Shown here piece after piece: positions 1 to 64,000 of a stretch of DNA of 64,000 nucleotides; position 1 is the stretch's first letter, and every line of letters starts with the position of its first letter. Source of the DNA: an uncultured bacterium (lineage in GTDB: Bacteria; Auribacterota; Erginobacteria; Erginobacterales; Erginobacteraceae). A program made the position numbers and the translations under genes. The DNA is taken from assembly GCA_963822585.1 (NCBI GenBank), contig CAWGIE010000010.1, positions 155,578-219,577 on the forward strand, in the 5' to 3' direction. The notes under the pieces are model-generated. The model was not told the origin of the DNA and did not search any database. It was given only the letters and a program-made list of their open reading frames with translations.

Positions 1-2
1 AT

Positions 3-521
3 GGAGGACTGATCCCTATTCTTCATATCAGTGCACACGGATATAGCGAAGGCATCCAGCTTTCAGACAATACAGTGATACCCTGGGCCAATCTTAGACA
101 ATTCCTTGCTCCTATTAATACTGCATTGAAAAATGGTCTACTTGTTTGTTTGTCTTGCTGTGAGGGGTATTCTGGCACTCGAATGGCCATGTTTATAGAA
201 GACAAAGGCTATCCATTCTATGCAATAGTAGCTAACTCCGAAAAACCTCTTTGGTCAGAAACAGCTGTTGCGTATTCAACTTTTTATCACTTACTTTCTA
301 AAGGTGAATTCATTGTCGATGCAGTTAATGCAATGCGAATAGCGTCAGGAAACAAGACTTTTTGGGTAGAAACTGCAGAGCAATCTAGACAAGGTTATCT
401 AGAATACATCAGGAAAGTCAACGTTCCTGATGCCCAAGAACAACTTGAAGAAAAAGTGTCACAGGAAGAACCAACCCATCTTGCAATGCTACGCAAGGTT
501 GGGGAAGAGATAAAGCCATAA
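3..521 (+). CDS. CHAT/caspase-like peptidase domain protein, 5' end cut by window edge
   Basis: Frame of listed ORF 75..521 (GTG at 75) stays open back to nt 3 (GGLIPILHISAHGYSEGIQ...). HISAHG (His-Gly) and LLVCLSCCEGYSG (Cys) resemble the CHAT/caspase His-Cys dyad. Motif-level call only. Confidence 0.45.
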   Translation, partial: GGLIPILHISAHGYSEGIQLSDNTVIPWANLRQFLAPINTALKNGLLVCLSCCEGYSGTRMAMFIEDKGYPFYAIVANSEKPLWSETAVAYSTFYHLLSKGEFIVDAVNAMRIASGNKTFWVETAEQSRQGYLEYIRKVNVPDAQEQLEEKVSQEEPTHLAMLRKVGEEIKP

Positions 522-742
522 CGAGCTAATCCCCCGGACTCTCGTTCCTCGGGTCGGTGATCTTTGCGTTGAGCCGTCGCTCGCGCGTTGGCTCAATATG
601 ACGCTGCTTTGCCAGCGTGCGGATGATCCTTACTTTGTGCGGCCCAATCATGCTCTGGATCCTTCATCAGTCGCAAGGCGCCTCATTTTCAGAGTGGGTC
701 CGCTTCAGTCGAGGCTCAGCGCCACGTTAGACGAGCAAGAAG
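522..742. repeat. attC-like intergenic repeat, island-1 family copy A (ends ...GTCGAGGCTCAGCGCCACGTTAGAC)
   Basis: Shares TGCTT(T/C)GCCAGCG..GCGGCCCAA(T/C)CA and GTCGAGGCTCAGCGCCA blocks with copies at 1676-1860 and 2690-2880. Terminal CGTTAGAC fits an integron core site GTTRRRY. Confidence 0.5.
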
Positions 743-1675
743 ATGAAAAGAAAGCTTGAGAAATCACTGCAGGCAAAACGTGAATCGAAGCACATCGATT
801 TTAAAGAGACCTTTGATCCAGCATCCAAAGCTGATTGGTGCGAGATATTGAAGGACATAGTCGCAATGGCGAACTCAGAAGGAGGAGTAATTCTGATTGG
901 GCTGAATAATAATGGAAACCCCACCGGATCAGATGTGTCAGATATACTACAACTGGATTCAGCCTGCATTCCCGATAAGATTTATTCATACACAGAAATT
1001 CATTTCTCAGATGTGGAAATCTTGGAACTACATAAAGGGGGATACCAATTGGCGGCAATCGATATCGGTTCTGCCAAAGTCCCAATGGTTTTTGCAAAAC
1101 CCGGCACCTACGCCATATCAACTAAAGAGCAGAAAACGGCTTTCAGTCGAGGAACGATTTACTTCAGACACGGGGCGAAAAGCGAACCTGGTAACACGGG
1201 GGATCTCACTAATGTGATGGAATACCGACTAAGGGAAATCAGGAAGGAATGGATGGCTGGTGTGCGAAAAGTTGTCCAGGCACCAGTTGGATCAAGTGTC
1301 AACATTCTTCCCCCTGATGTGCATGAAACAGATTCGCCACAGGCAACCCCGATTAGAATTGTTGACGACCCGACTGCTCCCAGATATCATATTGTGGATC
1401 CAAATAAAACACATCCACATCGTCAGATGGATGTAGTCAAAAAACTGAATGGAAGGCTGAAGGGCAGAGATCCCATCAAGTCATACGATGTTTTCGCTGT
1501 GAGGCGAATGCAGGGCACAGATAAGCAGATCAAGTTCTACTATAAACCTACTTTCGGGTCTCCTCAGTATAGCCCAGCATTCGTTGAGTGGCTTGAGACA
1601 TGCTATTATAAAGATCCCGATTTTTTCAAAAAGGCACGCAATTTTATGTCAAAACAGCAGAGGAAAATCATCTAA
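743..1675 (+). CDS. AlbA_2 (Schlafen-like, divergent AAA / putative DNA-binding) domain protein
   Basis: N-terminal ESKHIDFKETFDP...EILKDIVAMANSEGGVILIGL matches the AlbA_2 signature (E.K..FD....i.k.i.AfaN..GG.l.iG). The C-terminal half is unknown. Confidence 0.65.
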   Translation: MKRKLEKSLQAKRESKHIDFKETFDPASKADWCEILKDIVAMANSEGGVILIGLNNNGNPTGSDVSDILQLDSACIPDKIYSYTEIHFSDVEILELHKGGYQLAAIDIGSAKVPMVFAKPGTYAISTKEQKTAFSRGTIYFRHGAKSEPGNTGDLTNVMEYRLREIRKEWMAGVRKVVQAPVGSSVNILPPDVHETDSPQATPIRIVDDPTAPRYHIVDPNKTHPHRQMDVVKKLNGRLKGRDPIKSYDVFAVRRMQGTDKQIKFYYKPTFGSPQYSPAFVEWLETCYYKDPDFFKKARNFMSKQQRKII

Positions 1676-1860
1676 CAAACGGCTACAGTGGACGGCTCAC
1701 ATCCGCCGTGATCCGTGGCGTTGCTTCGCCAGCGAGTTGTCGGTCCGCGCTTCACGCGGCCCAACCACACACTGGAGCTTACGCCGGTCACTGGCCCGCT
1801 TCCTCTGGGGTTGGTTCACTCCTGTCGAGGTTTAGCGTTACGTTATAGTTACTTCTATGC
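1676..1860. repeat. attC-like intergenic repeat, island-1 family copy B
   Basis: Starts TCTAACAAACGGCTACAGTGGAC right after the stop. Contains TTGCTTCGCCAGCG...GCGGCCCAACCAC. Ends GCGTTACGTTATAG. Confidence 0.5.
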
Positions 1861-1931
1861 TTTTAAATACGGTAACACCGCACCGAGTTTCATTTCGTCG
1901 ACTGGGGTGGAATCGAAGGAGGTACTGACGA

Positions 1932-2680
1932 TGAGTCAGGTGAACAGCAATGCAAAGAACCATAGAATCTCAATTCGCTGGTCCCGCGTGGATGCCCTCC
2001 TGCGAATAGGCCTGGCATTTCTCGTAATTTCAGGTCTTTTGGTCACTTTTCGCGAACGGATCGTCCTCGTCTGCAGCCACAGTGGCTTGATTGACTTCCC
2101 GATTCTCCACCTGTCGGTTCTGCTTCTCGTCTGCGTTTTATTCTTGATTGTTCAATGGTTCCGTGCCTGCTACGGCGAGATCGTGATGCTTCGCTCATAC
2201 CTAGAGGACTATGTACCTCAAATCCCCAGCGGTGGTTACTACACAGTCGTTCTCACTGCTCTCTTTCTTGGAACCATGGGTTATTTCTCGCCGCGGATCC
2301 TGATATTCTCCGCCATCTTCGTCTGTTATAACCTGTCCGACATTTGGGGCCAGTGGTATATGATAACGCGATTCCGGATCATGATCAAAAGCATGAAAAC
2401 GTCCATTCCCTCCGATGATACCCGTTGGCGTGACTGGCGGATTATTGAGACCTATTATCTTGGAAGGCCTCACATCCGGCGTTGCATCATCATTCTCGTT
2501 TGTTCTATCATCTGCGTAGTGCTCTCGACCCTTGCACTATTTCCAGATTTCGCTGGATCCTCCCGTATGCTTACCATCATCGCCTATGTTATCATGATAC
2601 TCAACATCGCGGTATCAGAGGCGATCATCATGAATTGGAGACGAATTCGCGACCGGGACCTAGAAGAGACCTACGCATGA
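1932..2680 (+). CDS. polytopic membrane protein (5-6 TM), unknown family
   Basis: ATG at 1932 is preceded by GGAGG 8 nt upstream. The protein is hydrophobic (LAFLVISGLLVTF, LLLVCVLFLIVQWF, IIILVCSIICVVLSTLALF). The listed longer ORF from 1715 reads through the upstream repeat. Confidence 0.6.
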
Positions 2681-2689
2681 TGCATGTGT

Positions 2690-2880
2690 GTCAAAGAACT
2701 CCAATAGGCCGTTGAACCAACTCAGTTCCGCTACGTGGTCCCAACTGATTAACGTAGTGCTGCTTCGCCAGCGTGCGGCTAATCCGAGCTTCGCGTGGCC
2801 CAACCACGTGTTGAATCCTTCGCCGCTCACGCCTGCGCCCCCTGCGGGGTCGCTCCGTGCGCGTCGAGGCTCAGCGCCAT
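2690..2880. repeat. attC-like intergenic repeat, island-1 family copy C
   Basis: GTGCTGCTTCGCCAGCGTGCGGCTAATCC...GCGTGGCCCAACCACGTG...GTCGAGGCTCAGCGCCA, co-linear with copies A and B. Confidence 0.5.
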
Positions 2881-2978
2881 CCCCCCAGACCCCCGCGGCT
2901 CTTGCCCCGAGATAGCCAAGCTATTTTTTGGGGTTACATCACGGGTGAATCAGTCCAGCAGCCACCCATTCCGGAATA
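2881..2978. repeat. second short repeat element (CCCCGAGATAGCsAAGCTATTTTTyGGG...GGGTGAATCAGTyCAGC)
   Basis: About 90% identical to 14712-14800. The similarity extends beyond any ORF stop, so it is DNA-level and not coding conservation. Confidence 0.5.
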
Positions 2979-3208
2979 TAGTAGTCGGCATGACCGCCGG
3001 CATGAAAGTACCTGAGCCCGGAGTTCTTCTTTTCAATCCACCCGGAATTGGTTGCGTGAATTGAGCCATAATGAAATTCACCACGGTCATTTTGCTCAAA
3101 ACCAGGGTCATCACGCGCCCGGGTTTGTCTTGACATGCCGGGATCTTTTTGCTGAAATGTAAGAAAAGAACTTCGGTATAACTTATCGTTAGTCTTAAAG
3201 ATATTGAT

Positions 3209-4036
3209 ATGGCAGTTCCTATCATAGAAGTGGACGACATCCTGGCGCACTATTTGTCACCGCGCCACATCGGCGGGGGCGGACAGAAACTCGTCTTCGT
3301 GGTCAATGATGCGCACCGAGGAGAACTCGTTCTGAAGATTGGCGGCTATCGCTCGCAGCAGGCCTTACAAAGAGCCCAAAGAGAAGTCTCCACTTTGTCG
3401 GGCATAAGTTCACAGTACTTCCCGGAACAATATGGCTTCGAGATCATTGATGACCACAGGTATGCGATCACGGAGGAATACCTACCAGGCGTGTCACTCG
3501 CCGCCGTCGTTGCGGATTTTGCCGCCGAGCCCAAGCTCATCAACCTCCTGCTTCATCTCACTCGCGGCCTCTCCGAGTTGTGGCGCAGACGAGTGGTACA
3601 CCGCGACGTAAAACCGGCAAATATCCTAATCACACCAACCGGACCAAAGATAATCGATCTCGGCATAGCGCGTCTCTTAGACTGTACATCCCTTACGCAC
3701 TCCTTCGCTCCCATCGGGCCATGCACTCCGGCATACGCCTCACCGGAGCAATTGCGCAATCGCAAACGAGACATAGACCACAGAAGTGATCAATTCAGTT
3801 TGGGTATCGTGAGCGCTCAACTTGCTATGAGTGGAACTCACCCCTTTGACACGCATCTAATCGGCGGTGACAGTGTGCCCGAGAACATTCTGGGGGGACG
3901 CTGGGCGCGGGATAACATAGCCGCTCGCGTTTCTGATCCGTTGCTCGCAGTCGTTACTCGACTTCTGGCGCCAGAACCATACATGCGATATAGAAGAGGT
4001 AAGGACATTCTGGATTCCTTGGAGAAGGCACTATAG
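3209..4036 (+). CDS. Hanks-type Ser/Thr protein kinase (minimal kinase domain only)
   Basis: Catalytic loop HRDVKPANIL. DLG (DFG variant) in IIDLGIA. Activation-loop end YASPEQ. Gly-rich IGGGGQKLVF and lysine context VLKIG. Confidence 0.8.
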   Translation: MAVPIIEVDDILAHYLSPRHIGGGGQKLVFVVNDAHRGELVLKIGGYRSQQALQRAQREVSTLSGISSQYFPEQYGFEIIDDHRYAITEEYLPGVSLAAVVADFAAEPKLINLLLHLTRGLSELWRRRVVHRDVKPANILITPTGPKIIDLGIARLLDCTSLTHSFAPIGPCTPAYASPEQLRNRKRDIDHRSDQFSLGIVSAQLAMSGTHPFDTHLIGGDSVPENILGGRWARDNIAARVSDPLLAVVTRLLAPEPYMRYRRGKDILDSLEKAL

Positions 4037-4046
4037 GGGATCGCTA

Positions 4047-5222
4047 ATGACCGCACTATTTCATCAATTGGGACATAGATTTCAGTGGAGTCTTGACAGC
4101 CTCACAGACGAAGGAACTGGTGACGGTGCTATTATCGGACCGCGATATATGGACCGTTCCTGTGTTACGAGACTGCCAGATGCAATCAGGACCGTATCTT
4201 TATTCGACCCTCAGTTCTTCCTGCCCCAATCTGCGCAGGGTAAGCTCTCAACATATCCTTTCTTCCCTCAAGTGATTGCCGGGGGATTTGCGACTACCGA
4301 ATGGGACGAAACGCTCGGAGATCGATGTGCGCAGGAGTGCTTGCGATTCCAGGACGAATGTGCATTTGGTAGTCTTGTCATTCCCGGCCGGTTCTATGAT
4401 GGCATGCCATCCGATTTTGTCGAGCGACAGGAAACCCAATTTGTCCGACCATTCATGGAGGCAGCCGAAAGGCTCGGACTGCGTCGGCCAATTCTTCTGC
4501 AGTTGATCGTTACAGACCAGATGCTCCGCGATGAAAGATATCAGGCTGACTTGCTTAACTGGGTCACATCATTCCCCGAACTTGCAGGGGTTTATCTCAT
4601 CTACCACGTGCATAACCGCAGAAAACAGATCGATGATATTGACTTCCTGATAGGTGTTTTACAGTTCTGCCGGTCGCTTAAGCAAGCCGATCTGCGCGTG
4701 GTTGTCGGGTATACCAACACAGAAGCGATCCTCCTCTCATGTGTCGAAGTCGACGTCGTATCAATGGGGGCTTACGAGAACTTGAGGATGTTCAGCACAA
4801 CAGCCTTTGAGGAAAGGGATGAGAGCCCACGCCGCGGGCCGAATGCCCGAGTATACATACCGCGGCTTCTTCAATGGGTTGAGTATCCATACCTTGGTGC
4901 TATTCGGCGCGTGGTTCCAGACATCGATGCCTACATCCACGATAACGAACATCGGGTTGAGATGTTTTCCCCTATCTACAACTGGCATTTTACAAAGCCG
5001 CATCCGTATAAGCACTTCTTTGGTGCCTTTGCCGATCAATTTCGGCGAATATGCTCTACAACGGGAGCCCTTCGGATTGACGCGGTGGTCCAGGAGTGTG
5101 AGCGGGCAATACAAGAGTATGACCAATTGTCCAGATCGGGCTTGGTTTTTGATCCCGAAAGCGCTGGCACGCACATCCCGAGATGGCTTACCGCACTGAA
5201 TCTGTGGCGGCGCACACTATGA
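4047..5222 (+). CDS. hypothetical protein (391 aa), no recognisable family, operon partner of the kinase
   Basis: Starts 10 nt after the kinase stop. Intermediate GC like the rest of the island. No motif recognised. Confidence 0.6.
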   Translation: MTALFHQLGHRFQWSLDSLTDEGTGDGAIIGPRYMDRSCVTRLPDAIRTVSLFDPQFFLPQSAQGKLSTYPFFPQVIAGGFATTEWDETLGDRCAQECLRFQDECAFGSLVIPGRFYDGMPSDFVERQETQFVRPFMEAAERLGLRRPILLQLIVTDQMLRDERYQADLLNWVTSFPELAGVYLIYHVHNRRKQIDDIDFLIGVLQFCRSLKQADLRVVVGYTNTEAILLSCVEVDVVSMGAYENLRMFSTTAFEERDESPRRGPNARVYIPRLLQWVEYPYLGAIRRVVPDIDAYIHDNEHRVEMFSPIYNWHFTKPHPYKHFFGAFADQFRRICSTTGALRIDAVVQECERAIQEYDQLSRSGLVFDPESAGTHIPRWLTALNLWRRTL

Positions 5223-5740
5223 AGAGAAACAAGTCAGAGTTTCATTCAGAGAAGAAGCTTTCTCGCATGTTCCAAGCTGCACGGGTGATCAAGAGCAAAA
5301 TGCGTTACCACAATTGGGAGTCGTGGGAGGCGCATGAGCTTCAAGGTCTATTTGGCGTCCCCGACAACCTTCTGGTCTTGTGGAAGTCAAAACGCTCCGG
5401 CAATCGCGTAGTTCGCACCGTCGCATTCGAAATCAAACGCGAGAAGTGGCCCAGAGCACTTATTCAAGCCTACAAGTATCGCGCCTTTGCCGACTACTCT
5501 TTCGTTGTAATGGACGCGGCTTTCGTGCACAGAGCGGTAGCTGCAATCGATAAGTTCAAATGCGCGAACATTGGTCTGCTTTCTGTTTTCAAGACAGGAG
5601 AAGTTGAATGGCATCATACTCCCCGTCTCTGTCGCCCATATTCCGACAGCGCGAGGACTTTCTTGCGAGAGACAATCCACGCTCACCTGTTTAATGTCCC
5701 TAGACGCAACGGAGGCCCAACAATCAAATGGACCGTATAG
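5219..5740 (+). CDS. hypothetical protein with PD-(D/E)xK-like nuclease motif
   Basis: ATGA overlap with the previous stop (5219-5222). VPDNLLVLWKSK...VAFEIKREKW...ALIQAY resembles a PD...E-x-K core (Hjc/NucS-like). Inference only. An alternative start at 5183 exists. Confidence 0.5.
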   Translation: MKRNKSEFHSEKKLSRMFQAARVIKSKMRYHNWESWEAHELQGLFGVPDNLLVLWKSKRSGNRVVRTVAFEIKREKWPRALIQAYKYRAFADYSFVVMDAAFVHRAVAAIDKFKCANIGLLSVFKTGEVEWHHTPRLCRPYSDSARTFLRETIHAHLFNVPRRNGGPTIKWTV

Positions 5741-5797
5741 TGAACACGCTGTGTGTTTACTGAAGGTCATTTGCGTCATTGGCGCAGAAGAAAGAGA

Positions 5798-6724
5798 ATG
5801 AACACCAAAGCACTCACACGACTCACGGCTCGCCAGTTTGAAAATCTCGTTTACGATCTTCTCGTGGCACTGGGACTACGCAATGCTGCATGGCGCACAC
5901 CAGGACGAGACGCCGGTCGCGATATAGAGGGCGAGTACTTTACTGCTGACATATCGGGAAGTTATGTGAAGCAAAAATGGTATATTGAATGCAAGAAGTA
6001 CAAGTCCTCGGTATCGTGGCCAACCGTACGTGAGAAGTTGAGCTATGCCGAGGCTCAAGCGGCCGATTGCCTTTTTGTCGTGACGACTAGCACCATATCC
6101 CCTCAGTGTCTGGATCAGATCGAGCAATGGAATCATGCTCATTCTAGACCGCAAATCCGGCACTGGGGGAGACACGAGTTATCAAATGCCCTTTTTCGCT
6201 TCCCTCACTTGCTCATCAAGTACCGCCTTCGTGCGCCTCTTCCCGAGATCCGCGCGCGTGCATTTCTAGACTTATCCAAAATCGCACTCAAATATATCTA
6301 CTCTGCCCACTCCGCCAGCGTGTTTGATCGAAGCCCGATGGACTATCTTGAAACCGCATCGATACTCTCCGACTTGATAACGCAGAAACTCAGTCAACTC
6401 GAGAGTACTGGCGTCCTATCAAACGAGCATTTTCATGTCGATCAAGACTCTTTTGAATGGATAAAAGTCATAGGGCAAGTGCCACTCTATTTTGACACGT
6501 ACACTATTCGCGCAATCATCGCTGTCGCTCGACAGATTGCGATGGCGAGACTTGTCACGCTCTGCGTCGTTGGCGATCATAGGCTTGAATTGTCGGGTGA
6601 TCCCTCTTTCCGCACACCTACGGAATCCCAAGAGGCTGATCTCCGCGCGATTGCCTCATGGGGAGACCTTGAATTGGAGTTCGATAACGCCACAATCGCA
6701 ATTGTCGGAAGGAACCACATATGA
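5798..6724 (+). CDS. Mrr_cat-type restriction endonuclease domain protein with unknown C-terminal domain
   Basis: FENLVYDLLVALGL...GRDAGRDIEG...WYIECKKYKSSV...VREKL...LFVVTTSTIS matches the Mrr N-terminal catalytic domain pattern (D..E.K). The ATG at 5798 is preferred over the GTG at 5753. Confidence 0.65.
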   Translation: MNTKALTRLTARQFENLVYDLLVALGLRNAAWRTPGRDAGRDIEGEYFTADISGSYVKQKWYIECKKYKSSVSWPTVREKLSYAEAQAADCLFVVTTSTISPQCLDQIEQWNHAHSRPQIRHWGRHELSNALFRFPHLLIKYRLRAPLPEIRARAFLDLSKIALKYIYSAHSASVFDRSPMDYLETASILSDLITQKLSQLESTGVLSNEHFHVDQDSFEWIKVIGQVPLYFDTYTIRAIIAVARQIAMARLVTLCVVGDHRLELSGDPSFRTPTESQEADLRAIASWGDLELEFDNATIAIVGRNHI

Positions 6725-7461
6725 ATGACAGTGTCGCATCAGGCGCACTCCATTTGCTGTCTAACTTCACGCATCAAGTCATAAATCCATTAAATGGGGT
6801 GATCGGCACACTTGATAATATCATTGACGGCACTATCAGTGGCGAAAGGGTCGATCAGAGGCTTCGAAGCTCTCGTGGGCAGTTGGAGTGTGCCGTGTCG
6901 TTGGTTCGAAACCTTGTCTTTTTCGCAGAGTATTCGGCAGACTACTCGTACGCGAAGCAGGCAAAGACAGACAAGATTTGCATCATCCCGCAATTAGTAA
7001 TTGAATCGGCGATGTTCTTCCAGGAATCTGGTGTCGCTCTCGGAGTTAAGATTGAATTACAGAATCGCCAAATCCAGAATGCTGTTCATGGGAATCCGGA
7101 TCTTCTTCGTCAAGTGTTCATGAATATCTTCGATAATGGAATCAAGTATGGAATTAATCCCTCAGTGATTGAGGTGAAGAATTGGATTCAAAAGGAGTCG
7201 CGCTCACTGATTATTACTGTCGCTGGCAGGAGTGTAGGTTTCGAGAAGACAGAAGATATTTTTGCCCTTGGCATTAGAGGGAGAGCGGCGCAAGAGAGGA
7301 CATCATCAGGCAGCGGTCTTGGCCTTAGTATTTGTCGACTCATAATCGAAAAAGTGTTCAATGGGAGGATTGCTGCCCAGCACAGTCCCAAGACAAAGAT
7401 GACAACATTCGAGATCCGAATACCAAATGCATTCGAACATAGGAGTGATCGCCTTGAATAA
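6721..7461 (+). CDS. sensor-less cytoplasmic histidine kinase (DHp + HATPase_c only)
   Basis: The H-box HQVINPLNGVIG lies at residues 18-29, so there is no room for a sensor or TM domain. N-box FDNGIKYG and G2-box GSGLGLSI are present. The start overlaps the upstream stop (ATGA at 6721). Confidence 0.8.
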   Translation: MNDSVASGALHLLSNFTHQVINPLNGVIGTLDNIIDGTISGERVDQRLRSSRGQLECAVSLVRNLVFFAEYSADYSYAKQAKTDKICIIPQLVIESAMFFQESGVALGVKIELQNRQIQNAVHGNPDLLRQVFMNIFDNGIKYGINPSVIEVKNWIQKESRSLIITVAGRSVGFEKTEDIFALGIRGRAAQERTSSGSGLGLSICRLIIEKVFNGRIAAQHSPKTKMTTFEIRIPNAFEHRSDRLE

Positions 7462-7918
7462 CAAGAACGACACTGTGATGATTTTGGACGACGAACCTCA
7501 GCATCAACAATGGCTTGTGGAGTTTATCGAGAGCAAGAATTATCGCGTCGAATCGGCCATGAACCTTGAGCAGGCTGAGGCATTGCTGCGACAGAATAAA
7601 TATCGGTTTGTTGTCATCGATTTGAATGTTCCGGCCCAAGGCTCATCTGCACGGGTTCTGATGAATGAGGGGGCTCTTGCACGTAGATATCCAGGTATAG
7701 TGGCGGCCCAACTGGCGCGAAACCTAGGATATAGAAATCGCCAGGTGGTTCTGTACTCAGTGCATAACTCTGATGAAGTGCGAAAGGAAGCCGCGAGGAT
7801 CGGCGTGCGTTATATCCTAAAGGGGCGCCCGAAGGAGTTTAAGGAAGAAGTTGAGTCAATCCTTCAACGTGATCCAAGTTCTTCAAGAGTGCCAACAAGC
7901 TCTTCCACTCGTATATGA
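7427..7918 (+). CDS. stand-alone response-regulator receiver (REC) domain protein
   Basis: VMILDDEP...RFVVIDLNVP...VVLYS has the acidic pocket and conserved Asp pattern of REC. There is no output domain. The start could be the internal ATG at 7478. Confidence 0.7.
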   Translation: MHSNIGVIALNNKNDTVMILDDEPQHQQWLVEFIESKNYRVESAMNLEQAEALLRQNKYRFVVIDLNVPAQGSSARVLMNEGALARRYPGIVAAQLARNLGYRNRQVVLYSVHNSDEVRKEAARIGVRYILKGRPKEFKEEVESILQRDPSSSRVPTSSSTRI

Positions 7919-8002
7919 ACCCCGCCACGGGGTTCGCGCCAATGAAGCGCAACGTTGAACGTCTGAATGTTGCCGGGAACCGGGGATAAAGGTTGAGCAC
8001 TT

Positions 8003-10870
8003 ATGAGTAGGACATTCGACCAAGGCAAAGATGAAGTTGCAAAGCTGTGCCAATTCTTCGCCACTAACCAGCATTCCTTTCGCGCCCCGAATGTCAAGGA
8101 AGCCCATGTTCGCCAATCGCTCATCAACCCTTTTTTCGAAGCGCTTGGTTGGGACGTGCGCAATAACTCCATGGCCGCACCCCAATATCGCGAAGTCATT
8201 CCCGAAGACAGTCTGGATGTGGAAGGTCACCAGAAGGCGCCCGACTACACCTTCCGCGTCGGCACCTTGCCGAAGTTCTACGTCGAAGCCAAGAAGTGCG
8301 GCGTCAATATCAGCACCGATCCTGGCTCGGCCTATCAACTTCGCCGCTACGGTTTCAGCGCCAAACTTCCTCTATCCATCCTGACCGACTTCGAGGAATT
8401 CAGCGTGTACGATTGTTCCTCTCGCCCTCGCCCCGGCGATAAGGCCAGCCATGCCCGTATCCAGTATTTAGACTTCACCGAGTATCCTGACCGTTGGCGG
8501 GAGATTTGGGACGTGTTCTCACGCGAGGCGGTCTGGTCTGGGGCATTCGACAAGTATGCTGCCTCCAAGCGCAAGCGCGGCACCTCCGAGGTTGACAGCG
8601 AGTTTCTGAAGGATATCGAAGGCTGGCGCGATGTATTGGCACGAAACCTCGCTCTCCGCAACAGCGATTTGTCGGTAGACGATCTCAACGCTGCCGTTCA
8701 ACGGATCATTGACCGGATCGTCTTCCTGCGGATGGCCGAAGACCGCAGATTGGAATCTTATGGGCGACTACTTAGGCTCTGTGAGCGACCACATATCTAC
8801 GACCGTTTTATGAGCGAATTGTGTCGTAAGGCTGACGAAAAATATAACTCCGGCCTGTTCCACTTCCAGAAAGAACCCGGCATTTCTGATGCGCCTGACA
8901 CACTCACACCTCGTCTGACTGTAGACGACAAGGTTCTCAAACTCATTCTTCAAAGCCTTTACTTCGAATACGGTTGCCCATACCACTTTGGTGTCCTACC
9001 CGTAGAAATCCTCGGTACAGTGTACGAACGTTTCCTCGGCAAAGTCATCCGCCTGACCGCCGGGCATAAAGCCAAAGTCGAGGAAAAACCCGAAGTGCGC
9101 AAGGCCGGCGGCGTGTACTATACCCCTGCCTATATAGTGAATTATATTGTCCAGAATACCGTCGGAAAACAGATTGAAGGCAAAAGCCCGGCCAAGCTCT
9201 CCGGCGGCAAAACCAAGCCCCCCTTCCGCGTGCTCGATATGGCCTGTGGAAGTGGCTCCTTTCTCATCGGAGCTTATCAATTCCTGCTGGAACATTGCCT
9301 GAAGTGGTATCTGCACAACCCCACTAAAAAATACGCCAAGGCCACCTATAGGGACGCTAAAGGTGAGCTTCATCTTACTATCGAGGAACGCAAGCGAATT
9401 CTCATCACCCACATCTACGGCGTTGATATTGACCGGCAGGCCGTTGAAACCACCAAGCTCTCGCTACTGTTGAAGGCTCTCGAAGGTGAAAACGACGCCA
9501 CGCTTTCTCAACAGATGTTACTATTCCACGAACGCGCATTACCAAATCTATCCCACAATATCAAATGCGGAAACTCCCTTATCGCCTCTGACTTCTCAAT
9601 GGATCCCGAAGACTTAGTGCGTGTCCATGCCTTCGATTGGCCTGCACAATTCCCCGATGCCATAAAAGCTGGTGGATTCGATACCGTTATCGGTAATCCA
9701 CCGTATTTATATTCCGCGGGACAAGACAACATTGGTTATTTTCAATCAAACTTTCAATTCAGCGAATATCAAACCGACTTTTACGTATATTTCATCGAGA
9801 AGGCGATTAAACTCACTAAGCCCCAAGGACTGTTGTCTTTTATTGTTTCAGATTCCTGGCTCAAGGCAGAGAACTTTTCAAAACTCAGAAAACATCTCTT
9901 GACGGAACACAGGCTTAATCGACTTGCCATTTTTCAATTCCCGCCATTTGCGGGGGCAACTATCGAGAATTCGATTCTTGTGGTCTCCAAAAACGGGAAG
10001 CCTATGGATATTCCCATTGACTCTTTTTCAGAACCAGAAGTGTTTCGGCAAATCAATATTGTCTCCCCTTCTGTCGCGGCTAACCGTGGATTAGTTGATC
10101 CACGATTCTCAAACAAAGCCGAGAAACTCATTCAAAAACTTGAGCTACACAGCTCGCACCTCGAATCTATTACAGAGATTAACCGTGGAATTCACGCATA
10201 TCGCACAGATGGCTACGGCAAATCTAAGTTTGGCCCGGGACCTCAAACTAAACGCGACAAGGAAGAACAGTCCTACCACGCAAAAAGCCCGCTGAATAAA
10301 ACCTATTTGCCGGAATTAAAAGGTAAAAATGTTTTCCGATTTGAGAGTGTTCCGAGTGGTGACTTTGTTTCCTACGGAAATTGGCTGGCTGAATCCCGCC
10401 AGCCAAAATATTTTCTAAATCCAAAGATTGCCCTCCGCAAAGTTCTTGGGAAAAAACTTCATGGAACCTTCCTGCCGAACCCCGTCATATTAGACCAATC
10501 ACTTTATGTAATGATTTCAACCAGCAATGACGAAGATCATTTAAAGTTTCTTCTTGGCATCCTGCTTTCGAGTGTCGGAGCTTGGTATTTAAGAACCAAG
10601 TTTGCCATCTATGACACATTATACCCTTGGTATACTCGCAAACAGCTGGCCTCGTTCCCGATTAAAGGCGAAAACCCTTGCTTAGTGGAGTTGGTGGAGA
10701 AGATGTTGGTGCTGATGCCGAAGCTGCGCGAGGCTACATCGGAATCCGAAAAGGCCGCATTGCAGAATGCCATAACGACGACTGATGCGGAGATCGACCG
10801 TCTGGTGTATGAACTGTACGGCCTGACGGAGGAGGAAATCAAAATTGTTGAAGGGGAATGCTGCCGATGA
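8003..10870 (+). CDS. Type IIG restriction-modification enzyme (MmeI/Eco57I-like fused endonuclease and N6-adenine methyltransferase with TRD)
   Basis: N-terminal PD-ExK (APDYTFRV...FYVEAKK). SAM motif I VLDMACGSGSFL. Motif IV IGNPPYLY. A roughly 350-aa C-terminal region is the candidate target-recognition domain. Total length 955 aa. Confidence 0.75.
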   Translation: MSRTFDQGKDEVAKLCQFFATNQHSFRAPNVKEAHVRQSLINPFFEALGWDVRNNSMAAPQYREVIPEDSLDVEGHQKAPDYTFRVGTLPKFYVEAKKCGVNISTDPGSAYQLRRYGFSAKLPLSILTDFEEFSVYDCSSRPRPGDKASHARIQYLDFTEYPDRWREIWDVFSREAVWSGAFDKYAASKRKRGTSEVDSEFLKDIEGWRDVLARNLALRNSDLSVDDLNAAVQRIIDRIVFLRMAEDRRLESYGRLLRLCERPHIYDRFMSELCRKADEKYNSGLFHFQKEPGISDAPDTLTPRLTVDDKVLKLILQSLYFEYGCPYHFGVLPVEILGTVYERFLGKVIRLTAGHKAKVEEKPEVRKAGGVYYTPAYIVNYIVQNTVGKQIEGKSPAKLSGGKTKPPFRVLDMACGSGSFLIGAYQFLLEHCLKWYLHNPTKKYAKATYRDAKGELHLTIEERKRILITHIYGVDIDRQAVETTKLSLLLKALEGENDATLSQQMLLFHERALPNLSHNIKCGNSLIASDFSMDPEDLVRVHAFDWPAQFPDAIKAGGFDTVIGNPPYLYSAGQDNIGYFQSNFQFSEYQTDFYVYFIEKAIKLTKPQGLLSFIVSDSWLKAENFSKLRKHLLTEHRLNRLAIFQFPPFAGATIENSILVVSKNGKPMDIPIDSFSEPEVFRQINIVSPSVAANRGLVDPRFSNKAEKLIQKLELHSSHLESITEINRGIHAYRTDGYGKSKFGPGPQTKRDKEEQSYHAKSPLNKTYLPELKGKNVFRFESVPSGDFVSYGNWLAESRQPKYFLNPKIALRKVLGKKLHGTFLPNPVILDQSLYVMISTSNDEDHLKFLLGILLSSVGAWYLRTKFAIYDTLYPWYTRKQLASFPIKGENPCLVELVEKMLVLMPKLREATSESEKAALQNAITTTDAEIDRLVYELYGLTEEEIKIVEGECCR

Positions 10871-10947
10871 CGACGCCCAACAATCAGGTGAAGGCAACGC
10901 GGACGACCACGCGCCTCATCCATCACGTTAGCCAAGAGGATTGAAAT
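10871..10947. repeat. short attC-like site (GCCCAACAATCAGG ... CACGTTAGCC)
   Basis: GCCCAAC fits the inverse core RYYYAAC. AACAATC resembles class-1 59-be starts. Ends in a CGTTAGCC core-like motif 9 nt before the next ATG. Confidence 0.4.
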
Positions 10948-12222
10948 ATGAGGACAGATCAGGTCTTTGGCATATCACCCGAGGTACGTGAGTATTCTTA
11001 TGTTGATCGCGGCAATCTCGACGCAGCTTTGGCCACAATGCTTAAGAGGACTACTCACATTGCTATCCGCGGGCCATCAAAGTCAGGTAAATCTTGGCTT
11101 CGGCAGAAAGTGCTGGGAAATCCGATAACGGTGCAGTGTAGACTCAAGAAACCATTCACCGACATATATGTCGATGCGCTTTCACAGCTAAACATAAACA
11201 TCCAGGTCAAAGAATCACGGCAAGGCGTCTTCAAGGCAAACCTTTCCGCAATGGGCGAAGCAGGTTCAGCACTACTGGCCAAAGTTGGCATCACGGCATC
11301 TCTCGGTCGTGATGTCGCAAACCTGACCGAGCAGAGCATAGTCGGTCATGATATCAACGATCTAAAATATATTGCGGATATCATCAAATCGTCCGATCGT
11401 CGCCTTGTCATTGAGGATTTTCACTACATGTCTACGTCTGATCGACGCAGTTTTGCGTTTGATTTGAAAGCGCTCTGGGATTACGGAGTCTTCGTCGTCA
11501 TCATTGGAGTCTGGTCTGAAACAAATCTATTACTCCATCTGAATCCTGATCTTACCGGCAGAGTGACAGAATTACCGATTGACTGGGTACACGATGACTT
11601 AGTGCGGATACTTACAAAAGGAGGGGATGCGCTTCGCATCGAGTTCGCTCCAAGAATTCAATCTCTGCTCGTATCCTTGTCCTATTCCAACGCAGGATTG
11701 CTTCAGCAACTTACACTCCTGACCCTTGATGAAGCGGGAGTCTATGAGAAGGGCTTTCTTAAGAAGACAATAGATAATATCGCTCACGTAGATGGCGCGA
11801 GCATGGTCTACGCGGAGCAACTAAATCCGGTATATCAACAATTTGCAAAGCGCGTCGCAGCTGGCGTCAGGACGCGAAAAAACGCTACGGGAATTTATGC
11901 CCATGCAATGGCTGTTATATTGGATGCATCGGACGAGGAGCTTGTTAAGGGACTCCATGCCCGTTCAATTTTTGAAAGAGCCGTGAAGCGCCAAGAGCGT
12001 ATTCAGTATAGCAACTTGAAGGCAATTCTCGATCAACTTGAAGGGTTGCAAGTGGATGATGACGGTCGCGGGCTGATTCTTGGATATAGTCCAGCGACCG
12101 AGGAGATTACCATCGTTGATCGCCAATTGCTTCTTTATCGCCGATTTGCCACTGTAAAATGGCCATGGGAAGATTTGATCCGCGAGGCTGATGCATTTGG
12201 TGGGCAAATAGAAGCAGGCTAA
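10948..12222 (+). CDS. P-loop NTPase (AAA-like ATPase)
   Basis: Walker A IRGPSKSGKSWL. Walker B RLVIEDFHYM (hhhhDE-type). 424 aa. Confidence 0.7.
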   Translation: MRTDQVFGISPEVREYSYVDRGNLDAALATMLKRTTHIAIRGPSKSGKSWLRQKVLGNPITVQCRLKKPFTDIYVDALSQLNINIQVKESRQGVFKANLSAMGEAGSALLAKVGITASLGRDVANLTEQSIVGHDINDLKYIADIIKSSDRRLVIEDFHYMSTSDRRSFAFDLKALWDYGVFVVIIGVWSETNLLLHLNPDLTGRVTELPIDWVHDDLVRILTKGGDALRIEFAPRIQSLLVSLSYSNAGLLQQLTLLTLDEAGVYEKGFLKKTIDNIAHVDGASMVYAEQLNPVYQQFAKRVAAGVRTRKNATGIYAHAMAVILDASDEELVKGLHARSIFERAVKRQERIQYSNLKAILDQLEGLQVDDDGRGLILGYSPATEEITIVDRQLLLYRRFATVKWPWEDLIREADAFGGQIEAG

Positions 12223-12287
12223 TCAGCGGGTGGAATACTACGGCCTGAAATGGACCAAGGCTTACCCGTGCTGTTCATCAAATAGCA

Positions 12288-13325
12288 ATGAAACTTATCG
12301 GCCACACAATCTTGGATATCTACGGCGTAGAGCGCATACCTCTCGATGGCGAATATACAACAGATCGCCTCGCCGAGGTTATGATCGAGAACTGGGTGCC
12401 CTTTATAGAATGCCATAGGAAATGCTGCCGCGCCGATTCCTGCAAATTCGCCCCAAAGAAGAAAGGAGAGGATATTCGCTGTGAGGTTGCGGTAAAGGTA
12501 ATACGGAATTTCGTGCATATCACTTCTTCGATCCTCGAAGGGTTGAACAGCATACAAATACAGAAATACTTGGACGGAGCATTTTTTTTGTCGAGGTTCA
12601 TTTTCGAAGCTGAGGGCACGGTGGGGATGTGTATGGACGAGGACTGCGTCAGATACTGGGATGAAATGGCCCCAATACTTTTTGGACGACTGACGCGGCT
12701 GCGAGGCAATCTTAACGACCTTGCCACCAACTGGAAAGAGATACCCGAGCTTCGCGCAACTCAGCACGTGCTACTGGTCGAGGGAGAGTCAGAGCGCGCT
12801 TTCCTCGACGAGTTGAGAAAGTCTCACAGCAGTTGGTTCTTGGACCTCAATATTGACGTGTACGGGGGAAAGGGGAACCGCCGTCCTGGCAGGATCCAGA
12901 TGCTATTGAAACGCTATATTTGCCAAGGGTATACCGTTTATGTAGTGGGCGATGCGGATGGAGCGAATACAGATATCTTCGAGCGACTTGTGGATAGCGG
13001 GTTGGTCAAGAGAGAGAGCACGTTCATTTTCACTCACGATTTCGAGACATCGCTTCCGATTGGGTTACTTCTGCATGTTCTCAAAAACCTTCACTTGATT
13101 GGCGATACTGCCTATTGCCGAGAGCTTCTGGATCATCGAAGTGGCTCCGTGGTACAGCAACTCAAGGATGGTTCTTCACTCGATATAGGTCCGCACAAGG
13201 TTGCCGTGGCCCAGGCAGTCGCACGCGTCCTCAACCATCCCGATGTCATATGGTGGCAGAACGATGGGTTCATGAAAGAGAGTGAACTAGGGCGGTTCCT
13301 CCGCTTCATCCAAGGGATCAGATAG
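12288..13325 (+). CDS. TOPRIM-type (OLD/DUF4435-like) nuclease domain protein with N-terminal Cys-rich segment
   Basis: HVLLVEGESERAFL (Toprim conserved Glu) and VYVVGDADGANTD (DxD) about 75 aa downstream. CHRKCCRADSCKF is a possible Zn site. Partner of the upstream ATPase. Confidence 0.5.
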   Translation: MKLIGHTILDIYGVERIPLDGEYTTDRLAEVMIENWVPFIECHRKCCRADSCKFAPKKKGEDIRCEVAVKVIRNFVHITSSILEGLNSIQIQKYLDGAFFLSRFIFEAEGTVGMCMDEDCVRYWDEMAPILFGRLTRLRGNLNDLATNWKEIPELRATQHVLLVEGESERAFLDELRKSHSSWFLDLNIDVYGGKGNRRPGRIQMLLKRYICQGYTVYVVGDADGANTDIFERLVDSGLVKRESTFIFTHDFETSLPIGLLLHVLKNLHLIGDTAYCRELLDHRSGSVVQQLKDGSSLDIGPHKVAVAQAVARVLNHPDVIWWQNDGFMKESELGRFLRFIQGIR

Positions 13326-13521
13326 ATCCTGGCGAACAATCGACTACAACGTTACACCGGCTTCGCTATATTGCATCGGCGAAGTTGTGGTGGAGTGTTC
13401 ATGAAAAAGCATTCAAGATCCTTGATCTGCAATAAGTGCAGGGGAAAACTGAAGTGGGAAAGATTCAAAAAAAACGGCGAACGCTTCAGAACTGTCTTGT
13501 GGTAATCTTTATAGCGACATT

Positions 13522-13773
13522 GTGGAGGAAATTTACATGGTACTCATCGAAGCAAAAGTAATGGACGCAACCCATCTGGAGTTGACAAAGCCCATCACCG
13601 CAAAACGGGGCAAGAAGGTGTTCGTCGTGGTTGCCGAATCCGCGGAGCAGGACGCGGAACGGCGGGAGTGGCTTGAGGGGTCGGCTGCGACTCTGTGCTC
13701 AGCCTACGGCGATTCCGAGCCCGATTACACCCCTGACATGGTCAGAGAAAGCAATCAGGACTATGAGACATGA
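13522..13773 (+). CDS. DUF104-like putative antitoxin
   Basis: MVLIEAKVMDATHLELTKPI...GKKVFVVVAE follows the DUF104 pattern (M.I.A.YENGVLKPLE...G..V.V.I). RBS GGAGG upstream. Confidence 0.4.
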   Translation: MEEIYMVLIEAKVMDATHLELTKPITAKRGKKVFVVVAESAEQDAERREWLEGSAATLCSAYGDSEPDYTPDMVRESNQDYET

Positions 13774-13826
13774 AGGAAGCCGACATCATTCTCACGCCTC
13801 TGCCGCAGGCTGACGTTCAACAATAA
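13770..13826 (+). pseudogene. MazF/PemK-family toxin remnant, truncated after 18 codons
   Basis: ATGA overlap with the antitoxin stop. MKEADIILTPLPQADVQQ* resembles the PemK/MazF N-terminus (GDIVLVPFPFTD), then stops. The next gene follows with its own RBS. Confidence 0.4.
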
Positions 13827-13838
13827 AGGAGGCAAAAA

Positions 13839-14585
13839 ATGAATGCATATCGAATGACCGTGTTGATTGCCCTGCTGATCGCGGGAATAGCTCACACAAC
13901 ATGGGCGGATGATTGCTCCAAGATATCAGTCTCTGGTTCAGCCACCAAACAACTCAAACCGGATGTCGCGTACATCACGCTCTACGTGAACGGAGACGGC
14001 GTGCTGATGTCAGATGCGGCCAAGAAAGCAGACGACAATGTTGAGACAGTTCTCAAGGCCGTCAAGGAAGGACGAACTAACATCATCGACATTGCCGTAA
14101 CAACAATTGATGTCGGAGAAAAAAGTTCTCGCACCTGGAGCAGCGACCAACAGAGCACTCCCCCAAGGCCGCAGGTATCCAAGCGATTGATGATCGCTAT
14201 CCCGCCGGATTCAACCTTGGCGTATGAAATTATTGATGCCGCAATCAGAGCGGGAGCGATTCTGGCTCGCGATAGTATGACGCACTACTCGGGCGAAGTG
14301 CGTGGAACCGTGGTCTATGGCGTCCGGGATGGAGCAGCAATCGAGGAAGAATTAAATAAGGACGCGTTTGCGGATGCCCGCAAGGAAGCAGAAAAAACGG
14401 CGCAATACGCGGGGAAGAGTGTTGGGCCGTTGTGTTCTATCGGGTGCCAATCGACGACATTATGGTCCCAGAGGATGGTGTTTGGCGAAAAGGCGACGGA
14501 GTATCCGACGAAGTACCTGAGCACAGACTCGAAACAGATCGAGATCAAGGCCACGGTATTGGCAACTTTTGAGCTTCAAGATTAA
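13839..14585 (+). CDS. SIMPL/DUF541 (BP26/YggE-like) periplasmic protein
   Basis: Signal peptide MNAYRMTVLIALLIAGIAHTTWA. SIMPL-like GSATKQLKPDVAYITLYV and late KATV..TFEL. RBS AAGGAGG. Confidence 0.6.
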   Translation: MNAYRMTVLIALLIAGIAHTTWADDCSKISVSGSATKQLKPDVAYITLYVNGDGVLMSDAAKKADDNVETVLKAVKEGRTNIIDIAVTTIDVGEKSSRTWSSDQQSTPPRPQVSKRLMIAIPPDSTLAYEIIDAAIRAGAILARDSMTHYSGEVRGTVVYGVRDGAAIEEELNKDAFADARKEAEKTAQYAGKSVGPLCSIGCQSTTLWSQRMVFGEKATEYPTKYLSTDSKQIEIKATVLATFELQD

Positions 14586-14800
14586 GAACCGTCGAACCAT
14601 TGGCTTCAGTTTGTCCGGATGCCCCGACGGCATTCTCGATCCTAATGCGCTCACGGCCGGTCCCCCTTCGGCGCCGGAGCGCTCACGTCGGAATCCAGTG
14701 CCATCCCCCTTAAATCCCGCGGCTTTTACCCCGAGATAGCGAAGCTATTTTTCGGGATTACGCTGTGGGTGAATCAGTTCAGCGATCATCCATGCCGTAA
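14586..14800. repeat. composite intergenic repeat: attC-like part plus copy of the 2881-2978 element
   Basis: 14712-14800 is nearly identical to 2890-2975. The upstream part is GC-rich and palindromic. Confidence 0.5.
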
Positions 14801-14933
14801 TTAAAGAATCGTTGGCAAAGAAGATATTAAAGAATTTGAATTCTGGATGAATGACCGGACAACCGGTTGCAGCGGACAAGGCTCCGCGTCGCCGTTGAAT
14901 AGGAATGTTGAACAAACATAAAAGGAGGGAAAC

Positions 14934-15374
14934 ATGAAACTGCCGGAGTATATCACTGCCGAGGAAGTAAAAAGAGTCTGCGACGAAATCGGTTTGAGGG
15001 ATTGGTCCACGATCACGGAGCCGACCGTTTCAGAAGAAGAAGCATCCGCGATTCTTAAGATCGTGAATACCAGGGGGATGGAAATCCCCCGGGAGGCTTT
15101 CCGCAAGGGATTGGAAGTTGAGCTGGAGCATGGAACACGGTTTGAGGACGCGAATGTCACGAACAACCACCCGATCCTGACCGGCCAGATCGTTATCGCG
15201 CACCTCAAAGAGACCATGGATTATTATGAAAGAATCGATGTCGCTGAAATGGAAGGCGATTTATTGCACGCTGTCCTGTCTCGCAACCTCGAAAAGATAG
15301 AATCAAAGTATAAAAAACTCATCGCGGCCCGCACTGCCCTGAATCGATCGGTTGCCGACCAATTGCAGAAATGA
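14934..15374 (+). CDS. hypothetical protein (146 aa)
   Basis: Strong RBS AAAAGGAGGG. Last + strand gene before the GC jump. No family recognised. Confidence 0.6.
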   Translation: MKLPEYITAEEVKRVCDEIGLRDWSTITEPTVSEEEASAILKIVNTRGMEIPREAFRKGLEVELEHGTRFEDANVTNNHPILTGQIVIAHLKETMDYYERIDVAEMEGDLLHAVLSRNLEKIESKYKKLIAARTALNRSVADQLQK

Positions 15375-15450
15375 ATATAACCTGCGGCTTGTCCTTATGC
15401 GGGAGCAGCGTGGACTAAAGGAGAAGCGAAAGAGGGGTTAGAGACGATCG

Positions 15451-16269
15451 ATGGAAAACTTTTTATGGCTTATCCCGCTGGGAGTGGCGGTGGGCGCCCT
15501 GGGAACGCTGATCGGGGCCGGCGGTGGATTCGTCCTGGTGCCCGTGTTGCTTCTGTTATATCCCCGGGCGAATCCGAATACCATTACCGCCATTTCGCTT
15601 GCCGTCGTCTTCTTCAACGCCCTGTCCGGCTCAGGGGCCTATGCGCGGATGAAGCGCATCGACTACAAATCCGGGCTGCTCTTTGCCGCCGCCACCATAC
15701 CCGGGGCGATTATCGGCGCCCTGACCACGGACTACATTCCTCGGCGCCTGTTCAACGCCGGCTTTGGTCTGTTGATGGTTTCGGCGGCAGCCTATCTCTT
15801 TTTCCACCGGCCCGATGAGGGGAAACCCATCGAGAGAAAAAGCAAGCGGCAGATGGTCAGAAAGGTGGTTGAGGCAAACGGCACGGCGCATGCCTATTCC
15901 TATAACCTGGGATTGGGAATGCGATGGAGTTTGTTTGTCGGATATGTGTCGAGTTTGCTTGGTATCGGCGGCGGCATCGTCCATGTGCCGGTCCTCGTTC
16001 GTGTGCTTAACTTCCCCGTGCACGTCGCTACCGCGACTTCTCACTTCGTTCTGGCCATCATGGCTCTGACCGGGACGATTGTCCATATTGCCACCGGTTC
16101 ATTTTCGGAAGGCGGCCTCCGGCGGACGATCGCTCTGGGTATCGGTGTCATGCTGGGGGCACAGGTGGGAGCGGCGGTTTCCTCCCGCGTGCATGGGATG
16201 TGGATCATCCGCGGTTTGGCGGTCGCTCTGATCTTCGTCGGCATTCGGATTCTCATGATGGCTTTCTAA
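15451..16269 (+). CDS. TauE/SafE (DUF81) family sulfite/anion exporter
   Basis: Duplicated GAGGGFVLVPVL / GIGGGIVHVPVL half-repeats. About 8 TM segments. Confidence 0.8.
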   Translation: MENFLWLIPLGVAVGALGTLIGAGGGFVLVPVLLLLYPRANPNTITAISLAVVFFNALSGSGAYARMKRIDYKSGLLFAAATIPGAIIGALTTDYIPRRLFNAGFGLLMVSAAAYLFFHRPDEGKPIERKSKRQMVRKVVEANGTAHAYSYNLGLGMRWSLFVGYVSSLLGIGGGIVHVPVLVRVLNFPVHVATATSHFVLAIMALTGTIVHIATGSFSEGGLRRTIALGIGVMLGAQVGAAVSSRVHGMWIIRGLAVALIFVGIRILMMAF

Positions 16270-16570
16270 TCGCGGCGCCGCGCGCCGAACAAGCATAGGA
16301 AATAATGCCGCCGGCAGGAAAGACCATAGACGGATTGGTGTCGAGGGAGATCCGTTCCCGGCAGTGTATTGAAGCCGGAGACTACGTCGTCAAAGGGAAA
16401 GGTTTCCGGAGCCGGATTACGCCGCGAGGCAAGAGGATGGCGCCAGAAATTCGAGACAGAGCCCTGCGGCAAGAGAAAGCAGAATCATTAAACAAACGAA
16501 TGCCGCCCGCGATTATTGCCGCGGCTGACTGGATATCGTTCGCGAGTGACCGAAGTCTCACCGCGCGTGC

Positions 16571-17404
16571 TTAATCGGACAGCAGGGCCTTCCCGATCGC
16601 CTCCGAAAAGCCGTCATCATCGTTGGCGGCGACGGCCGGAAATTCTTCTTTCAGTTCCCGGCAGGCGTTGGCGACGGCGAAACCGGCCCCCGCCCAGCGC
16701 AGGAGGGGCAGGTCGTTGTAGTCGTTCCCGACCGCGATCACGTTCTTTGCCGCCACCCCGATCGTCTCCGCCAGCCCGGCCGCGGCCCGGTCCTTGCCTG
16801 CCCCTTCGGGAAGAATCTCCATCCAGTGCGACCGGTGGTCGAGGGGGGAGGTGGTCCGGATCACGGCGACGCCGGACATTCCCTGCCGGACCCGGAGGAA
16901 GAAGTCATACCCGGTCTCGGGAAAGACGGCGACGATCTGGCAGGATTTTTCCATCCCCGGGGACTCTTCCAGAGGCGCCGCCCAGCGGCGATAAAGGCGG
17001 ATCCGGCGGTGGAAGTCCGGGTTGCCCCGTCCCTCCCCGTGAAAAGAGAAGCGGTGATTTTCGGGGATGGGATCGTGGACCATGAAATCGGCCCCGGCGG
17101 CGATCAGCTTCCGGGAGAGCTTCGTTACCTCGGCGCCCGACAGGTGATACGCCCGCAACAGGCGCCGCTCCGGCCAGTCAAAGATGCCGCACCCGGAAGA
17201 GAAGATGACATAATCGACCGGGAAGGAGGGCGGGAGCACCTTCCGCAAGGAGAAGGGGGACCGGCCGGTCGCGATCACCCGGGTGACCCCCCGGCGGCCG
17301 AGTTCGACCAGGGTTTCATAATCCCGTTTACTGACGGACCGGTCGCTCCGGAGCAGGGTGCCATCGAGGTCGGTGACGGCCATCTTCAGCTGCATGGATC
17401 GCAC
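16571..17404 (-). CDS. HAD-IIB Cof-type hydrolase
   Basis: Motif I VTDLDGTLL. Motif IV AVGNDYNDLPLL. Confidence 0.8.
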   Translation of the reverse strand: MRSMQLKMAVTDLDGTLLRSDRSVSKRDYETLVELGRRGVTRVIATGRSPFSLRKVLPPSFPVDYVIFSSGCGIFDWPERRLLRAYHLSGAEVTKLSRKLIAAGADFMVHDPIPENHRFSFHGEGRGNPDFHRRIRLYRRWAAPLEESPGMEKSCQIVAVFPETGYDFFLRVRQGMSGVAVIRTTSPLDHRSHWMEILPEGAGKDRAAAGLAETIGVAAKNVIAVGNDYNDLPLLRWAGAGFAVANACRELKEEFPAVAANDDDGFSEAIGKALLSD

Positions 17405-17407
17405 TTT

Positions 17408-19009
17408 CTACTCCAGGGCGCCCGGGGTCTTGTGCCGCGCGGCTTTCGTAAAAGAGAAGATAAAGAGCATCGCCGCTACCAGCAGATACCCGACGGCGAA
17501 ATGATAGGGGACCTGCCGGGGGATGGCGTCCAGCGTCCAGGGCAGGTATATCTCACCATCGATGGTGGCGGAATGGATAATCCCGAAAAAGGTCATCAAG
17601 GCGATGACCACGAGATAGAGTGAACTGAGCTTTAACTTCCTGTCTATCATCTCGGCCAGGAAAGCCCCCCAGAGGAGACCGGTGAGGATGAAGCCGTTGC
17701 CGAGAGCGAGGGTGACCAGTACATCGGGGATGGTCGTCCCCGCTTCGGAGATGAGGTGTCTCAGGTGATCGGCGGAGATGATGGTCGCGGTCTCGTATTT
17801 GATCGAGAGGAGCCGGGCGATGGTGGGAAACATGGCCAGGATCACGGCCGGGGCATGCCGTTTGGGCGAATCGGTAAATGCCTGGGAGACGATATCGATG
17901 CCGACGAAGACCAGGATCGGGGCCAGGACCGCGGCCGGTATCAGGTTGAGGAAAAACGATAAGTACCCCATCATTCCGCCGATCCCGATGAAGAGCCCCG
18001 TTAAAAGAGTATAGCCGGCCCGGGCGCCCATCCGCTTGTAGGCCGGCTGGCCGGCATAGGGGGTGGACTGGGCGACGCCGCCGCAGACTCCGGCGACCAG
18101 CGTGGAGATCGCCTCGGTGAGAAGGATGGAACGGGTATTATAGTCATCGCCGGCAAGCTTGGCGCTGGCGGTGACGTTGATCCCCCCGACCACGGTGAGG
18201 ATGGCGAAAGGGATGGCGATTGGAAGGTAGGTAAGCGCGGGGACCAGCCCTTTTATGAAGCCGAGGTGAGGGAGAGGCAACCCGAAATAGAAATGCGTCG
18301 AGGGAGGGGAATAGGTCCCGGCCAGGATCCCCTGTGAGCCGAGGACGTGATAGAGGACGGTGCCGAGAATCACTGCCGCGAAAACACCGGGGATCTTTCC
18401 CGGCAGTTCCAGTTTCGCGACCAGGGAATAGAGAACGAGTCCCAGCGCGATCAGGCCGACAATGGGAAGGCCGAAGATATTCGCCAGGGGGATGAAACCG
18501 ATCAGGAGGAGGCCGATCCCGGCCAGCGAACCCAAAAGCCCCGCGGTGGGGACGATCTTGGCGACCCAGTTCCCGCAGCAGGAGGTGATGACTTTGAAGG
18601 CGCCGATCATGACCATGGTCGCCATTCCCAGGTACCAGGTCATCAGGGCGGCGTCGGTCACCGAGTGGCCGTCTTTCTTGAAGGCGACAAAGGCGGGTCC
18701 GAGGACGGCCAGGGCGATCCCGATGGTGGAGGGCGCGTCCAGACCCAGCGGCATTGCGGTGACGGTCCTGTTGCCCGTCTTCCGGGACAGGCGGAAGGCC
18801 AGCCAGGTGTAGATCAGATCGCCGAAAAGAACTCCGAAAGCCGTCCCCGGTATCATCCGCTTGTAAACGATATCGGCGGGGAAATCAAAAGCGTAGATCA
18901 GAATGCCGGCAAGAAAGGCCAGGACGGCCATATTGTCGGAGATCATGCCGAAAAAACCGCTGATGTCCCCGGCGACGAACCACTGGTATCCTTCCCGGCT
19001 TCCCTTCAT
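17408..19009 (-). CDS. polytopic permease (possibly NCS2/AzgA-like)
   Basis: 533 aa, at least 12 TM segments. The family guess is weak. Confidence 0.6.
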   Translation of the reverse strand: MKGSREGYQWFVAGDISGFFGMISDNMAVLAFLAGILIYAFDFPADIVYKRMIPGTAFGVLFGDLIYTWLAFRLSRKTGNRTVTAMPLGLDAPSTIGIALAVLGPAFVAFKKDGHSVTDAALMTWYLGMATMVMIGAFKVITSCCGNWVAKIVPTAGLLGSLAGIGLLLIGFIPLANIFGLPIVGLIALGLVLYSLVAKLELPGKIPGVFAAVILGTVLYHVLGSQGILAGTYSPPSTHFYFGLPLPHLGFIKGLVPALTYLPIAIPFAILTVVGGINVTASAKLAGDDYNTRSILLTEAISTLVAGVCGGVAQSTPYAGQPAYKRMGARAGYTLLTGLFIGIGGMMGYLSFFLNLIPAAVLAPILVFVGIDIVSQAFTDSPKRHAPAVILAMFPTIARLLSIKYETATIISADHLRHLISEAGTTIPDVLVTLALGNGFILTGLLWGAFLAEMIDRKLKLSSLYLVVIALMTFFGIIHSATIDGEIYLPWTLDAIPRQVPYHFAVGYLLVAAMLFIFSFTKAARHKTPGALE

Positions 19010-19039
19010 CCGTTCCTCCTGTCTCGTCCACTGATTATA

Positions 19040-19600
19040 CTAATGTTCACTGACGGCCCCCGCCGCGCCCTCTTTAATAACCACAAAGACACTAAGACAC
19101 TAAGATAGATATAAAAATATCTTGATCGTTGGACGTTCGAAGTTGGAAGTTAGAAGTTCGACGTTCAGTTTTTCATCCCCCGCCGCGCCCTCTTTCTTGA
19201 ACCGCATAGACGCGGAGATCGCAAAGAAAAAGTTTACGCAACCGACTCGTTCGACGTTCGAAGTTGAGCGTTCGATGTTCGACGTTCAGTTTTTCATCCC
19301 CCGCCGCGCCCCCTTTTTATCAGCCGCAAAAAGGCGCAAAATTCGCAAAAGTATACTATATGAGCACCTGATTAACCTGATTTCCCTGATGGTTCCCTCA
19401 TCGTGCAGCCCTACATGAATGCCCAATTCCCAATGGCCGACTTCCATTATTCAACTATACCATTCGACATTTGGATATTGGTTATTGGAGATTGGTCATT
19501 GGTTATTCGGGCGGATATGGGGGTTCGCCTCTGGATCGTTGGACGTTCGAATGTTGAACGTTCGAACGTTGGACGTTCATTTTTTAACCCCTCCCTCCCG
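19040..19600. repeat. complex direct/palindromic repeat region (CGTTCGAA-rich modules each followed by CATCCCCCGCCGCGCCCTCTTT)
   Basis: Modules at about 19130-19200, 19255-19320 and 19535-19590. Extra CCCCCGCCGCGCCCTCTTT at 19047. Tandem GACACTAAGACACTAAGATAGATAT at 19088. Confidence 0.6.
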
Positions 19601-21439
19601 TTTCCGGCGGGAAAGGAGCAGGATGTGCCGCAGTTCCTCTTCCCCCGTCGCCTCCCGCCACCGTCGGTCGAAGTCGGACCCGTGAGCGATCTGGGCGATG
19701 GCCATCAATGCCCGCAGGTGAAAATTCCTCTCGTCCCTGGACCCGATGAGAACGAACATGGCGTGCACCGGCCGCTCCACGCAGGGGAAGGAGATGCCTT
19801 TCCGGGCGCGGACCAGGAGGAGGTGAAATACTTTCTCGCCCGCGATCAGGATGTGAGGGATGGCAAGACCGGGGTGGATGACGGTGCAGGACTGTTCTTC
19901 CCGTTCCCGGAACATGCCCACCAGTGAGTCTTCGTCTTGGTGCAGCAGCGGTGAGAGCGCGCGGGCGATCTCCCGAAACGCCTCCCCGGATGATATCGCC
20001 TCCGGGAAGTCGATCACCGGACAGACGTTTACCAGGCGGTCGAAACGGTCTTCGATAATTTCGTCCCGTTGCATCAGGATATCTTTCAGCTCGTTCTCCA
20101 ACGTGGGCTGAAGGAGTTCCCGGTCGGTCACCCGCTGTACCACGTGCATCAGGGCGGATTGCCGCCGGACCCCCTTCCGGGGGTAGATGAGATACCAGAA
20201 GATGCCTACGATGACAAAGAGCCCGGTGATGAGCAGGGGGACTGCTCCCATCTCGAAAATAAGGAACGCGTAGATGATAATCGCTCCAATCTGTATCCAG
20301 GGATAGAAGGGGGACCGGAAGAGGGGGCGATAACTGTGGATCTTGCTCTCCCTCATGATAATGACGCTGAGGTTCACGCTCATGAAAAGAAGGATCATCA
20401 TGGTGGAGGCGGTCTTGACCAGGTTCTCCAGATCGAGAAAGAGGATCACGCAGATCATGAAGGCCGCGGTGACGAGGATGGAGGTTATCGGCGTCCCGCT
20501 CCGGTGGTGAGTTCTTTTGAAAAGAGGGGGCAGGAGACTGTCCGCGCTCATCGCCATCGGGGCCCGGGAGGCCGCGAGGATTCCGGCATTAGCGGTGGTG
20601 ATGAAGGCGATCATGGCCGCTCCGGCAAGAATAAGCATCCCGGGGGTCCCCATCAGGGCCCGGGCGGCCAGGGAGATCGGGGTGAGGGAATTTCTGAGAA
20701 CCGGCGCCGGCAATACCCCGACCGTTATCCCGACCACGACGATGTAAAGAAGGCCGACCACGACATAGGCGGCGATCATCCCCCGGGGAATACTCCGCCC
20801 CGGGTTGATGGTCTCCTCGGCCACGCTGGCGACCTTGGTCAGGCCGCCGTAGGATATGAAGATCAGACCCACGGTGGCGAAGACGGCCTTCATACCGTCC
20901 GGGGCGAAGTTCTTGAAGTGATCGAGCTGGATCCTCTGGATCCCGACGGCGGAAAAAAGGATGAGGGCCCCCAGGAGAGCCAAAACCAGCCAGATCTGGA
21001 ACCGTCCGGCGTGCTTGACTGAAATAATGTTGACGGCGGTGAAGACAAGACAGAAGAAGACGGCGATCAGATCCATCTGGAACTCGGTGATGCCGGGGAA
21101 GATCAAGATCCCGAACGCTCCCATCCCCGCCAGCGCGAAGGCGCTCTTGAAGCTGATCGAGAACCAGTTCGCCAGCCCCGCCAGCGTCCCGGCCAGGGGA
21201 CCCAGGCTGCGCTCGATGAAAAAGTAGGTCCCCCCCGATTTGGGCATCGCCGTGGCCAGTTCCGCCTTGGAAAGGAGACTGGGAATGATAAGAAGCCCAG
21301 CCAGCAGATAGGCGAGGATGACGGCCGGTCCGGCCCGCGCGAAGGCGAGCCCGGGGAGGACAAAGAGCCCGGAGCTGATCATCGCCCCGGCGGCGATGCT
21401 GAAGATGCCGACGGTTCCCAGTGTGCGTTTAAGTTCCAT
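19577..21439 (-). CDS. APC-family amino-acid permease fused to C-terminal PTS EIIA-Ntr (PtsN-like) domain
   Basis: N-terminal 12-TM APC-like region (MELKRTLGTVGIFSIAAGAMISSG...). The C-terminal 150 aa has GLAIPHI (EIIA-2 phospho-His motif, cf. PtsN GIAIPHG) plus PtsN-like VHAMFVLIG...HLRALMAIA. Confidence 0.7.
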   Translation of the reverse strand: MELKRTLGTVGIFSIAAGAMISSGLFVLPGLAFARAGPAVILAYLLAGLLIIPSLLSKAELATAMPKSGGTYFFIERSLGPLAGTLAGLANWFSISFKSAFALAGMGAFGILIFPGITEFQMDLIAVFFCLVFTAVNIISVKHAGRFQIWLVLALLGALILFSAVGIQRIQLDHFKNFAPDGMKAVFATVGLIFISYGGLTKVASVAEETINPGRSIPRGMIAAYVVVGLLYIVVVGITVGVLPAPVLRNSLTPISLAARALMGTPGMLILAGAAMIAFITTANAGILAASRAPMAMSADSLLPPLFKRTHHRSGTPITSILVTAAFMICVILFLDLENLVKTASTMMILLFMSVNLSVIIMRESKIHSYRPLFRSPFYPWIQIGAIIIYAFLIFEMGAVPLLITGLFVIVGIFWYLIYPRKGVRRQSALMHVVQRVTDRELLQPTLENELKDILMQRDEIIEDRFDRLVNVCPVIDFPEAISSGEAFREIARALSPLLHQDEDSLVGMFREREEQSCTVIHPGLAIPHILIAGEKVFHLLLVRARKGISFPCVERPVHAMFVLIGSRDERNFHLRALMAIAQIAHGSDFDRRWREATGEEELRHILLLSRRKREGGVKK

Positions 21440-21601
21440 TTTAAAATTTTTCTTCGAAATAAAATTTTTCTTCGAAAAATTTTTGATTTGAAAAATGATC
21501 AGGACAAAAAAGCGACACGTCAGCGGCCTGATTTTATCAAAATATAATACCATTCATTCTTTTGAACCAGAATAATTAACCCGATTTATCAATAAATCGG
21601 G

Positions 21602-22492
21602 TTAACGCCAATGGGGGAGGCGGTCGTTACCCGGGCTGGTCATGAACGGGCGGACGGTCCCCCGCTCGAGATCATAAAGAAAAAGCTGCCAGCGCCCGGT
21701 ATCCCGCAGTGAGGAGAAGAGGATCTTCTTTCCGTCCGGCGAGAAGACGGGGAAGTAGTCCTTGGCCGGGTTGTCGGTCAGCCGGGTCAGTTCCCGGGAA
21801 GAGAGACTATGGAGGTATATCTCGGTGTTGGGCCGGTCGATGTGCCGGACCAAGGTGACGGTTTCCCCGTCCGGCGACCACCCGGGGTGGCAATTTCCGG
21901 GGCCGCCGCAGAATTCCCGGACCGAGAGATCGGCAAGGTCCATGACGGCCGCCCGCCAGCGCCGGCCCGGCTTCGACTTCAGGGTAAATGCCAGGCGATC
22001 ACCCCCCGGAGAATAGACCGCCCCGAAACGCGCTCCTTCGTCCCGGTACCGGGTCAGCTGCTTGAGATCGCTGCCTGCGGGGTCCATGGTATAGAAGTTT
22101 TCGGAACCGTCCCGGTCTGAGCAGAAGAGTATCCGCCGGCCGTCGGGGGACCAGGCGGGAGACCAGTCCCGGGCCGGGTGGTCGGTCAGGCGGGTGAGGC
22201 CGCTCCCGTCGATATTTATCAGGTAGATCTCGCCGTTTCCGTCCCGGTCCGATTCGAAGATGACCCTGGTTTTATCGGGGGAGAGTCGAGGGGATTCGTC
22301 GGCGGCCGGATCCGCGGTCAGCCGCCGGATGTCTTCACCTTCCGGTCCGCAGAGGTAAATCTCCCGGTTGCCGTCCCGGTCGGAGTCGAAGACGATCCAT
22401 TCCCGGGCGGGTTGGGGTGTCGGATCTTCTCTTGCGGGGTGAATGATTAAGAGTAAAAACGAAAGGAGAAAGGATATCGCCAAAATGAACAT
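21602..22492 (-). CDS. TolB-like PD40 beta-propeller repeat protein
   Basis: Repeated DG..i.F.SDRDG..eIY units. Confidence 0.75.
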   Translation of the reverse strand: MFILAISFLLSFLLLIIHPAREDPTPQPAREWIVFDSDRDGNREIYLCGPEGEDIRRLTADPAADESPRLSPDKTRVIFESDRDGNGEIYLINIDGSGLTRLTDHPARDWSPAWSPDGRRILFCSDRDGSENFYTMDPAGSDLKQLTRYRDEGARFGAVYSPGGDRLAFTLKSKPGRRWRAAVMDLADLSVREFCGGPGNCHPGWSPDGETVTLVRHIDRPNTEIYLHSLSSRELTRLTDNPAKDYFPVFSPDGKKILFSSLRDTGRWQLFLYDLERGTVRPFMTSPGNDRLPHWR

Positions 22493-22499
22493 AATTCCC

Positions 22500-22620
22500 G
22501 GTGGTCGGTTAGCCGGTAATCAGTAATCGGTAATCGGTAATCGGTCCGCTGCTGCCCGATGCAACACCGATCTCTGATTACCGATCACTGATTACCGATT
22601 ACTATTAGTTATTGTTCTAT
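22500..22620. repeat. long imperfect hairpin of TAATCGG/CCGATTA heptads
   Basis: CGGTAATCAGTAATCGGTAATCGGTAATCGG ... CTGATTACCGATCACTGATTACCGATTAC. Confidence 0.6.
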
Positions 22621-23533
22621 CTTGGCTGTCCCCGCCATTCCCCGCAGCCGCCTGATCCGTTCTTCGACCGGAGGATGGGTGCTGAACAGGGAGCTCTCTT
22701 TTCTTTTCCCGGATTGACTTGATCGGGCTGACGATGTAGAGATGCTGGGTGGCCCGGTTGGATACTTCCAGCACCCCCGGGTTCCGGGATATCTTCTCCA
22801 GGGCGGAGGCGAGGCCCTCCGGGTACCGCGTCATCAGGGCGGCCTGGGCGTCGGCCAGGTACTCCCGCTGGCGGGAGACGGCCAGCTGGATGATCAGGGC
22901 GAAGAGGGGCGCCAGAATAGCCAAAACCAGGGCCACCACCATCAGGATTCCGCCTCCTCCCGATGAACTGCCGCTTGACCTTCGCCGCCCCCCGCCGGTC
23001 CAGAAAGTGTAGCGGAGAAAGAAATCGGACATCAGGGCCACCATCCCCACCAGGATGCCGATCAGGGTGGCGAAAAGAATGTCGTAATCGCCGACGTGGC
23101 TCAGTTCATGAGCCAGGACCCCCTGGAGTTCGGCCCGGTCGAGACGCCGCAGGAGCGCGGTGGTGACGGCGATCGAGGCGTGAGCGGGATCCCTTCCGGT
23201 GGCGAAGGCGTTGGGAGCGTCGTCGTCCGTAATGATGTAGAGCGCGGGCATGGGGAGGCCGGAGGCGATGGTCAGTTCCTCCACGACGTTATAGAGCTGG
23301 GGATACTGTGCCCGATCGGCCGGCCGGGCGTGGCTCACCGCCAGCACGATCCGGTCCCCCCGGTAATAGCCGGTCAGGGCCATGGCGACCGAGAAGACAA
23401 AGGCGATGATGACGGCGTAGGGTCCGAAGCCGGCCACCCGGCCGAAGATGTAGCCGAGGAGGATAACCGCGGCCACAAAGACGACGACCAGGATGAGGGA
23501 GTTGCGCTTGTTTTGAGAGATTTCCGAGTACAT
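22592..23533 (-). CDS. htpX: HtpX-like M48 zinc metalloprotease
   Basis: HELSHV (HExxH), then EYLAD. N-terminal TM helices. Start set at MYSEISQ; the longer listed ORF reads through a repeat. Confidence 0.8.
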   Translation of the reverse strand: MYSEISQNKRNSLILVVVFVAAVILLGYIFGRVAGFGPYAVIIAFVFSVAMALTGYYRGDRIVLAVSHARPADRAQYPQLYNVVEELTIASGLPMPALYIITDDDAPNAFATGRDPAHASIAVTTALLRRLDRAELQGVLAHELSHVGDYDILFATLIGILVGMVALMSDFFLRYTFWTGGGRRRSSGSSSGGGGILMVVALVLAILAPLFALIIQLAVSRQREYLADAQAALMTRYPEGLASALEKISRNPGVLEVSNRATQHLYIVSPIKSIREKKRELPVQHPSSGRRTDQAAAGNGGDSQDRTITNSNR

Positions 23534-23566
23534 ACGATTTGCCCCGTTTTTTTGAAAATAGCTAAG

Positions 23567-23660
23567 AGGAGTGATGGAGTGTTGGAGTGTTGGAGTGTTG
23601 GAAAAACGGGGCCTTCGATACCCATTACTCCACCACTCCACTATTCCATCACTCCATTTC
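23567..23660. repeat. R1 palindromic element (GGAGTGATGGAGT... / ...ACTCCATCACTCC hairpin)
   Basis: One of four copies; the others are at 41674-41766, 51485-51568 and 53946-54052. Confidence 0.7.
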
Positions 23661-23711
23661 GCTTTCTCCCCTCGCGTGAATTAGCCGGATAGCAGGTGCC
23701 CGGGGCAACAG

Positions 23712-24269
23712 TTACTGGAACGATACCTTCACCGGTTCTTTCTCTTCCGGAGTCTCGACCTCGAAGAACTCTACCCCGGTGAACCCGAAGGTCCCGGCGA
23801 TCAGGTTGGTCGGGAAGACCTGGATCCGGGTGTTCATCTTCATCGCCTGGTCGTTATAATGCTGCCGGGCGAAAGAAATCCTGTTCTCGGTGGTGGTCAG
23901 CTCCTCCTGGAGCTTGAGCATGTTCTCGTTGGCCTTCAACTGGGGATAGTTTTCCGCCACCGCGAAGAGAGAGCGGAGGGTCTGGGAGAGGAAGTTTTCC
24001 GCTTTTGCCTGTTCGGCGGCGCCGCCAGTGACATCAATCGCCTGGGTCCGGGCCCGGGTCACGTTCTCCAGCACCTCCCTCTCGTGCTTCATGTAGCCCT
24101 TGCAGGTTTCCACCAGGTTCGGGATCAGATCGTAGCGCCGCTTCAGCTGGACGTCGATCTGGCTCCAGGCGTTCTTCACTTGCTGGCGGAGCCGAACCAG
24201 CCCATTATAGGCGGAGATGGCCCAGATAATGAGGACGGCAAAAAGAATAACGGGAATCCAGAGCATCAC
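23712..24269 (-). CDS. lemA: LemA family protein
   Basis: N-terminal TM helix. LemA-like NGLV..RQ...AWSQIDVQLKRRYDLIPNLV. Confidence 0.8.
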   Translation of the reverse strand: MMLWIPVILFAVLIIWAISAYNGLVRLRQQVKNAWSQIDVQLKRRYDLIPNLVETCKGYMKHEREVLENVTRARTQAIDVTGGAAEQAKAENFLSQTLRSLFAVAENYPQLKANENMLKLQEELTTTENRISFARQHYNDQAMKMNTRIQVFPTNLIAGTFGFTGVEFFEVETPEEKEPVKVSFQ

Positions 24270-24351
24270 TGACCTCCTTTTCTTGAACCCAATTTAAAAA
24301 TCAGGTTAGTTTTGAACAATGACGAAAGATACAGGGACCGCATTCATGACG

Positions 24352-24598
24352 AGAGCTTACTCGAAAATTTCGTAAGCTTTCAAATCCTAATCTCTACATC
24401 CTTAATAATATCAAATTCAGCCGCCGTAGCCAAAAGGCTACTATGGCGAAGGAGGCTGACTCAAACTAAAAAAATCCAGAACAACGGGGCGACAACTGGC
24501 GATATTTGAAACATTTGGTCATTTGGATTTTGGATTTGTTTAGGATTTCGAAATTAGGATTTCGGATTTCCCGCTCGAAATCCTTTTCGAGCGGGGTG
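24352..24598. repeat. R2: about 245-bp AT-rich MITE-like element (AAATCCTAA-rich, internal hairpin CAGCC..GGCTG, terminal hairpin CCCGCTCGAAATCCTTTTCGAGCGGG)
   Basis: One of four copies; the others are at 30882-31122, 33990-34195 (inverted) and 45487-45742. Confidence 0.7.
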
Positions 24599-24606
24599 TG
24601 GATTGT

Positions 24607-25875
24607 TTATTTTTCCTCCCCGGATATCGGTTCCGCCCAGGGAGGGTGTTGTAAAAGATAGCGGCTGATTTCCCGGGCGACCAGATTCGAACCCTGAACG
24701 GTCAGGTGGCAATCGTCATAAAACACGTCGGTGGTGCGGGGGAAGACCGCGGCCAGGTCGATGCATTCCATCCCCCGCCACCGGCAGAAACTGACCACGA
24801 GCTGATTGTATCTCTCCAGGCCGTCCGCGAGCGCCCGGGCCGTATAGTAAGGCTGCCCCCGGCTGGTTTTAAACGGTCCCACCCCTCCCATCCAGAGCCG
24901 GTTTTCTTCCTCGGGCGTCATCTCTTTCTTCCAGAGCGCGGGCTGGGTGACAAAGATGAGCCGAACGTCTTTCCGGGCGGCGAGGTCGATCAGTTCGCGG
25001 ATATTAGAGAGATACTCCCGCAGGGCCGGCCCCAGATCCGGGAGTTGATCGATCCGGTCAGGGGAATTCCGGCGGTTTTCGCGCCAGAGAGCGACGATCT
25101 TTCCCCGGGAATCCTGGGGGCGTTCGGAGAAAAATCGTCTCCCGATCCGTTTTGCCACTCTCCAGAGGCCGGTCTTTTTATAAAAGGGAGGAGGGGGGAG
25201 GGAAAACTGATAAGGGACGAAGAGAAAGGCGTGGTCGAGCTGACGGCTCTCCGCTTCCGGCTGTTCCAGGTAATGAGGGTCATAGGCTTCTCCCTGACGG
25301 AGCCGGAGCAGGAGGTCGTTGACTCCGAGCAGAACGATGACGGCGTCGACGTCAAGGGCCAGGGGCTGGAGAGGAAGGTATTTGAGATGGCAGATGTGAT
25401 CCCGGCTGTTCATGCCGCTCCGTCCGCCGTTGCCGACCCAAACTTGCAGCCGGGGCTGCTCTTTTTCCAGGTTGGAGATGATCAGCCGGGGCCAGGTGAC
25501 TCTCTGGTCCAGATAGAGGCATTCGGCCGCGCTCCCTCCCAGAACCAGGAGCCGGTAATCGTCGTTGGGAGCCGGATTGTAGCTTCTCAGTCCGTAGGAG
25601 TTGGTGCGGAACCAGACCCGGGGGCTGGTCCCGGGAAGAATCTTCTGGTCCGGAGCGAAGATTCTTTCCATCCCGGGCGGCCAGATATAGAAATTGTCGG
25701 GCGCCGGGATCAGGCGGGCGGCGAAGAGTTCCAGCAGGAGGATGGAGATCAGCACGATGATGATCACCATGCAGGTCTTGAGCAGCTTCAGCTTGAAAGC
25801 GATATCCTTCATCATGCGCGGAATAGCGGGTGACGCGATAGAGAGCACGTTAACCCGATTTATTCCTGTTGTCAA
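24607..25875 (-). CDS. SGNH/GDSL-family hydrolase with N-terminal membrane anchor
   Basis: LVLGGSAAE (block I Ser), GVNDL (block III) and DDCHLT (DxxH). Confidence 0.65.
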   Translation of the reverse strand: MTTGINRVNVLSIASPAIPRMMKDIAFKLKLLKTCMVIIIVLISILLLELFAARLIPAPDNFYIWPPGMERIFAPDQKILPGTSPRVWFRTNSYGLRSYNPAPNDDYRLLVLGGSAAECLYLDQRVTWPRLIISNLEKEQPRLQVWVGNGGRSGMNSRDHICHLKYLPLQPLALDVDAVIVLLGVNDLLLRLRQGEAYDPHYLEQPEAESRQLDHAFLFVPYQFSLPPPPFYKKTGLWRVAKRIGRRFFSERPQDSRGKIVALWRENRRNSPDRIDQLPDLGPALREYLSNIRELIDLAARKDVRLIFVTQPALWKKEMTPEEENRLWMGGVGPFKTSRGQPYYTARALADGLERYNQLVVSFCRWRGMECIDLAAVFPRTTDVFYDDCHLTVQGSNLVAREISRYLLQHPPWAEPISGEEK

Positions 25876-26113
25876 GCCGGGGGTTTTTTCATTAGAGTTG
25901 TATAAAGTAGCGCCGAAGGCGGTAATTTATTGCTTCGGAATTTCAATGAATCGAAATTCCTGGGTATCGTTGATCGGTTGCGCAGCTCGAAACGTTGAAC
26001 GGTGTACGGTTACGTGGGGCTCGCCCCGCAACCGTTCCCCGCAACCGATTCGAGCAGCGCAACCGCAACCTTTTAACCCGAATGTCGCCCGAACAAAGTG
26101 AGGGCTAAGTTCT

Positions 26114-27412
26114 ATGTATTATCTGATCTATAATTATTTGTTCTCGATGGGACTGCTGCTGGCGCTCCCGTTTTTGCTGGTCCGGATGGCCACTACCCGT
26201 CGTTTCCGGGCCGGACTCGGCGAGCGGCTGGGGTTTTACGGTCCCCGCGGGAAACAGCTTTCCGGACGGCGTTCCATCTGGATTCAGGCGGCTTCGGTGG
26301 GGGAAGTACATGCCGCCCTGCCGTTGATCGAACTCCTGGCCCGTGAGTTTCCCCACGACTCGCTGGTTCTGACCTGCCAGACAGCGGCCGGCCGGGCGGT
26401 CGCCCGGGAGAAGCTCGGCCGCCGGGCGATCGCCGTCCTCTCCCCACTCGACCTGGGATGTATCGTCGGGAAATTGATCCGCCGGATATCCCCCCGGGTA
26501 TTGATCCTGATCGAAACCGAGATCTGGCCGGGCATGATCATGACCGCCCGGAAGAAGGGGGTGCCGATCATCATTGTTAACGGAAGGATTTCCGCCTCGT
26601 CCTTCAGGGGGTACCAAAAGATCGGTTTCCTGATCGGGCCGCTGCTGGAGATGATCGCCGCCTTCGGGATGCGGACGGAAGAAGACGCGGTCCGCATCAA
26701 GCGCCTGGGCGCTCGTCCCGGCCGGGTGGCGGTGACCGGAAACACCAAGTTTGATTCTCTCCCCGGTCCTCTTCTGGCCCCGGAAGTCCAGAGCGATCTG
26801 AAGACCCGGCTGGGGCTGGACGGAAGCGAATTGCTGATCGTGGGGGGGAGCACGTTCGAAGGCGAGGACGTGATTCTGTATCAGGCATACCGGGAACTCC
26901 GGCCCCGATTTCCGGGGCTGCGGCTGATTTTGGCGCCCCGTCATCTGGAGAGGGTCCCCGCGGTTGCATCCTCCCTCCGTTCCCGAGGGGAGAACAGCGT
27001 TCTTTTCTCCCGGCTGCCCGCCGGGGCCCCGGGCCGTAAAGCAGATGTTGTGATCCTCGATCGGTTGGGGGTATTATCCTCACTATATGGGCTGGCCGCC
27101 GTCGTCTTTATCGGGAGAAGCCTCCGCGGGGGGGGAGGGCAGAACCCGATCGAGCCCGCCGCGCTTTTGAGGCCGGTGCTTTTCGGGCCCCGGATGGAGA
27201 ACTTTCGGGAGATCGCCGACGCTCTGGTCGCGGCGGGGGGAGCGATCATGATCGGCGATGCCAAGGATCTGACGGCCCGGCTAGCCGAGCTTCTCTCCGA
27301 TCCGGAAAAGCGCGAAATAATGGGCGGGAAGGCCCGCCGGGTGGTGGAAGGCCTGGGCGGCGCCAGTGGGAAGAACCGGGAGCTGATATCCCGGGTCATT
27401 CACGAAAATTGA
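26114..27412 (+). CDS. waaA: 3-deoxy-D-manno-octulosonic acid (Kdo) transferase
   Basis: IWIQAASVGEV. GT30 fold pattern. Confidence 0.85.
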   Translation: MYYLIYNYLFSMGLLLALPFLLVRMATTRRFRAGLGERLGFYGPRGKQLSGRRSIWIQAASVGEVHAALPLIELLAREFPHDSLVLTCQTAAGRAVAREKLGRRAIAVLSPLDLGCIVGKLIRRISPRVLILIETEIWPGMIMTARKKGVPIIIVNGRISASSFRGYQKIGFLIGPLLEMIAAFGMRTEEDAVRIKRLGARPGRVAVTGNTKFDSLPGPLLAPEVQSDLKTRLGLDGSELLIVGGSTFEGEDVILYQAYRELRPRFPGLRLILAPRHLERVPAVASSLRSRGENSVLFSRLPAGAPGRKADVVILDRLGVLSSLYGLAAVVFIGRSLRGGGGQNPIEPAALLRPVLFGPRMENFREIADALVAAGGAIMIGDAKDLTARLAELLSDPEKREIMGGKARRVVEGLGGASGKNRELISRVIHEN

Positions 27413-27563
27413 AATTTTTCACTTTTCATGAATAATCCAGGCTAAGGGCTTCCCGTTATGGATTAAACAGTTGGTTGCGAACTAATTTTCGGGCCGTTAT
27501 CAATCTGTTTTGTGTTTTAAAAGCGAAAATTTGCTAAATTAGAGGCGAAGCCGCTAATTTATA

Positions 27564-28721
27564 ATGAATACCAGGGAAAGAATCGAAAGATATTATCTGA
27601 AGGTGCTGGGAGGGGAGAAGAAAGGCTTCCCCGTCCGGCTCTTCCAGGGGCTCCTCTGGACGTTTTCTCTGCTTTACCTGGCCGTCATCCAGATGCGTTT
27701 CCTCCTCTACCGCCTTCGGATATTCCGGTCTCGTTCGGTAACGGCCTGGGTCGTCAGCGTCGGCAATATCACCCTGGGGGGGACCGGGAAAACCCCGGTG
27801 GTGGAACGGCTGGCGAATCTTTTGCATTCCCGGGGAAGGAAAGTCGCGATTATCAGCCGGGGGTACCGGAGAAAGACGGGACCGCGCTGGCGGCGCCTGA
27901 AAGAGAAGATACTGGGCGCCCCCACTACCCGGGTGGTCTCCGATGGCCAGAATATTCTGCTCAATTCACGGGTCGCGGGGGATGAGCCGTACATGCTGGC
28001 CACCAACCTGAAGAATGTTCCGGTCCTGATCAACCGGAACCGGGTCAAGGCGGCATGGTACGCGATCCGCCGGCTGAAGGCCGATACCCTCATCCTCGAT
28101 GACGGATACCAGCATCTCGACTTGAAGAGAGATCTGAATATCGTTCTCGTCGACGCCGGCCTCCCGTTCGGCAACGGTCATCTCTTCCCCCGCGGGATAC
28201 TGCGGGAACCTCCCCGCAACCTCTCCCGGGCTGACCTGATCCTGATCACGAAAGCCGCCGCGGGCGCCCAGGAGGAGTTGAAAAAGGAGTTGCGGCGATA
28301 TAATCAGCGGGCCGAGATCATGGAGTGCCGCCACCGGCCGATGTATTTCTACGACGTCCGGACGTCATTGAAGACATCCCTGGATTTTATTCGGGGTTCC
28401 CGAGTGGCCACCCTGGCCGGGATCGCCCGCCCCGAGGGATTCGAACGGATGATCTCCGAACTGGGTGCCACGGTCATCTACTCCCGCCGTTTCGTGGACC
28501 ATCATTTCTATACTCAGCAGGAACTGATCGATATCCTGAACCGGGCGCAGAGGAAAGGGGCCGAGATCCTGCTCACCACCGAAAAAGACGCCGTCCGTTT
28601 TCCGCGTCTCCCCCGCGGAAAGATGCCGGTCTTCGCGATCCGGGTCAGGATCGACAGCGTGGAGGAAGGGGATGTCTTCGATACCGAGCTGCTCCGCTTC
28701 CTGCGGGAAAGAAATCAATAA
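27564..28721 (+). CDS. lpxK: tetraacyldisaccharide 4'-kinase
   Basis: VVSVGNITLGGTGKTP P-loop. DDGYQH. Confidence 0.85.
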   Translation: MNTRERIERYYLKVLGGEKKGFPVRLFQGLLWTFSLLYLAVIQMRFLLYRLRIFRSRSVTAWVVSVGNITLGGTGKTPVVERLANLLHSRGRKVAIISRGYRRKTGPRWRRLKEKILGAPTTRVVSDGQNILLNSRVAGDEPYMLATNLKNVPVLINRNRVKAAWYAIRRLKADTLILDDGYQHLDLKRDLNIVLVDAGLPFGNGHLFPRGILREPPRNLSRADLILITKAAAGAQEELKKELRRYNQRAEIMECRHRPMYFYDVRTSLKTSLDFIRGSRVATLAGIARPEGFERMISELGATVIYSRRFVDHHFYTQQELIDILNRAQRKGAEILLTTEKDAVRFPRLPRGKMPVFAIRVRIDSVEEGDVFDTELLRFLRERNQ

Positions 28722-28785
28722 ACGTTAACTATACCTTGCTCCTAGAGGTATTCTTACGATTTTTCCCGCAACAACGAAGTAAATC

Positions 28786-28880
28786 ACCACGAAGTTCACG
28801 AAGAACACGAAGGATAATCAAAACAAGGTAAGGTTGATCTTATTGTTTAAAGATCTTCGTGACCTTCGTGTCCTTCGTGG
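28786..28880. repeat. R3 hairpin element (triplicated CCACGAAG heptads / CTTCGTGG)
   Basis: Second copy at 46801-46896. Confidence 0.65.
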
Positions 28881-28910
28881 TTTCAAATGATTTAGCTTCA
28901 TTGGGAATAG

Positions 28911-29903
28911 CTAATTCCCAGGGAAGATGCGGAGGTCGGCGGGGAGGGCGTTTCCCTCGCGGTCGACCAGAAAGATATTGCCGGTCCCGCTCAGGCATTC
29001 CCGGACGAACTCCCGATAGAGGCGTTTCCTGGTGATTCCGGGGACCTTGCTGTATTCGAAGAGCAGCTTCAGGAAGCGTTCCGATTCCCCTTTCGCCGCC
29101 TGGATCGATTTATCGCGGTAGGCCGCGGCCTCCTTCCGGTTCCGGTCGCCATCCGCCCGCGCCCGGGCGATCTCCTCGGTGGCGTACGATTCAGCCCGGC
29201 TCTCCATTTTCTTCTTGTCGATCTGGGAGTTGATCACGTCGTCGAAATAAGACTGGACCACGGAGGGAGGTCGGATGCCTTTGATGTCCACCCGATCGAT
29301 GGCGATCCCGGACCGGTTCTCATCGAGCTTTTTCTGCGCCAGCGCCTGGAGCCGCTCCTTGATTTCATCCTTCCCGGTGGTGAGGATGATGTCCACCGGC
29401 CTGGCCGCCAGCAGATGGATGATTTGCTGGCAGATAATGTCCCGGAGGAGCGACTCTTTCTGGGTGGCGCCGAAAAGGTAGTCGAAGGGATCGGAGAATC
29501 GGTACTGGACGACCACCTTCACCTCGACGGTGTTGTTGTCCCCGGAGAGAGAATAGGACTCCAGACCGGTCAGCTTGTAGAAGATATCGGCCCGGGAACC
29601 GTTCTCGTTGTCCTGATAAAAATCATCCACCGTCAGGCTCTTCGATTGTTTCACCGGGACCTTGTATATCCGGCTAAAAGGCCAGGGGAATGTGTAGTGA
29701 AGCCCCGGGGGGACCCGCCGGTCGACCACTTTCCCCAGGATCTCCTCGACCCCCAGTTCATTGGTTCTGATGGTGTAGAACCCCCAGCCGAGGTAGAAGA
29801 TGACGACGCCCAGCAGGAGCCAGCGGACGAAACGCCGGCTGCCGAAAACGGCATTCTTCAATTCGTTCCCGATAGTCGGAATGTTCTGTTCATTCTCTGT
29901 CAT
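28911..29903 (-). CDS. hflK: SPFH/band-7 protein, HflK-like
   Basis: HflK-like FYTIRTNELGVEEILGKVV..VPPGLHYTFPWPF and C-terminal PEITRKRLYRE. Confidence 0.75.
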   Translation of the reverse strand: MTENEQNIPTIGNELKNAVFGSRRFVRWLLLGVVIFYLGWGFYTIRTNELGVEEILGKVVDRRVPPGLHYTFPWPFSRIYKVPVKQSKSLTVDDFYQDNENGSRADIFYKLTGLESYSLSGDNNTVEVKVVVQYRFSDPFDYLFGATQKESLLRDIICQQIIHLLAARPVDIILTTGKDEIKERLQALAQKKLDENRSGIAIDRVDIKGIRPPSVVQSYFDDVINSQIDKKKMESRAESYATEEIARARADGDRNRKEAAAYRDKSIQAAKGESERFLKLLFEYSKVPGITRKRLYREFVRECLSGTGNIFLVDREGNALPADLRIFPGN

Positions 29904-29912
29904 GATGGATTT

Positions 29913-30827
29913 TTATTCTCCGGCGGCCTTCCCGGACGCTCCGGCCGGCGCCGTGTCGCCCGGCAGGAGAAAACGGAAGAGATCGGAGTCGAGGGAGAGG
30001 ATCAGGGTAGTCTCCCGCCCGATGATCTTGCGGTAGGTATCGAGGGAATCCAGGAAGTCGAAGAGTTCCGGGGCCTGGCTGTACGCTTCACCGCGGATCC
30101 TGATCGCTTCCTTGTCACCCTCTCCTTTCGTGATCTCGGCGTCCCGGTTGGCCTCGGCCCGTATCCGGGATGCCTGCATGTCCGCCTCCGCCTCGATCTT
30201 GGCCGCCGCCTCCCCGCCTTCCGCGCGATATCTCTTGGCTTCCTTCTCCCGGTCCGACTTCATCCGGTTATAGACGGCCTCGGCCACGATGGTGGGGTAG
30301 GTAATGCGGCGGATCCCGAGATCGACCACGTTCAGCCCGTACTGGTCCCGGGCCTGTTCATTGCACTCCCGGAGGATCCGTTCCTCAATCTCGTTCAGCT
30401 TGACTTTCTCCGGATCGATGTTGATGATCTGGGAGAGAGTGTAATCTCCCAGCACGTTCTCCAGACGGGCATTGACCATATCGCCCAGTTTCTCTTCGGC
30501 GGTACCGGAGGTCCCCAAGGCCTGGAAAAAGACCAGGGGGTCGTTTATCTGCCAGCAGACGTAACAGGTCATGATGATCGGGTTCTGGTCTTCCAGGAGA
30601 AGCTGGATCGGGCGTGATTTGAAAACGTGGATCCTTTTGTCCAGGTAATTGATTTTTTCCAGAAAGCCGGGAAGCTTCCAGTGCCAGCCCGGTTCCCGTT
30701 CAATCCGGACCGGATCGCCGAACCGGGTGACGATGGCGATCTCTTTCTCATTGACGGTAAATATGCTCAGGGCGCCCAGGATGATCAGGATGCCCAGGAT
30801 GATGAGAAGCAAGGTGAACTTTTTCAT
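29913..30827 (-). CDS. hflC: SPFH/band-7 protein, HflC-like
   Basis: Signal-anchor MKKFTLLLIILGILIILGAL, then SPFH with coiled-coil Ala/Glu-rich tail. Confidence 0.75.
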   Translation of the reverse strand: MKKFTLLLIILGILIILGALSIFTVNEKEIAIVTRFGDPVRIEREPGWHWKLPGFLEKINYLDKRIHVFKSRPIQLLLEDQNPIIMTCYVCWQINDPLVFFQALGTSGTAEEKLGDMVNARLENVLGDYTLSQIINIDPEKVKLNEIEERILRECNEQARDQYGLNVVDLGIRRITYPTIVAEAVYNRMKSDREKEAKRYRAEGGEAAAKIEAEADMQASRIRAEANRDAEITKGEGDKEAIRIRGEAYSQAPELFDFLDSLDTYRKIIGRETTLILSLDSDLFRFLLPGDTAPAGASGKAAGE

Positions 30828-30881
30828 GGTGTCCTCTTTTAAACTGCGAATGACGTGAATGTGATCTTGAACATTTAGATC

Positions 30882-31122
30882 GAGCTTATTTGAATAGCTC
30901 GTAAGCTCTCAAATCCTAATATCTTCAGCCAAAGGCTGATCCGCCTCTGGAGGAAAATACTAAATCCTAAATAATATCAAATGACCAAAACTAAAAAATC
31001 CAAAACAATGGGGCTAAAACCGGCGATATTCGAAACATTTGATCATTTGGATTTTGGATTTATTTAGGATTTCGAAATTAGGATTTAGGATTTCCTGCTC
31101 GAAATCCCTTTCGAGCAGGGTA
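30882..31122. repeat. R2 MITE-like element copy
   Basis: Above 85% identity to 24352-24598 and 45487-45742. Confidence 0.7.
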
Positions 31123-31129
31123 TAGTTCA

Positions 31130-32872
31130 TTAGAACTGGCTGTCCAGAAAGACCGGTTTGCCTTTCTTCATCCAGATCTCCGGGGTTCCCGCCGCCGGAT
31201 CGACGAGCACGAGCGATTTATCGGCCAGCGCCTCCTTGATCGTTTCCCGGTAGAGAAATGCGCGGGCGATCTCGGGATGCTCCTGGATGGCCGCCACCCG
31301 ATCGGTGAAGCGGCTGGCGTCTCCGGCCGCGTTTTCTTTTTTATCCGTGACGTACGATTGTGCCTGCATCACGGTTCTGGCCGCCTGGCCCCGGGCTTCC
31401 GGGATCGAGCTGTTCCGGTATCCCAGCGCCTGGTTGATCTTCTCCTCTTTCTCCTGCACCGCCGCGATGACCTGTTCATAGGAATCGGCAACGGAAACGG
31501 GAGGATGGATATCCTTGGTGTTGACGGAGACGATCTCCAGCCCCGACCGGAGCCGGTCCAGCTCTTTCTGCACCTCCCCCTTGACCCGATTCTCCATCGG
31601 CACCCGGTAGCTGGTGACGATCTCGGCGAAAACCCGGGTGGAGAATATCTCCGTGATCAGCCGATCGGCCGCGTTCTGGAGAAGCTCCTCCGGCTTCCGG
31701 AAGCTATAGGCGTAGTTGAAGATGTTCTTGACCCGGTAATGAAGCACCAAATACGGATAGAAGAAATAATTTTCGGCCGAGAGGAATGATTCCTCCGATC
31801 CATGCGGCTTGGTCCAGAGAAGAGCGATCGCCCGGGGATCGGAGGTATTGCCGATGTTCATTCTCCGGATCGATCGGGAGTCGATTTTGATGATCTTTTC
31901 CAGGGGCCAGGGCAGTTTCGCGTGCAACCCCGGTTCCAGGGGCGCTCCCCGGTTGACGACTCTGCCCAGCCGTTCCCGGATGCCTTCCTCGGAGGGGCCG
32001 ATCACCGTCAGGCAGCTGAGCATGACGGCGGCCAGGACGCCCAGAATGAGGGCGGCGAGGGCGCACCGGCGCAGCCGGAGCCGGAATCCGGGGGCCAGCC
32101 GGTCCCAGTTGACGGTCCGGCTGAGGCGTTGCAACAGATCTTGCCAGGTCCGCATATCCAGAGCGCCCGCCAGCAGTCCGACCGCGACCCGGTCTTTCCA
32201 GCCGGCCCGGCCGTGGAGGGACCACCAGAAATTGACGAAGGTCTCCAACGAGAAGGAGAGGATAAAAACAATAACGATGACCGCCCCGATCTTGTCGATA
32301 TTGATCCCCAGTTGATTGATGCCCAGCTGGAGAGCGATCATGGCGGTGCCCGCGACCAGGGAACCGATCATGTCCGCTTTCGAGTGCAGTCCGTCGGCGA
32401 TCAGACCCGGCGAATTTTCCCTCTTCCCGATCCTGATCTCGAAGACGGAGACGATAAAAGAGCAGACGGCGAAGAAAAGAAAGAAAAGGCCGAAGAGGAA
32501 GGGGGAGGTAATAGGGGAGGGGGGGGAGTAAAGCACCTTGTGGACAACCCCGGCGGCCGCGGCCAGGATGATGCAGCCGATGGCGAGTGATATCCATTTC
32601 TCAAAGGTCAGATTCTTCCAGTCGATCCTCCCCCTCGGGGGAGAAGAGCCCTGGTCCGGATTCGTCTTCTTCGGCTGGGGAGAAGGAAACTGCTCCGATC
32701 GCGGGGAGACCGAGAAATAGACCAAAAGCGAGGTGATCACGTCGGTGAGACTATGCCAGGCCTCCGCCAGGATGACCAGGCTGCCGCTGGCGGCGGCGAG
32801 AACGAATTTCAGGACCGTGAGCAGGAGATTTAACAGCGTGGAGACGGCGGCTGTTTTCTGCTTCACATTCAT
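31130..32872 (-). CDS. fusion protein: cation-diffusion-facilitator (CDF) TM domain + SPFH/HflK-like domain
   Basis: N-terminal LAEAWHSLTDVITS and IADGLHSKADMIGS (the two CDF H..D motifs). C-terminal SPFH with HflK-like EITRERLY-type end (FLYRETIKEAL). Confidence 0.65.
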   Translation of the reverse strand: MNVKQKTAAVSTLLNLLLTVLKFVLAAASGSLVILAEAWHSLTDVITSLLVYFSVSPRSEQFPSPQPKKTNPDQGSSPPRGRIDWKNLTFEKWISLAIGCIILAAAAGVVHKVLYSPPSPITSPFLFGLFFLFFAVCSFIVSVFEIRIGKRENSPGLIADGLHSKADMIGSLVAGTAMIALQLGINQLGINIDKIGAVIVIVFILSFSLETFVNFWWSLHGRAGWKDRVAVGLLAGALDMRTWQDLLQRLSRTVNWDRLAPGFRLRLRRCALAALILGVLAAVMLSCLTVIGPSEEGIRERLGRVVNRGAPLEPGLHAKLPWPLEKIIKIDSRSIRRMNIGNTSDPRAIALLWTKPHGSEESFLSAENYFFYPYLVLHYRVKNIFNYAYSFRKPEELLQNAADRLITEIFSTRVFAEIVTSYRVPMENRVKGEVQKELDRLRSGLEIVSVNTKDIHPPVSVADSYEQVIAAVQEKEEKINQALGYRNSSIPEARGQAARTVMQAQSYVTDKKENAAGDASRFTDRVAAIQEHPEIARAFLYRETIKEALADKSLVLVDPAAGTPEIWMKKGKPVFLDSQF

Positions 32873-33123
32873 TTATAAATTAGCTCCTTTCAGTCGCTAA
32901 TTTATGTGGACCCCCGACTGAATCAGTGGGGGTCTGTTATTTAAAAAACAATTAATTTCTTGAAGGCAACGTTATAAAAGGTATTTTTTACCAAAGCCGA
33001 CATCCAGAATCAAGGGCATACGGTAGGGAGTGTACAAATAGATTCATATATTGTTTTCAAATAAAATTATTATACTATACGCTGAAATCGATGTTGAACA
33101 ATTAATAATTTGGGGTTCATTGC

Positions 33124-33981
33124 GTGTTCTCATACTGGTTATTACTGTTAATGCGGAGGCTGATCTGTCTGCTCCCGATCCGGGTTGCCCGGTTTTTGGG
33201 TCGCTTATTGGGGGAAACCGCGTATTATTTTGATTGGAAGCATAGAAGTATCGCCCTTGCCAATCTGCGCCGGGCTTTTCCGGATCGTCCGGCGGACGAA
33301 CTGCGTCGCCTGGGCCGCCGCTCCTTCGGCCAGCTGGGCTTTAACCTGGTCGAGACGCTGGCCGTCCCAGCGTTCGTCAGCCGGGGCTGGCGCCGCTGCT
33401 TCGATCTCCGGGGAGAGGAGAACGTGCGGGAAGCCTTCCGGCGGGGAAAGGGGATCATTTTCGTCATCTCTCATTTCGGCAACTGGGAGTATCTCGGGTT
33501 CATGCCCCGCCTGCTCTCCTTCCGCGGCGCCGCGGTCGGGCAGAAGATAAAGAACCCGGCCGTGGACGGGATGATCAGGGACCTGCGCGAGTTGATCGGC
33601 CTGGAACTTTTTTCGAAACGGGAGGTCGTCTCCGGGATGACCGGGTATCTGGCAAAAAACGGAGCGGTAGCCATCCTGGCCGATCAACGGGCCCGGCAGA
33701 TGAGCGTGGAGGTCGAGTTTTTCGGGCATCCGGCCCCGACCACGGCCGCCCCGGCGGTTTTGGCCTTGAAAACAGGCGCCGCTTTGATCCCGGTGTTTAT
33801 CTATTTCCAGCCCGGCGGCCGCTATCAGGTGGTCTTCGAACGGGCGATCGAGATGAAAGAGCGGCTCCCCGTGAAAAAGGCGGTCCGGGAACTGACACAA
33901 CGCTTTACCGCCGTCTTTGAAGAAAAGATCCGCGAGCGACCGGAACTCTGGTTCTGGGTCCACCGGAGGTGGGAGAAATAA
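33124..33981 (+). CDS. lpxL: lipid A biosynthesis (Kdo)2-lipid IVA acyltransferase (LpxL/HtrB/MsbB family)
   Basis: ISHFGNWE catalytic HX4E motif. Confidence 0.8.
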   Translation: MFSYWLLLLMRRLICLLPIRVARFLGRLLGETAYYFDWKHRSIALANLRRAFPDRPADELRRLGRRSFGQLGFNLVETLAVPAFVSRGWRRCFDLRGEENVREAFRRGKGIIFVISHFGNWEYLGFMPRLLSFRGAAVGQKIKNPAVDGMIRDLRELIGLELFSKREVVSGMTGYLAKNGAVAILADQRARQMSVEVEFFGHPAPTTAAPAVLALKTGAALIPVFIYFQPGGRYQVVFERAIEMKERLPVKKAVRELTQRFTAVFEEKIRERPELWFWVHRRWEK

Positions 33982-33989
33982 CCTGACCC

Positions 33990-34195
33990 TACTCGAAAAG
34001 TGTTTCGATCAGAAAATCCTAAATCCTAATATCGAAATCCTAAATAAATCCAAAATCTAAATGATCAAATGCTTCAAATATCGCCGGTTTTAGCCCCATT
34101 GTTTTGGATTTGTTAGTTTGGGTCATTTGATATTATTTAGGATTTAGTATTTTCCTCCAGAGGCGGATCAGCCTTTGGCTGAAGATAGTAGGATT
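33990..34195. repeat. R2 MITE-like element copy, inverted orientation
   Basis: Reverse complement of the 30882-31122 body. Confidence 0.7.
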
Positions 34196-34218
34196 TTTAA
34201 TGCATCATCAGACCTAAA

Positions 34219-35280
34219 ATGACGGCTTGTATGAAATATAACTGTAAGAATATTCTGATTCGTGTACCTAACTGGTTGGGGGACAATATATTTACGCTCC
34301 CCGCCGTGCGTGAACTCCGGCGGCTTTTTCCCGCCGCCCGTCTGACGGTGCTGGCCTCCACCGGACTGGCCCCTCTCTGGGATCTGGTGGAAGAGGTGGA
34401 CGGTAGTATCGCCTACGACCTGAGGGGCGGGGCGCGCGACCTGAAGAAAAAGCTGGATCTGATCAGGGTCCTGCGATCCCGGAGGTTCGACCTGGCGGTT
34501 ATCTTTCCCCGGTCGTTCGAATCCGCTCTCTGGGTCCGCCTGGCCGGGATCCCCCGCCGATGGGGTTACGCCGAGGAAGGACGGTCGTTCCTCCTGACCC
34601 GGGGAGCCGTCTCCCCGCGCGGTTACCGGCACACCCCCCGGATCGATTACTACTATCACCTCATTGACGATTGCGAGAGCGATGATCCGGCCCCCCCGGG
34701 GGTCCTGGAAATCTCCCCCGAACTTCTCGCCCGGGTCCGGGAAAAGCTTTCGGCGACTGGCGGCGACGGGATGGAGGAAAACCTGGCCGGTTTCCATCCC
34801 CTGGCCAGCTACGGTCCGGCCAAGTGCTGGCCGCTGCAAAAATTTATCCGGCTGGCGCGTCTGCTGGTGAAGGAAAGAGGCATGCGCGTTCTCCTTTTTG
34901 GATCGGGGGGGGAGCGGGAATTGCTGCAGGAGGCGGCCGAAACCGCCGGTCCGGGCGTTATCAACCTGGTGGGGCGGACGGACCTGAAAGAACTGGCCGC
35001 CCTGATCAGCCTCTGCCGGGTATTTGTGGCCAACGATTCCGGTCCACTTCACCTGGCGGCCGCTCTCGATGTGCCGGTTGTCGGTCTCTATGGCTCCACC
35101 GATCCGGCGGCCACCGGTCCCCGGGGGAGGATGACCCGGATCATCTATAAAGATGCCGACTGCAGCCCCTGTTTGAAAAGAACGTGCTCGACCGATTTTA
35201 GGTGCATGGAAGAGATCACACCGGAAGAAGTGATGCGGGAAATGGATTTACTGCTCGCTCAACATGAAGGGAGTTCCTAA
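34219..35280 (+). CDS. ADP-heptose:LPS heptosyltransferase (GT9, WaaF/WaaC family)
   Basis: NWLGDNIFTLPAV at N-terminus. GSGGERE...VANDSGPLHLAAALDVPVVGLYG. Confidence 0.8.
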   Translation: MTACMKYNCKNILIRVPNWLGDNIFTLPAVRELRRLFPAARLTVLASTGLAPLWDLVEEVDGSIAYDLRGGARDLKKKLDLIRVLRSRRFDLAVIFPRSFESALWVRLAGIPRRWGYAEEGRSFLLTRGAVSPRGYRHTPRIDYYYHLIDDCESDDPAPPGVLEISPELLARVREKLSATGGDGMEENLAGFHPLASYGPAKCWPLQKFIRLARLLVKERGMRVLLFGSGGERELLQEAAETAGPGVINLVGRTDLKELAALISLCRVFVANDSGPLHLAAALDVPVVGLYGSTDPAATGPRGRMTRIIYKDADCSPCLKRTCSTDFRCMEEITPEEVMREMDLLLAQHEGSS

Positions 35281-35308
35281 ATTTCCGACTGAAAGGAGAT
35301 AATTTATA

Positions 35309-35737
35309 ATGGAGATAGAAACATTTGTTCTCTGTGACGCGGCAACGGACTACCGGGGAAAATTGAACCTGCTGGGAACGTTCGATACCATCTGGGGCGC
35401 CCGGCTGCCCGTGATCTGGCCGCATTGCGCTCTGGCTCTTCGGGTTCGTTTCTCCCGGATCGAGGAAGGGGAGCATCGGGTCCGGATCACTTTTATCGAC
35501 GAAGACGGTTCCGCCGTTCTTCCTCCGCTGGACGGCGGGGTCCGGGTAACGTTCGGACCCGGGGCCGCGACCGTGGCCACCAATCTGATCCTGAACATGG
35601 AGCGGGTCCGGCTGGAAAAACCGGGGGAGTATTCCATTTCCCTGGCCATCGACGGCCGGCAGGAACGAACTCTGCCCCTCTACCTCCGTCTGCGGGAGGG
35701 AGAACAGGTGAAGGAAGCTCAAAGTGAAGAGGAATGA
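35309..35737 (+). CDS. hypothetical protein (142 aa) embedded in LPS cluster
   Basis: No motif recognised. Confidence 0.55.
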   Translation: MEIETFVLCDAATDYRGKLNLLGTFDTIWGARLPVIWPHCALALRVRFSRIEEGEHRVRITFIDEDGSAVLPPLDGGVRVTFGPGAATVATNLILNMERVRLEKPGEYSISLAIDGRQERTLPLYLRLREGEQVKEAQSEEE

Positions 35738-36018
35738 AGTACCGATTGGGAACTTTAAAAATAATAATGTAGTATCGTCCTTTCGCTTCGCTGCCCTTCG
35801 GCAAGCTCAGGGTCCGCGACAGGACTTGTAGGATCAGAATGCCTCCGGCATTCTTTGTAGGAATTGTAGGATCGCTTACCGCCTGCCTGGCGGCCGGCAG
35901 ACGCTTGCATTTTAGCAAGCCTTACCGTAGGCAAGGCGATACTGCATCTACTACAAGTCCTGAACGAAGTGAAGGACGATCCTACATAAATTTGCGAGCG
36001 CAGCGAGCTAATTTATTT

Positions 36019-37074
36019 ATGCAGGTCCCACGGAAAATTCTGATCGTCAAGCTGGGTTCGATCGGGGATGTGGTCAACACATTGCCGTTTGTCAATGCCG
36101 TCAAGGCCGCGCGGCCGGAATGGCAGCTCGGCTGGCTGATCGAGCCGAAATCCTTCCCCATCGTCGAGGGGCACCCGGCCGTGGACCGGTTTATTGTTTA
36201 CAAAAGAGGGGAGGGGGTCACCGCCGTCCGTCAGGCACTGGCGGAGATCAAAAGTTTTCAGCCGGACCTGGTGATCGATCTGCAAAGAATACTGCGGTCC
36301 GCTTTTTTTACCGCCCTCTCCGGTTGCCGGGAACGTCTGGGCTTCGACCGTAAACGGTGCAAGGAACTCTCCTGGTTTTTCACCAACCGGAAGATCCTCC
36401 CCCGTGATCCCGGAGGGCACATGGTCCGGCAATATCTGGAGTTCGCCGACTATCTCGGGATCCCCTCTTCGGATATTCATTTCCGGGTGCCGATAGCGGA
36501 ATCCGCGCGGACCGCGGCCCGAACGCTTATCCCCGCCCCCTTCCTCGAGCGGGGTTTCATCGCCTTCAATGTCGGCGCCGCCAAAAAGGCCAATCGGTGG
36601 CCTTTGTTCCGGTGGGCGCAACTGGGCAAGATAATCCTCGATCAGACGCCCTTCTCCCTGGTTGTCACCGGGGGCAGGCAGGATATCTCCCGAGGGCGGG
36701 CGGTCGGTGACCTCCTGGGAGAGGGGGGGAGAGTGCGGGACTGTACCGGGAAAACGTCGTTAAAAGAGCTGGGAGCCGTTTTCTCTCTTGCCCGGGCGGT
36801 GGTTTCCGGGGACACCGGCCCGATGCACATATCCTCCGCTCTGGGGGTTGCGACCGTCGGACTCTTCGGCCCCGCGGACCCGGGTCGGACCGGGCCTTTC
36901 CGTCACCTCGATCTGGTGGTCCGGTCCGGCGGGGGATGCTCCCCCTGCGGCAAGCGGAGGTGCTCTTCAACCCGGTGCATGGATGAGATCCGGCCGGAGG
37001 CGGTCTTCTCCGTACTTTTTCCCGCCGCCCGGCAAAGCGCCGGCGGCCGGAAAAAGTATCTTGATCAGGTGTAA
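36019..37074 (+). CDS. ADP-heptose:LPS heptosyltransferase (GT9), second copy
   Basis: ILIVKLGSIGDVVNTLP. VVSGDTGPMHISSALGVATVGLFG. Start chosen at MQVPRK. Confidence 0.8.
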   Translation: MQVPRKILIVKLGSIGDVVNTLPFVNAVKAARPEWQLGWLIEPKSFPIVEGHPAVDRFIVYKRGEGVTAVRQALAEIKSFQPDLVIDLQRILRSAFFTALSGCRERLGFDRKRCKELSWFFTNRKILPRDPGGHMVRQYLEFADYLGIPSSDIHFRVPIAESARTAARTLIPAPFLERGFIAFNVGAAKKANRWPLFRWAQLGKIILDQTPFSLVVTGGRQDISRGRAVGDLLGEGGRVRDCTGKTSLKELGAVFSLARAVVSGDTGPMHISSALGVATVGLFGPADPGRTGPFRHLDLVVRSGGGCSPCGKRRCSSTRCMDEIRPEAVFSVLFPAARQSAGGRKKYLDQV

Positions 37075-37076
37075 CG

Positions 37077-38018
37077 ATGCGTGATCCGTCGAAAATACAG
37101 AACTTCCTCCCGGAAGGGTTCGGTTGCCTGGAAGGGGGCGGAATGATCGGCGTTTTTCATCACCGCTGGGAGAACGAGATCAGGGGGCTCTGTGAAAACG
37201 GTCTCCCGGCAGGAGGGGAAAGCGGGCGACTCCGCGGCCGGGGCCGTCCTGCGCTGGTCCCCGCGGGGCCGGTGAATCTGGTCGTCCGGCATTATTATCA
37301 CGGCGGAATCCTTCGTCGGCTGACCGGAGATCTCTTCCGGGGAGCGGCGCGTCCGCTGAACGAGATTGGCATGCTCGCCGCCGCCCGGAAGGCCGGGATC
37401 AACGCGCCCGAGCCGGCGGGTCTCCTGCTGGAGCCGGTCTCCTCTTATTTTTGCCGGGCCGACCTGGTTACGGTGTACCTTCCCGGCTGCGTGGACCTGC
37501 TGACGTATTACCGTGAGTTTTTCCGGACCGCCGGGGGGCGTACCCGCGGGGAAAAGCGCCGGATGATCGCGGCCGCCGCCCGGCAGGTGGCTCTTCTTCA
37601 CCTTGGCGGGATCGAGCACGGGGATCTCCAGCTCAAGAACCTGCTTTTTCGGGATTCGCCGGGTGAACCGCGGGTTTTCATCCTCGACTTCGACCGGGCC
37701 CGGAGGACGGCTTCGTCCAACGGTCGGGCGCGGAGAAACCTCCTCCGTCTCTACCGTTCCTTCCGGAAGATGAGTCTCTCCCTTCCCGGCGTCTCGAGAT
37801 ACGACCCCCTTCGTTTTCTGCGCGCCTATGCCCCGGACGATAAGGAATTCCGCCGGAGTATCGTCCGCGCCCTCCGGCGCCGCCGCTGGCGGGAAAGACT
37901 CCATCTGCTGAAGTGGAAGCTGTCGTTGCGTCTGGGGGGCGGACTTTACGCGCGCCCGATGTCAGGCCCGAGGGACGAAGAAGGGGAGGGAGCACAGGTA
38001 CATTCCGGCCGGCCATGA
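37077..38018 (+). CDS. Kdo kinase / LPS-kinase family protein (KdkA/InaA-like)
   Basis: LHLGGIEHGDLQLKNLLF and FILDFDRA (kinase catalytic and DFD motifs). Confidence 0.65.
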   Translation: MRDPSKIQNFLPEGFGCLEGGGMIGVFHHRWENEIRGLCENGLPAGGESGRLRGRGRPALVPAGPVNLVVRHYYHGGILRRLTGDLFRGAARPLNEIGMLAAARKAGINAPEPAGLLLEPVSSYFCRADLVTVYLPGCVDLLTYYREFFRTAGGRTRGEKRRMIAAAARQVALLHLGGIEHGDLQLKNLLFRDSPGEPRVFILDFDRARRTASSNGRARRNLLRLYRSFRKMSLSLPGVSRYDPLRFLRAYAPDDKEFRRSIVRALRRRRWRERLHLLKWKLSLRLGGGLYARPMSGPRDEEGEGAQVHSGRP

Positions 38019-38085
38019 TTTTTTCTTTCCAATTTAATTATGGCAAAACTTTAGTTACTATTATTTTTCCGCAGGAAAAATAATA

Positions 38086-39246
38086 ATGAAGATAGCCTTC
38101 TGCATCGAGAATTTCATCACCGCCCGGGGCGGCGCCGAGCAGTACGTCAACGATCTCTCCCGGCTTCTCTCCGAAGGCGAACACGAGGTCCATATCTTTA
38201 CCCTCAAGAGCCGGAAACAAAGCTCGGGGGACCTCCATATCCATCTCCTGAAATGCCTGCCGGTGCCCCGCTTCGCCAAGGCCGTCTGTTTTGCCCGCCG
38301 GTGTCGCCGGGAGGTGGCCGACCGGGGGTTTGATATCGTGCATTCGTTTGGAAGAACCTGGGGGATGGATGTTTTCCAGCCTCTGGGAGGATCCCAGATG
38401 GCCGGCCTGGTGGGAAACATCCGATCCATCGAACGGCCGTACAAACGGATCTTGAAGGTCGTGACCTACCTGTTCAGCCTGCGGAGGATAGCCTATTTCA
38501 TGATAGAAAAAGTGCAGATCAGAGAGGCGAATATCGTGATCGCCATCTCGGCGATGGTCAAAGACGACCTGATCCGGTACTGTCGTTTAAGACCGGAGAA
38601 GGTCAGGATCGTCAGGAACGGCGTTGACCTGGAAAGGTTCCACCCCCGGAATAAGAACCTTTACCGGGAGAAGATCAGGAAGCTGATCGGCTTGAACGAC
38701 CGGGATATCTTTATCATCTTCGTCGCCCATAATTTCCGCCTCAAGGGTCTGCAGTCCCTGATCCGGACCCTGGCCTATCTCAACGATATCTCCCCCGGCC
38801 ATCCCTTCAAAGTCGGCGTGCTGGGTGCCGGGAAGATTAAAAAATACACTTCCCGGGCCCGGAAGCTGGGCGTGGCCGACCGACTGATCTTTCTCAGCAG
38901 CGAGGATCCGCCCCGTTATTATGCCGCGGCCGACATCTGCGTCCACCCCAGCTATTATGACCCCTCCGCCCTGGTGGTGCTGGAAGCGATGGCCAGCGGG
39001 CTGCCGGTCATTACCACCACCTATTGCGGGACCTCGGAGATCATGCAGGACGGAAGAGAAGGGTTCGTCGTCGCCACGCCGAACGATATCCCCGATCTGA
39101 CCGACCGAATCACCCGTCTGGGCGACCCTGAACTGCGGCGGAAGATGGGGAAGGAAGGGAGGCTACGGGCCGAGGAATTCCCCTATCCCCGGAACATGAG
39201 GGAGATTCTGGATATCTACGATGAATATATTGGTTCTTGTTCCTGA
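38086..39246 (+). CDS. glycosyltransferase family 4
   Basis: E..ARGGAEQ start. EAMASGLPVITT C-terminal motif. Confidence 0.8.
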   Translation: MKIAFCIENFITARGGAEQYVNDLSRLLSEGEHEVHIFTLKSRKQSSGDLHIHLLKCLPVPRFAKAVCFARRCRREVADRGFDIVHSFGRTWGMDVFQPLGGSQMAGLVGNIRSIERPYKRILKVVTYLFSLRRIAYFMIEKVQIREANIVIAISAMVKDDLIRYCRLRPEKVRIVRNGVDLERFHPRNKNLYREKIRKLIGLNDRDIFIIFVAHNFRLKGLQSLIRTLAYLNDISPGHPFKVGVLGAGKIKKYTSRARKLGVADRLIFLSSEDPPRYYAAADICVHPSYYDPSALVVLEAMASGLPVITTTYCGTSEIMQDGREGFVVATPNDIPDLTDRITRLGDPELRRKMGKEGRLRAEEFPYPRNMREILDIYDEYIGSCS

Positions 39247-40204
39247 TCGGAACGCTCCCAGCTGCCGGTTCCGGATCCTCCAGTTTCTGGGTCCGCTGGC
39301 CGCCGTCGGGATCACTCTCTCCGTGGCCGATCTGGGGAAAGGGGGCGATGAGCGCGGAGGGATACTGGAATCCGCCGCCGATTTCGACGCGGTTATTCTC
39401 CACCGGAAGCTTCTCAACCGGTTCGATTTTCACCGTCTCCGCCGCCGGGCCCGCCGCCTGATCTATGACTTCGATGACGCGGTCATGTTCCGTGACTCCA
39501 ACGCCCGTCGGCTCCGCTCCCGGATGCGCTGGCGGAAATTCCGGCGGCTGGTCGCCGGCGCCGATCTGGTCATCGCCGGGAATGAATATCTCCGGGGCTT
39601 AGCGGCTCCCCGTTGCCGGAAGGTCGCCGTCATCCCGACCGCGATCGATCTGACTCCTTTTCCCGAGGATCCGGCCCCGGGCGCCGGCACGACGATCGGC
39701 TGGATGGGAACCGGAAGTAATTTTATCTACCTTTCGCTGATCGAAGCCGCTCTCTCCTCCCTGATCCGGAGCCGCCCCGGGGTCTCCTTCCAGATAGTCA
39801 GCGACGCCAGACCTCTTCTCCCCGGAGTTCCGGTCATGGTTAAAAAATGGACGCGTGACGAAGAAGTATCGGACCTGACCGGGTTCGACATCGGGATTAT
39901 GCCCCTCTTCGACGATCCCTGGGCCGAGGGGAAGTGCGCCCTCAAAATTCTTCAGTACTCGGCGGCCTTTTTGCCGGTTGTCTGCTCGCCGGTGGGGGCC
40001 AACCGGGAGGTGATACGGGAGGGGGTCAATGGTTTCTTCGCCCGATCGCCGGAAGAATGGCGACGGCGTCTGGAAGAACTGCTTGACTCGGCCCCGCTGA
40101 GAGAAGAGATGGGCCGGGCGGGGAGGAAGATTGTCGAGGAGCGGTATTCGGTCGCGATCCTGGCGCCCCGTATGGAGAAGCTGCTGCGGGAGGCGGTCTC
40201 ATAA
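39221..40204 (+). CDS. glycosyltransferase (GT1/GT4-like C-terminal domain)
   Basis: GWMGTGSN...ILQYSAAFLPVVCSPVGANREVI. Confidence 0.65.
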   Translation: MNILVLVPDRNAPSCRFRILQFLGPLAAVGITLSVADLGKGGDERGGILESAADFDAVILHRKLLNRFDFHRLRRRARRLIYDFDDAVMFRDSNARRLRSRMRWRKFRRLVAGADLVIAGNEYLRGLAAPRCRKVAVIPTAIDLTPFPEDPAPGAGTTIGWMGTGSNFIYLSLIEAALSSLIRSRPGVSFQIVSDARPLLPGVPVMVKKWTRDEEVSDLTGFDIGIMPLFDDPWAEGKCALKILQYSAAFLPVVCSPVGANREVIREGVNGFFARSPEEWRRRLEELLDSAPLREEMGRAGRKIVEERYSVAILAPRMEKLLREAVS

Positions 40205-40454
40205 GAGGCAGAGGAAATCGCCTAAGATAAAAATACCATAGCTCGCGGTAACGTTTTCGGCTGTAGAAACATCCCATTTTTAAGATGCATTGCCGCCGTG
40301 ATTGGGTTATGCTTTTTTCTTATCAATCTGTTTTAAGTTAAAAAGTGAAAATTTACTCAATTTGTGCCGGAGGCGCTCATTTATTCTTGGTGTCTTTGTG
40401 TCTTAGTGGTTAAAAGGTTCGCCGGGGGGGTCTGTTCCGGAGGAGAAGTTTCCT

Positions 40455-41606
40455 ATGGATGTTATTCCGGGTAAAAAGATAGCGATTGCCGTCATCGTGA
40501 TCATCGCGGCTATTTTTGTCTATATCCTGATTAATACCTTTTTTATCACCAAGGACTACATGTACGGTCCGCTGGTGCTTTTTATCAAGAACCGCTACCT
40601 CAAGGTTGATATCTATCCCCGGGGTTACGAATCGGCCACGGTCTTCACCAACAACTATATCGAGGGATCGAGCACCCCCGAAGACATCGATATTCTCCGC
40701 CTTTTTCTGAAGAAAAAAGACATCAAGGGGGTCTTCTTCGTCATCCCCGATTATGTCAGAACCCATCCTCTGGATAAAAGCCCGCAGGTGGTGGCCGAGC
40801 TCCAGAAGTTGAAGAATGACGGGCATGAGATCGCTCAGGCGGGGACCTACCATACCTACGGGCCGGACATGGCCCGGGGAGCGGAGGCCGGCCAGGAGCT
40901 GCTCACCCTTTCCTTTGATGAGCAGATTGAACGGATCAGGGAGGGGAAAGACCTCCTGACTAAACTGGGCTTTCCCCCTGCCGGTTTCCGGGCGCCCTCA
41001 TTCTGCACCAATCAGGAAACCTTCCGGGTTCTGGAGATGCTTGATTATCTTTATGATTCCAGCTCGATCGTCCCCCCCCGGACGTTCAACACCCTCCTCA
41101 AGCCCTCTCTCTCCGAAGGCTTGTTGTATCCCTATCACCCGTCCGGTTTCGAACTTTTGGAATTTACTGATTATATCGATCCCACCCAGCAGTATGCCAA
41201 GGCATGGTCGCTCTTCCGGCGGGTCACCGCCCGGAACGGGGTTTTTGTTTACCATACGTTCATCGGCAGTATCGCTCAGCCGGAACGCCTGCAGATGCTG
41301 GACGCGTTCATAGACGTTATCCAGAAGGAAAACACCTGGTGCTGCACTCTCGGCGAACTCAGCCGGTGGTGGCAGGCCCGGGAGAAACTGCGGGTGGAAA
41401 CCAGGCGCGAAGGGACCGTCTTCCTGATCATGATGGAGAACCGTTCCCCCTATCCATTGACCGAGTTCGGGGTGGAGCTGACAAAGTTCCCCTATGGGGT
41501 GACGGAGTACCGGATAATAGACGACCGGGGGAATATTCTCTCCCGGGGTGGGTTGCCCGTGCAGGAGAAAATCTTCATTACCCTCTCCGGGAACCCGGCG
41601 TCGTGA
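40455..41606 (+). CDS. membrane-anchored polysaccharide deacetylase-like (NodB/DUF2334-like) protein
   Basis: N-terminal TM helix. FFVIPDYV...DGHEIAQ.GTYH metal-site-like pattern. Weak family call. Confidence 0.5.
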   Translation: MDVIPGKKIAIAVIVIIAAIFVYILINTFFITKDYMYGPLVLFIKNRYLKVDIYPRGYESATVFTNNYIEGSSTPEDIDILRLFLKKKDIKGVFFVIPDYVRTHPLDKSPQVVAELQKLKNDGHEIAQAGTYHTYGPDMARGAEAGQELLTLSFDEQIERIREGKDLLTKLGFPPAGFRAPSFCTNQETFRVLEMLDYLYDSSSIVPPRTFNTLLKPSLSEGLLYPYHPSGFELLEFTDYIDPTQQYAKAWSLFRRVTARNGVFVYHTFIGSIAQPERLQMLDAFIDVIQKENTWCCTLGELSRWWQAREKLRVETRREGTVFLIMMENRSPYPLTEFGVELTKFPYGVTEYRIIDDRGNILSRGGLPVQEKIFITLSGNPAS

Positions 41607-41673
41607 ATCGATCGTGGCCCTTTGTTCTGCGAGAGGAGATGCCTGTCTGCCGACCGTCGGTGGTAGGGGCGGC

Positions 41674-41766
41674 ATGGAGTGATGGAATAATGGAGTATGG
41701 GAGTGACAGCTGGGTGTCCCCCGGTTTTCCATCACTCCACTATTCCATTACTCCATCACTCCATTC
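41674..41766. repeat. R1 palindromic element copy
   Basis: GGAGTGATGGAATAATGGAGT...CCATCACTCCACTATTCCATTACTCCATCACTCC. Confidence 0.7.
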
Positions 41767-41801
41767 TTGTTTATGAACAGGCTCCTCCTGTTCTGGATAC
41801 A

Positions 41802-42794
41802 ATGAATAACAAGCCAATGGAAGAACCTGATCTCTCGATCTGTATAGTCAGCTGGAATGTGAAGAGGGCGCTCGGCGATTGCCTGGATTCCATCCGGGAG
41901 GTCCGGCCGGCACTGCGCTATGAGGTTGTAGTGGTTGATAACGCCTCCGACGACGGAAGCGGGGATATGGTCAGGGAGAAGTTCCCGGAGAGCGAACTGA
42001 TCCGGAACCATTCCAATCTTGGCTTCGCCGCCGCCTGCAACCAGGCGATACGGAGAAGCCGCGGCCGGTATATGGTTCTTCTCAACCCCGATACCCGGGT
42101 CCGGGAAGGCGCCCTGGAAGAGATGGTCGGCTTTCTGGACGCCCGCCCCGCCGCCGGGGGAGGAGGCCCCCGGCTGATCTATCCGGACGGAAGGCATCAG
42201 CCATCGGTGCGCGCTTTTCCTACCTTCAAAAGCAGCCTCCAGCAGTTTACCCTGCTGGGAGATCTCGGCCTCTTCCGCGGGGCCCGATCCCGGTACCTGC
42301 GGCTGGATTTTCCCTATGACCGGGCGGCCGTCGTCGACCAGCCGATGGGGGCGGCGCTTTTTCTGCGTCGGGAGGCCCTGGAGGAGGTGGGACTGCTGGA
42401 CGAAGGATTCTTCCTATATTTCGAAGAAGTCGATCTTTGCCGTCGGCTGACCGGGGCGGGGCGGCTCCTCTGGTACAATCCTCTCTCGATCATCGTTCAT
42501 GAAGGGGGCAGGAGCACGGAGCAGGCCGGCGCCCGGGCCCGGTACTGGTTTCTCCAGAGCCAGTTCCGCTATTTCAGCAAGCAGGAGGGAGCGGTCCGGA
42601 CGGCGCGGTTCAAGCTGCTCTTCAAGCCCCTTTTCCTAGCCGGTCTTTACTGGTCGATTATCCGCGGCTCGGTCTCCCTTCTCTGGGCCGCCGCGGTCCG
42701 CCGGGACCCCGGTATCAGAGAGCGGAAACGCCTCCGCCTGCGGGTCAAATGGCGTTTCCTGACGGAGTACCTGCTTGACTTCCTGCTCTTGTGA
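41802..42794 (+). CDS. glycosyltransferase family 2
   Basis: SICIVSWN...VVVVDNASDDGS...LLNPDT. Confidence 0.8.
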   Translation: MNNKPMEEPDLSICIVSWNVKRALGDCLDSIREVRPALRYEVVVVDNASDDGSGDMVREKFPESELIRNHSNLGFAAACNQAIRRSRGRYMVLLNPDTRVREGALEEMVGFLDARPAAGGGGPRLIYPDGRHQPSVRAFPTFKSSLQQFTLLGDLGLFRGARSRYLRLDFPYDRAAVVDQPMGAALFLRREALEEVGLLDEGFFLYFEEVDLCRRLTGAGRLLWYNPLSIIVHEGGRSTEQAGARARYWFLQSQFRYFSKQEGAVRTARFKLLFKPLFLAGLYWSIIRGSVSLLWAAAVRRDPGIRERKRLRLRVKWRFLTEYLLDFLLL

Positions 42795-42975
42795 ACTTAT
42801 TTTCGCTGCTTAAAAACGGGCTAAATTTATTGTTTCGGAATTTTCAGCCGGAGGCTGATGCGCCTCCGGCGCACAATAACGTAGTATGAAGTGTAAGGTG
42901 TGAAGGGGGAAGTTTCATTACACTTTAAACATTACACTTTACACTACAAGTTGCGCCGGAGGCGCTAACTTGTAT

Positions 42976-44103
42976 ATGAAGATCATTTTCATCTCGCATG
43001 CCTCGGTCATGAACGGCGCCCCGATCACCCTGGCTGAACTGGTTGAGGAGCTCTTAAAAGACACGGAGCTCGGGGATATTGCCGTGGGGCTGCCGGGGGA
43101 CGGGATGCTTTTGAAAAGACATCCCCTGACCGGCGCCGGGGTGTTTTTTTACGCCCGTGCTTTCGCCGGCCGCGAGATCATCGTCACCCATCCCCGGATC
43201 AGGGGCCGGTTGCGAAAGATTTTCATGAAAGAAGAGGCGGACCTGGTGGTGGCGAACAGCCTGGAGTCCTTCCGGGCCGTCCAGGCGGCGGCCGACGCCG
43301 GTGTCCCGGTGATCTGGATGCTGCATGAACTGATGACCGCCTACCGGGAAAGACGGGAGCTGGGATATATGAAGGAAGCCGCTCTATTAGCCGACCGCCT
43401 GATCTTCAATTCCCGCTCGGCTCTCGATCTGGCGCCGCTCCTGGGGCCCGGACTGGAGGAAAAGTCCGGGTTCATCTATCCGGGAATCCCCCTGCCGCCC
43501 GGGGATGAAGAAAGTGTTTACCGCCGGGAGAACCCGGGGAAGCGGGATGCCGGCCCGCTCCTGGGGAGTGTCGGCGATCTCTGTCCTCAGAAGGGGTATG
43601 AGTCGCTGATCAGGGGGTTCGGGATACTTTCCCGTGAGTACCCCTCCGCCCGGCTGCTGATTATCGGCAGAACTCCCAAACGATATCGCGACTTTCAAAA
43701 CGGGATGGAGGCTCTTTGCCGGGAGCTGGGCATCGGGGAACGGGTTGTTTTCATGGGGGAGAGGAGCGATCTCCCCCGCTATTTGCGGGCGCTCGATCTG
43801 CTTGTTCATCCGTCCTGGGGCGAATCTTTCGGGAGGGTGATTGTTGAAGCCCTGGCTCGCGGGGTGCCGGTGGTGGCGACCCGTTCCGGAGGCGTCGAGG
43901 AGATTCTGACCGACGGTTTAACCGGGCTCCTGGTCCCCCGGGAGGATCCGGGCGCGCTGGCCGCCGCCGTCCACCGGATGATCGATCGCCCGGCCGAAGC
44001 CGGGGCGATGGCACGGCGGGGAAAGGAGACGGTCGAGAAGAAATTCACCATGTTCCGTTTTGCCGGGGAACTGAAGAAAGAGATACTGAAGGAAAGGCGC
44101 TGA
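42976..44103 (+). CDS. glycosyltransferase family 4
   Basis: EALARGVPVVATRSGG. The ORF track began at the TTG at 42970; ATG at 42976 is preferred. Confidence 0.8.
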   Translation: MKIIFISHASVMNGAPITLAELVEELLKDTELGDIAVGLPGDGMLLKRHPLTGAGVFFYARAFAGREIIVTHPRIRGRLRKIFMKEEADLVVANSLESFRAVQAAADAGVPVIWMLHELMTAYRERRELGYMKEAALLADRLIFNSRSALDLAPLLGPGLEEKSGFIYPGIPLPPGDEESVYRRENPGKRDAGPLLGSVGDLCPQKGYESLIRGFGILSREYPSARLLIIGRTPKRYRDFQNGMEALCRELGIGERVVFMGERSDLPRYLRALDLLVHPSWGESFGRVIVEALARGVPVVATRSGGVEEILTDGLTGLLVPREDPGALAAAVHRMIDRPAEAGAMARRGKETVEKKFTMFRFAGELKKEILKERR

Positions 44104-44110
44104 GGAAAAG

Positions 44111-45436
44111 ATGCATGTGATCATCAAGGACGGGGCCGCTAAATATCGCCTGATTTTGTGGATCGTTTTTCTGGTTGTCATCTTCTTTATCGGGGTGGGA
44201 CAGGTCTCCCTCAATAAGGCTGGAGGGGCCTCCGACTCCCTCGAGCAACCGGTCTTCCGCCTGTCTATTCCCGCTTTGGGTTGGCTTCATTTCAGTATCG
44301 GCGGCAAGATCCGGAATCTGATCTATCTCCTCCTGCTTCTCTGGGCGGCCGGTTGTCTCCTGGACCGGCGGCTCCGGCCGAGGTGGACGGCATTGACACC
44401 GCCCCTGCTCGTATTCCTCTCGATCACCGCTCTGGCCTATCTTGTCTCGCCGCTGAGGGAGTTGAGCTGGTCGGAGGGGCTGCGGGAAATTCTGTTGGGG
44501 GGAGGCGTCTTCTTCGCCGCTTCAGTTTTGCTTGCCTCCGGACGGGAGCAACGAACGGCCCTTGTCGTCCTCTTTATCGGCATCGGGCTGAGCGTCCTGG
44601 CGGGGTTGTTGCTCTTCAGCCGCGGGATTTATTTCCCGGAGACCCCCCGGAGAATCTGGCTTTCCTTCATGCACCCCAACACTTCCGGATCGGTCCTCCT
44701 CCTCCTGATCCCCCTCGGGCTTTCCCTGGTCACGGTCGGGATCTCCGCCCGGCTGAGAGTGTTCTTCGGCCTCCTGACCCTGTTATTGGCGGCGGCCATG
44801 ATACTTACCTTTTCCCGGACCGCCTGGCTCAGCCTGCTGGTGGCGCTGGTGATCCTGGCGATCCACTGGAAGGGCCGGTTTTATTATCTGGCGGCTCTGG
44901 CGCTGCTCGCCATGCTTCTCATTCTGGGGGTGAATGTGGGGCCGCAGACGTATTTCAAGGAACGTCTGAAAAGTTTTACGGCCTTCACGTCGGATCCCAA
45001 CATCGAGAAAAGACTTATCTACTGGGAAGGTGTCCGGCGGATGATCGCCCGGCGGCCGGTGCTGGGATATGGTCCCGGTTACCGGGTCTTCATGAAAGAG
45101 TACGAAACGAGCTTCCAGAAAGTGGATACGGATGAGAATCCGATTCACGCGCATAATATGTATCTCTCCCTGGCGGCGGCGTCGGGGTTGGCGGGAGCGG
45201 GGGCTTTCCTCTGGCTGCTGGCCGCCGCGTTTTTTCTTCTTCTCTCCGGGGAACGGGCCGGGGAAGAGCCGTTTCAACGGGCCCTGCGCCGCGGCCTGAC
45301 GGCCGGCCTGGCCGGTTTTATCGTCGGGGGGCTGGCCGATAATCCGTTTTTCTCCTTCCGGCTGATGCTTGTCTTCTGGCTGCTGCTGGCCCTGATCGCC
45401 GCGCGCCGGATCTCCCCGCCGGCTCCGGAAGGCTGA
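44111..45436 (+). CDS. O-antigen ligase (WaaL/Wzy_C) family membrane protein
   Basis: LTFSRTAWLSLLVAL and HAHNMYLS motifs. More than 10 TM segments. Confidence 0.75.
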   Translation: MHVIIKDGAAKYRLILWIVFLVVIFFIGVGQVSLNKAGGASDSLEQPVFRLSIPALGWLHFSIGGKIRNLIYLLLLLWAAGCLLDRRLRPRWTALTPPLLVFLSITALAYLVSPLRELSWSEGLREILLGGGVFFAASVLLASGREQRTALVVLFIGIGLSVLAGLLLFSRGIYFPETPRRIWLSFMHPNTSGSVLLLLIPLGLSLVTVGISARLRVFFGLLTLLLAAAMILTFSRTAWLSLLVALVILAIHWKGRFYYLAALALLAMLLILGVNVGPQTYFKERLKSFTAFTSDPNIEKRLIYWEGVRRMIARRPVLGYGPGYRVFMKEYETSFQKVDTDENPIHAHNMYLSLAAASGLAGAGAFLWLLAAAFFLLLSGERAGEEPFQRALRRGLTAGLAGFIVGGLADNPFFSFRLMLVFWLLLALIAARRISPPAPEG

Positions 45437-45486
45437 GGCCCCCGGGGTTTTTCCGGCTTGTGAAAGAACCGGGGCTCGGGTAATAT

Positions 45487-45742
45487 AATCAGCACGAGCT
45501 ATTTAGAGCTTACTCGAAAAGCTTTTAAGTGCTCAAATTCTAATATCTTCAGCCAAAGGCTGATCCGCCTCCGGCGGAAAATACTAAATCCTAAATAATA
45601 TTCGATGACCAAAACTCAAAATCCAAAACAATGGTGCGAACCCGGCGATATTTGAAACATTTGATCATTTGGATTTTGGATTTATTTGGGATTTCGATAT
45701 TAGGATTTAGGATTTCCTGCCTGAAATCTTTTGCGAGCAGGG
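45487..45742. repeat. R2 MITE-like element copy
   Basis: Matches 30882-31122 along the full length. Confidence 0.7.
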
Positions 45743-45771
45743 TATAATTAGCGAACGAAGAGAGCTGATTT

Positions 45772-46755
45772 ATGAAAGAAAAAATAGTGGTCACCGGGGG
45801 GGCCGGTTTCATCGGCAGCGCCCTGGTCTGGGACTTGAACCGCAAGGGGGAGGACGATATCATCATCGTCGACTCTCTCGGCAGCGGTGAAAAGTGGAAG
45901 AATCTCGCCTCTCTCCGTTTCGCGGATTACCTGGAGAAAGATGATTTCCTCCAGCTGGTTACCGCCGGCCGCCTCCCCGATTCGATCGAGGCCATCTTCC
46001 ATTTCGGGGCCTGCTCCTCCACCAGCGAGACGGATCTGCGCTATTTGATACAAAACAATTATCAGTACAGCAAATCCCTGGCCGAATACGCGCTCGGGGG
46101 CGGCATCCGGTTCATCTACGCGTCCAGCGCGGCCACCTACGGTGACGGAAGCAACGGGTACGGAGATGATGAGTCGACGATCGGAAACCTCCGCCCGCTG
46201 AACGGCTATGGTTTTTCAAAGCACCTCTTCGATCTCCATGCCCGCCGCGAAGGCTGGCTGGATCGGATAACCGGACTCAAGTTCTTTAATGTTTTCGGTC
46301 CCAACGAGTATCATAAAGGAGATATGAGGAGCATGGTCTGCAAGGGATTTGAACAGATCAAGGCCAAGGGAAAGATGAATCTATTCCATTCTTACCGTGA
46401 CGGATATATGGACGGAGAACAGGAACGGGACTTTATCTATGTGAAGGACGCGGTGGATATGGTCCTCTTCCTGTATGAACGGCCCGGATTGAAGGGGTTA
46501 TTTAATATCGGTTCCGGAACCGCCCGGACCTGGAATGATCTGGCGCACGCCATTTTCGATGTTATGCAGCTCAGACGTCAGATCCAGTACATCCCCATCC
46601 CGGAAGCCATCAAGGATGCCTATCAATATCATACGGAAGCCGATATGGGGAAATTGCGCCGGGCCGGTTATGAGAAAGATACCCTGCCCCTGGAGGAAGC
46701 GGTCGCGGATTACGTTAAAGAATACCTGCTGCCGGGACGGTACCTGAGCGAATAA
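45772..46755 (+). CDS. hldD: ADP-L-glycero-D-manno-heptose 6-epimerase
   Basis: VTGGAGFIGS. YASSAATYGD. Overall HldD co-linearity. Confidence 0.85.
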   Translation: MKEKIVVTGGAGFIGSALVWDLNRKGEDDIIIVDSLGSGEKWKNLASLRFADYLEKDDFLQLVTAGRLPDSIEAIFHFGACSSTSETDLRYLIQNNYQYSKSLAEYALGGGIRFIYASSAATYGDGSNGYGDDESTIGNLRPLNGYGFSKHLFDLHARREGWLDRITGLKFFNVFGPNEYHKGDMRSMVCKGFEQIKAKGKMNLFHSYRDGYMDGEQERDFIYVKDAVDMVLFLYERPGLKGLFNIGSGTARTWNDLAHAIFDVMQLRRQIQYIPIPEAIKDAYQYHTEADMGKLRRAGYEKDTLPLEEAVADYVKEYLLPGRYLSE

Positions 46756-46800
46756 TTTACTGCACCGGAATTTCAAAAACGTAGAAAAAACAGATAATCA

Positions 46801-46896
46801 CCACGAAGAGCACGAAGAACACGAAGAAAGAGATGAAAAATGCAATAATTATTTCAATCTTTAAAAATCCCTTCGTGCACTTCGTGTCCTTCGTGG
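46801..46896. repeat. R3 hairpin element copy
   Basis: CCACGAAGAGCACGAAGAACACGAAG ... CTTCGTGCACTTCGTGTCCTTCGTGG. Confidence 0.65.
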
Positions 46897-46939
46897 TTAA
46901 AAGGTACGCCTAAGGCGCTCATTCATTCCCGGAAAAGAC

Positions 46940-47926
46940 ATGAAAAATCGTATATCAGAGAAGAGATGTGATGACATTATCGGCCGGTTTGCCGGAAAGA
47001 CCATCCTGGTGGTCGGCGATGTCATGCTGGACGAGTATATCTGGGGGGAGGTGGAAAGGATTTCTCCGGAAGCGCCGGTCCCGGTCGTGCGGGTGAAGTC
47101 CGAAACCTGGGTTCCCGGCGGCGCGGCCAACGTGGCCCACAACATCAGTTCTCTGGGGGGAAAGCCCTTTTTAGCCGGGTTCATCGGTTCCGATCCGCCG
47201 GGCCGGAAATTGAAAAACCTGCTGCGCCGGAAGGGGATTGACGGCCGGGGTCTGGTGGTGGATGCCGGCCGTCCCACCGTGACCAAGTCCCGGATCCTGG
47301 CCGGGCATCAACAGGTGGTGCGGATAGACCGGGAATATTCGGCCGCCGTTGATGACGGCCTGCGGCGCAAGCTTCTGGAGGGGATCCGCCGGATCGACCG
47401 GCCGATCGACGGCGTCATTCTGGAAGATTACGCCAAAGGGGTGATTAACCAGGAGCTGATTCGGGAGCTGGTGGCATTCGCCCGGGAACGCGGTTCTTTC
47501 CTGGTCGTGGATCCCAACGGCCGCCATCGTTTCACCTACCGGGGCGCCACCCTGATCACCCCCAACCATAAGGAAGCCATCGAGACGGCGGGGATGGGCA
47601 GCGAAATCGAGCTGGAGGGTCTGGGCCGGCACCTCCTGAAAAAATGGGGTTCGGAGGCGGTATTAATAACCATCGGTGAAGAGGGGATGTGCCTTTTCCA
47701 GCGGAAGAGGAAGCCGTTTCATATCCCCACCGTCGCCCGGGAGGTCTTCGATGTTTCGGGGGCCGGCGATACCGTTGTCGGGGCGGTGGCACTGGCCCTG
47801 GCGGCGGGCGCCGATCTGCGGGAGGCGTCCCGTCTGGCCAACTGCGCGGCCGGGGTAGTGGTCGGCAAATTAGGGACGGCGGTCCTCACCCGGGACGAAC
47901 TGAAGAACGCCCTGAACTGGTTATGA
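46940..47926 (+). CDS. hldA: D-glycero-beta-D-manno-heptose 7-phosphate kinase (RfaE domain I only, no adenylyltransferase domain)
   Basis: pfkB-like ILVVGDVMLDEY and GAGDT. 328 aa, i.e. the kinase half only. Confidence 0.75.
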   Translation: MKNRISEKRCDDIIGRFAGKTILVVGDVMLDEYIWGEVERISPEAPVPVVRVKSETWVPGGAANVAHNISSLGGKPFLAGFIGSDPPGRKLKNLLRRKGIDGRGLVVDAGRPTVTKSRILAGHQQVVRIDREYSAAVDDGLRRKLLEGIRRIDRPIDGVILEDYAKGVINQELIRELVAFARERGSFLVVDPNGRHRFTYRGATLITPNHKEAIETAGMGSEIELEGLGRHLLKKWGSEAVLITIGEEGMCLFQRKRKPFHIPTVAREVFDVSGAGDTVVGAVALALAAGADLREASRLANCAAGVVVGKLGTAVLTRDELKNALNWL

Positions 47927-48474
47927 GGAGGGCCGTCTTTCTTGACCGGGATGGGACCATTAATGCCGATACCGGGTATATCCGCTCCCCGTCGGAGCTG
48001 CATATTTTCCCGGCTGCCCGCCGTGGTCTGTCGCTGCTGGTGGAAAACGGTTTTTTGCTGTTTGTGGTGACCAATCAATCGGGTATCGGCAGAGGGTATT
48101 TTTCGCTGGAGGAGATGGAGGCGGTCAATCGGAAACTGGAGGAGGACCTCGGTCGGGAGGGCATTTTTCTGGAGGAGATCGCTTATTGTCCCCATCACCC
48201 GGCCGACGGTTGCGCCTGCCGGAAGCCGTCCCCGTACTTGATTGAGAAACTGGCCGTCGAGAACGGCGTTGATCTGAACGGCTCGTTTTTTATCGGAGAC
48301 AAGCCGAGCGACGTGCTCACCGGCAGCAACGCCGGCTGCCGGACGGTCTTGCTGGCCCCGCTGTCCCGGGTCACCAAGATGCGGGAACTTAAGGAGTGGC
48401 GGGAACCCGATTTTACGGCGGAAGATCTCTACCACGCCGCCCGGTGGATCGTGGGGTCTGTAAACTCCACATGA
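47923..48474 (+). CDS. gmhB: D,D-heptose 1,7-bisphosphate phosphatase
   Basis: FLDRDGTIN and Zn-site CxC (CACRKP). ATGA overlap with the upstream stop. Confidence 0.8.
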   Translation: MRRAVFLDRDGTINADTGYIRSPSELHIFPAARRGLSLLVENGFLLFVVTNQSGIGRGYFSLEEMEAVNRKLEEDLGREGIFLEEIAYCPHHPADGCACRKPSPYLIEKLAVENGVDLNGSFFIGDKPSDVLTGSNAGCRTVLLAPLSRVTKMRELKEWREPDFTAEDLYHAARWIVGSVNST

Positions 48475-48522
48475 CAAGCACCGATATCAAATCAATTCCA
48501 AATTATAAATATCAATCTACCA

Positions 48523-49286
48523 TGGCAAAAGAAACGAACTGCCGTCTTCGGGTCATCGGGATCATCCCGGCGCGTTTCCAGGCGAGCCGGTTCCCGGGGA
48601 AGCTCCTGGCCCGCCTCGATGATCGGACCGTCATCGAGCATGTCTTCCGGCGGGCGTCGAGAGCGTCCCGGCTGGACGCTCTCTTTGTGGCCACCGATGA
48701 TGAACGCATCTCCCGGGCGGTGGAGGAATTCGGCGCCACGGTGATCATGACCACTTCCCGCCCGACCACGGGAACGGAACGGGTGGCGGAAGCGTGCCGG
48801 GGTCGGGAGGCGGAGATAGTGGTCAATATTCAGGGCGATGAGCCTTTTCTCGAGAGCGGGATGATCGACAGGGTGGTCGAAGAACTGATCCGGGACCGCA
48901 CCCTGGACGTCGTCACCCTGAAAAGAAGGATAGAAAAGACCGGAGATCTCCATGATCCCAACCTGGTGAAGGTAGTGGCCGACCGTGCCGGCCGCGCCCT
49001 CTATTTTTCCCGCTCCCCGATCCCGTTCCCCGGCGCTGTTCGATCCCCGGACGCCTATAAGCATATCGGTCTTTACGGCTACCGGAGGGATTTTCTGGAA
49101 CGGCTGGTGGCGATGCCGCCGGGGGTGCTGGAGCAACAGGAGCGTCTGGAACAGTTGCGGGTACTCGAGAACGGATATACAATCAAAGTGCTGGAGACGG
49201 ACCGGGACACGATCGGGATCGATACCCCGGATGATCTGGTCCGGGCCCGGGAGTGGTTGGAAGCGGAGAAAAAGAAAATCGTTTAA
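48523..49286 (+). CDS. kdsB: 3-deoxy-manno-octulosonate cytidylyltransferase (CMP-Kdo synthetase)
   Basis: IIPARFQASRFPGK...NIQGDEP. Confidence 0.85.
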
Positions 49287-49331
49287 CCTGGATTATTCAT
49301 GAAAATTGAAAATTTTCATGAATAATCCAGG
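49287..49331. repeat. perfect 45-bp AT-rich palindrome (21-bp arms CCTGGATTATTCATGAAAATT)
   Basis: Immediately after the kdsB stop. Partial relative at 27395-27450 after waaA. Confidence 0.7.
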
Positions 49332-49601
49332 TTACTAATTGTCGTTCAATATAGTATGAATAGTAACCTTATTTATGCGGCGAGGGCACTCTGCTTTTTC
49401 TTCTCCGAAAGGACAATGTATTGTCCTTCCTGTTAACGGTGCCGGCAGCAATAGGCCTTTGACTGTAATTCATTGCCGGAGAATTGGATAAAAGTAATAT
49501 CTTATCGTGCTTCTGTTCATTTAATCCTTGTCATGGTTCAAAACTAACCCGATTTCTTAATAAATCGGGTTCAACGGCTCGAACGGTTTCGGATAGTTGC
49601 C

Positions 49602-50441
49602 ATGATTGAAAAAGTCGAAGCGTTTAAAATCGGTTCGGTCCCGGTCGGGGGGAACCGCCCCCTGATAGTAATCGCCGGGCTGTGCGTGATCGAGAGCGAG
49701 GAGCATACCGTCCGGATTGCCGCCGCGCTGAAGGAGATCAGCCGGGAGCAGAAAATCCCCTTGATCTTCAAGGCCTCCTATGACAAGGCCAACCGGACCG
49801 CCCTTTCTTCGTACCGGGGGCCGGGGATCGCTGCCGGGTTGAAGATACTGGAGCGGGTCAAGCGCGAACTGGACCTTCCCCTCCTGGTTGATTTTCACCG
49901 CGAGACGGACGCGGCGGAAGTGGCCCGGGTGGCCGATGTCCTCCAGGTCCCGGCTTTTCTCTGCCGCCAGACGGATATGCTTTTGGCCGCCGCCCGGACC
50001 GGGCGCGCGGTCAATGTCAAGAAAGGGCAGTTCCTGGCCCCGGGCGACGCGCGCTATATTATCGATAAGGTTGTCTCCGGCGGGAACCGGAGGCTCCTGA
50101 TTACCGAACGCGGCGTCAGTTTCGGTTACCATAACCTCATCAATGACATGAGGGCGCTCCCGATCATGAGAAGGTTCGGCTTCCCGGTGATATTCGATGC
50201 CACTCACAGTGTTCAGGCGCCGGGGGGAGGGGAAGGATATACCGGCGGCGACCGGGAGTTTATTCCTTTCCTGGCCCGGGCGGCGGCGGCCGCCGGCTGC
50301 GACGGGATTTTCATGGAAGTTCATGATCGCCCGGAGAAGGCGCGGTCGGATACCGCCAGTGTTCTGCCGCTGGATGACCTGCCGGAACTGCTGAGAATGA
50401 TCGGAGAAATAGACCGATTGGTGAAGAGAAATGAATCCTGA
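49602..50441 (+). CDS. kdsA: 2-dehydro-3-deoxyphosphooctonate aldolase (Kdo-8-P synthase)
   Basis: LIVIAGLCVIESE...KASYDKANRT...FDATHSVQ. Confidence 0.85.
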   Translation: MIEKVEAFKIGSVPVGGNRPLIVIAGLCVIESEEHTVRIAAALKEISREQKIPLIFKASYDKANRTALSSYRGPGIAAGLKILERVKRELDLPLLVDFHRETDAAEVARVADVLQVPAFLCRQTDMLLAAARTGRAVNVKKGQFLAPGDARYIIDKVVSGGNRRLLITERGVSFGYHNLINDMRALPIMRRFGFPVIFDATHSVQAPGGGEGYTGGDREFIPFLARAAAAAGCDGIFMEVHDRPEKARSDTASVLPLDDLPELLRMIGEIDRLVKRNES

Positions 50442-51420
50442 TCGATCAACACGGGGGAAGGATATCCGCGGGATCGGCCGTTCGGTTTTGAAAACGGAGG
50501 GAGAGGCGGTCTTGTCCCTGATCCCGAAATTGGGGAAGGAATTTGAGTCCGCCGTGGAGGTCCTCTACCGCTGCCGGGGAAGAATTATCGTCGTCGGGAT
50601 GGGGAAGGCGGGGATCATCGCCCGTAAAATTTCCGCCACGATGGCCAGTACGGGCTCACCCAGCCTGAGTCTCCACCCCGTGGAAGCGCTCCACGGAGAC
50701 CTGGGGATCGTGGGCAAGGATGACGTCGTGGTCATGATCTCGCGCAGCGGGGAATCGGAGGAAATCAAGAACCTGATCCCCTTCATCAAGCGGATGGGGA
50801 TCCCTCTGATCAGCATAACCGGGAACCTTTCTTCCACCCTGGCCGCCCACAGCGATGTCGCGCTCGACGCCGGGGTGGAGAAAGAGGCCTGCCCGCTGAA
50901 CCTGGCGCCGACCGCCAGTACCACGGCGGCTCTGGCTCTGGGGGATGCCCTGGCCGTCGCCCTGATCGAAAAAAGGGATTTCCAACCGGCTGACTTCGCC
51001 CGTTTACATCCGGCCGGGGCGCTGGGCAAGAGACTGTTGCTTCGGGTCTCGGACCTGATGAGAAAAGGAGTCGACAACCCGGTGGTCGGTGAGGAGAGCC
51101 GGGTAAAAGAGGTTATTCTCCGGATCACCGCGGCCCGGGCCGGCGCCGCCAGCGTGGTCGATCGGGACGGACGCCTCTGCGGATTTTTTACCGACGGCGA
51201 TCTGCGCCGGCATATCGAAAGTCGGTCGAATATTCTCGAGGAGCCTATCCGGCTGGTCATGACCAAAGACCCCCTGACGATCGAGGAAGATCGCCTGGCC
51301 GTGGAAGCTCTCCGGCTGATCGGGTCGCGGAAGGTCGATGAGCTGCCGGTGGTCAACGCGGCCGGGGAGCCGGTGGGGATGCTCGACGTTCAGGACCTCC
51401 TGAACGCGGGGATCGTCTGA
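50431..51420 (+). CDS. kdsD: arabinose-5-phosphate isomerase (SIS + tandem CBS)
   Basis: GRIIVVGMGKAG, ISRSGESEE, then CBS pair. Confidence 0.85.
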   Translation: MNPDRSTRGKDIRGIGRSVLKTEGEAVLSLIPKLGKEFESAVEVLYRCRGRIIVVGMGKAGIIARKISATMASTGSPSLSLHPVEALHGDLGIVGKDDVVVMISRSGESEEIKNLIPFIKRMGIPLISITGNLSSTLAAHSDVALDAGVEKEACPLNLAPTASTTAALALGDALAVALIEKRDFQPADFARLHPAGALGKRLLLRVSDLMRKGVDNPVVGEESRVKEVILRITAARAGAASVVDRDGRLCGFFTDGDLRRHIESRSNILEEPIRLVMTKDPLTIEEDRLAVEALRLIGSRKVDELPVVNAAGEPVGMLDVQDLLNAGIV

Positions 51421-51484
51421 ACAATACATCAGGGTCATGAGGCCGCCGGTTCGTTGTTACAAAGCGGAATAACGGGGGAAACAA

Positions 51485-51568
51485 GGAGTACTGGAGTGAT
51501 GGAGTAATGGAGTGGTGGGAGCCCGGATACCCATCACTCCAGCACTCCATCACTCCAACATTCCATTT
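51485..51568. repeat. R1 palindromic element copy
   Basis: GGAGTGATGGAGTAATGGAGTGGTGGGAG...CCATCACTCCAGCACTCCATCACTCC. Confidence 0.7.
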
Positions 51569-51596
51569 CACCGAAAGTATCGAGGGCTCGGTATCA

Positions 51597-52094
51597 ATGA
51601 ATCCGGAAATCATCAAGCGGGCGGCAAAGATCAAACTGCTGGTCCTCGATGTCGACGGCGTTTTAACCGATGGAAAAATTTATTATGGCAGCCGGGGTGA
51701 AGAACTGAAGGCTTTCCATGTCCGGGATGGATCGGCACTGGTCCGGGGGCGCGAAGCGGGTCTGCAAATAGCGCTGGTCAGCGGCCGGAAATCAGGGGCG
51801 GTGGCCCGCCGGGCCCGGGAGCTGGGGATCGCCGATCTTTATCAGGGGATCGAGGACAAGGTCCCGGTGCTGGAGGAACTGATGAACCGCTATCACTGCG
51901 GCCGTGATGAGACGGCTTGCGCGGGGGACGACGTGGCCGATCTCCCCCTGCTGGAAAGAGCGGGGTTCGCCATCGCCGTTGCCGATGCCCATCCGCTTGT
52001 TCACGCCGTTGCTGATTACGGAACAGTCAACCGGGGCGGGGCGGGAGCGGTCAGGGAGATCGTGGAACTGATACTGAGCGCCCGGAAGAAATGA
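51597..52094 (+). CDS. kdsC: Kdo-8-phosphate phosphatase
   Basis: LLVLDVDGVLTDG. GDDVADLP. The start lies after the R1 element. Confidence 0.8.
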   Translation: MNPEIIKRAAKIKLLVLDVDGVLTDGKIYYGSRGEELKAFHVRDGSALVRGREAGLQIALVSGRKSGAVARRARELGIADLYQGIEDKVPVLEELMNRYHCGRDETACAGDDVADLPLLERAGFAIAVADAHPLVHAVADYGTVNRGGAGAVREIVELILSARKK

Positions 52095-52621
52095 AAAGCG
52101 GTCTTTTTAATTCGGTGTTTCTGATCGCCGCCCTCGCGGCGGCCTTCTCCGGATCCGCGGGCGCGGCCGACGCGCCCTCCCCCTCCCCACGGTCGACCCC
52201 CGCCTCGTTCACCCCCTCGCCGACCGCGGTTCCGGCCACTCCGGTGCCCCCCCTCCCGGTGCAGGAGGTGACCGGAGGGTTCACCCGGTACATCCCGAAC
52301 CGGGACGGTGATATGGAGTGGAAACTGGAGGGCAGTTCGGTCCATTTTCTCACCCCGACCTGCATGCAGATCTCGGATTTGCTGGCCACCGCCCTGGCGC
52401 CCGATATCAGCGATTTGACGATAAACGCCGGCTTGATGCTTTTTCACACGGACACGAAGATCGCCCGCGGAGAAGATCAACGAATTACCGTGCGCCGGGA
52501 AAACATGGTCCTGACCGGCCGGGGATATCTCTGGACCCCTCAGAGTGAGCAGATCCGGGTTTTCGAGGACGTGCAGCTTTTAATCAAGGAAACCGGCAAC
52601 CAGGGACTGTTCCCCTTATGA
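52091..52621 (+). CDS. lptC: LPS export protein LptC-like
   Basis: Signal-anchor. Position immediately upstream of lptA-lptB. Weak sequence evidence. Confidence 0.55.
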   Translation: MKSGLFNSVFLIAALAAAFSGSAGAADAPSPSPRSTPASFTPSPTAVPATPVPPLPVQEVTGGFTRYIPNRDGDMEWKLEGSSVHFLTPTCMQISDLLATALAPDISDLTINAGLMLFHTDTKIARGEDQRITVRRENMVLTGRGYLWTPQSEQIRVFEDVQLLIKETGNQGLFPL

Positions 52622-53133
52622 GACACGTTTTCAGGTTCGCGTTTTTGGTTGTCGTCGGAGTTGGGCTGGCGCCGCTTTTCCTGGCCGGTCAGGAACCGAC
52701 GCCGGCACCGTCACCGGCTCCCACGCCGCATGAAGATTGGACGGTTGTCACCTGCGACGGGAATCTTTTCATGGATTACCGGAACCAGCAGGTGACTTTC
52801 TTCAACAATGTCCTGGTGAAGAACCCCCGGGGAAGCCTCCGGGCCGATCGGCTGATCATCTTCTTCACCCCGGACGGGAAGAAGGTGGATAGGACGGAAG
52901 GGGAGGGGAACATCAAAATCATCACCGAGGAGAAGGCCGGCAGCGCCGATAAGATTATTTATTATCCGGACGGAAGGAAAGCCGTCCTCCTCGGCAATGC
53001 CGTGGTCACTTCCGGCACCGACAGCGTCCGGGGAGGGAAGATTACCTTCTATCTGGACAAGAAGGAGATGGAAGTCGAGGAAACCCCCGACATCAAGTTC
53101 TTCCCCGACAAAGACTTCAACGTGAATTTCTAG
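52618..53133 (+). CDS. lptA: LPS export periplasmic protein LptA (OstA-like fold)
   Basis: Signal peptide. Repetitive beta-jellyroll pattern ...VTCDGNLFMDYRNQQVTFFNNV... Confidence 0.7.
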   Translation: MRHVFRFAFLVVVGVGLAPLFLAGQEPTPAPSPAPTPHEDWTVVTCDGNLFMDYRNQQVTFFNNVLVKNPRGSLRADRLIIFFTPDGKKVDRTEGEGNIKIITEEKAGSADKIIYYPDGRKAVLLGNAVVTSGTDSVRGGKITFYLDKKEMEVEETPDIKFFPDKDFNVNF

Positions 53134-53163
53134 AACTATTTTTTTACGAAGTAAAAAAATAAA

Positions 53164-53886
53164 ATGGAACTTTTCCGGGCGGAAAATTTAGTCAAGGTGT
53201 ATAAAAAACGCCGGGTCGTCGACCGGGTCAGTCTCCACGTCAACCGGGGGGAGATCGTCGGGCTCCTGGGGCCGAACGGCGCCGGCAAGACCACCAGCTT
53301 TTACATGATCGTCGGCCTGATCAAGGCCAACGGAGGGAGAGTTTTTTTCCAGCAGAAGGACATCACTCACCTCCCCATGTCCCGCCGGGCGCGGCTGGGG
53401 ATGAGCTATCTGGCCCAGGAGCCGTCGGTCTTCAGGAATCTGACCGTGGAAGACAATATCATGGCTATCCTGCAGACGCTGAAGATGAAGTCGGCCGATC
53501 GCAAGCAAAGGATGACGGAGCTGCTCCAGGAGTTGGGGATCAATCATCTGGCCAAGAGCAAGGCGTATATGCTTTCGGGGGGGGAGAGAAGACGCCTGGA
53601 GATCGCCCGGGCCCTGGTCACTTCTCCCCGGTTTATTCTTCTTGATGAGCCCTTCTCCGGCGTCGATCCGATCGCCGTCTTTGAGGTGCAGCAGATTATC
53701 ATCGATTTAAAAAAACGCGGCCTGGGGATCCTGCTGACAGATCACAACGTCAGGGAAACGCTGGCGGTGACCGATCGTTCTTATATTATGTTTCAAAGCC
53801 GGATATTGATTTCCGGGACCTCCGAGGAATTGATTAACAGCCCGCAAGCCCGGGAGATTTATCTCGGAGAACAGTTCAGCATGTAA
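53164..53886 (+). CDS. lptB: LPS export ABC transporter ATPase
   Basis: GPNGAGKTT. LSGGERRRLEIARAL. ILLDEPF. Confidence 0.85.
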   Translation: MELFRAENLVKVYKKRRVVDRVSLHVNRGEIVGLLGPNGAGKTTSFYMIVGLIKANGGRVFFQQKDITHLPMSRRARLGMSYLAQEPSVFRNLTVEDNIMAILQTLKMKSADRKQRMTELLQELGINHLAKSKAYMLSGGERRRLEIARALVTSPRFILLDEPFSGVDPIAVFEVQQIIIDLKKRGLGILLTDHNVRETLAVTDRSYIMFQSRILISGTSEELINSPQAREIYLGEQFSM

Positions 53887-53945
53887 AGCGGCGCCGGCGT
53901 ATGAAGGACCGGGGTGACAATTCTTTATTGTTGTTTCATGTAATA

Positions 53946-54052
53946 GGGAGTAATGGAGTATTGGAATAGTGGAGTGATGGGATGAGAAAGAAACAAGAGC
54001 CTCGATTATCCATTACTCCGGCACTCCAACACTCCAGCACTCCCGGTTGGAT
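53946..54052. repeat. R1 palindromic element copy
   Basis: GGGAGTAATGGAGTATTGGAATAGTGGAGTGATGG...CCATTACTCCGGCACTCCAACACTCCAGCACTCC. Confidence 0.7.
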
Positions 54053-54115
54053 CTTTTACTAATTGAGCGGCACGTTAAACCGCTGATCAAACTAAAATTG
54101 TAAGGAGGACTCCCC

Positions 54116-54628
54116 ATGTCGATTATGATTACGGCCCGGCACGCTTCCATCACCGAGGAGATCAAGGATTACGCGCGGGAAAAGCTGGAAGCTCTGGAAC
54201 ACCTCTGGCATACCGACGCCGTCGCCCATCTGGTTATCGAAGCCGAAAAAGCGGGGTATTTTCTGGAGATCAACCTCCAGTCGGGCCACCATCAGATTAA
54301 CTGCCGGGCCCGCAACCGGAACATTCAGACCGCGGTGAACCAGGTGGTCAAGAAACTCGAGAAACAGCTGAAGAAGAACAAGGATAAATCAACCCACCAC
54401 CGGAAAGAAAAAAACCAGGTCCCCTATGCCCCCGAGGACCTGCCGGTCGATATCCCCCGCCTGATCAAGGAGAGGTTGGAGATCGAGGATCTTGATGAAC
54501 GGGAGGCTTCTCTTCAGGTCCGGGAGGGCGACCGGGACTTTCTGGTTTACCGGGACGCCGTCAGCCATAAGATAAGCATCATCTTTCGCCGGAAGGATGG
54601 CGATTTGGGGCTGCTGGAGATAGAATGA
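54116..54628 (+). CDS. hpf: ribosome hibernation promoting factor, long form
   Basis: MSIMITARHASITEEIKDYAREKLE... plus C-terminal dimerisation extension. RBS AAGGAGG. Confidence 0.8.
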   Translation: MSIMITARHASITEEIKDYAREKLEALEHLWHTDAVAHLVIEAEKAGYFLEINLQSGHHQINCRARNRNIQTAVNQVVKKLEKQLKKNKDKSTHHRKEKNQVPYAPEDLPVDIPRLIKERLEIEDLDEREASLQVREGDRDFLVYRDAVSHKISIIFRRKDGDLGLLEIE

Positions 54629-54854
54629 TATTATTTTCCCTTCCCCGATTAATGCTTCGGGGGGGACCGGGAAAATAATAGTGGTACACATCAAGTCGAT
54701 AGGAAAAATATCTCTCAGGAGGTAAATGTCGGCTGATGTATGAAAGTCTTTTTTATACAATTGCCCCTATCGATTATGTGAGTTTAACCAACAGATCCCG
54801 ATTGGAACAATCGGGATCCACTATTAAGTAGCGCCGGAGGCGCTAATTAATATA

Positions 54855-55814
54855 ATGAAAGGCCTTACGGTCAGACAATTTTACGACAGCTTGAAGGATA
54901 AGCTCGAACTCAGGCTGGCGGCCGGAGAGAAGGGGTTGAAAAGAAAGATTCTGATCTCCGAGATCAATCGCCCGGGGCTTGCCCTGGCCGGATATCTGAC
55001 ATTTTTTGCCAACCGGCGCGGCCAGGTTCTGGGCAAGGTCGAGATCAGCTATCTCCGGGGATTGCCGCCCGGAGAGCGGAAAAAACGCATCAATCTTTTT
55101 TTGCGGCAGAAGATTCCTTTCTGTATCGTCTCCCGGAATTATGTCCCCCCCCCCGAACTGCTCTCCCAGGCCGATCGGATCGGGGTGCCGGTTTTCCGTT
55201 CCCCCATGGTGACCACCCGCCTCCTCAATCTGTGTACGATTTTACTGGAGGAGATGTTCGCGCCCCACGCCAGCCTCATCGCCAATCTGGTTGAGGTATA
55301 CGGGGTGGGGGTCCTGATCAAAGGCAAGAGCGGAGTGGGCAAGAGCGAATGCACGTTGAGCCTGGTGGAACGGGGCCATCGTCTGGTCAGCGACGACTAT
55401 ATCCATGTCCGGCAGATGGAAGGGACCTATCTGCTGGGAGAGGGATCGGAACTGACCCGGTTTCACATGGAGATCAGGGGGTTGGGAATTATTGATGTCC
55501 GCAATCTCTTCGGCGTGGGGTGCGTCCGCCAGCGCAAACGTCTGGACTTGGCGGTTACTCTGGAGGCGTGGGATCCGGAAAAGGAATACGAACGGCTGGG
55601 GTTGGATGAGGAATACCTGAGCATTCTCGGGGTCGACATCCCTCACATCGTCCTTCCGGTCGGTCCCGGGCGGGATCTGGCTCTTCTGATTGAAGTCGCC
55701 GCCCTCAATCACCGGATCAAGCGGATGGGGTATCATGCGGCCCGTGAACTGGACCGCAGCGTCCGGGAGAGGATCGGGAATCCTGAAAAAAAAGAGGGGA
55801 GAGGATATGCCTGA
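54855..55814 (+). CDS. hprK: HPr kinase/phosphorylase
   Basis: Walker A GKSGVGKSE. LVSDD. Confidence 0.85.
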   Translation: MKGLTVRQFYDSLKDKLELRLAAGEKGLKRKILISEINRPGLALAGYLTFFANRRGQVLGKVEISYLRGLPPGERKKRINLFLRQKIPFCIVSRNYVPPPELLSQADRIGVPVFRSPMVTTRLLNLCTILLEEMFAPHASLIANLVEVYGVGVLIKGKSGVGKSECTLSLVERGHRLVSDDYIHVRQMEGTYLLGEGSELTRFHMEIRGLGIIDVRNLFGVGCVRQRKRLDLAVTLEAWDPEKEYERLGLDEEYLSILGVDIPHIVLPVGPGRDLALLIEVAALNHRIKRMGYHAARELDRSVRERIGNPEKKEGRGYA

Positions 55815-56079
55815 AGTGATACGCAACATTCAGATTGAAAACAAGCTCGGTATTCATGCCCGACCGGCCGCCCGTCTCGTGCAGTTAACAAGCCGGTTCA
55901 GTTCCGAGATTATCTTGAAGCGGGGTGCCGACGAAGTGAACGGTAAGAGCATCATGGGGGTTTTGATGCTGGCTGCCCCTCAGGGATCGATCGTCCAGGT
56001 CATCGCCCGGGGAGAAGATGCCGAGACGGCCATGGATGAGATCGAAACGTTGTTCAGGGAGAAATTCGGAGAAGAATAA
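55807..56079 (+). CDS. ptsH: phosphocarrier protein HPr
   Basis: GIHARPAA (His15 site). NGKSIMGV (Ser46 site). 8-nt overlap with hprK. Confidence 0.85.
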   Translation: MPEVIRNIQIENKLGIHARPAARLVQLTSRFSSEIILKRGADEVNGKSIMGVLMLAAPQGSIVQVIARGEDAETAMDEIETLFREKFGEE

Positions 56080-57845
56080 TGAAGGAAAAGGTCTTCGAGG
56101 GGATTGCCGCCTCACCCGGTTTCGTGGTGGGGAAGGTGTACCGGTTCGATCTGGAAGAGACCGCCGTCACTCCACATCAGATCCCCGAGAAAGAGGTCGG
56201 GGCCGAGATCGCCCGTTTTGAAGACGCCCTCATCGCAACCCGCAAGGAGCTGATCAATATCCGGCAGGACCTGGCCGACCGGGCGGGCCGGAAAGTTACC
56301 GATCTTTTCGAAGCGCACCTTCTGGTGGTGGAAGACCGCACCCTGATCGCCGAGGTGGTCAAGGGAATCGAAGAAAAGAAGCTTAATGCCGAGTATGTAT
56401 TCCAGGAGATGATCGGCGAATATACCAAGGCTTTCCTGCAGGTCAAGGATGACTACATCAAGGAACGCCTGAGCGATATCCGGGACGTCGCCCGGCGCGT
56501 GCTCCATAACCTGACCGGCCGCAAGCGCGCGGACCTGGCCTCCCTGGATGAGGAAGTTGTCGTGGTGGCTCACGATCTTTCTCCCTCCGATACAGCGCTG
56601 ATGCATAGGGAGAACGTCATCGGTTTCGCCACCGATATCGGGGGGAGAACGTCCCATACGGCGATCATGGCCCGATCCCTGGAGATCCCGGCCGTGGTCG
56701 GCCTGGGGGATATCTCAACCCTCGTCAACACCGGCGATCCGGTCGTAGTGGACGGCACCACGGGCCGCGTGATCGTCTTCCCCTCGCGGCCGACCCTGGC
56801 CAGGATAAAACGGGAACAGACGGATCTGGCCCGGTTTGAGGCCCAGCTGAAGGAATTAAAGGACGTCCCGACCGAGACCCGGGACGGTTTCGGCATAACC
56901 CTGGCCGCCAACATCGAGATGCCGGAGGACCTCCCCTCGGTCATCTCGCACGGCGCCGATGGGGTGGGACTTTATCGGACCGAGTACTTTTACCTCAACC
57001 GGACCGATGTCCCGGACGAGGAAGAACAGTTCCGGGCATATGACCGGGTCGCGGCCCGGCTCAAACCGGCTTCGGTCATCATCCGCACACTCGACCTGGG
57101 CGGGGACAAGTTCAATTCCGCTCTGGAGATCCCGCGGGAGATTAACCCGTTTATGGGCTGGCGGGCGATTCGTTTCTGCCTGGAGCGGCAGGATATTTTC
57201 AAAGCCCAGCTCCGGGCCATCCTGAGGGCGAGTTGTCAGAAAAACGTCAAGGTCATGTTCCCCATGATCTCCGGCTATACGGAACTGAAACGGGTCTTGA
57301 AGATATGGGAGGATACCAAGGATGATCTGAAGAGGGAAGGGATCCCGTTCTCTCCCGATATGGAGGTCGGGATTATGATCGAGGTCCCGGCGGCGGTGGT
57401 GGTGGCGGATGATCTGGCCCATCAGGTCGATTTTTTCAGCATCGGCACCAATGACCTGATTCAGTACACTCTGGCGGTGGATCGGGTCAATGAAAAGATC
57501 GCCTATCTGTACGATCCGCTGAACCCGGCGGTGATTCGTCTTATCCACCAGGTGATCACGATCGGACATCAAAATAATATCTGGGTCGGGATGTGCGGAG
57601 AGATGGCCGGAGACGTACTTGCCGTACCCATCCTGCTGGGCCTGGGGCTGGATGAATTCAGCGTGAGCCCGGTCATGATCCCGGAGGTGAAGAAGGTGAT
57701 CACTTCCCTCCACCTGTCCGAAGCCAGAAAATTGGCGCAGACCGTGCTCCAGTATCAATCCGCGGACAAGATCAGGAGCGAGGTGCAGGATGTGCTGGGT
57801 CGGGCGGTTCCCATGCTCCTGAAAAGGGAGGAGAACAAACGATAA
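56079..57845 (+). CDS. ptsI: phosphoenolpyruvate-protein phosphotransferase (enzyme I)
   Basis: GGRTSHTAIMARSLEIPAVVG. PEP-utilising C-terminal domain. Confidence 0.85.
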   Translation: MKEKVFEGIAASPGFVVGKVYRFDLEETAVTPHQIPEKEVGAEIARFEDALIATRKELINIRQDLADRAGRKVTDLFEAHLLVVEDRTLIAEVVKGIEEKKLNAEYVFQEMIGEYTKAFLQVKDDYIKERLSDIRDVARRVLHNLTGRKRADLASLDEEVVVVAHDLSPSDTALMHRENVIGFATDIGGRTSHTAIMARSLEIPAVVGLGDISTLVNTGDPVVVDGTTGRVIVFPSRPTLARIKREQTDLARFEAQLKELKDVPTETRDGFGITLAANIEMPEDLPSVISHGADGVGLYRTEYFYLNRTDVPDEEEQFRAYDRVAARLKPASVIIRTLDLGGDKFNSALEIPREINPFMGWRAIRFCLERQDIFKAQLRAILRASCQKNVKVMFPMISGYTELKRVLKIWEDTKDDLKREGIPFSPDMEVGIMIEVPAAVVVADDLAHQVDFFSIGTNDLIQYTLAVDRVNEKIAYLYDPLNPAVIRLIHQVITIGHQNNIWVGMCGEMAGDVLAVPILLGLGLDEFSVSPVMIPEVKKVITSLHLSEARKLAQTVLQYQSADKIRSEVQDVLGRAVPMLLKREENKR

Positions 57846-58095
57846 TCCCGCTTGCCGGCCCGGTTACTCGTTGCCCGACACGTACTTTCTGCTTGCCAGA
57901 CACCGGCGAGTCTACTATTCTTACCCCTTTTATTTTTCTTGTCCCGATTAATACTTTGGTGGCCGGAAAAAGTAGAATATGAGGCATTGAATTAATGCAG
58001 CTGACTTATTAAAAGTAAATTCGTGTAATTCGCGTAATTCGTAGTTCTATTCGGTTACGCGAGCGAGGCGAGCTAATGGAGAAGGAGGAAGTTTC

Positions 58096-59286
58096 ATGAA
58101 GCCGAAGCATTATATATTTACGTCGGAATCGGTAACCGAAGGGCATCCCGACAAGGTCTGCGATCAGATCTCGGACACTGTTCTGGACAAGGTCATGAAG
58201 GACGATCCCCAGGGCCGGGTGGCCTGCGAGACTTTCATCACCGCCGGTCTCGCCATCGTGGGGGGAGAGATCACCACTACCACCTATATCGATGTTCCCG
58301 ACCTGGTCCGGGAAGTCGTCAAGAGTATCGGCTATACCGACCCCCGATACGGGTTCGACTACAAGAGTTGCGCCATCCTCAACGCCATCGGCCGCCAGTC
58401 GCCCGACATTTCCCAGGGGGTCACCGAGGGGGAAGGGGAGCACAAGGAACAGGGCGCCGGCGACCAGGGTCTGATGGTCGGCTACGCCTGCCGGGAGACC
58501 CCGGAGTTGATGCCGCTGCCGATCATGATGGCGCACCGTCTCTGCCATCAGCTGGCGAAGGTCAGGAAGGAAAAGGTTCTCCCCTGGCTCGGTCCCGACG
58601 GAAAGTCCCAGGCAACGGTTGAATATCGGGACTGCAAGGTGGTTTCCATCCCCCGGGTGGTTATCGCCGCCCAGCACACCAGTGAAGTGGTCGATAAGTC
58701 CGGGAAGTTCATGACCGAAGAAGCGAAGGAAGCCATCCGGGACGAAGTCATCAAGCCCGTCCTGAAGGATTTTTACCGGGAAGGGGAAACGATCTGGATC
58801 GTGAACGGGACGGGAAAATTCGAGGTCGGGGGACCCCAGTCGGACACGGGCATGACCGGACGCAAGATCATCGTCGACACCTACGGGGGTGAAGCCCCCC
58901 ACGGCGGCGGCGCTTTCTCCGGCAAGGACCCTTCCAAGGTCGACCGGAGCGCCTCTTACATGTGCCGGTATATCGCCAAGAACATCGTCGCCGCCGGGCT
59001 GGCCGACCGCTGTGAAATTCAGCTCGCCTACGCGATCGGGGTGGCGGAGCCGGTCTCAGTTTACGTGAACGCCCACGGGACTAGCGCTCTCACCGATGAC
59101 GAACTGGTCGCCCTGGTCCGGGACGTCTTCGCCCTCAAACCCCGGGGGATCATCGAGATGCTCGATCTCCGCCGCCCGATCTATCGGCGGACCGCCGCTT
59201 ACGGACACTTCGGGCGGGAGGAGGAAGGTTTTACCTGGGAGAAAAAGGACAAGGTCGACGAGCTGAAAAAGGCCGCCAAAAAGTAA
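58096..59286 (+). CDS. metK: S-adenosylmethionine synthetase
   Basis: [29 protein letters not shown]. Confidence 0.9.
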
Positions 59287-59536
59287 CACGGACATTCCTG
59301 TCTGTGTGGGGCGTCCTTCAGGCCTAAAGTAGCACAGACATTCCTGTCTGTGCGGGGCGTCCGCCAGGCCGAAAGTAGCACAGACATTCCAGTCTGTGGC
59401 GCGTGCCCCAGCCAAGAGTAGCACAGACATTCCTGTCTGTGCGGGGCGTCCGCTAGGCCGAAAGTAGCACAGACATTCCTGTCTGTGCGGGGCGTCCTTC
59501 AGGCCTAAAGTAGCACAGACATTCCTGTCTGTGTGA
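59284..59536. repeat. tandem array, 5.5 copies of a 46-bp unit (TAGCACAGACATTCCTGTCTGTGCGGGGCGTCCGCCAGGCCGAAAG)
   Basis: Each unit contains the hairpin CACAGAC-ATTCCT-GTCTGTG. The variants are ordered A-B-C-B'-A. Confidence 0.8.
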
Positions 59537-59578
59537 AAACGCCCCTCCCCGCCATCAGCGGGGAGGGGCGTTTTCCTT
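59537..59578. terminator. strong bidirectional rho-independent terminator
   Basis: AAAACGCCCCTCCCCGC-CATCA-GCGGGGAGGGGCGTTTTCC between convergent metK and the intI remnant. Confidence 0.7.
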
Positions 59579-59591
59579 CCGCAAATCCCGT

Positions 59592-59945
59592 TCAGCCGGT
59601 GGCGTTTCCGGGATCGGGGCTCCGGTCCGGCAGGACGTCCAGCGGGCTGCGGGCCCGGGTCTTCAACTCGCGGGCGACGTGGGTGTAGATCATCGTCGTC
59701 TCCACGCTCTTATGACCTAATAGGTCCTGTGTCTCCCGGATGCCGGTTCGGCCTCCGATCTCGGCCAGGAAGAGGTCAAGGGTCTGCTCGAAAGTGTAGC
59801 CGGGGTGCGCCCGCGCGAAGTGAAGAAACTCCTTCACCCATCGGACCAGGTAGGGCTGATGCTTGGGCGGCGCTAATTTTTTCTCGCGCAAAAACTTGGC
59901 ATAATTATTTAGCACCGTCTGGAATTGTTTTCCTGCCTGGTCCAT
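59592..59945 (-). pseudogene. intI: integron integrase remnant with large internal deletion (117 aa instead of about 320-340)
   Basis: N-terminus [32 protein letters not shown] aligns with IntI1 YVHWVRAFIRFHGVRHP...VEAFLSWLA. Its C-terminus [22 protein letters not shown]...RSPLDVLPD aligns with IntI1 [22 protein letters not shown]...RSPLDALPP. The R/K/HxxR catalytic middle is absent. Confidence 0.7.
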
Positions 59946-60639
59946 AACTAATCCCCAGCATTATCCTCAACTTTATATATATTAAGGGAATATAGATGTT
60001 AGATTAATAAATATGATATTTCTGATGAAGTATATTTCCTTTATAAAGAGGGGAGAGAAAAAATCCCGGTTTCTCATTGATAAAATATATCTCGGGGGGT
60101 AAAATACTCCCAGTTTTCCGATGACTGTATGGATGCCCTAGGGGGGCTCTGTGCATCAGTGTTGCCAGAGGGTATACGCCAGGTTTAGCCACCGCTTCTT
60201 TTCGGATGGAGGCGGTGGCTTTTTCTTTTAATTTTGCCTAACAAATATGTAATCAATAGACTTCCTGAAAAAGTACGAATTTTTGCCAAGGATTTGCTTG
60301 TCTCGATTGTCAAATATATCAAAGAAGAGAATCGCCATTATAAATTGATTGGGGCATTGATTTGAAAGCAGGAGTTGTTCCCGGATCCCCAAGGAGCTAT
60401 CAAAATATTGATCTCCCGTATTATGTATAATAAATATACATAACCAGGATAATTAAGGGTAATAGGTAATTCCGCTACCTTTATCCTGATCAGGAACAAA
60501 GGAATACCCGATCTTTTCCGAGGAAATATTGTTGCGAAGGCATCAAAAGGGAGATTGGGTATAATAACAAGATATGCGGACCGCTCGCTAAGGCTCGCTT
60601 TCGCCTGACGGCGAATCCGCTTATCGGAGAGCTGAGCAG

Positions 60640-60775
60640 CAAGCTGCTCGATCAGCTGGAAAGGCTGCGCGCTTCGCGCTCCGCCTATCCAGCCGCTCGA
60701 GCAGAAATCGGCCTAATCGCCGAGCAAGCTCGGCATTAGGTCAATTCTGCTGCTCAGCTTCTCCGTTCTGGAGGT
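60640..60775. repeat. attC-like imperfect inverted repeat (first recombination site of array 2)
   Basis: CTATCCAGCCGCTCGAGCAGAAATCGGCCTAATCGCCGAGC / GCTCGGCATTAGGTCAATTCTGCTGCTCAGC arms. Shares its left end with sites at 62835 and 63730. Confidence 0.5.
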
Positions 60776-60779
60776 AAAA

Positions 60780-61293
60780 ATGAAAATAATTACTAAAACT
60801 AAAGCAGCATTACTAATAATCCCTGCGGCACTACTCTTCACCTTCATCAGCTTTTCCTCCCATGCTGATGACCTAAAGGAAGTGCCAAGAACACAGCTTA
60901 TAAAGCGGGGAGATTTATTATTCAAGGTAGATTCGGAAACGCCCTTCACGGGAAAATCGGTTGGCTTTTGGCCAAACGGGCAAAAGATGTTCGAAGATGA
61001 GTTTATTAACGGCATGCCCCATGGGAAATGGATCGGTTGGCGTGAGGATGGGCGGTTATTCAAAAGAGGAAGAATATATAAAAGGCAAACTGCATGGAAA
61101 AACGGTTTTCTGGCACAAGAATGGAAAAAAAGATTTCGAAGGCACTTATTGTAACGGCATTAAATGCGGTATATGGCTATCCTGGTGGGAGAACGGCGCG
61201 AAAAAGTCTGAGGTACAATACACAGAAGGGAAAATTATCAGCCAAAAATATTGGGATGAACAAGGAAAACCGATCAATTTTCTAGATAAATAA
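60780..61293 (+). pseudogene. MORN-repeat (YwqK-like) secreted protein, frameshifted
   Basis: ORFs 60780..61154 and 60961..61293 are in different frames but both carry MORN-like G.w..w.enG units (GKWIGWREDG / GKTVFWHKNGKK / GIWLSWWENG). The frame switch lies near 61045-61070. Confidence 0.5.
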
Positions 61294-61350
61294 TATTCAT
61301 TTTTCTCTTACTTGAAAATATATGCAAAATCGATAATTGAATTAATCTCC

Positions 61351-61420
61351 AGAACCAGTCGCTACAGCAGACCAGAGCCCGCTCTGCGGGCTCTGGCTGC
61401 TGAGCTCGGCGTTAAGCGAG
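61351..61420. repeat. attC-like site (CCAGTCGCTACAGCAGACCAGAGCCCGC / GCGGGCTCTGGCTGCTG ... GGCGTTAAGCG)
   Basis: Near-perfect 17-bp arms. GTTAAGC fits GTTRRRY. Ends 4 nt before the next ATG. Confidence 0.55.
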
Positions 61421-61424
61421 TGAT

Positions 61425-61808
61425 ATGCAACCATCATCATCAACAGGAAGAAAAGCACGCATGGCGTTGTTGCCTCTCTCGTGGTTAGTCGCGTTTGCCA
61501 CAGCCGCGGGTATTCTGTTAGTTGTAGCTATGATTCGTGGAGTGGCCATCAGACAACTATTACAAACAGACTCTCCTTGGCTTCTAGCCCTAATCTTGCC
61601 CTCGTTAGCCTTTGGGAAGGTTTTGGGACTCATTTTAATCAATCTCATCGCTTATATAACACCACTGCGCCGGGTTTTTGAGAAGGAATGCAGAGACACC
61701 GGCCGTCAAGATTTCTCCAAGGCCATCTTTGGCCTCATGCGGTGGGCTCTCATACTTTTTTTGGTGACTGTGGTCGGAGCGGTTGCATTTCTTTCATTCA
61801 CCCAATGA
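61425..61808 (+). CDS. hypothetical small membrane protein (cassette ORF)
   Basis: 3 TM helices. No family recognised. Confidence 0.5.
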   Translation: MQPSSSTGRKARMALLPLSWLVAFATAAGILLVVAMIRGVAIRQLLQTDSPWLLALILPSLAFGKVLGLILINLIAYITPLRRVFEKECRDTGRQDFSKAIFGLMRWALILFLVTVVGAVAFLSFTQ

Positions 61809-61814
61809 GAACAT

Positions 61815-61887
61815 CGCCTAACAAACCGCTCCACCCGACTTTTGACCGCCATGCGGCGGCCAAAAGCGGGTGAGCTCTACGTTATAT
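61815..61887. repeat. attC-like site (CGCCTAACAAACCGCTCCACCCGAC...GACCGCCATGCGGCGGCC...TACGTTATAT)
   Basis: GCCTAAC is exactly RYYYAAC. The overall layout parallels class-1 59-be sites. Confidence 0.55.
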
Positions 61888-61992
61888 GAAAAATTATCCG
61901 ATTGCTTTAATCGGCTTGTTCCTTGTTACTTCCGCGAACTCTGAATCTGAACTGACTCCCGAACCACCCCCCTTGTCATAGGCACGGATAAT

Positions 61993-62517
61993 ATGCTCTC
62001 CTGGATACTGCCTGATGAGAACTCCAGGGAATACCATACCCCCGAATCTACCATTGAGGAGTTTAACCGACTGGTCGGGGAATGTATTACCACGGAAGGT
62101 AAAATCTGGGAGGGCGCAGAAGATTTAAAGGTCGGCCTTATAGAATGGTTTATCCCAAGAATACTGGCGGAGCATTATAAATTGCGGGGTCGGGATGTGG
62201 TTACCCTGATCGAACAATTCGGACCACCTAAAAGAATCTTGCGGGTACGAGAAGATATCAATCTGGAAAGCCACGAATGGTTGATGAACGATGTCCCCTT
62301 GAGTTTCGGTTGGGTGTTGACGGTCGATGGCGACGATATATGGTTCGAGAAAAGAGCCCCTTTTGAGTGCTATGAATACGATGATTTCTTTATTTGGGTA
62401 GCAGGGAAGGACTCTGATTCAAAAAAAGCTGATAAAGTTTTAGCCATAAGTCCTCGATCCTCCCGATATGATCAATATATCTATAATCTAAATATATTCG
62501 AACAAGAAGATGACTAA
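61993..62517 (+). CDS. hypothetical protein (cassette ORF, 174 aa)
   Basis: No motif recognised. Confidence 0.5.
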   Translation: MLSWILPDENSREYHTPESTIEEFNRLVGECITTEGKIWEGAEDLKVGLIEWFIPRILAEHYKLRGRDVVTLIEQFGPPKRILRVREDINLESHEWLMNDVPLSFGWVLTVDGDDIWFEKRAPFECYEYDDFFIWVAGKDSDSKKADKVLAISPRSSRYDQYIYNLNIFEQEDD

Positions 62518-62590
62518 CATATAACCAACCGCTCCACTCGACCTTGTCCGCTTCGCGGCCCCGGCGAGTGAGCTTTTCGTAGGCTCAAAA
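62518..62590. repeat. attC-like site (CATATAACCAACCGCTCCACTCGACC...CCGCTTCGCGGCCCCGGCG...)
   Basis: The left end is homologous to 61822 and 1676. The internal CCGCTTCGCGG palindrome resembles aadA-type 59-be. Confidence 0.5.
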
Positions 62591-62602
62591 AAAAGAAATC
62601 AA

Positions 62603-62818
62603 ATGATCGAACCTGAAGTAGCCGCAAGGATAGTTGATTCATTATTCAAATCATTATTAATTCCGATCGTCCTCTTCATATTCCTCCTAAAATGGCGTAG
62701 AGATAAGAAGAAGGGACGAGTCAGAAAAACTCTACCTCCAGGATGGGGACGGTTCATTAAAAGATCGGCATGGATAATATTTTGGATTATTTTACTTTGG
62801 ATTACTTCGCTTAGATAA
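62603..62818 (+). CDS. hypothetical small membrane protein (71 aa, cassette ORF)
   Basis: Two TM helices, Lys/Arg-rich loop. Confidence 0.4.
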   Translation: MIEPEVAARIVDSLFKSLLIPIVLFIFLLKWRRDKKKGRVRKTLPPGWGRFIKRSAWIIFWIILLWITSLR

Positions 62819-62965
62819 CCCTTGAACAACAATGAACAAGCCTATCCAGCCGCTCAAGCAGACCGGAAGGGCTAGTGCAACTATCAAACGTATTTATTTC
62901 GCCGGAGGTTTTCGGGGAGCAAACTTTCTCAGTTGGCCCCTTCCGGCAGCTTAGCTTTCCGATTA
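62819..62965. repeat. attC-like site (AACAACAATGAAC...CCAGCCGCTCAAGCAGACCGGAAGGGC / GCCCCTTCCGGCAGCTTAGC)
   Basis: About 85% identical to 63728-63848. Confidence 0.55.
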
Positions 62966-62978
62966 GATATAAATAATT

Positions 62979-63308
62979 ATGAATAAAAATGAAATATCGA
63001 AATCATTTGAAACGGATTTTACAAATCCTGGATCAATAAAATCGGGAGAATATTTGCAGGAAAAGATTTTATCCCGTGCGCGAAATATTGTTCAAAAAAA
63101 TCGTCCGAATTTAATAGAATTATTAAAAGAATGGTTGGCCCTTAGATCGGAACCAAAAACTATGTTAGCTGTGAGATTAGCAAAAGAACTATCATTAATC
63201 GAACTACTTCCAGAAATTGAGAAACTTAAAAATGATATTCAAACTGGAAAATGTTTTTTTCCATTTTACATAAATATAATTAACGATAGTTTAGCTTCGC
63301 TAAGATAG
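62979..63308 (+). CDS. hypothetical protein (cassette ORF, 109 aa)
   Basis: AT-rich. No motif recognised. Confidence 0.45.
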   Translation: MNKNEISKSFETDFTNPGSIKSGEYLQEKILSRARNIVQKNRPNLIELLKEWLALRSEPKTMLAVRLAKELSLIELLPEIEKLKNDIQTGKCFFPFYINIINDSLASLR

Positions 63309-63329
63309 ACGATCTTAATATAGATTTAA

Positions 63330-63425
63330 CCATCTAACAATTCATTGCAGCGGACTTGCGGATAAAGCGCCGCAATGCTCGTTACACTCGCACCCCTTCG
63401 GGGCGCTGAATTCTAACGTTCGCCA
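63330..63425. repeat. attC site, class-1-like (TCTAACAATTCATTGCAGCGGAC...GCGCCGCAATGCTCGTTACAC)
   Basis: The first 23 nt match the aadA-type 59-be start GTCTAACAATTCGTTCAAGCCGAC at 19/23. Ends with a CGTTACAC core-like motif. Confidence 0.6.
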
Positions 63426-63428
63426 CTA

Positions 63429-63773
63429 ATGAAAATAAGTAAAAAGACATCTAAAATCTCTTTGATTATTTACATAGTTTTATTATTGCTTTCATGTTTT
63501 CTGGCTTGCGCCCCTGGTGGACGCGTTTTTTGGTATTGCATAATGACCATCTTTGCGATTCCCCCACTTTTTGCTGGACCACGCTTATATAGAATTCTTG
63601 GAGCGGTTGCGCTCTTAGCCGGAATTATGTTGATTATCTTTGATTACCGTGCTGGTAAAAGTTTTAGCGATGATATCGAGAAAGTCCCGAAACAATATCA
63701 AGATATCAGCTCGACAAAAGATTTGGCAAACCAGTCGCTCAAGCTGACCGGAAGGGCTGGTGCAACTGTCTAA
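63429..63773 (+). CDS. hypothetical membrane protein (cassette ORF)
   Basis: Three hydrophobic helices. The 3' end runs into the next attC-like repeat, so the true stop is uncertain. Confidence 0.45.
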   Translation: MKISKKTSKISLIIYIVLLLLSCFLACAPGGRVFWYCIMTIFAIPPLFAGPRLYRILGAVALLAGIMLIIFDYRAGKSFSDDIEKVPKQYQDISSTKDLANQSLKLTGRAGATV

Positions 63774-63848
63774 CATTTTCAACTTCGCCGGAGTTTTTCG
63801 AGGTAGCATAGTTTTTTAGTCGGCCCCTTCCGGCCGCTTAGATAGTAT
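63728..63848. repeat. attC-like site (CCAGTCGCTCAAGCTGACCGGAAGGGC / GCCCCTTCCGGCCGCTTAGATAG)
   Basis: Homologous to 62835-62965. Confidence 0.55.
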
Positions 63849-63918
63849 GAAAAAGTTGTGAACCTTCTTTGACACAACGGTATTGTCACTGACAACCGTC
63901 AAAGAAAGGAGGTCCACA

Positions 63919-64000
63919 ATGTACTACGTCGGAATCGACCATCACAAAAAGACCAATGCCGTCACCGTGGTGGATAAGGAGGGGACAATCCTGAAACGAG
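63919..64000 (+). mobile_element. IS110-family transposase, N-terminus only (cut by window end)
   Basis: RBS AAAGGAGG. MYYVGIDHHKKTNAVTVVDKEGTIL fits the IS110-family start M..VGID..K....V.V.D..G, including the first Asp of DEDD. Upstream inverted repeat CTTTGACACAACGG...CCGTCAAAG. Confidence 0.45.

What the first reader, a model, noticed from the sequence alone, without database searches (positions are those of the whole stretch)
63330..63425. attC site nearly identical at its 5' end to the aadA-type class-1 59-base element
TCTAACAATTCATTGCAGCGGAC matches the canonical aadA 59-be start GTCTAACAATTCGTTCAAGCCGAC at 19 of 23 positions. It is followed by an internal GCGCCGC palindrome and a CGTTACAC core-like end. 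Such similarity in an environmental high-GC genome suggests cassette exchange with mobile-integron pools. Alternatively, the conserved R''/L'' box may be under structural constraint.
Basis: partly seen in the sequence, partly recalled or inferred. Interest (0 to 1): 0.5.

Follow-up and report, generated by a model that had tools for sequence, protein, structure and literature searches.

The report
Ordinary integron cassette recombination site
This is a genuine but ordinary attC recombination site at the end of a gene cassette in a decayed chromosomal integron of an uncultured bacterium. Its likeness to the clinical aadA site is confined to one short motif and is no evidence of exchange with resistance integrons.

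Summary
The quoted sequence is present, and the 19/23 match to the verified aadA1 attC start is correct. The site is a real attC, and it spans 63332-63424 (93 nt).

- **Boundary.** A second metagenomic contig carries the same cassette, and identity with the window stops exactly at G63418.
- **Model support.** A covariance model built from nine other attCs finds the full site at 27.4 bits. Box and bulge geometry is canonical.
- **Likeness to aadA.** Other attCs examined already match the aadA 23-mer at 9-17/23. Over all 45 arm positions the site is 69% identical to aadA1, and its neighbours are 56-73%. Only the 11-mer TCTAACAATTC stands out.
- **No link to mobile integrons.** There is no significant BLAST hit in 72,556 plasmids. 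The cassette protein has no plasmid homologue.
- **Setting.** The integrase next to the array has lost about 200 internal residues. The host is related to Candidatus Auribacterota.
- **One oddity.** An internal hairpin competes with the recombinogenic fold, whose predicted probability is 0.0003-0.01, against 0.33-0.77 for other sites.

Verdict: new member of a known kind, low interest.

The parts
63332..63424 (+). The attC site, top strand, 93 nt. The last 6 nt (TTCGCC) belong to the next cassette.
   Evidence: CM R1 hit 63332-63424, 27.4 bits, full model. The geometry scan reports the same coordinates. Identity with L001 ends at 63418.
63332..63338 (+). R'' inverse core ATCTAAC (fits RYYYAAC)
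   Evidence: Read directly. Aligned to the R'' columns of the model.
63339..63343 (+). 5' unpaired central spacer AATTC, identical to that of aadA1
63344..63354 (+). L'' arm ATT[G]CAGCGG[A]. G63347 and A63354 are the bulged (extrahelical) bases, with 6 positions between them.
   Evidence: Hand parse reproduced by the model alignment. 8 of 9 pairs form in the window copy and 9 of 9 in the L001 copy.
63355..63402 (+). Variable terminal structure with two small hairpins (TTGCGG/CCGCAA at 63356-75; CCCC/GGGG at 63393-403). It also holds an internal L'/R'-like decoy: GCGCCGCAAT 63367-76 followed by GTTACAC 63381-87.
   Evidence: Top-strand minimum-energy folds. The competing bottom-strand hairpin CATTGCGGCG/CGCTGCAATG appears.
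63403..63411 (+). L' arm GCGCTGAAT
63412..63417 (+). 3' unpaired central spacer TCTAAC (6 nt)
63418..63424 (+). R' core GTTCGCC. The crossover point lies between G63418 and T63419.
   Evidence: 98.7% identity with L001 runs over window 62523-63418 and stops there.
62962..63418 (+). The gene cassette that this attC terminates
   Evidence: The left end follows the G of the preceding attC's R' (GATTAGA, 62961-67).
62979..63308 (+). Cassette ORF, 109 aa, function unknown
   Evidence: 13 homologues at E 5e-62 to 2e-20. No Pfam or NCBIfam match. No plasmid homologue.
62840..62967 (+). Preceding attC, of the long ~128-nt array type, with non-canonical R'' (GCCTATC) and R' (GATTAGA)
   Evidence: Read. 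It is 80-83% identical to other long attCs of L001. Not detected by R1.
59592..59945 (-). Truncated integron integrase gene. The N-terminal ~70 aa are fused to the C-terminal ~50 aa, and about 200 residues are missing.
   Evidence: Best NCBIfam match is integron integrase TIGR02249, profile positions 277-315 only. It aligns to VchIntIA 2A3V residues 10-70 and 267-317. No other intI-like ORF exists in the window.
60683..63845 (+). The rest of the cassette array. attCs lie at about 60683-60772, 61349-61417, 61816-61887, 62519-62585, 62840-62967, 63332-63424 and 63725-~63842.
   Evidence: GC falls from about 0.58 to 0.40-0.46.

Best explanation
63332-63424 is the attC recombination site of an ordinary promoterless gene cassette (62962-63418, one 109-aa ORF). 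The cassette is the sixth or so in a cassette array beside a truncated integron-integrase gene, in the chromosome of an uncultured bacterium related to Candidatus Auribacterota.

**How it works (inferred from the known mechanism).** As in other integrons, the bottom strand would fold into an imperfect hairpin.
- The R box is ATCTAAC/GTTCGCC.
- The L box is ATT-CAGCGG/GCGCTG-AAT.
- Two bases are bulged out on the bottom strand, C and T.
- A 5/6-nt unpaired spacer separates the boxes.
- A branched 48-nt tip closes the hairpin.

An integron integrase would cut between the bottom-strand complements of G63418 and T63419. That the boundary has been used is shown by a second contig in which the same cassette is followed by a different one from exactly that base.

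**The resemblance to aadA.** It is the generic resemblance among attCs of this geometry, plus an identical 11-mer (R'' and spacer). It does not indicate recent traffic with class 1 integrons.

**Current state.** The site is probably a weak or decaying substrate. The local integrase is dead. The window copy has lost one L-box base pair relative to the other copy. An internal decoy hairpin is predicted to out-compete the recombinogenic fold.
For: **Context.**
- The truncated intI lies on the minus strand. Small ORFs lie on the plus strand, each followed by an attC. GC drops across the array.

**Boundary.**
- Window 62523-63418 matches L001 9543-10442 at 98.7%. The sequences diverge immediately after ...TCTAACG.
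- Two further cassette junctions differ between the two contigs in the same way.

**Geometry.**
- The pattern AAC-N5-3bp-bulge-6bp-bulge...6bp-3bp-N5/6-GTT with at least 8 of 9 pairs occurs three times in the window.
- All three are on the plus strand inside the array, and one is 63332-63424. Shuffled windows give 0.78 on average.
- This geometry fits the published attC description: bulge spacing of 6, last bulge a T on the bottom strand, spacer of 5-6 nt, length 57-141 nt, branched tips in chromosomal integrons (PMC5027507).

**Model.**
- CM R1, built without this site, scores it 27.4 bits (E 4.6e-5 over 112 kb) across the whole model.
- The L001 copy scores 21.9 bits.

**Against exchange with mobile integrons.**
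Against: - **Folding.** The canonical fold is not the predicted minimum-energy fold of the bottom strand. Its probability is 2.6e-4 in the window copy and 0.012 in the L001 copy, against 0.33-0.77 for nine other attCs.
- **First bulge.** The first bulged base is C on the bottom strand, not the usual G.
- **R pairing.** R''/R' pair at only 4 of 7 positions in the array context.
- **Model limits.** R1 was trained mostly on attCs from the same two arrays, and its E-values are rough.
- **Exhaustive scan.** With filters off, R1 reported only a 5.9-bit short parse. I attribute this to a hit-length limit of that scan, which I did not test.
- **Few contexts.** Only two copies of the site are known.
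- **The 11-mer.** Its identity with aadA1 is not explained by any documented constraint.
Confidence: 0.85

Rival explanations
1. The functional attC is the short 56-nt form 63332-63387, ending in the CGTTACAC named by the first reader. The next 31 nt would then be the start of the following cassette.
For: The bottom strand of 63330-63392 folds into a tidy hairpin of -10.5 kcal/mol, with a 10-bp stem and a TAACGA/TTGTTA closing stem. This hairpin is part of the minimum-energy fold of the whole region. A length of 56-57 nt is at the lower limit for attCs.
Against: - The window and L001 stay identical for 31 nt beyond GTTACAC and diverge only at 63418.
- The short stem has no bulged bases and almost no unpaired spacer.
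- R1 gives the short parse only 5.9 bits (E 3.9), against 27.4 bits for the long one.
- The fold is not better than shuffles (z = -1.3).
- GTTACAC departs from GTTRRRY.
Confidence: 0.05
2. The site is a hybrid made by a deletion between two related attCs. R''-L''-L'a-R'a (ending at GTTACAC) belonged to this cassette. The tip hairpin plus L'b-spacer-R'b (63390-63424) is the remnant of the attC of a lost downstream cassette. The hybrid R''/L''...L'b/R'b is what has been recombined since. This concerns origin and is compatible with the best explanation.
For: There are two successive L'-like/R'-like halves with similar wording: GCGCCGCAAT..CGTTACAC and GCGCTGAAT..CGTTCGCC. Either can pair with the single L''. 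Cassette loss and decay are plausible beside a dead integrase.
Against: The similarity between the two halves is short and weak, with a global alignment score of 2 over about 25 nt. Branched tips are normal in chromosomal attCs (PMC5027507). No copy with the supposed intervening cassette was found.
Confidence: 0.15
3. The site is a true relative of the aadA-type 59-base element. The cassette was made in, or passed through, the same cassette pool that feeds class 1 integrons.
For: - The 11-mer TCTAACAATTC is identical, and the 5' end matches at 19/23. That is higher than any of about 28 other attCs compared (maximum 17).
- P is about 0.005 under a local attC baseline.
- The spacer lengths are 5/6 nt, as in aadA1.
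- The cassette's own 5' end (A)TTAGAT would rebuild the aadA1-like core GTTAGAT.
Against: - Whole-arm identity is 0.69, within the range of the neighbours.
- The tip and the length are unrelated: 93 nt and branched, against 60 nt.
- No BLAST hit to any plasmid attC.
- The ORF is absent from plasmids.
- Its homologues are all metagenomic and mostly not in cassettes.
- The host is a PVC-group lineage.
- aadA was chosen as comparator after the fact, out of many known attC types.
Confidence: 0.08
4. It is not a recombination site at all. It is a chance inverted repeat or a transcription terminator after the ORF.
For: The folding energy of the region is only modestly better than shuffles (z = -0.8 top strand, -2.2 bottom strand). 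Rfam has nothing.
Against: All the attC-specific evidence listed above. In addition, no T-run follows the GC hairpin.
Confidence: 0.02

Closest known systems
attC sites of sedentary chromosomal integrons (for example Vibrio cholerae VCRs and other long attCs with branched variable terminal structures)
   Same: R''/L''/L'/R' box order, AAC...GTT triplets, two bulged bases 6 positions apart, 5-6-nt unpaired spacer, long branched tip, position after a promoterless ORF in a same-strand array beside intI, and a cassette junction at G|TT.
   Different: The first bulged base is C, not G, on the bottom strand. The array is heterogeneous (about 60-70-nt, 93-nt and about 128-nt attC types side by side) instead of species-uniform. 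The recombinogenic fold is predicted to be strongly out-competed by an internal hairpin. The integrase is truncated.
aadA1/aadA7-type 59-base element (attC) of class 1 mobile integrons
   Same: Identical R''+spacer 11-mer TCTAACAATTC, the same 5/6-nt spacer lengths, the same bulge spacing with the bulged A in a 'GAC' context, and an R' core that would be GTTAGAT in the circular cassette (ignoring one extra A).
   Different: 93 nt against 60 nt, and a branched tip against a 3-nt loop. The L boxes differ (ATTGCAGCGG/GCGCTGAAT against GTTCAAGCCG/CGGCTTAAC). No BLAST-level similarity. The cassette gene is unknown in plasmids. Overall arm identity is no higher than for neighbouring, clearly unrelated attCs.
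CALIN / degenerate integrons (attC clusters whose integrase is missing or inactivated)
   Same: An array of attCs with no functional integrase in cis. Signs of decay include R' triplets reading GAT or GTA, an R'' reading ATC, and an IS inserted in the last visible attC.
   Different: A recognisable integrase remnant is still in the canonical position and orientation. By IntegronFinder's terms it is therefore closer to an integron with a pseudo-intI than to a CALIN.

Membership tests
attC (integron cassette recombination site) | Inverse core R'' (RYYYAAC) and core R' (GTTRRRY) with the conserved AAC/GTT triplets at the two ends | tested here: met
   ATCTAAC at 63332-38 and GTTCGCC at 63418-24. 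The last 4 nt of R' depart from RRRY, but they come from the next cassette.
attC (integron cassette recombination site) | L''/L' pairing with extrahelical bases on the L'' arm, a 6-bp spacing between the first and last bulge, and a T as the last bulge on the bottom strand (PMC5027507) | tested here: met
   ATT[G]CAGCGG[A] pairs with GCGCTG-AAT at 8 of 9 positions (window) and 9 of 9 (L001 copy). The spacing is 6. The last bulge is A on top, which is T on the bottom. The first bulge is C on the bottom strand instead of the usual G.
attC (integron cassette recombination site) | Unpaired central spacer of 5-6 nt on each arm | tested here: met
   AATTC (5 nt) and TCTAAC (6 nt).
attC (integron cassette recombination site) | Length of 57-141 nt with a variable terminal structure | tested here: met
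   93 nt with a 48-nt branched tip.
attC (integron cassette recombination site) | Lies at the 3' end of a cassette in a same-orientation array next to intI/attI | tested here: met
   It follows ORF 62979-63308. At least six other attCs lie on the same strand. The intI remnant at 59592-59945 is on the opposite strand.
attC (integron cassette recombination site) | The cassette junction falls at G|TT of R', shown by the same cassette in different contexts | tested here: met
   Identity with L001 ends at G63418. This rests on only one other context.
attC (integron cassette recombination site) | Detected by a structural covariance model of attCs | tested here: met
   My own model R1 (nine other attCs including aadA1) gives 27.4 bits, E 4.6e-5. 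IntegronFinder's curated model was not available. The exhaustive run showed only a 5.9-bit short parse.
attC (integron cassette recombination site) | The bottom strand readily adopts the recombinogenic hairpin | tested here: not met
   P(canonical L stem) is 2.6e-4 (window) and 0.012 (L001), against 0.33-0.77 in nine comparators. The competing fold is 4.7 and 2.2 kcal/mol more stable respectively. This is a thermodynamic prediction only. The literature treats folding propensity as a modulator of efficiency, not as a defining feature.
attC (integron cassette recombination site) | Recombined by an integron integrase | not testable with these tools
   Needs a suicide-conjugation or excision assay.
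aadA-type 59-base element of class 1 integrons | About 60 nt with a minimal loop, and sequence similarity along the whole element | tested here: not met
   93 nt. Arm identity is 31/45, within the range of the neighbours. There is no BLASTN hit to any of the roughly 2,500 plasmids that carry the aadA element.
aadA-type 59-base element of class 1 integrons | The cassette or its gene circulates in mobile integrons or plasmids | tested here: not met
   tblastn against 72,556 plasmids found no match. The 20-mer is absent from GTDB representative genomes and from JGI metagenomes.
complete (functional) integron | Full-length IntI with the catalytic residues and the IntI-specific domain | tested here: not met
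   The ORF is 117 aa. It matches only the first ~70 and last ~50 residues of VchIntIA. The TIGR02249 score is 41.9 against a cutoff of 265.

The most novel reading that the evidence does not exclude
The internal L'/R'-like decoy (63367-87) is not debris. It would be a built-in brake: by sequestering L'' in a stable non-recombinogenic hairpin it makes the attC 'bistable' and keeps the cassette (or the two-cassette block 62581-63418, whose internal junction has a crippled GAT core) from being excised. On this reading it would be an attC-encoded way of fixing cassettes in an array.
Probability: 0.1. Interest if true: 0.4.

Novelty: new member of a known kind. Interest (0 to 1): 0.15.

Why it matters
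It matters little beyond bookkeeping.

- **Annotation.** It documents one more attC and cassette in a decaying chromosomal integron of a poorly known PVC-group lineage.
- **A caution for scans.** A 19/23 match to the textbook aadA 59-base element is not a marker of traffic with clinical integrons. The conserved attC scaffold alone gives 14-17/23.
- **The only mildly useful lead.** The site is a natural example of an attC whose tip encodes a strong competing fold. Such sites can be used to test how folding propensity limits cassette excision.

Tried and rejected
- **Rfam.** A scan of the whole window found nothing. Rfam has no attC family, so this is uninformative.
- **BLASTN against plasmids.** The sensitive search gave two hits at E>=0.3. 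The Salmonella one lies inside a hypothetical CDS with no integron nearby and was rejected as chance.
- **Exact 20-mer TCTAACAATTCATTGCAGCG.** It gave zero hits in JGI metagenome contigs and in GTDB representative genomes. No further contexts were obtained that way.
- **Exact-protein look-ups.** The window's own ORF, the downstream cassette ORF and the upstream 71-aa ORF are not on record. The right-hand boundary could therefore not be confirmed from the side of the next cassette.
- **Homologues' attCs.** I asked whether the ORF's homologues carry the same attC.
  - Those in arrays (L003-L005) have unrelated attCs.
  - The others (L002, L087-L092) have no attC at all.
  - No covariation analysis was possible.
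- **MAFFT alignment of full-length attCs.** It misaligned the aadA1 and L003 sites. I replaced it with tip-trimmed sequences.
- **Covariance model with filters off.** It lost the long parse and all the roughly 128-nt attCs. I take this to be a hit-length limit, which I did not verify.
- **Immunity-protein idea.** In L002 a homologue of the ORF follows a toxin-like ORF, which suggested a toxin-immunity role. Pfam gave no support, so the idea stays a guess.
- **Integron in close relatives.** I looked beside metK in four of the five close relatives (L010 holds no sequence downstream of metK). No attCs were found.

Full report
**What is at the coordinates.**

The string TCTAACAATTCATTGCAGCGGAC begins at 63333 and matches the first 23 nt after the G of the aadA1 attC at 19 positions.

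I verified the comparator rather than trusting memory. The 60-nt aadA1 element GTCTAACAATTCGTTCAAGCCGACGCCGCTTCGCGGCGCGGCTTAACTCAAGCGTTAGAT is found at 100% identity in about 1,960 plasmids. I also read it directly behind aadA1 in a class 1 integron (L006).

Against random sequence of the window's composition, a match of at least 19/23 has P = 7e-9 per position, or about 0.001 per window. Two details are wrong:
- GCGCCGC (63367-73) is not a palindrome.
- 'CGTTACAC' is not the end of the site (see below).

**Context.**

- **Chromosome.** Bases 1-59,500 are chromosomal, mostly 0.50-0.65 G+C. The first 15 kb are lower, at 0.45-0.55.
- **Host.** metK lies at 58096-59286. Its product is 87-89% identical to MetK of MAGs named Candidatus Erginobacter occultus, Ca. 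Euphemobacter frigidus and 'PVC group bacterium'. These belong to the phylum Ca. Auribacterota.
- **Integrase remnant.** At 59592-59945, on the minus strand, is a 117-aa ORF.
  - Its best family match is integron integrase TIGR02249, but only profile positions 277-315.
  - It aligns to residues 10-70 and 267-317 of the V. cholerae integron integrase structure 2A3V.
  - It is therefore an integrase with about 200 internal residues deleted.
  - No other integrase-like ORF is in the window.
- **Array.** From about 60,000 to the window end, G+C falls to 0.40-0.46. Small plus-strand ORFs alternate with inverted-repeat sites. This is the layout of an integron cassette array.
- **Relatives.** Four of the five close relatives could be checked beside metK, and none has attCs there.

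**Where the site really ends.**

The cassette ORF 62979-63308 has a 99%-identical copy on an ENA metagenome contig (L001).
- Window 62523-63418 aligns to L001 9543-10442 at 98.7%.
- The two sequences diverge immediately after ...GAATTCTAACG. The window continues TTCGCCACTAATG. L001 continues ATAAGCGGCG.
- The break is therefore at G63418|T63419, inside GTTCGCC. That is 6 nt after a stretch (GCGCTGAAT) that pairs with the L'' stretch ATT-CAGCGG.
- Two other junctions differ between the contigs in the same manner. The attC at window 62519 equals the one at L001 7831 but is followed by different cassettes. The cassette beginning TAGGCTCAAAAAAAAG follows different attCs in the two contigs.

These are cassette-level rearrangements, and the right end of the site is 63424, not 63387.

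**Anatomy.**

| Element | Sequence | Coordinates |
|---|---|---|
| R'' | ATCTAAC | 63332-38 |
| 5' spacer | AATTC | 63339-43 |
| L'' | ATT[G]CAGCGG[A] | 63344-54 |
| Tip (two small hairpins) | 48 nt | 63355-63402 |
| L' | GCGCTGAAT | 63403-11 |
| 3' spacer | TCTAAC | 63412-17 |
| R' | GTTCGCC | 63418-24 |

This matches the published description of attCs (PMC5027507):
- AAC/GTT are the only invariant triplets.
- There are two or three extrahelical bases on the L'' arm.
- A 6-bp stem separates the first and last of them.
- The last one is a T on the bottom strand.
- The spacers are 5-6 nt.
- Length is 57-141 nt.
- Branched tips occur in chromosomal integrons.

The one deviation is the first bulged base, which is C on the bottom strand rather than the usual G. 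By my hand parse, the dfrA1 attC and one L003 attC also have a top-strand G there. That is inference.

**Tests against chance.**

- A strict pattern (AAC-N5-3bp-bulge-6bp-bulge...6bp-3bp-N5/6-GTT, at least 8 of 9 Watson-Crick pairs) gives three hits in the 64-kb window on both strands.
- All three are on the plus strand between 61349 and 63424, and one is 63332-63424. Forty block-shuffled windows average 0.78 hits.
- I built a covariance model (R1) from nine other attCs. Seven are short ones from the window and L001, one is a different L001 type, and one is aadA1. Tips were trimmed and the structure was given by hand.
- R1 finds 63332-63424 over the whole model at 27.4 bits, E 4.6e-5 in 112 kb. 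The alignment reproduces the hand parse.
- The L001 copy scores 21.9 bits.

Caveats:
- The training set is dominated by one attC family from the same arrays.
- The E-values are rough.
- With filters off, the search reported only a 5.9-bit parse ending at 63387 and missed every roughly 128-nt attC. I attribute this to a hit-length limit of the exhaustive scan, but I did not verify it.

**Is it 'aadA-type'?**

| Comparison with aadA1 | Focal site | Other attCs |
|---|---|---|
| 23-mer at the 5' end | 19/23 | 9-17/23 |
| All 45 arm positions | 31/45 (0.69) | 0.56-0.73 (eight neighbours) |

The 'other attCs' for the 23-mer are about 28 sites from the window, L001, the unrelated arrays L003-L005 and dfrA1.

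- With position-specific match frequencies from 20 of the other attCs, P(>=19) is about 0.005 per site.
- The neighbours match aadA1 better in the L boxes. This site matches better only in R''+spacer, at 11/12.
- The tip and the length are unrelated.
- Sensitive BLASTN of 63300-63430 against 72,556 plasmids returned two hits at E>=0.3. The one examined is inside a CDS with no integron nearby.
- The ORF has no tblastn match in plasmids.
- Its 13 homologues are all from metagenomes or MAGs.
  - Those in arrays carry unrelated attCs.
  - Most are not in cassettes at all.
- The 20-mer is absent from GTDB representatives and from JGI metagenomes.

The literature states that the spacer sequence is not conserved. 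The AATTC identity is therefore not explained by a known constraint. It may be chance, since the comparator was chosen after the fact among many attC types. It may also be a remote shared subtype. It is not evidence for exchange with mobile integrons.

**An unusual property.**

The tip contains a second L'-like/R'-like half (GCGCCGCAAT 63367-76 ... GTTACAC 63381-87). On the bottom strand it pairs with L'' in an uninterrupted 10-bp stem.

| Bottom strand (DNA parameters) | Predicted probability of canonical L stem | Status of canonical fold |
|---|---|---|
| Window copy | 2.6e-4 | 4.7 kcal/mol above the minimum |
| L001 copy | 0.012 | 2.2 kcal/mol above the minimum |
| Nine other attCs, including aadA1 | 0.33-0.77 | Is the minimum-energy fold |

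- The window copy differs from L001 by a 2-nt indel that removes one L-box pair, giving 8/9 against 9/9.
- Published work links the propensity to form non-recombinogenic structures to lower recombination (PMC5027507, citing Loot et al. 2010).
- I therefore read the site as a weak substrate that is probably decaying, which fits the dead integrase.
- The decoy could be the relic of a deletion that fused two related attCs, but the similarity of the two halves is weak. It could instead be a functional brake on excision. Neither idea could be tested.

**Verdict.**

- This is a genuine attC, correctly spotted, with the wrong 3' end named and an over-reading of its likeness to aadA.
- It is a new member of a well-known kind.

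Noticed in passing
window 63725-64000: The last visible attC (R'' GGCAAAC at 63725; L' GCTTAG at 63836-41) loses similarity to its sister attCs right after L'. It is followed by an IS110-family (DEDD) transposase start at 63919, cut by the window end (weak Pfam hit). This resembles IS1111-family elements such as ISKpn4 and ISPst6, which target one end of attC sites (PMC11187229).
   Followed up: partly
window 62961-67; window 62579-85; L001 ~699-705; L001 10442-48; window ~60573: Several cassette junctions have non-canonical core triplets: GAT (GATTAGA, GATATGG, GATAAGC) or GTA (GTAGGCT) instead of GTT. Two attCs have ATC instead of AAC in R'' (GCCTATC at 60683 and 62840). The cassette starting ATAAGCGG/ATATGCGG seems to keep its 'AT' start in two contexts, in L001 after the focal attC and near window 60573. 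Either the array is decaying, or this lineage's integrase tolerated G|AT.
   Followed up: partly
window 62581-63418 = L001 9601-10442: The cassette carrying the 71-aa membrane ORF (62603-62818) and the focal cassette are adjacent in both contigs. Their shared junction has the crippled GATTAGA core. They may move as a fused two-cassette unit. Only two contexts are known.
   Followed up: no
window 516-574, ~1668-1850, 7890-7960 (+ strand): There are further attC-like sites in the lower-GC first 15 kb of the window. R1 gives 25.2 bits (E 2e-4) at 516-574, and weak hits at 1759-1848 and 7890-7960. 'ATCTAACAAACGGCTACAGTGGAC' at 1670 matches the focal 5' end at 16/23. ORF 743-1675 between them has a Schlafen AlbA_2 domain. 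This may be a second attC cluster about 58 kb from the integrase remnant.
   Followed up: partly
window 59280-59533: A tandem array of 5.6 copies of a 46-nt unit (AAAGTAGCACAGACATTCCTGTCTGTGCGGGGCGTCCGCCAGGCCG, 86% matches) lies between metK and the 3' end of the truncated integrase gene.
   Followed up: partly
window 60573-60680 and L001 10442-10590: A conserved non-coding stretch lies upstream of the attC type GCCTATCCASCCGCTCGAGCAGAAATCGGCCTAATCGCCGAGCAAGCTCGGCATTAGGT. It has an inverted repeat GATAWGCGG...CCGCTTATC and the motif CCGCTTATCGGRGAGCTGAGC. A weak minus-strand attC-like hit lies at 60619-60665. It may be an ORF-less cassette.
   Followed up: no
L002 2-1046; L087 2180-3327; L088 2781-3345: Outside integrons, homologues of the cassette ORF sit directly after, or overlapping, another small or medium ORF. 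In L002 that is a toxin-like C-terminal ORF with the motif FNMPGGGTEHIF, with an orphan copy of the motif downstream. This suggests an immunity or antitoxin role. Pfam gives nothing.
   Followed up: partly
L003 6001-6402: The gene call for the homologue P0007 (133 aa) starts inside an attC (L003 6009-6064, 41.7 bits). The true start is probably the ATG near 6070. The family has apparently been recruited into cassettes with unrelated attCs at least twice.
   Followed up: no
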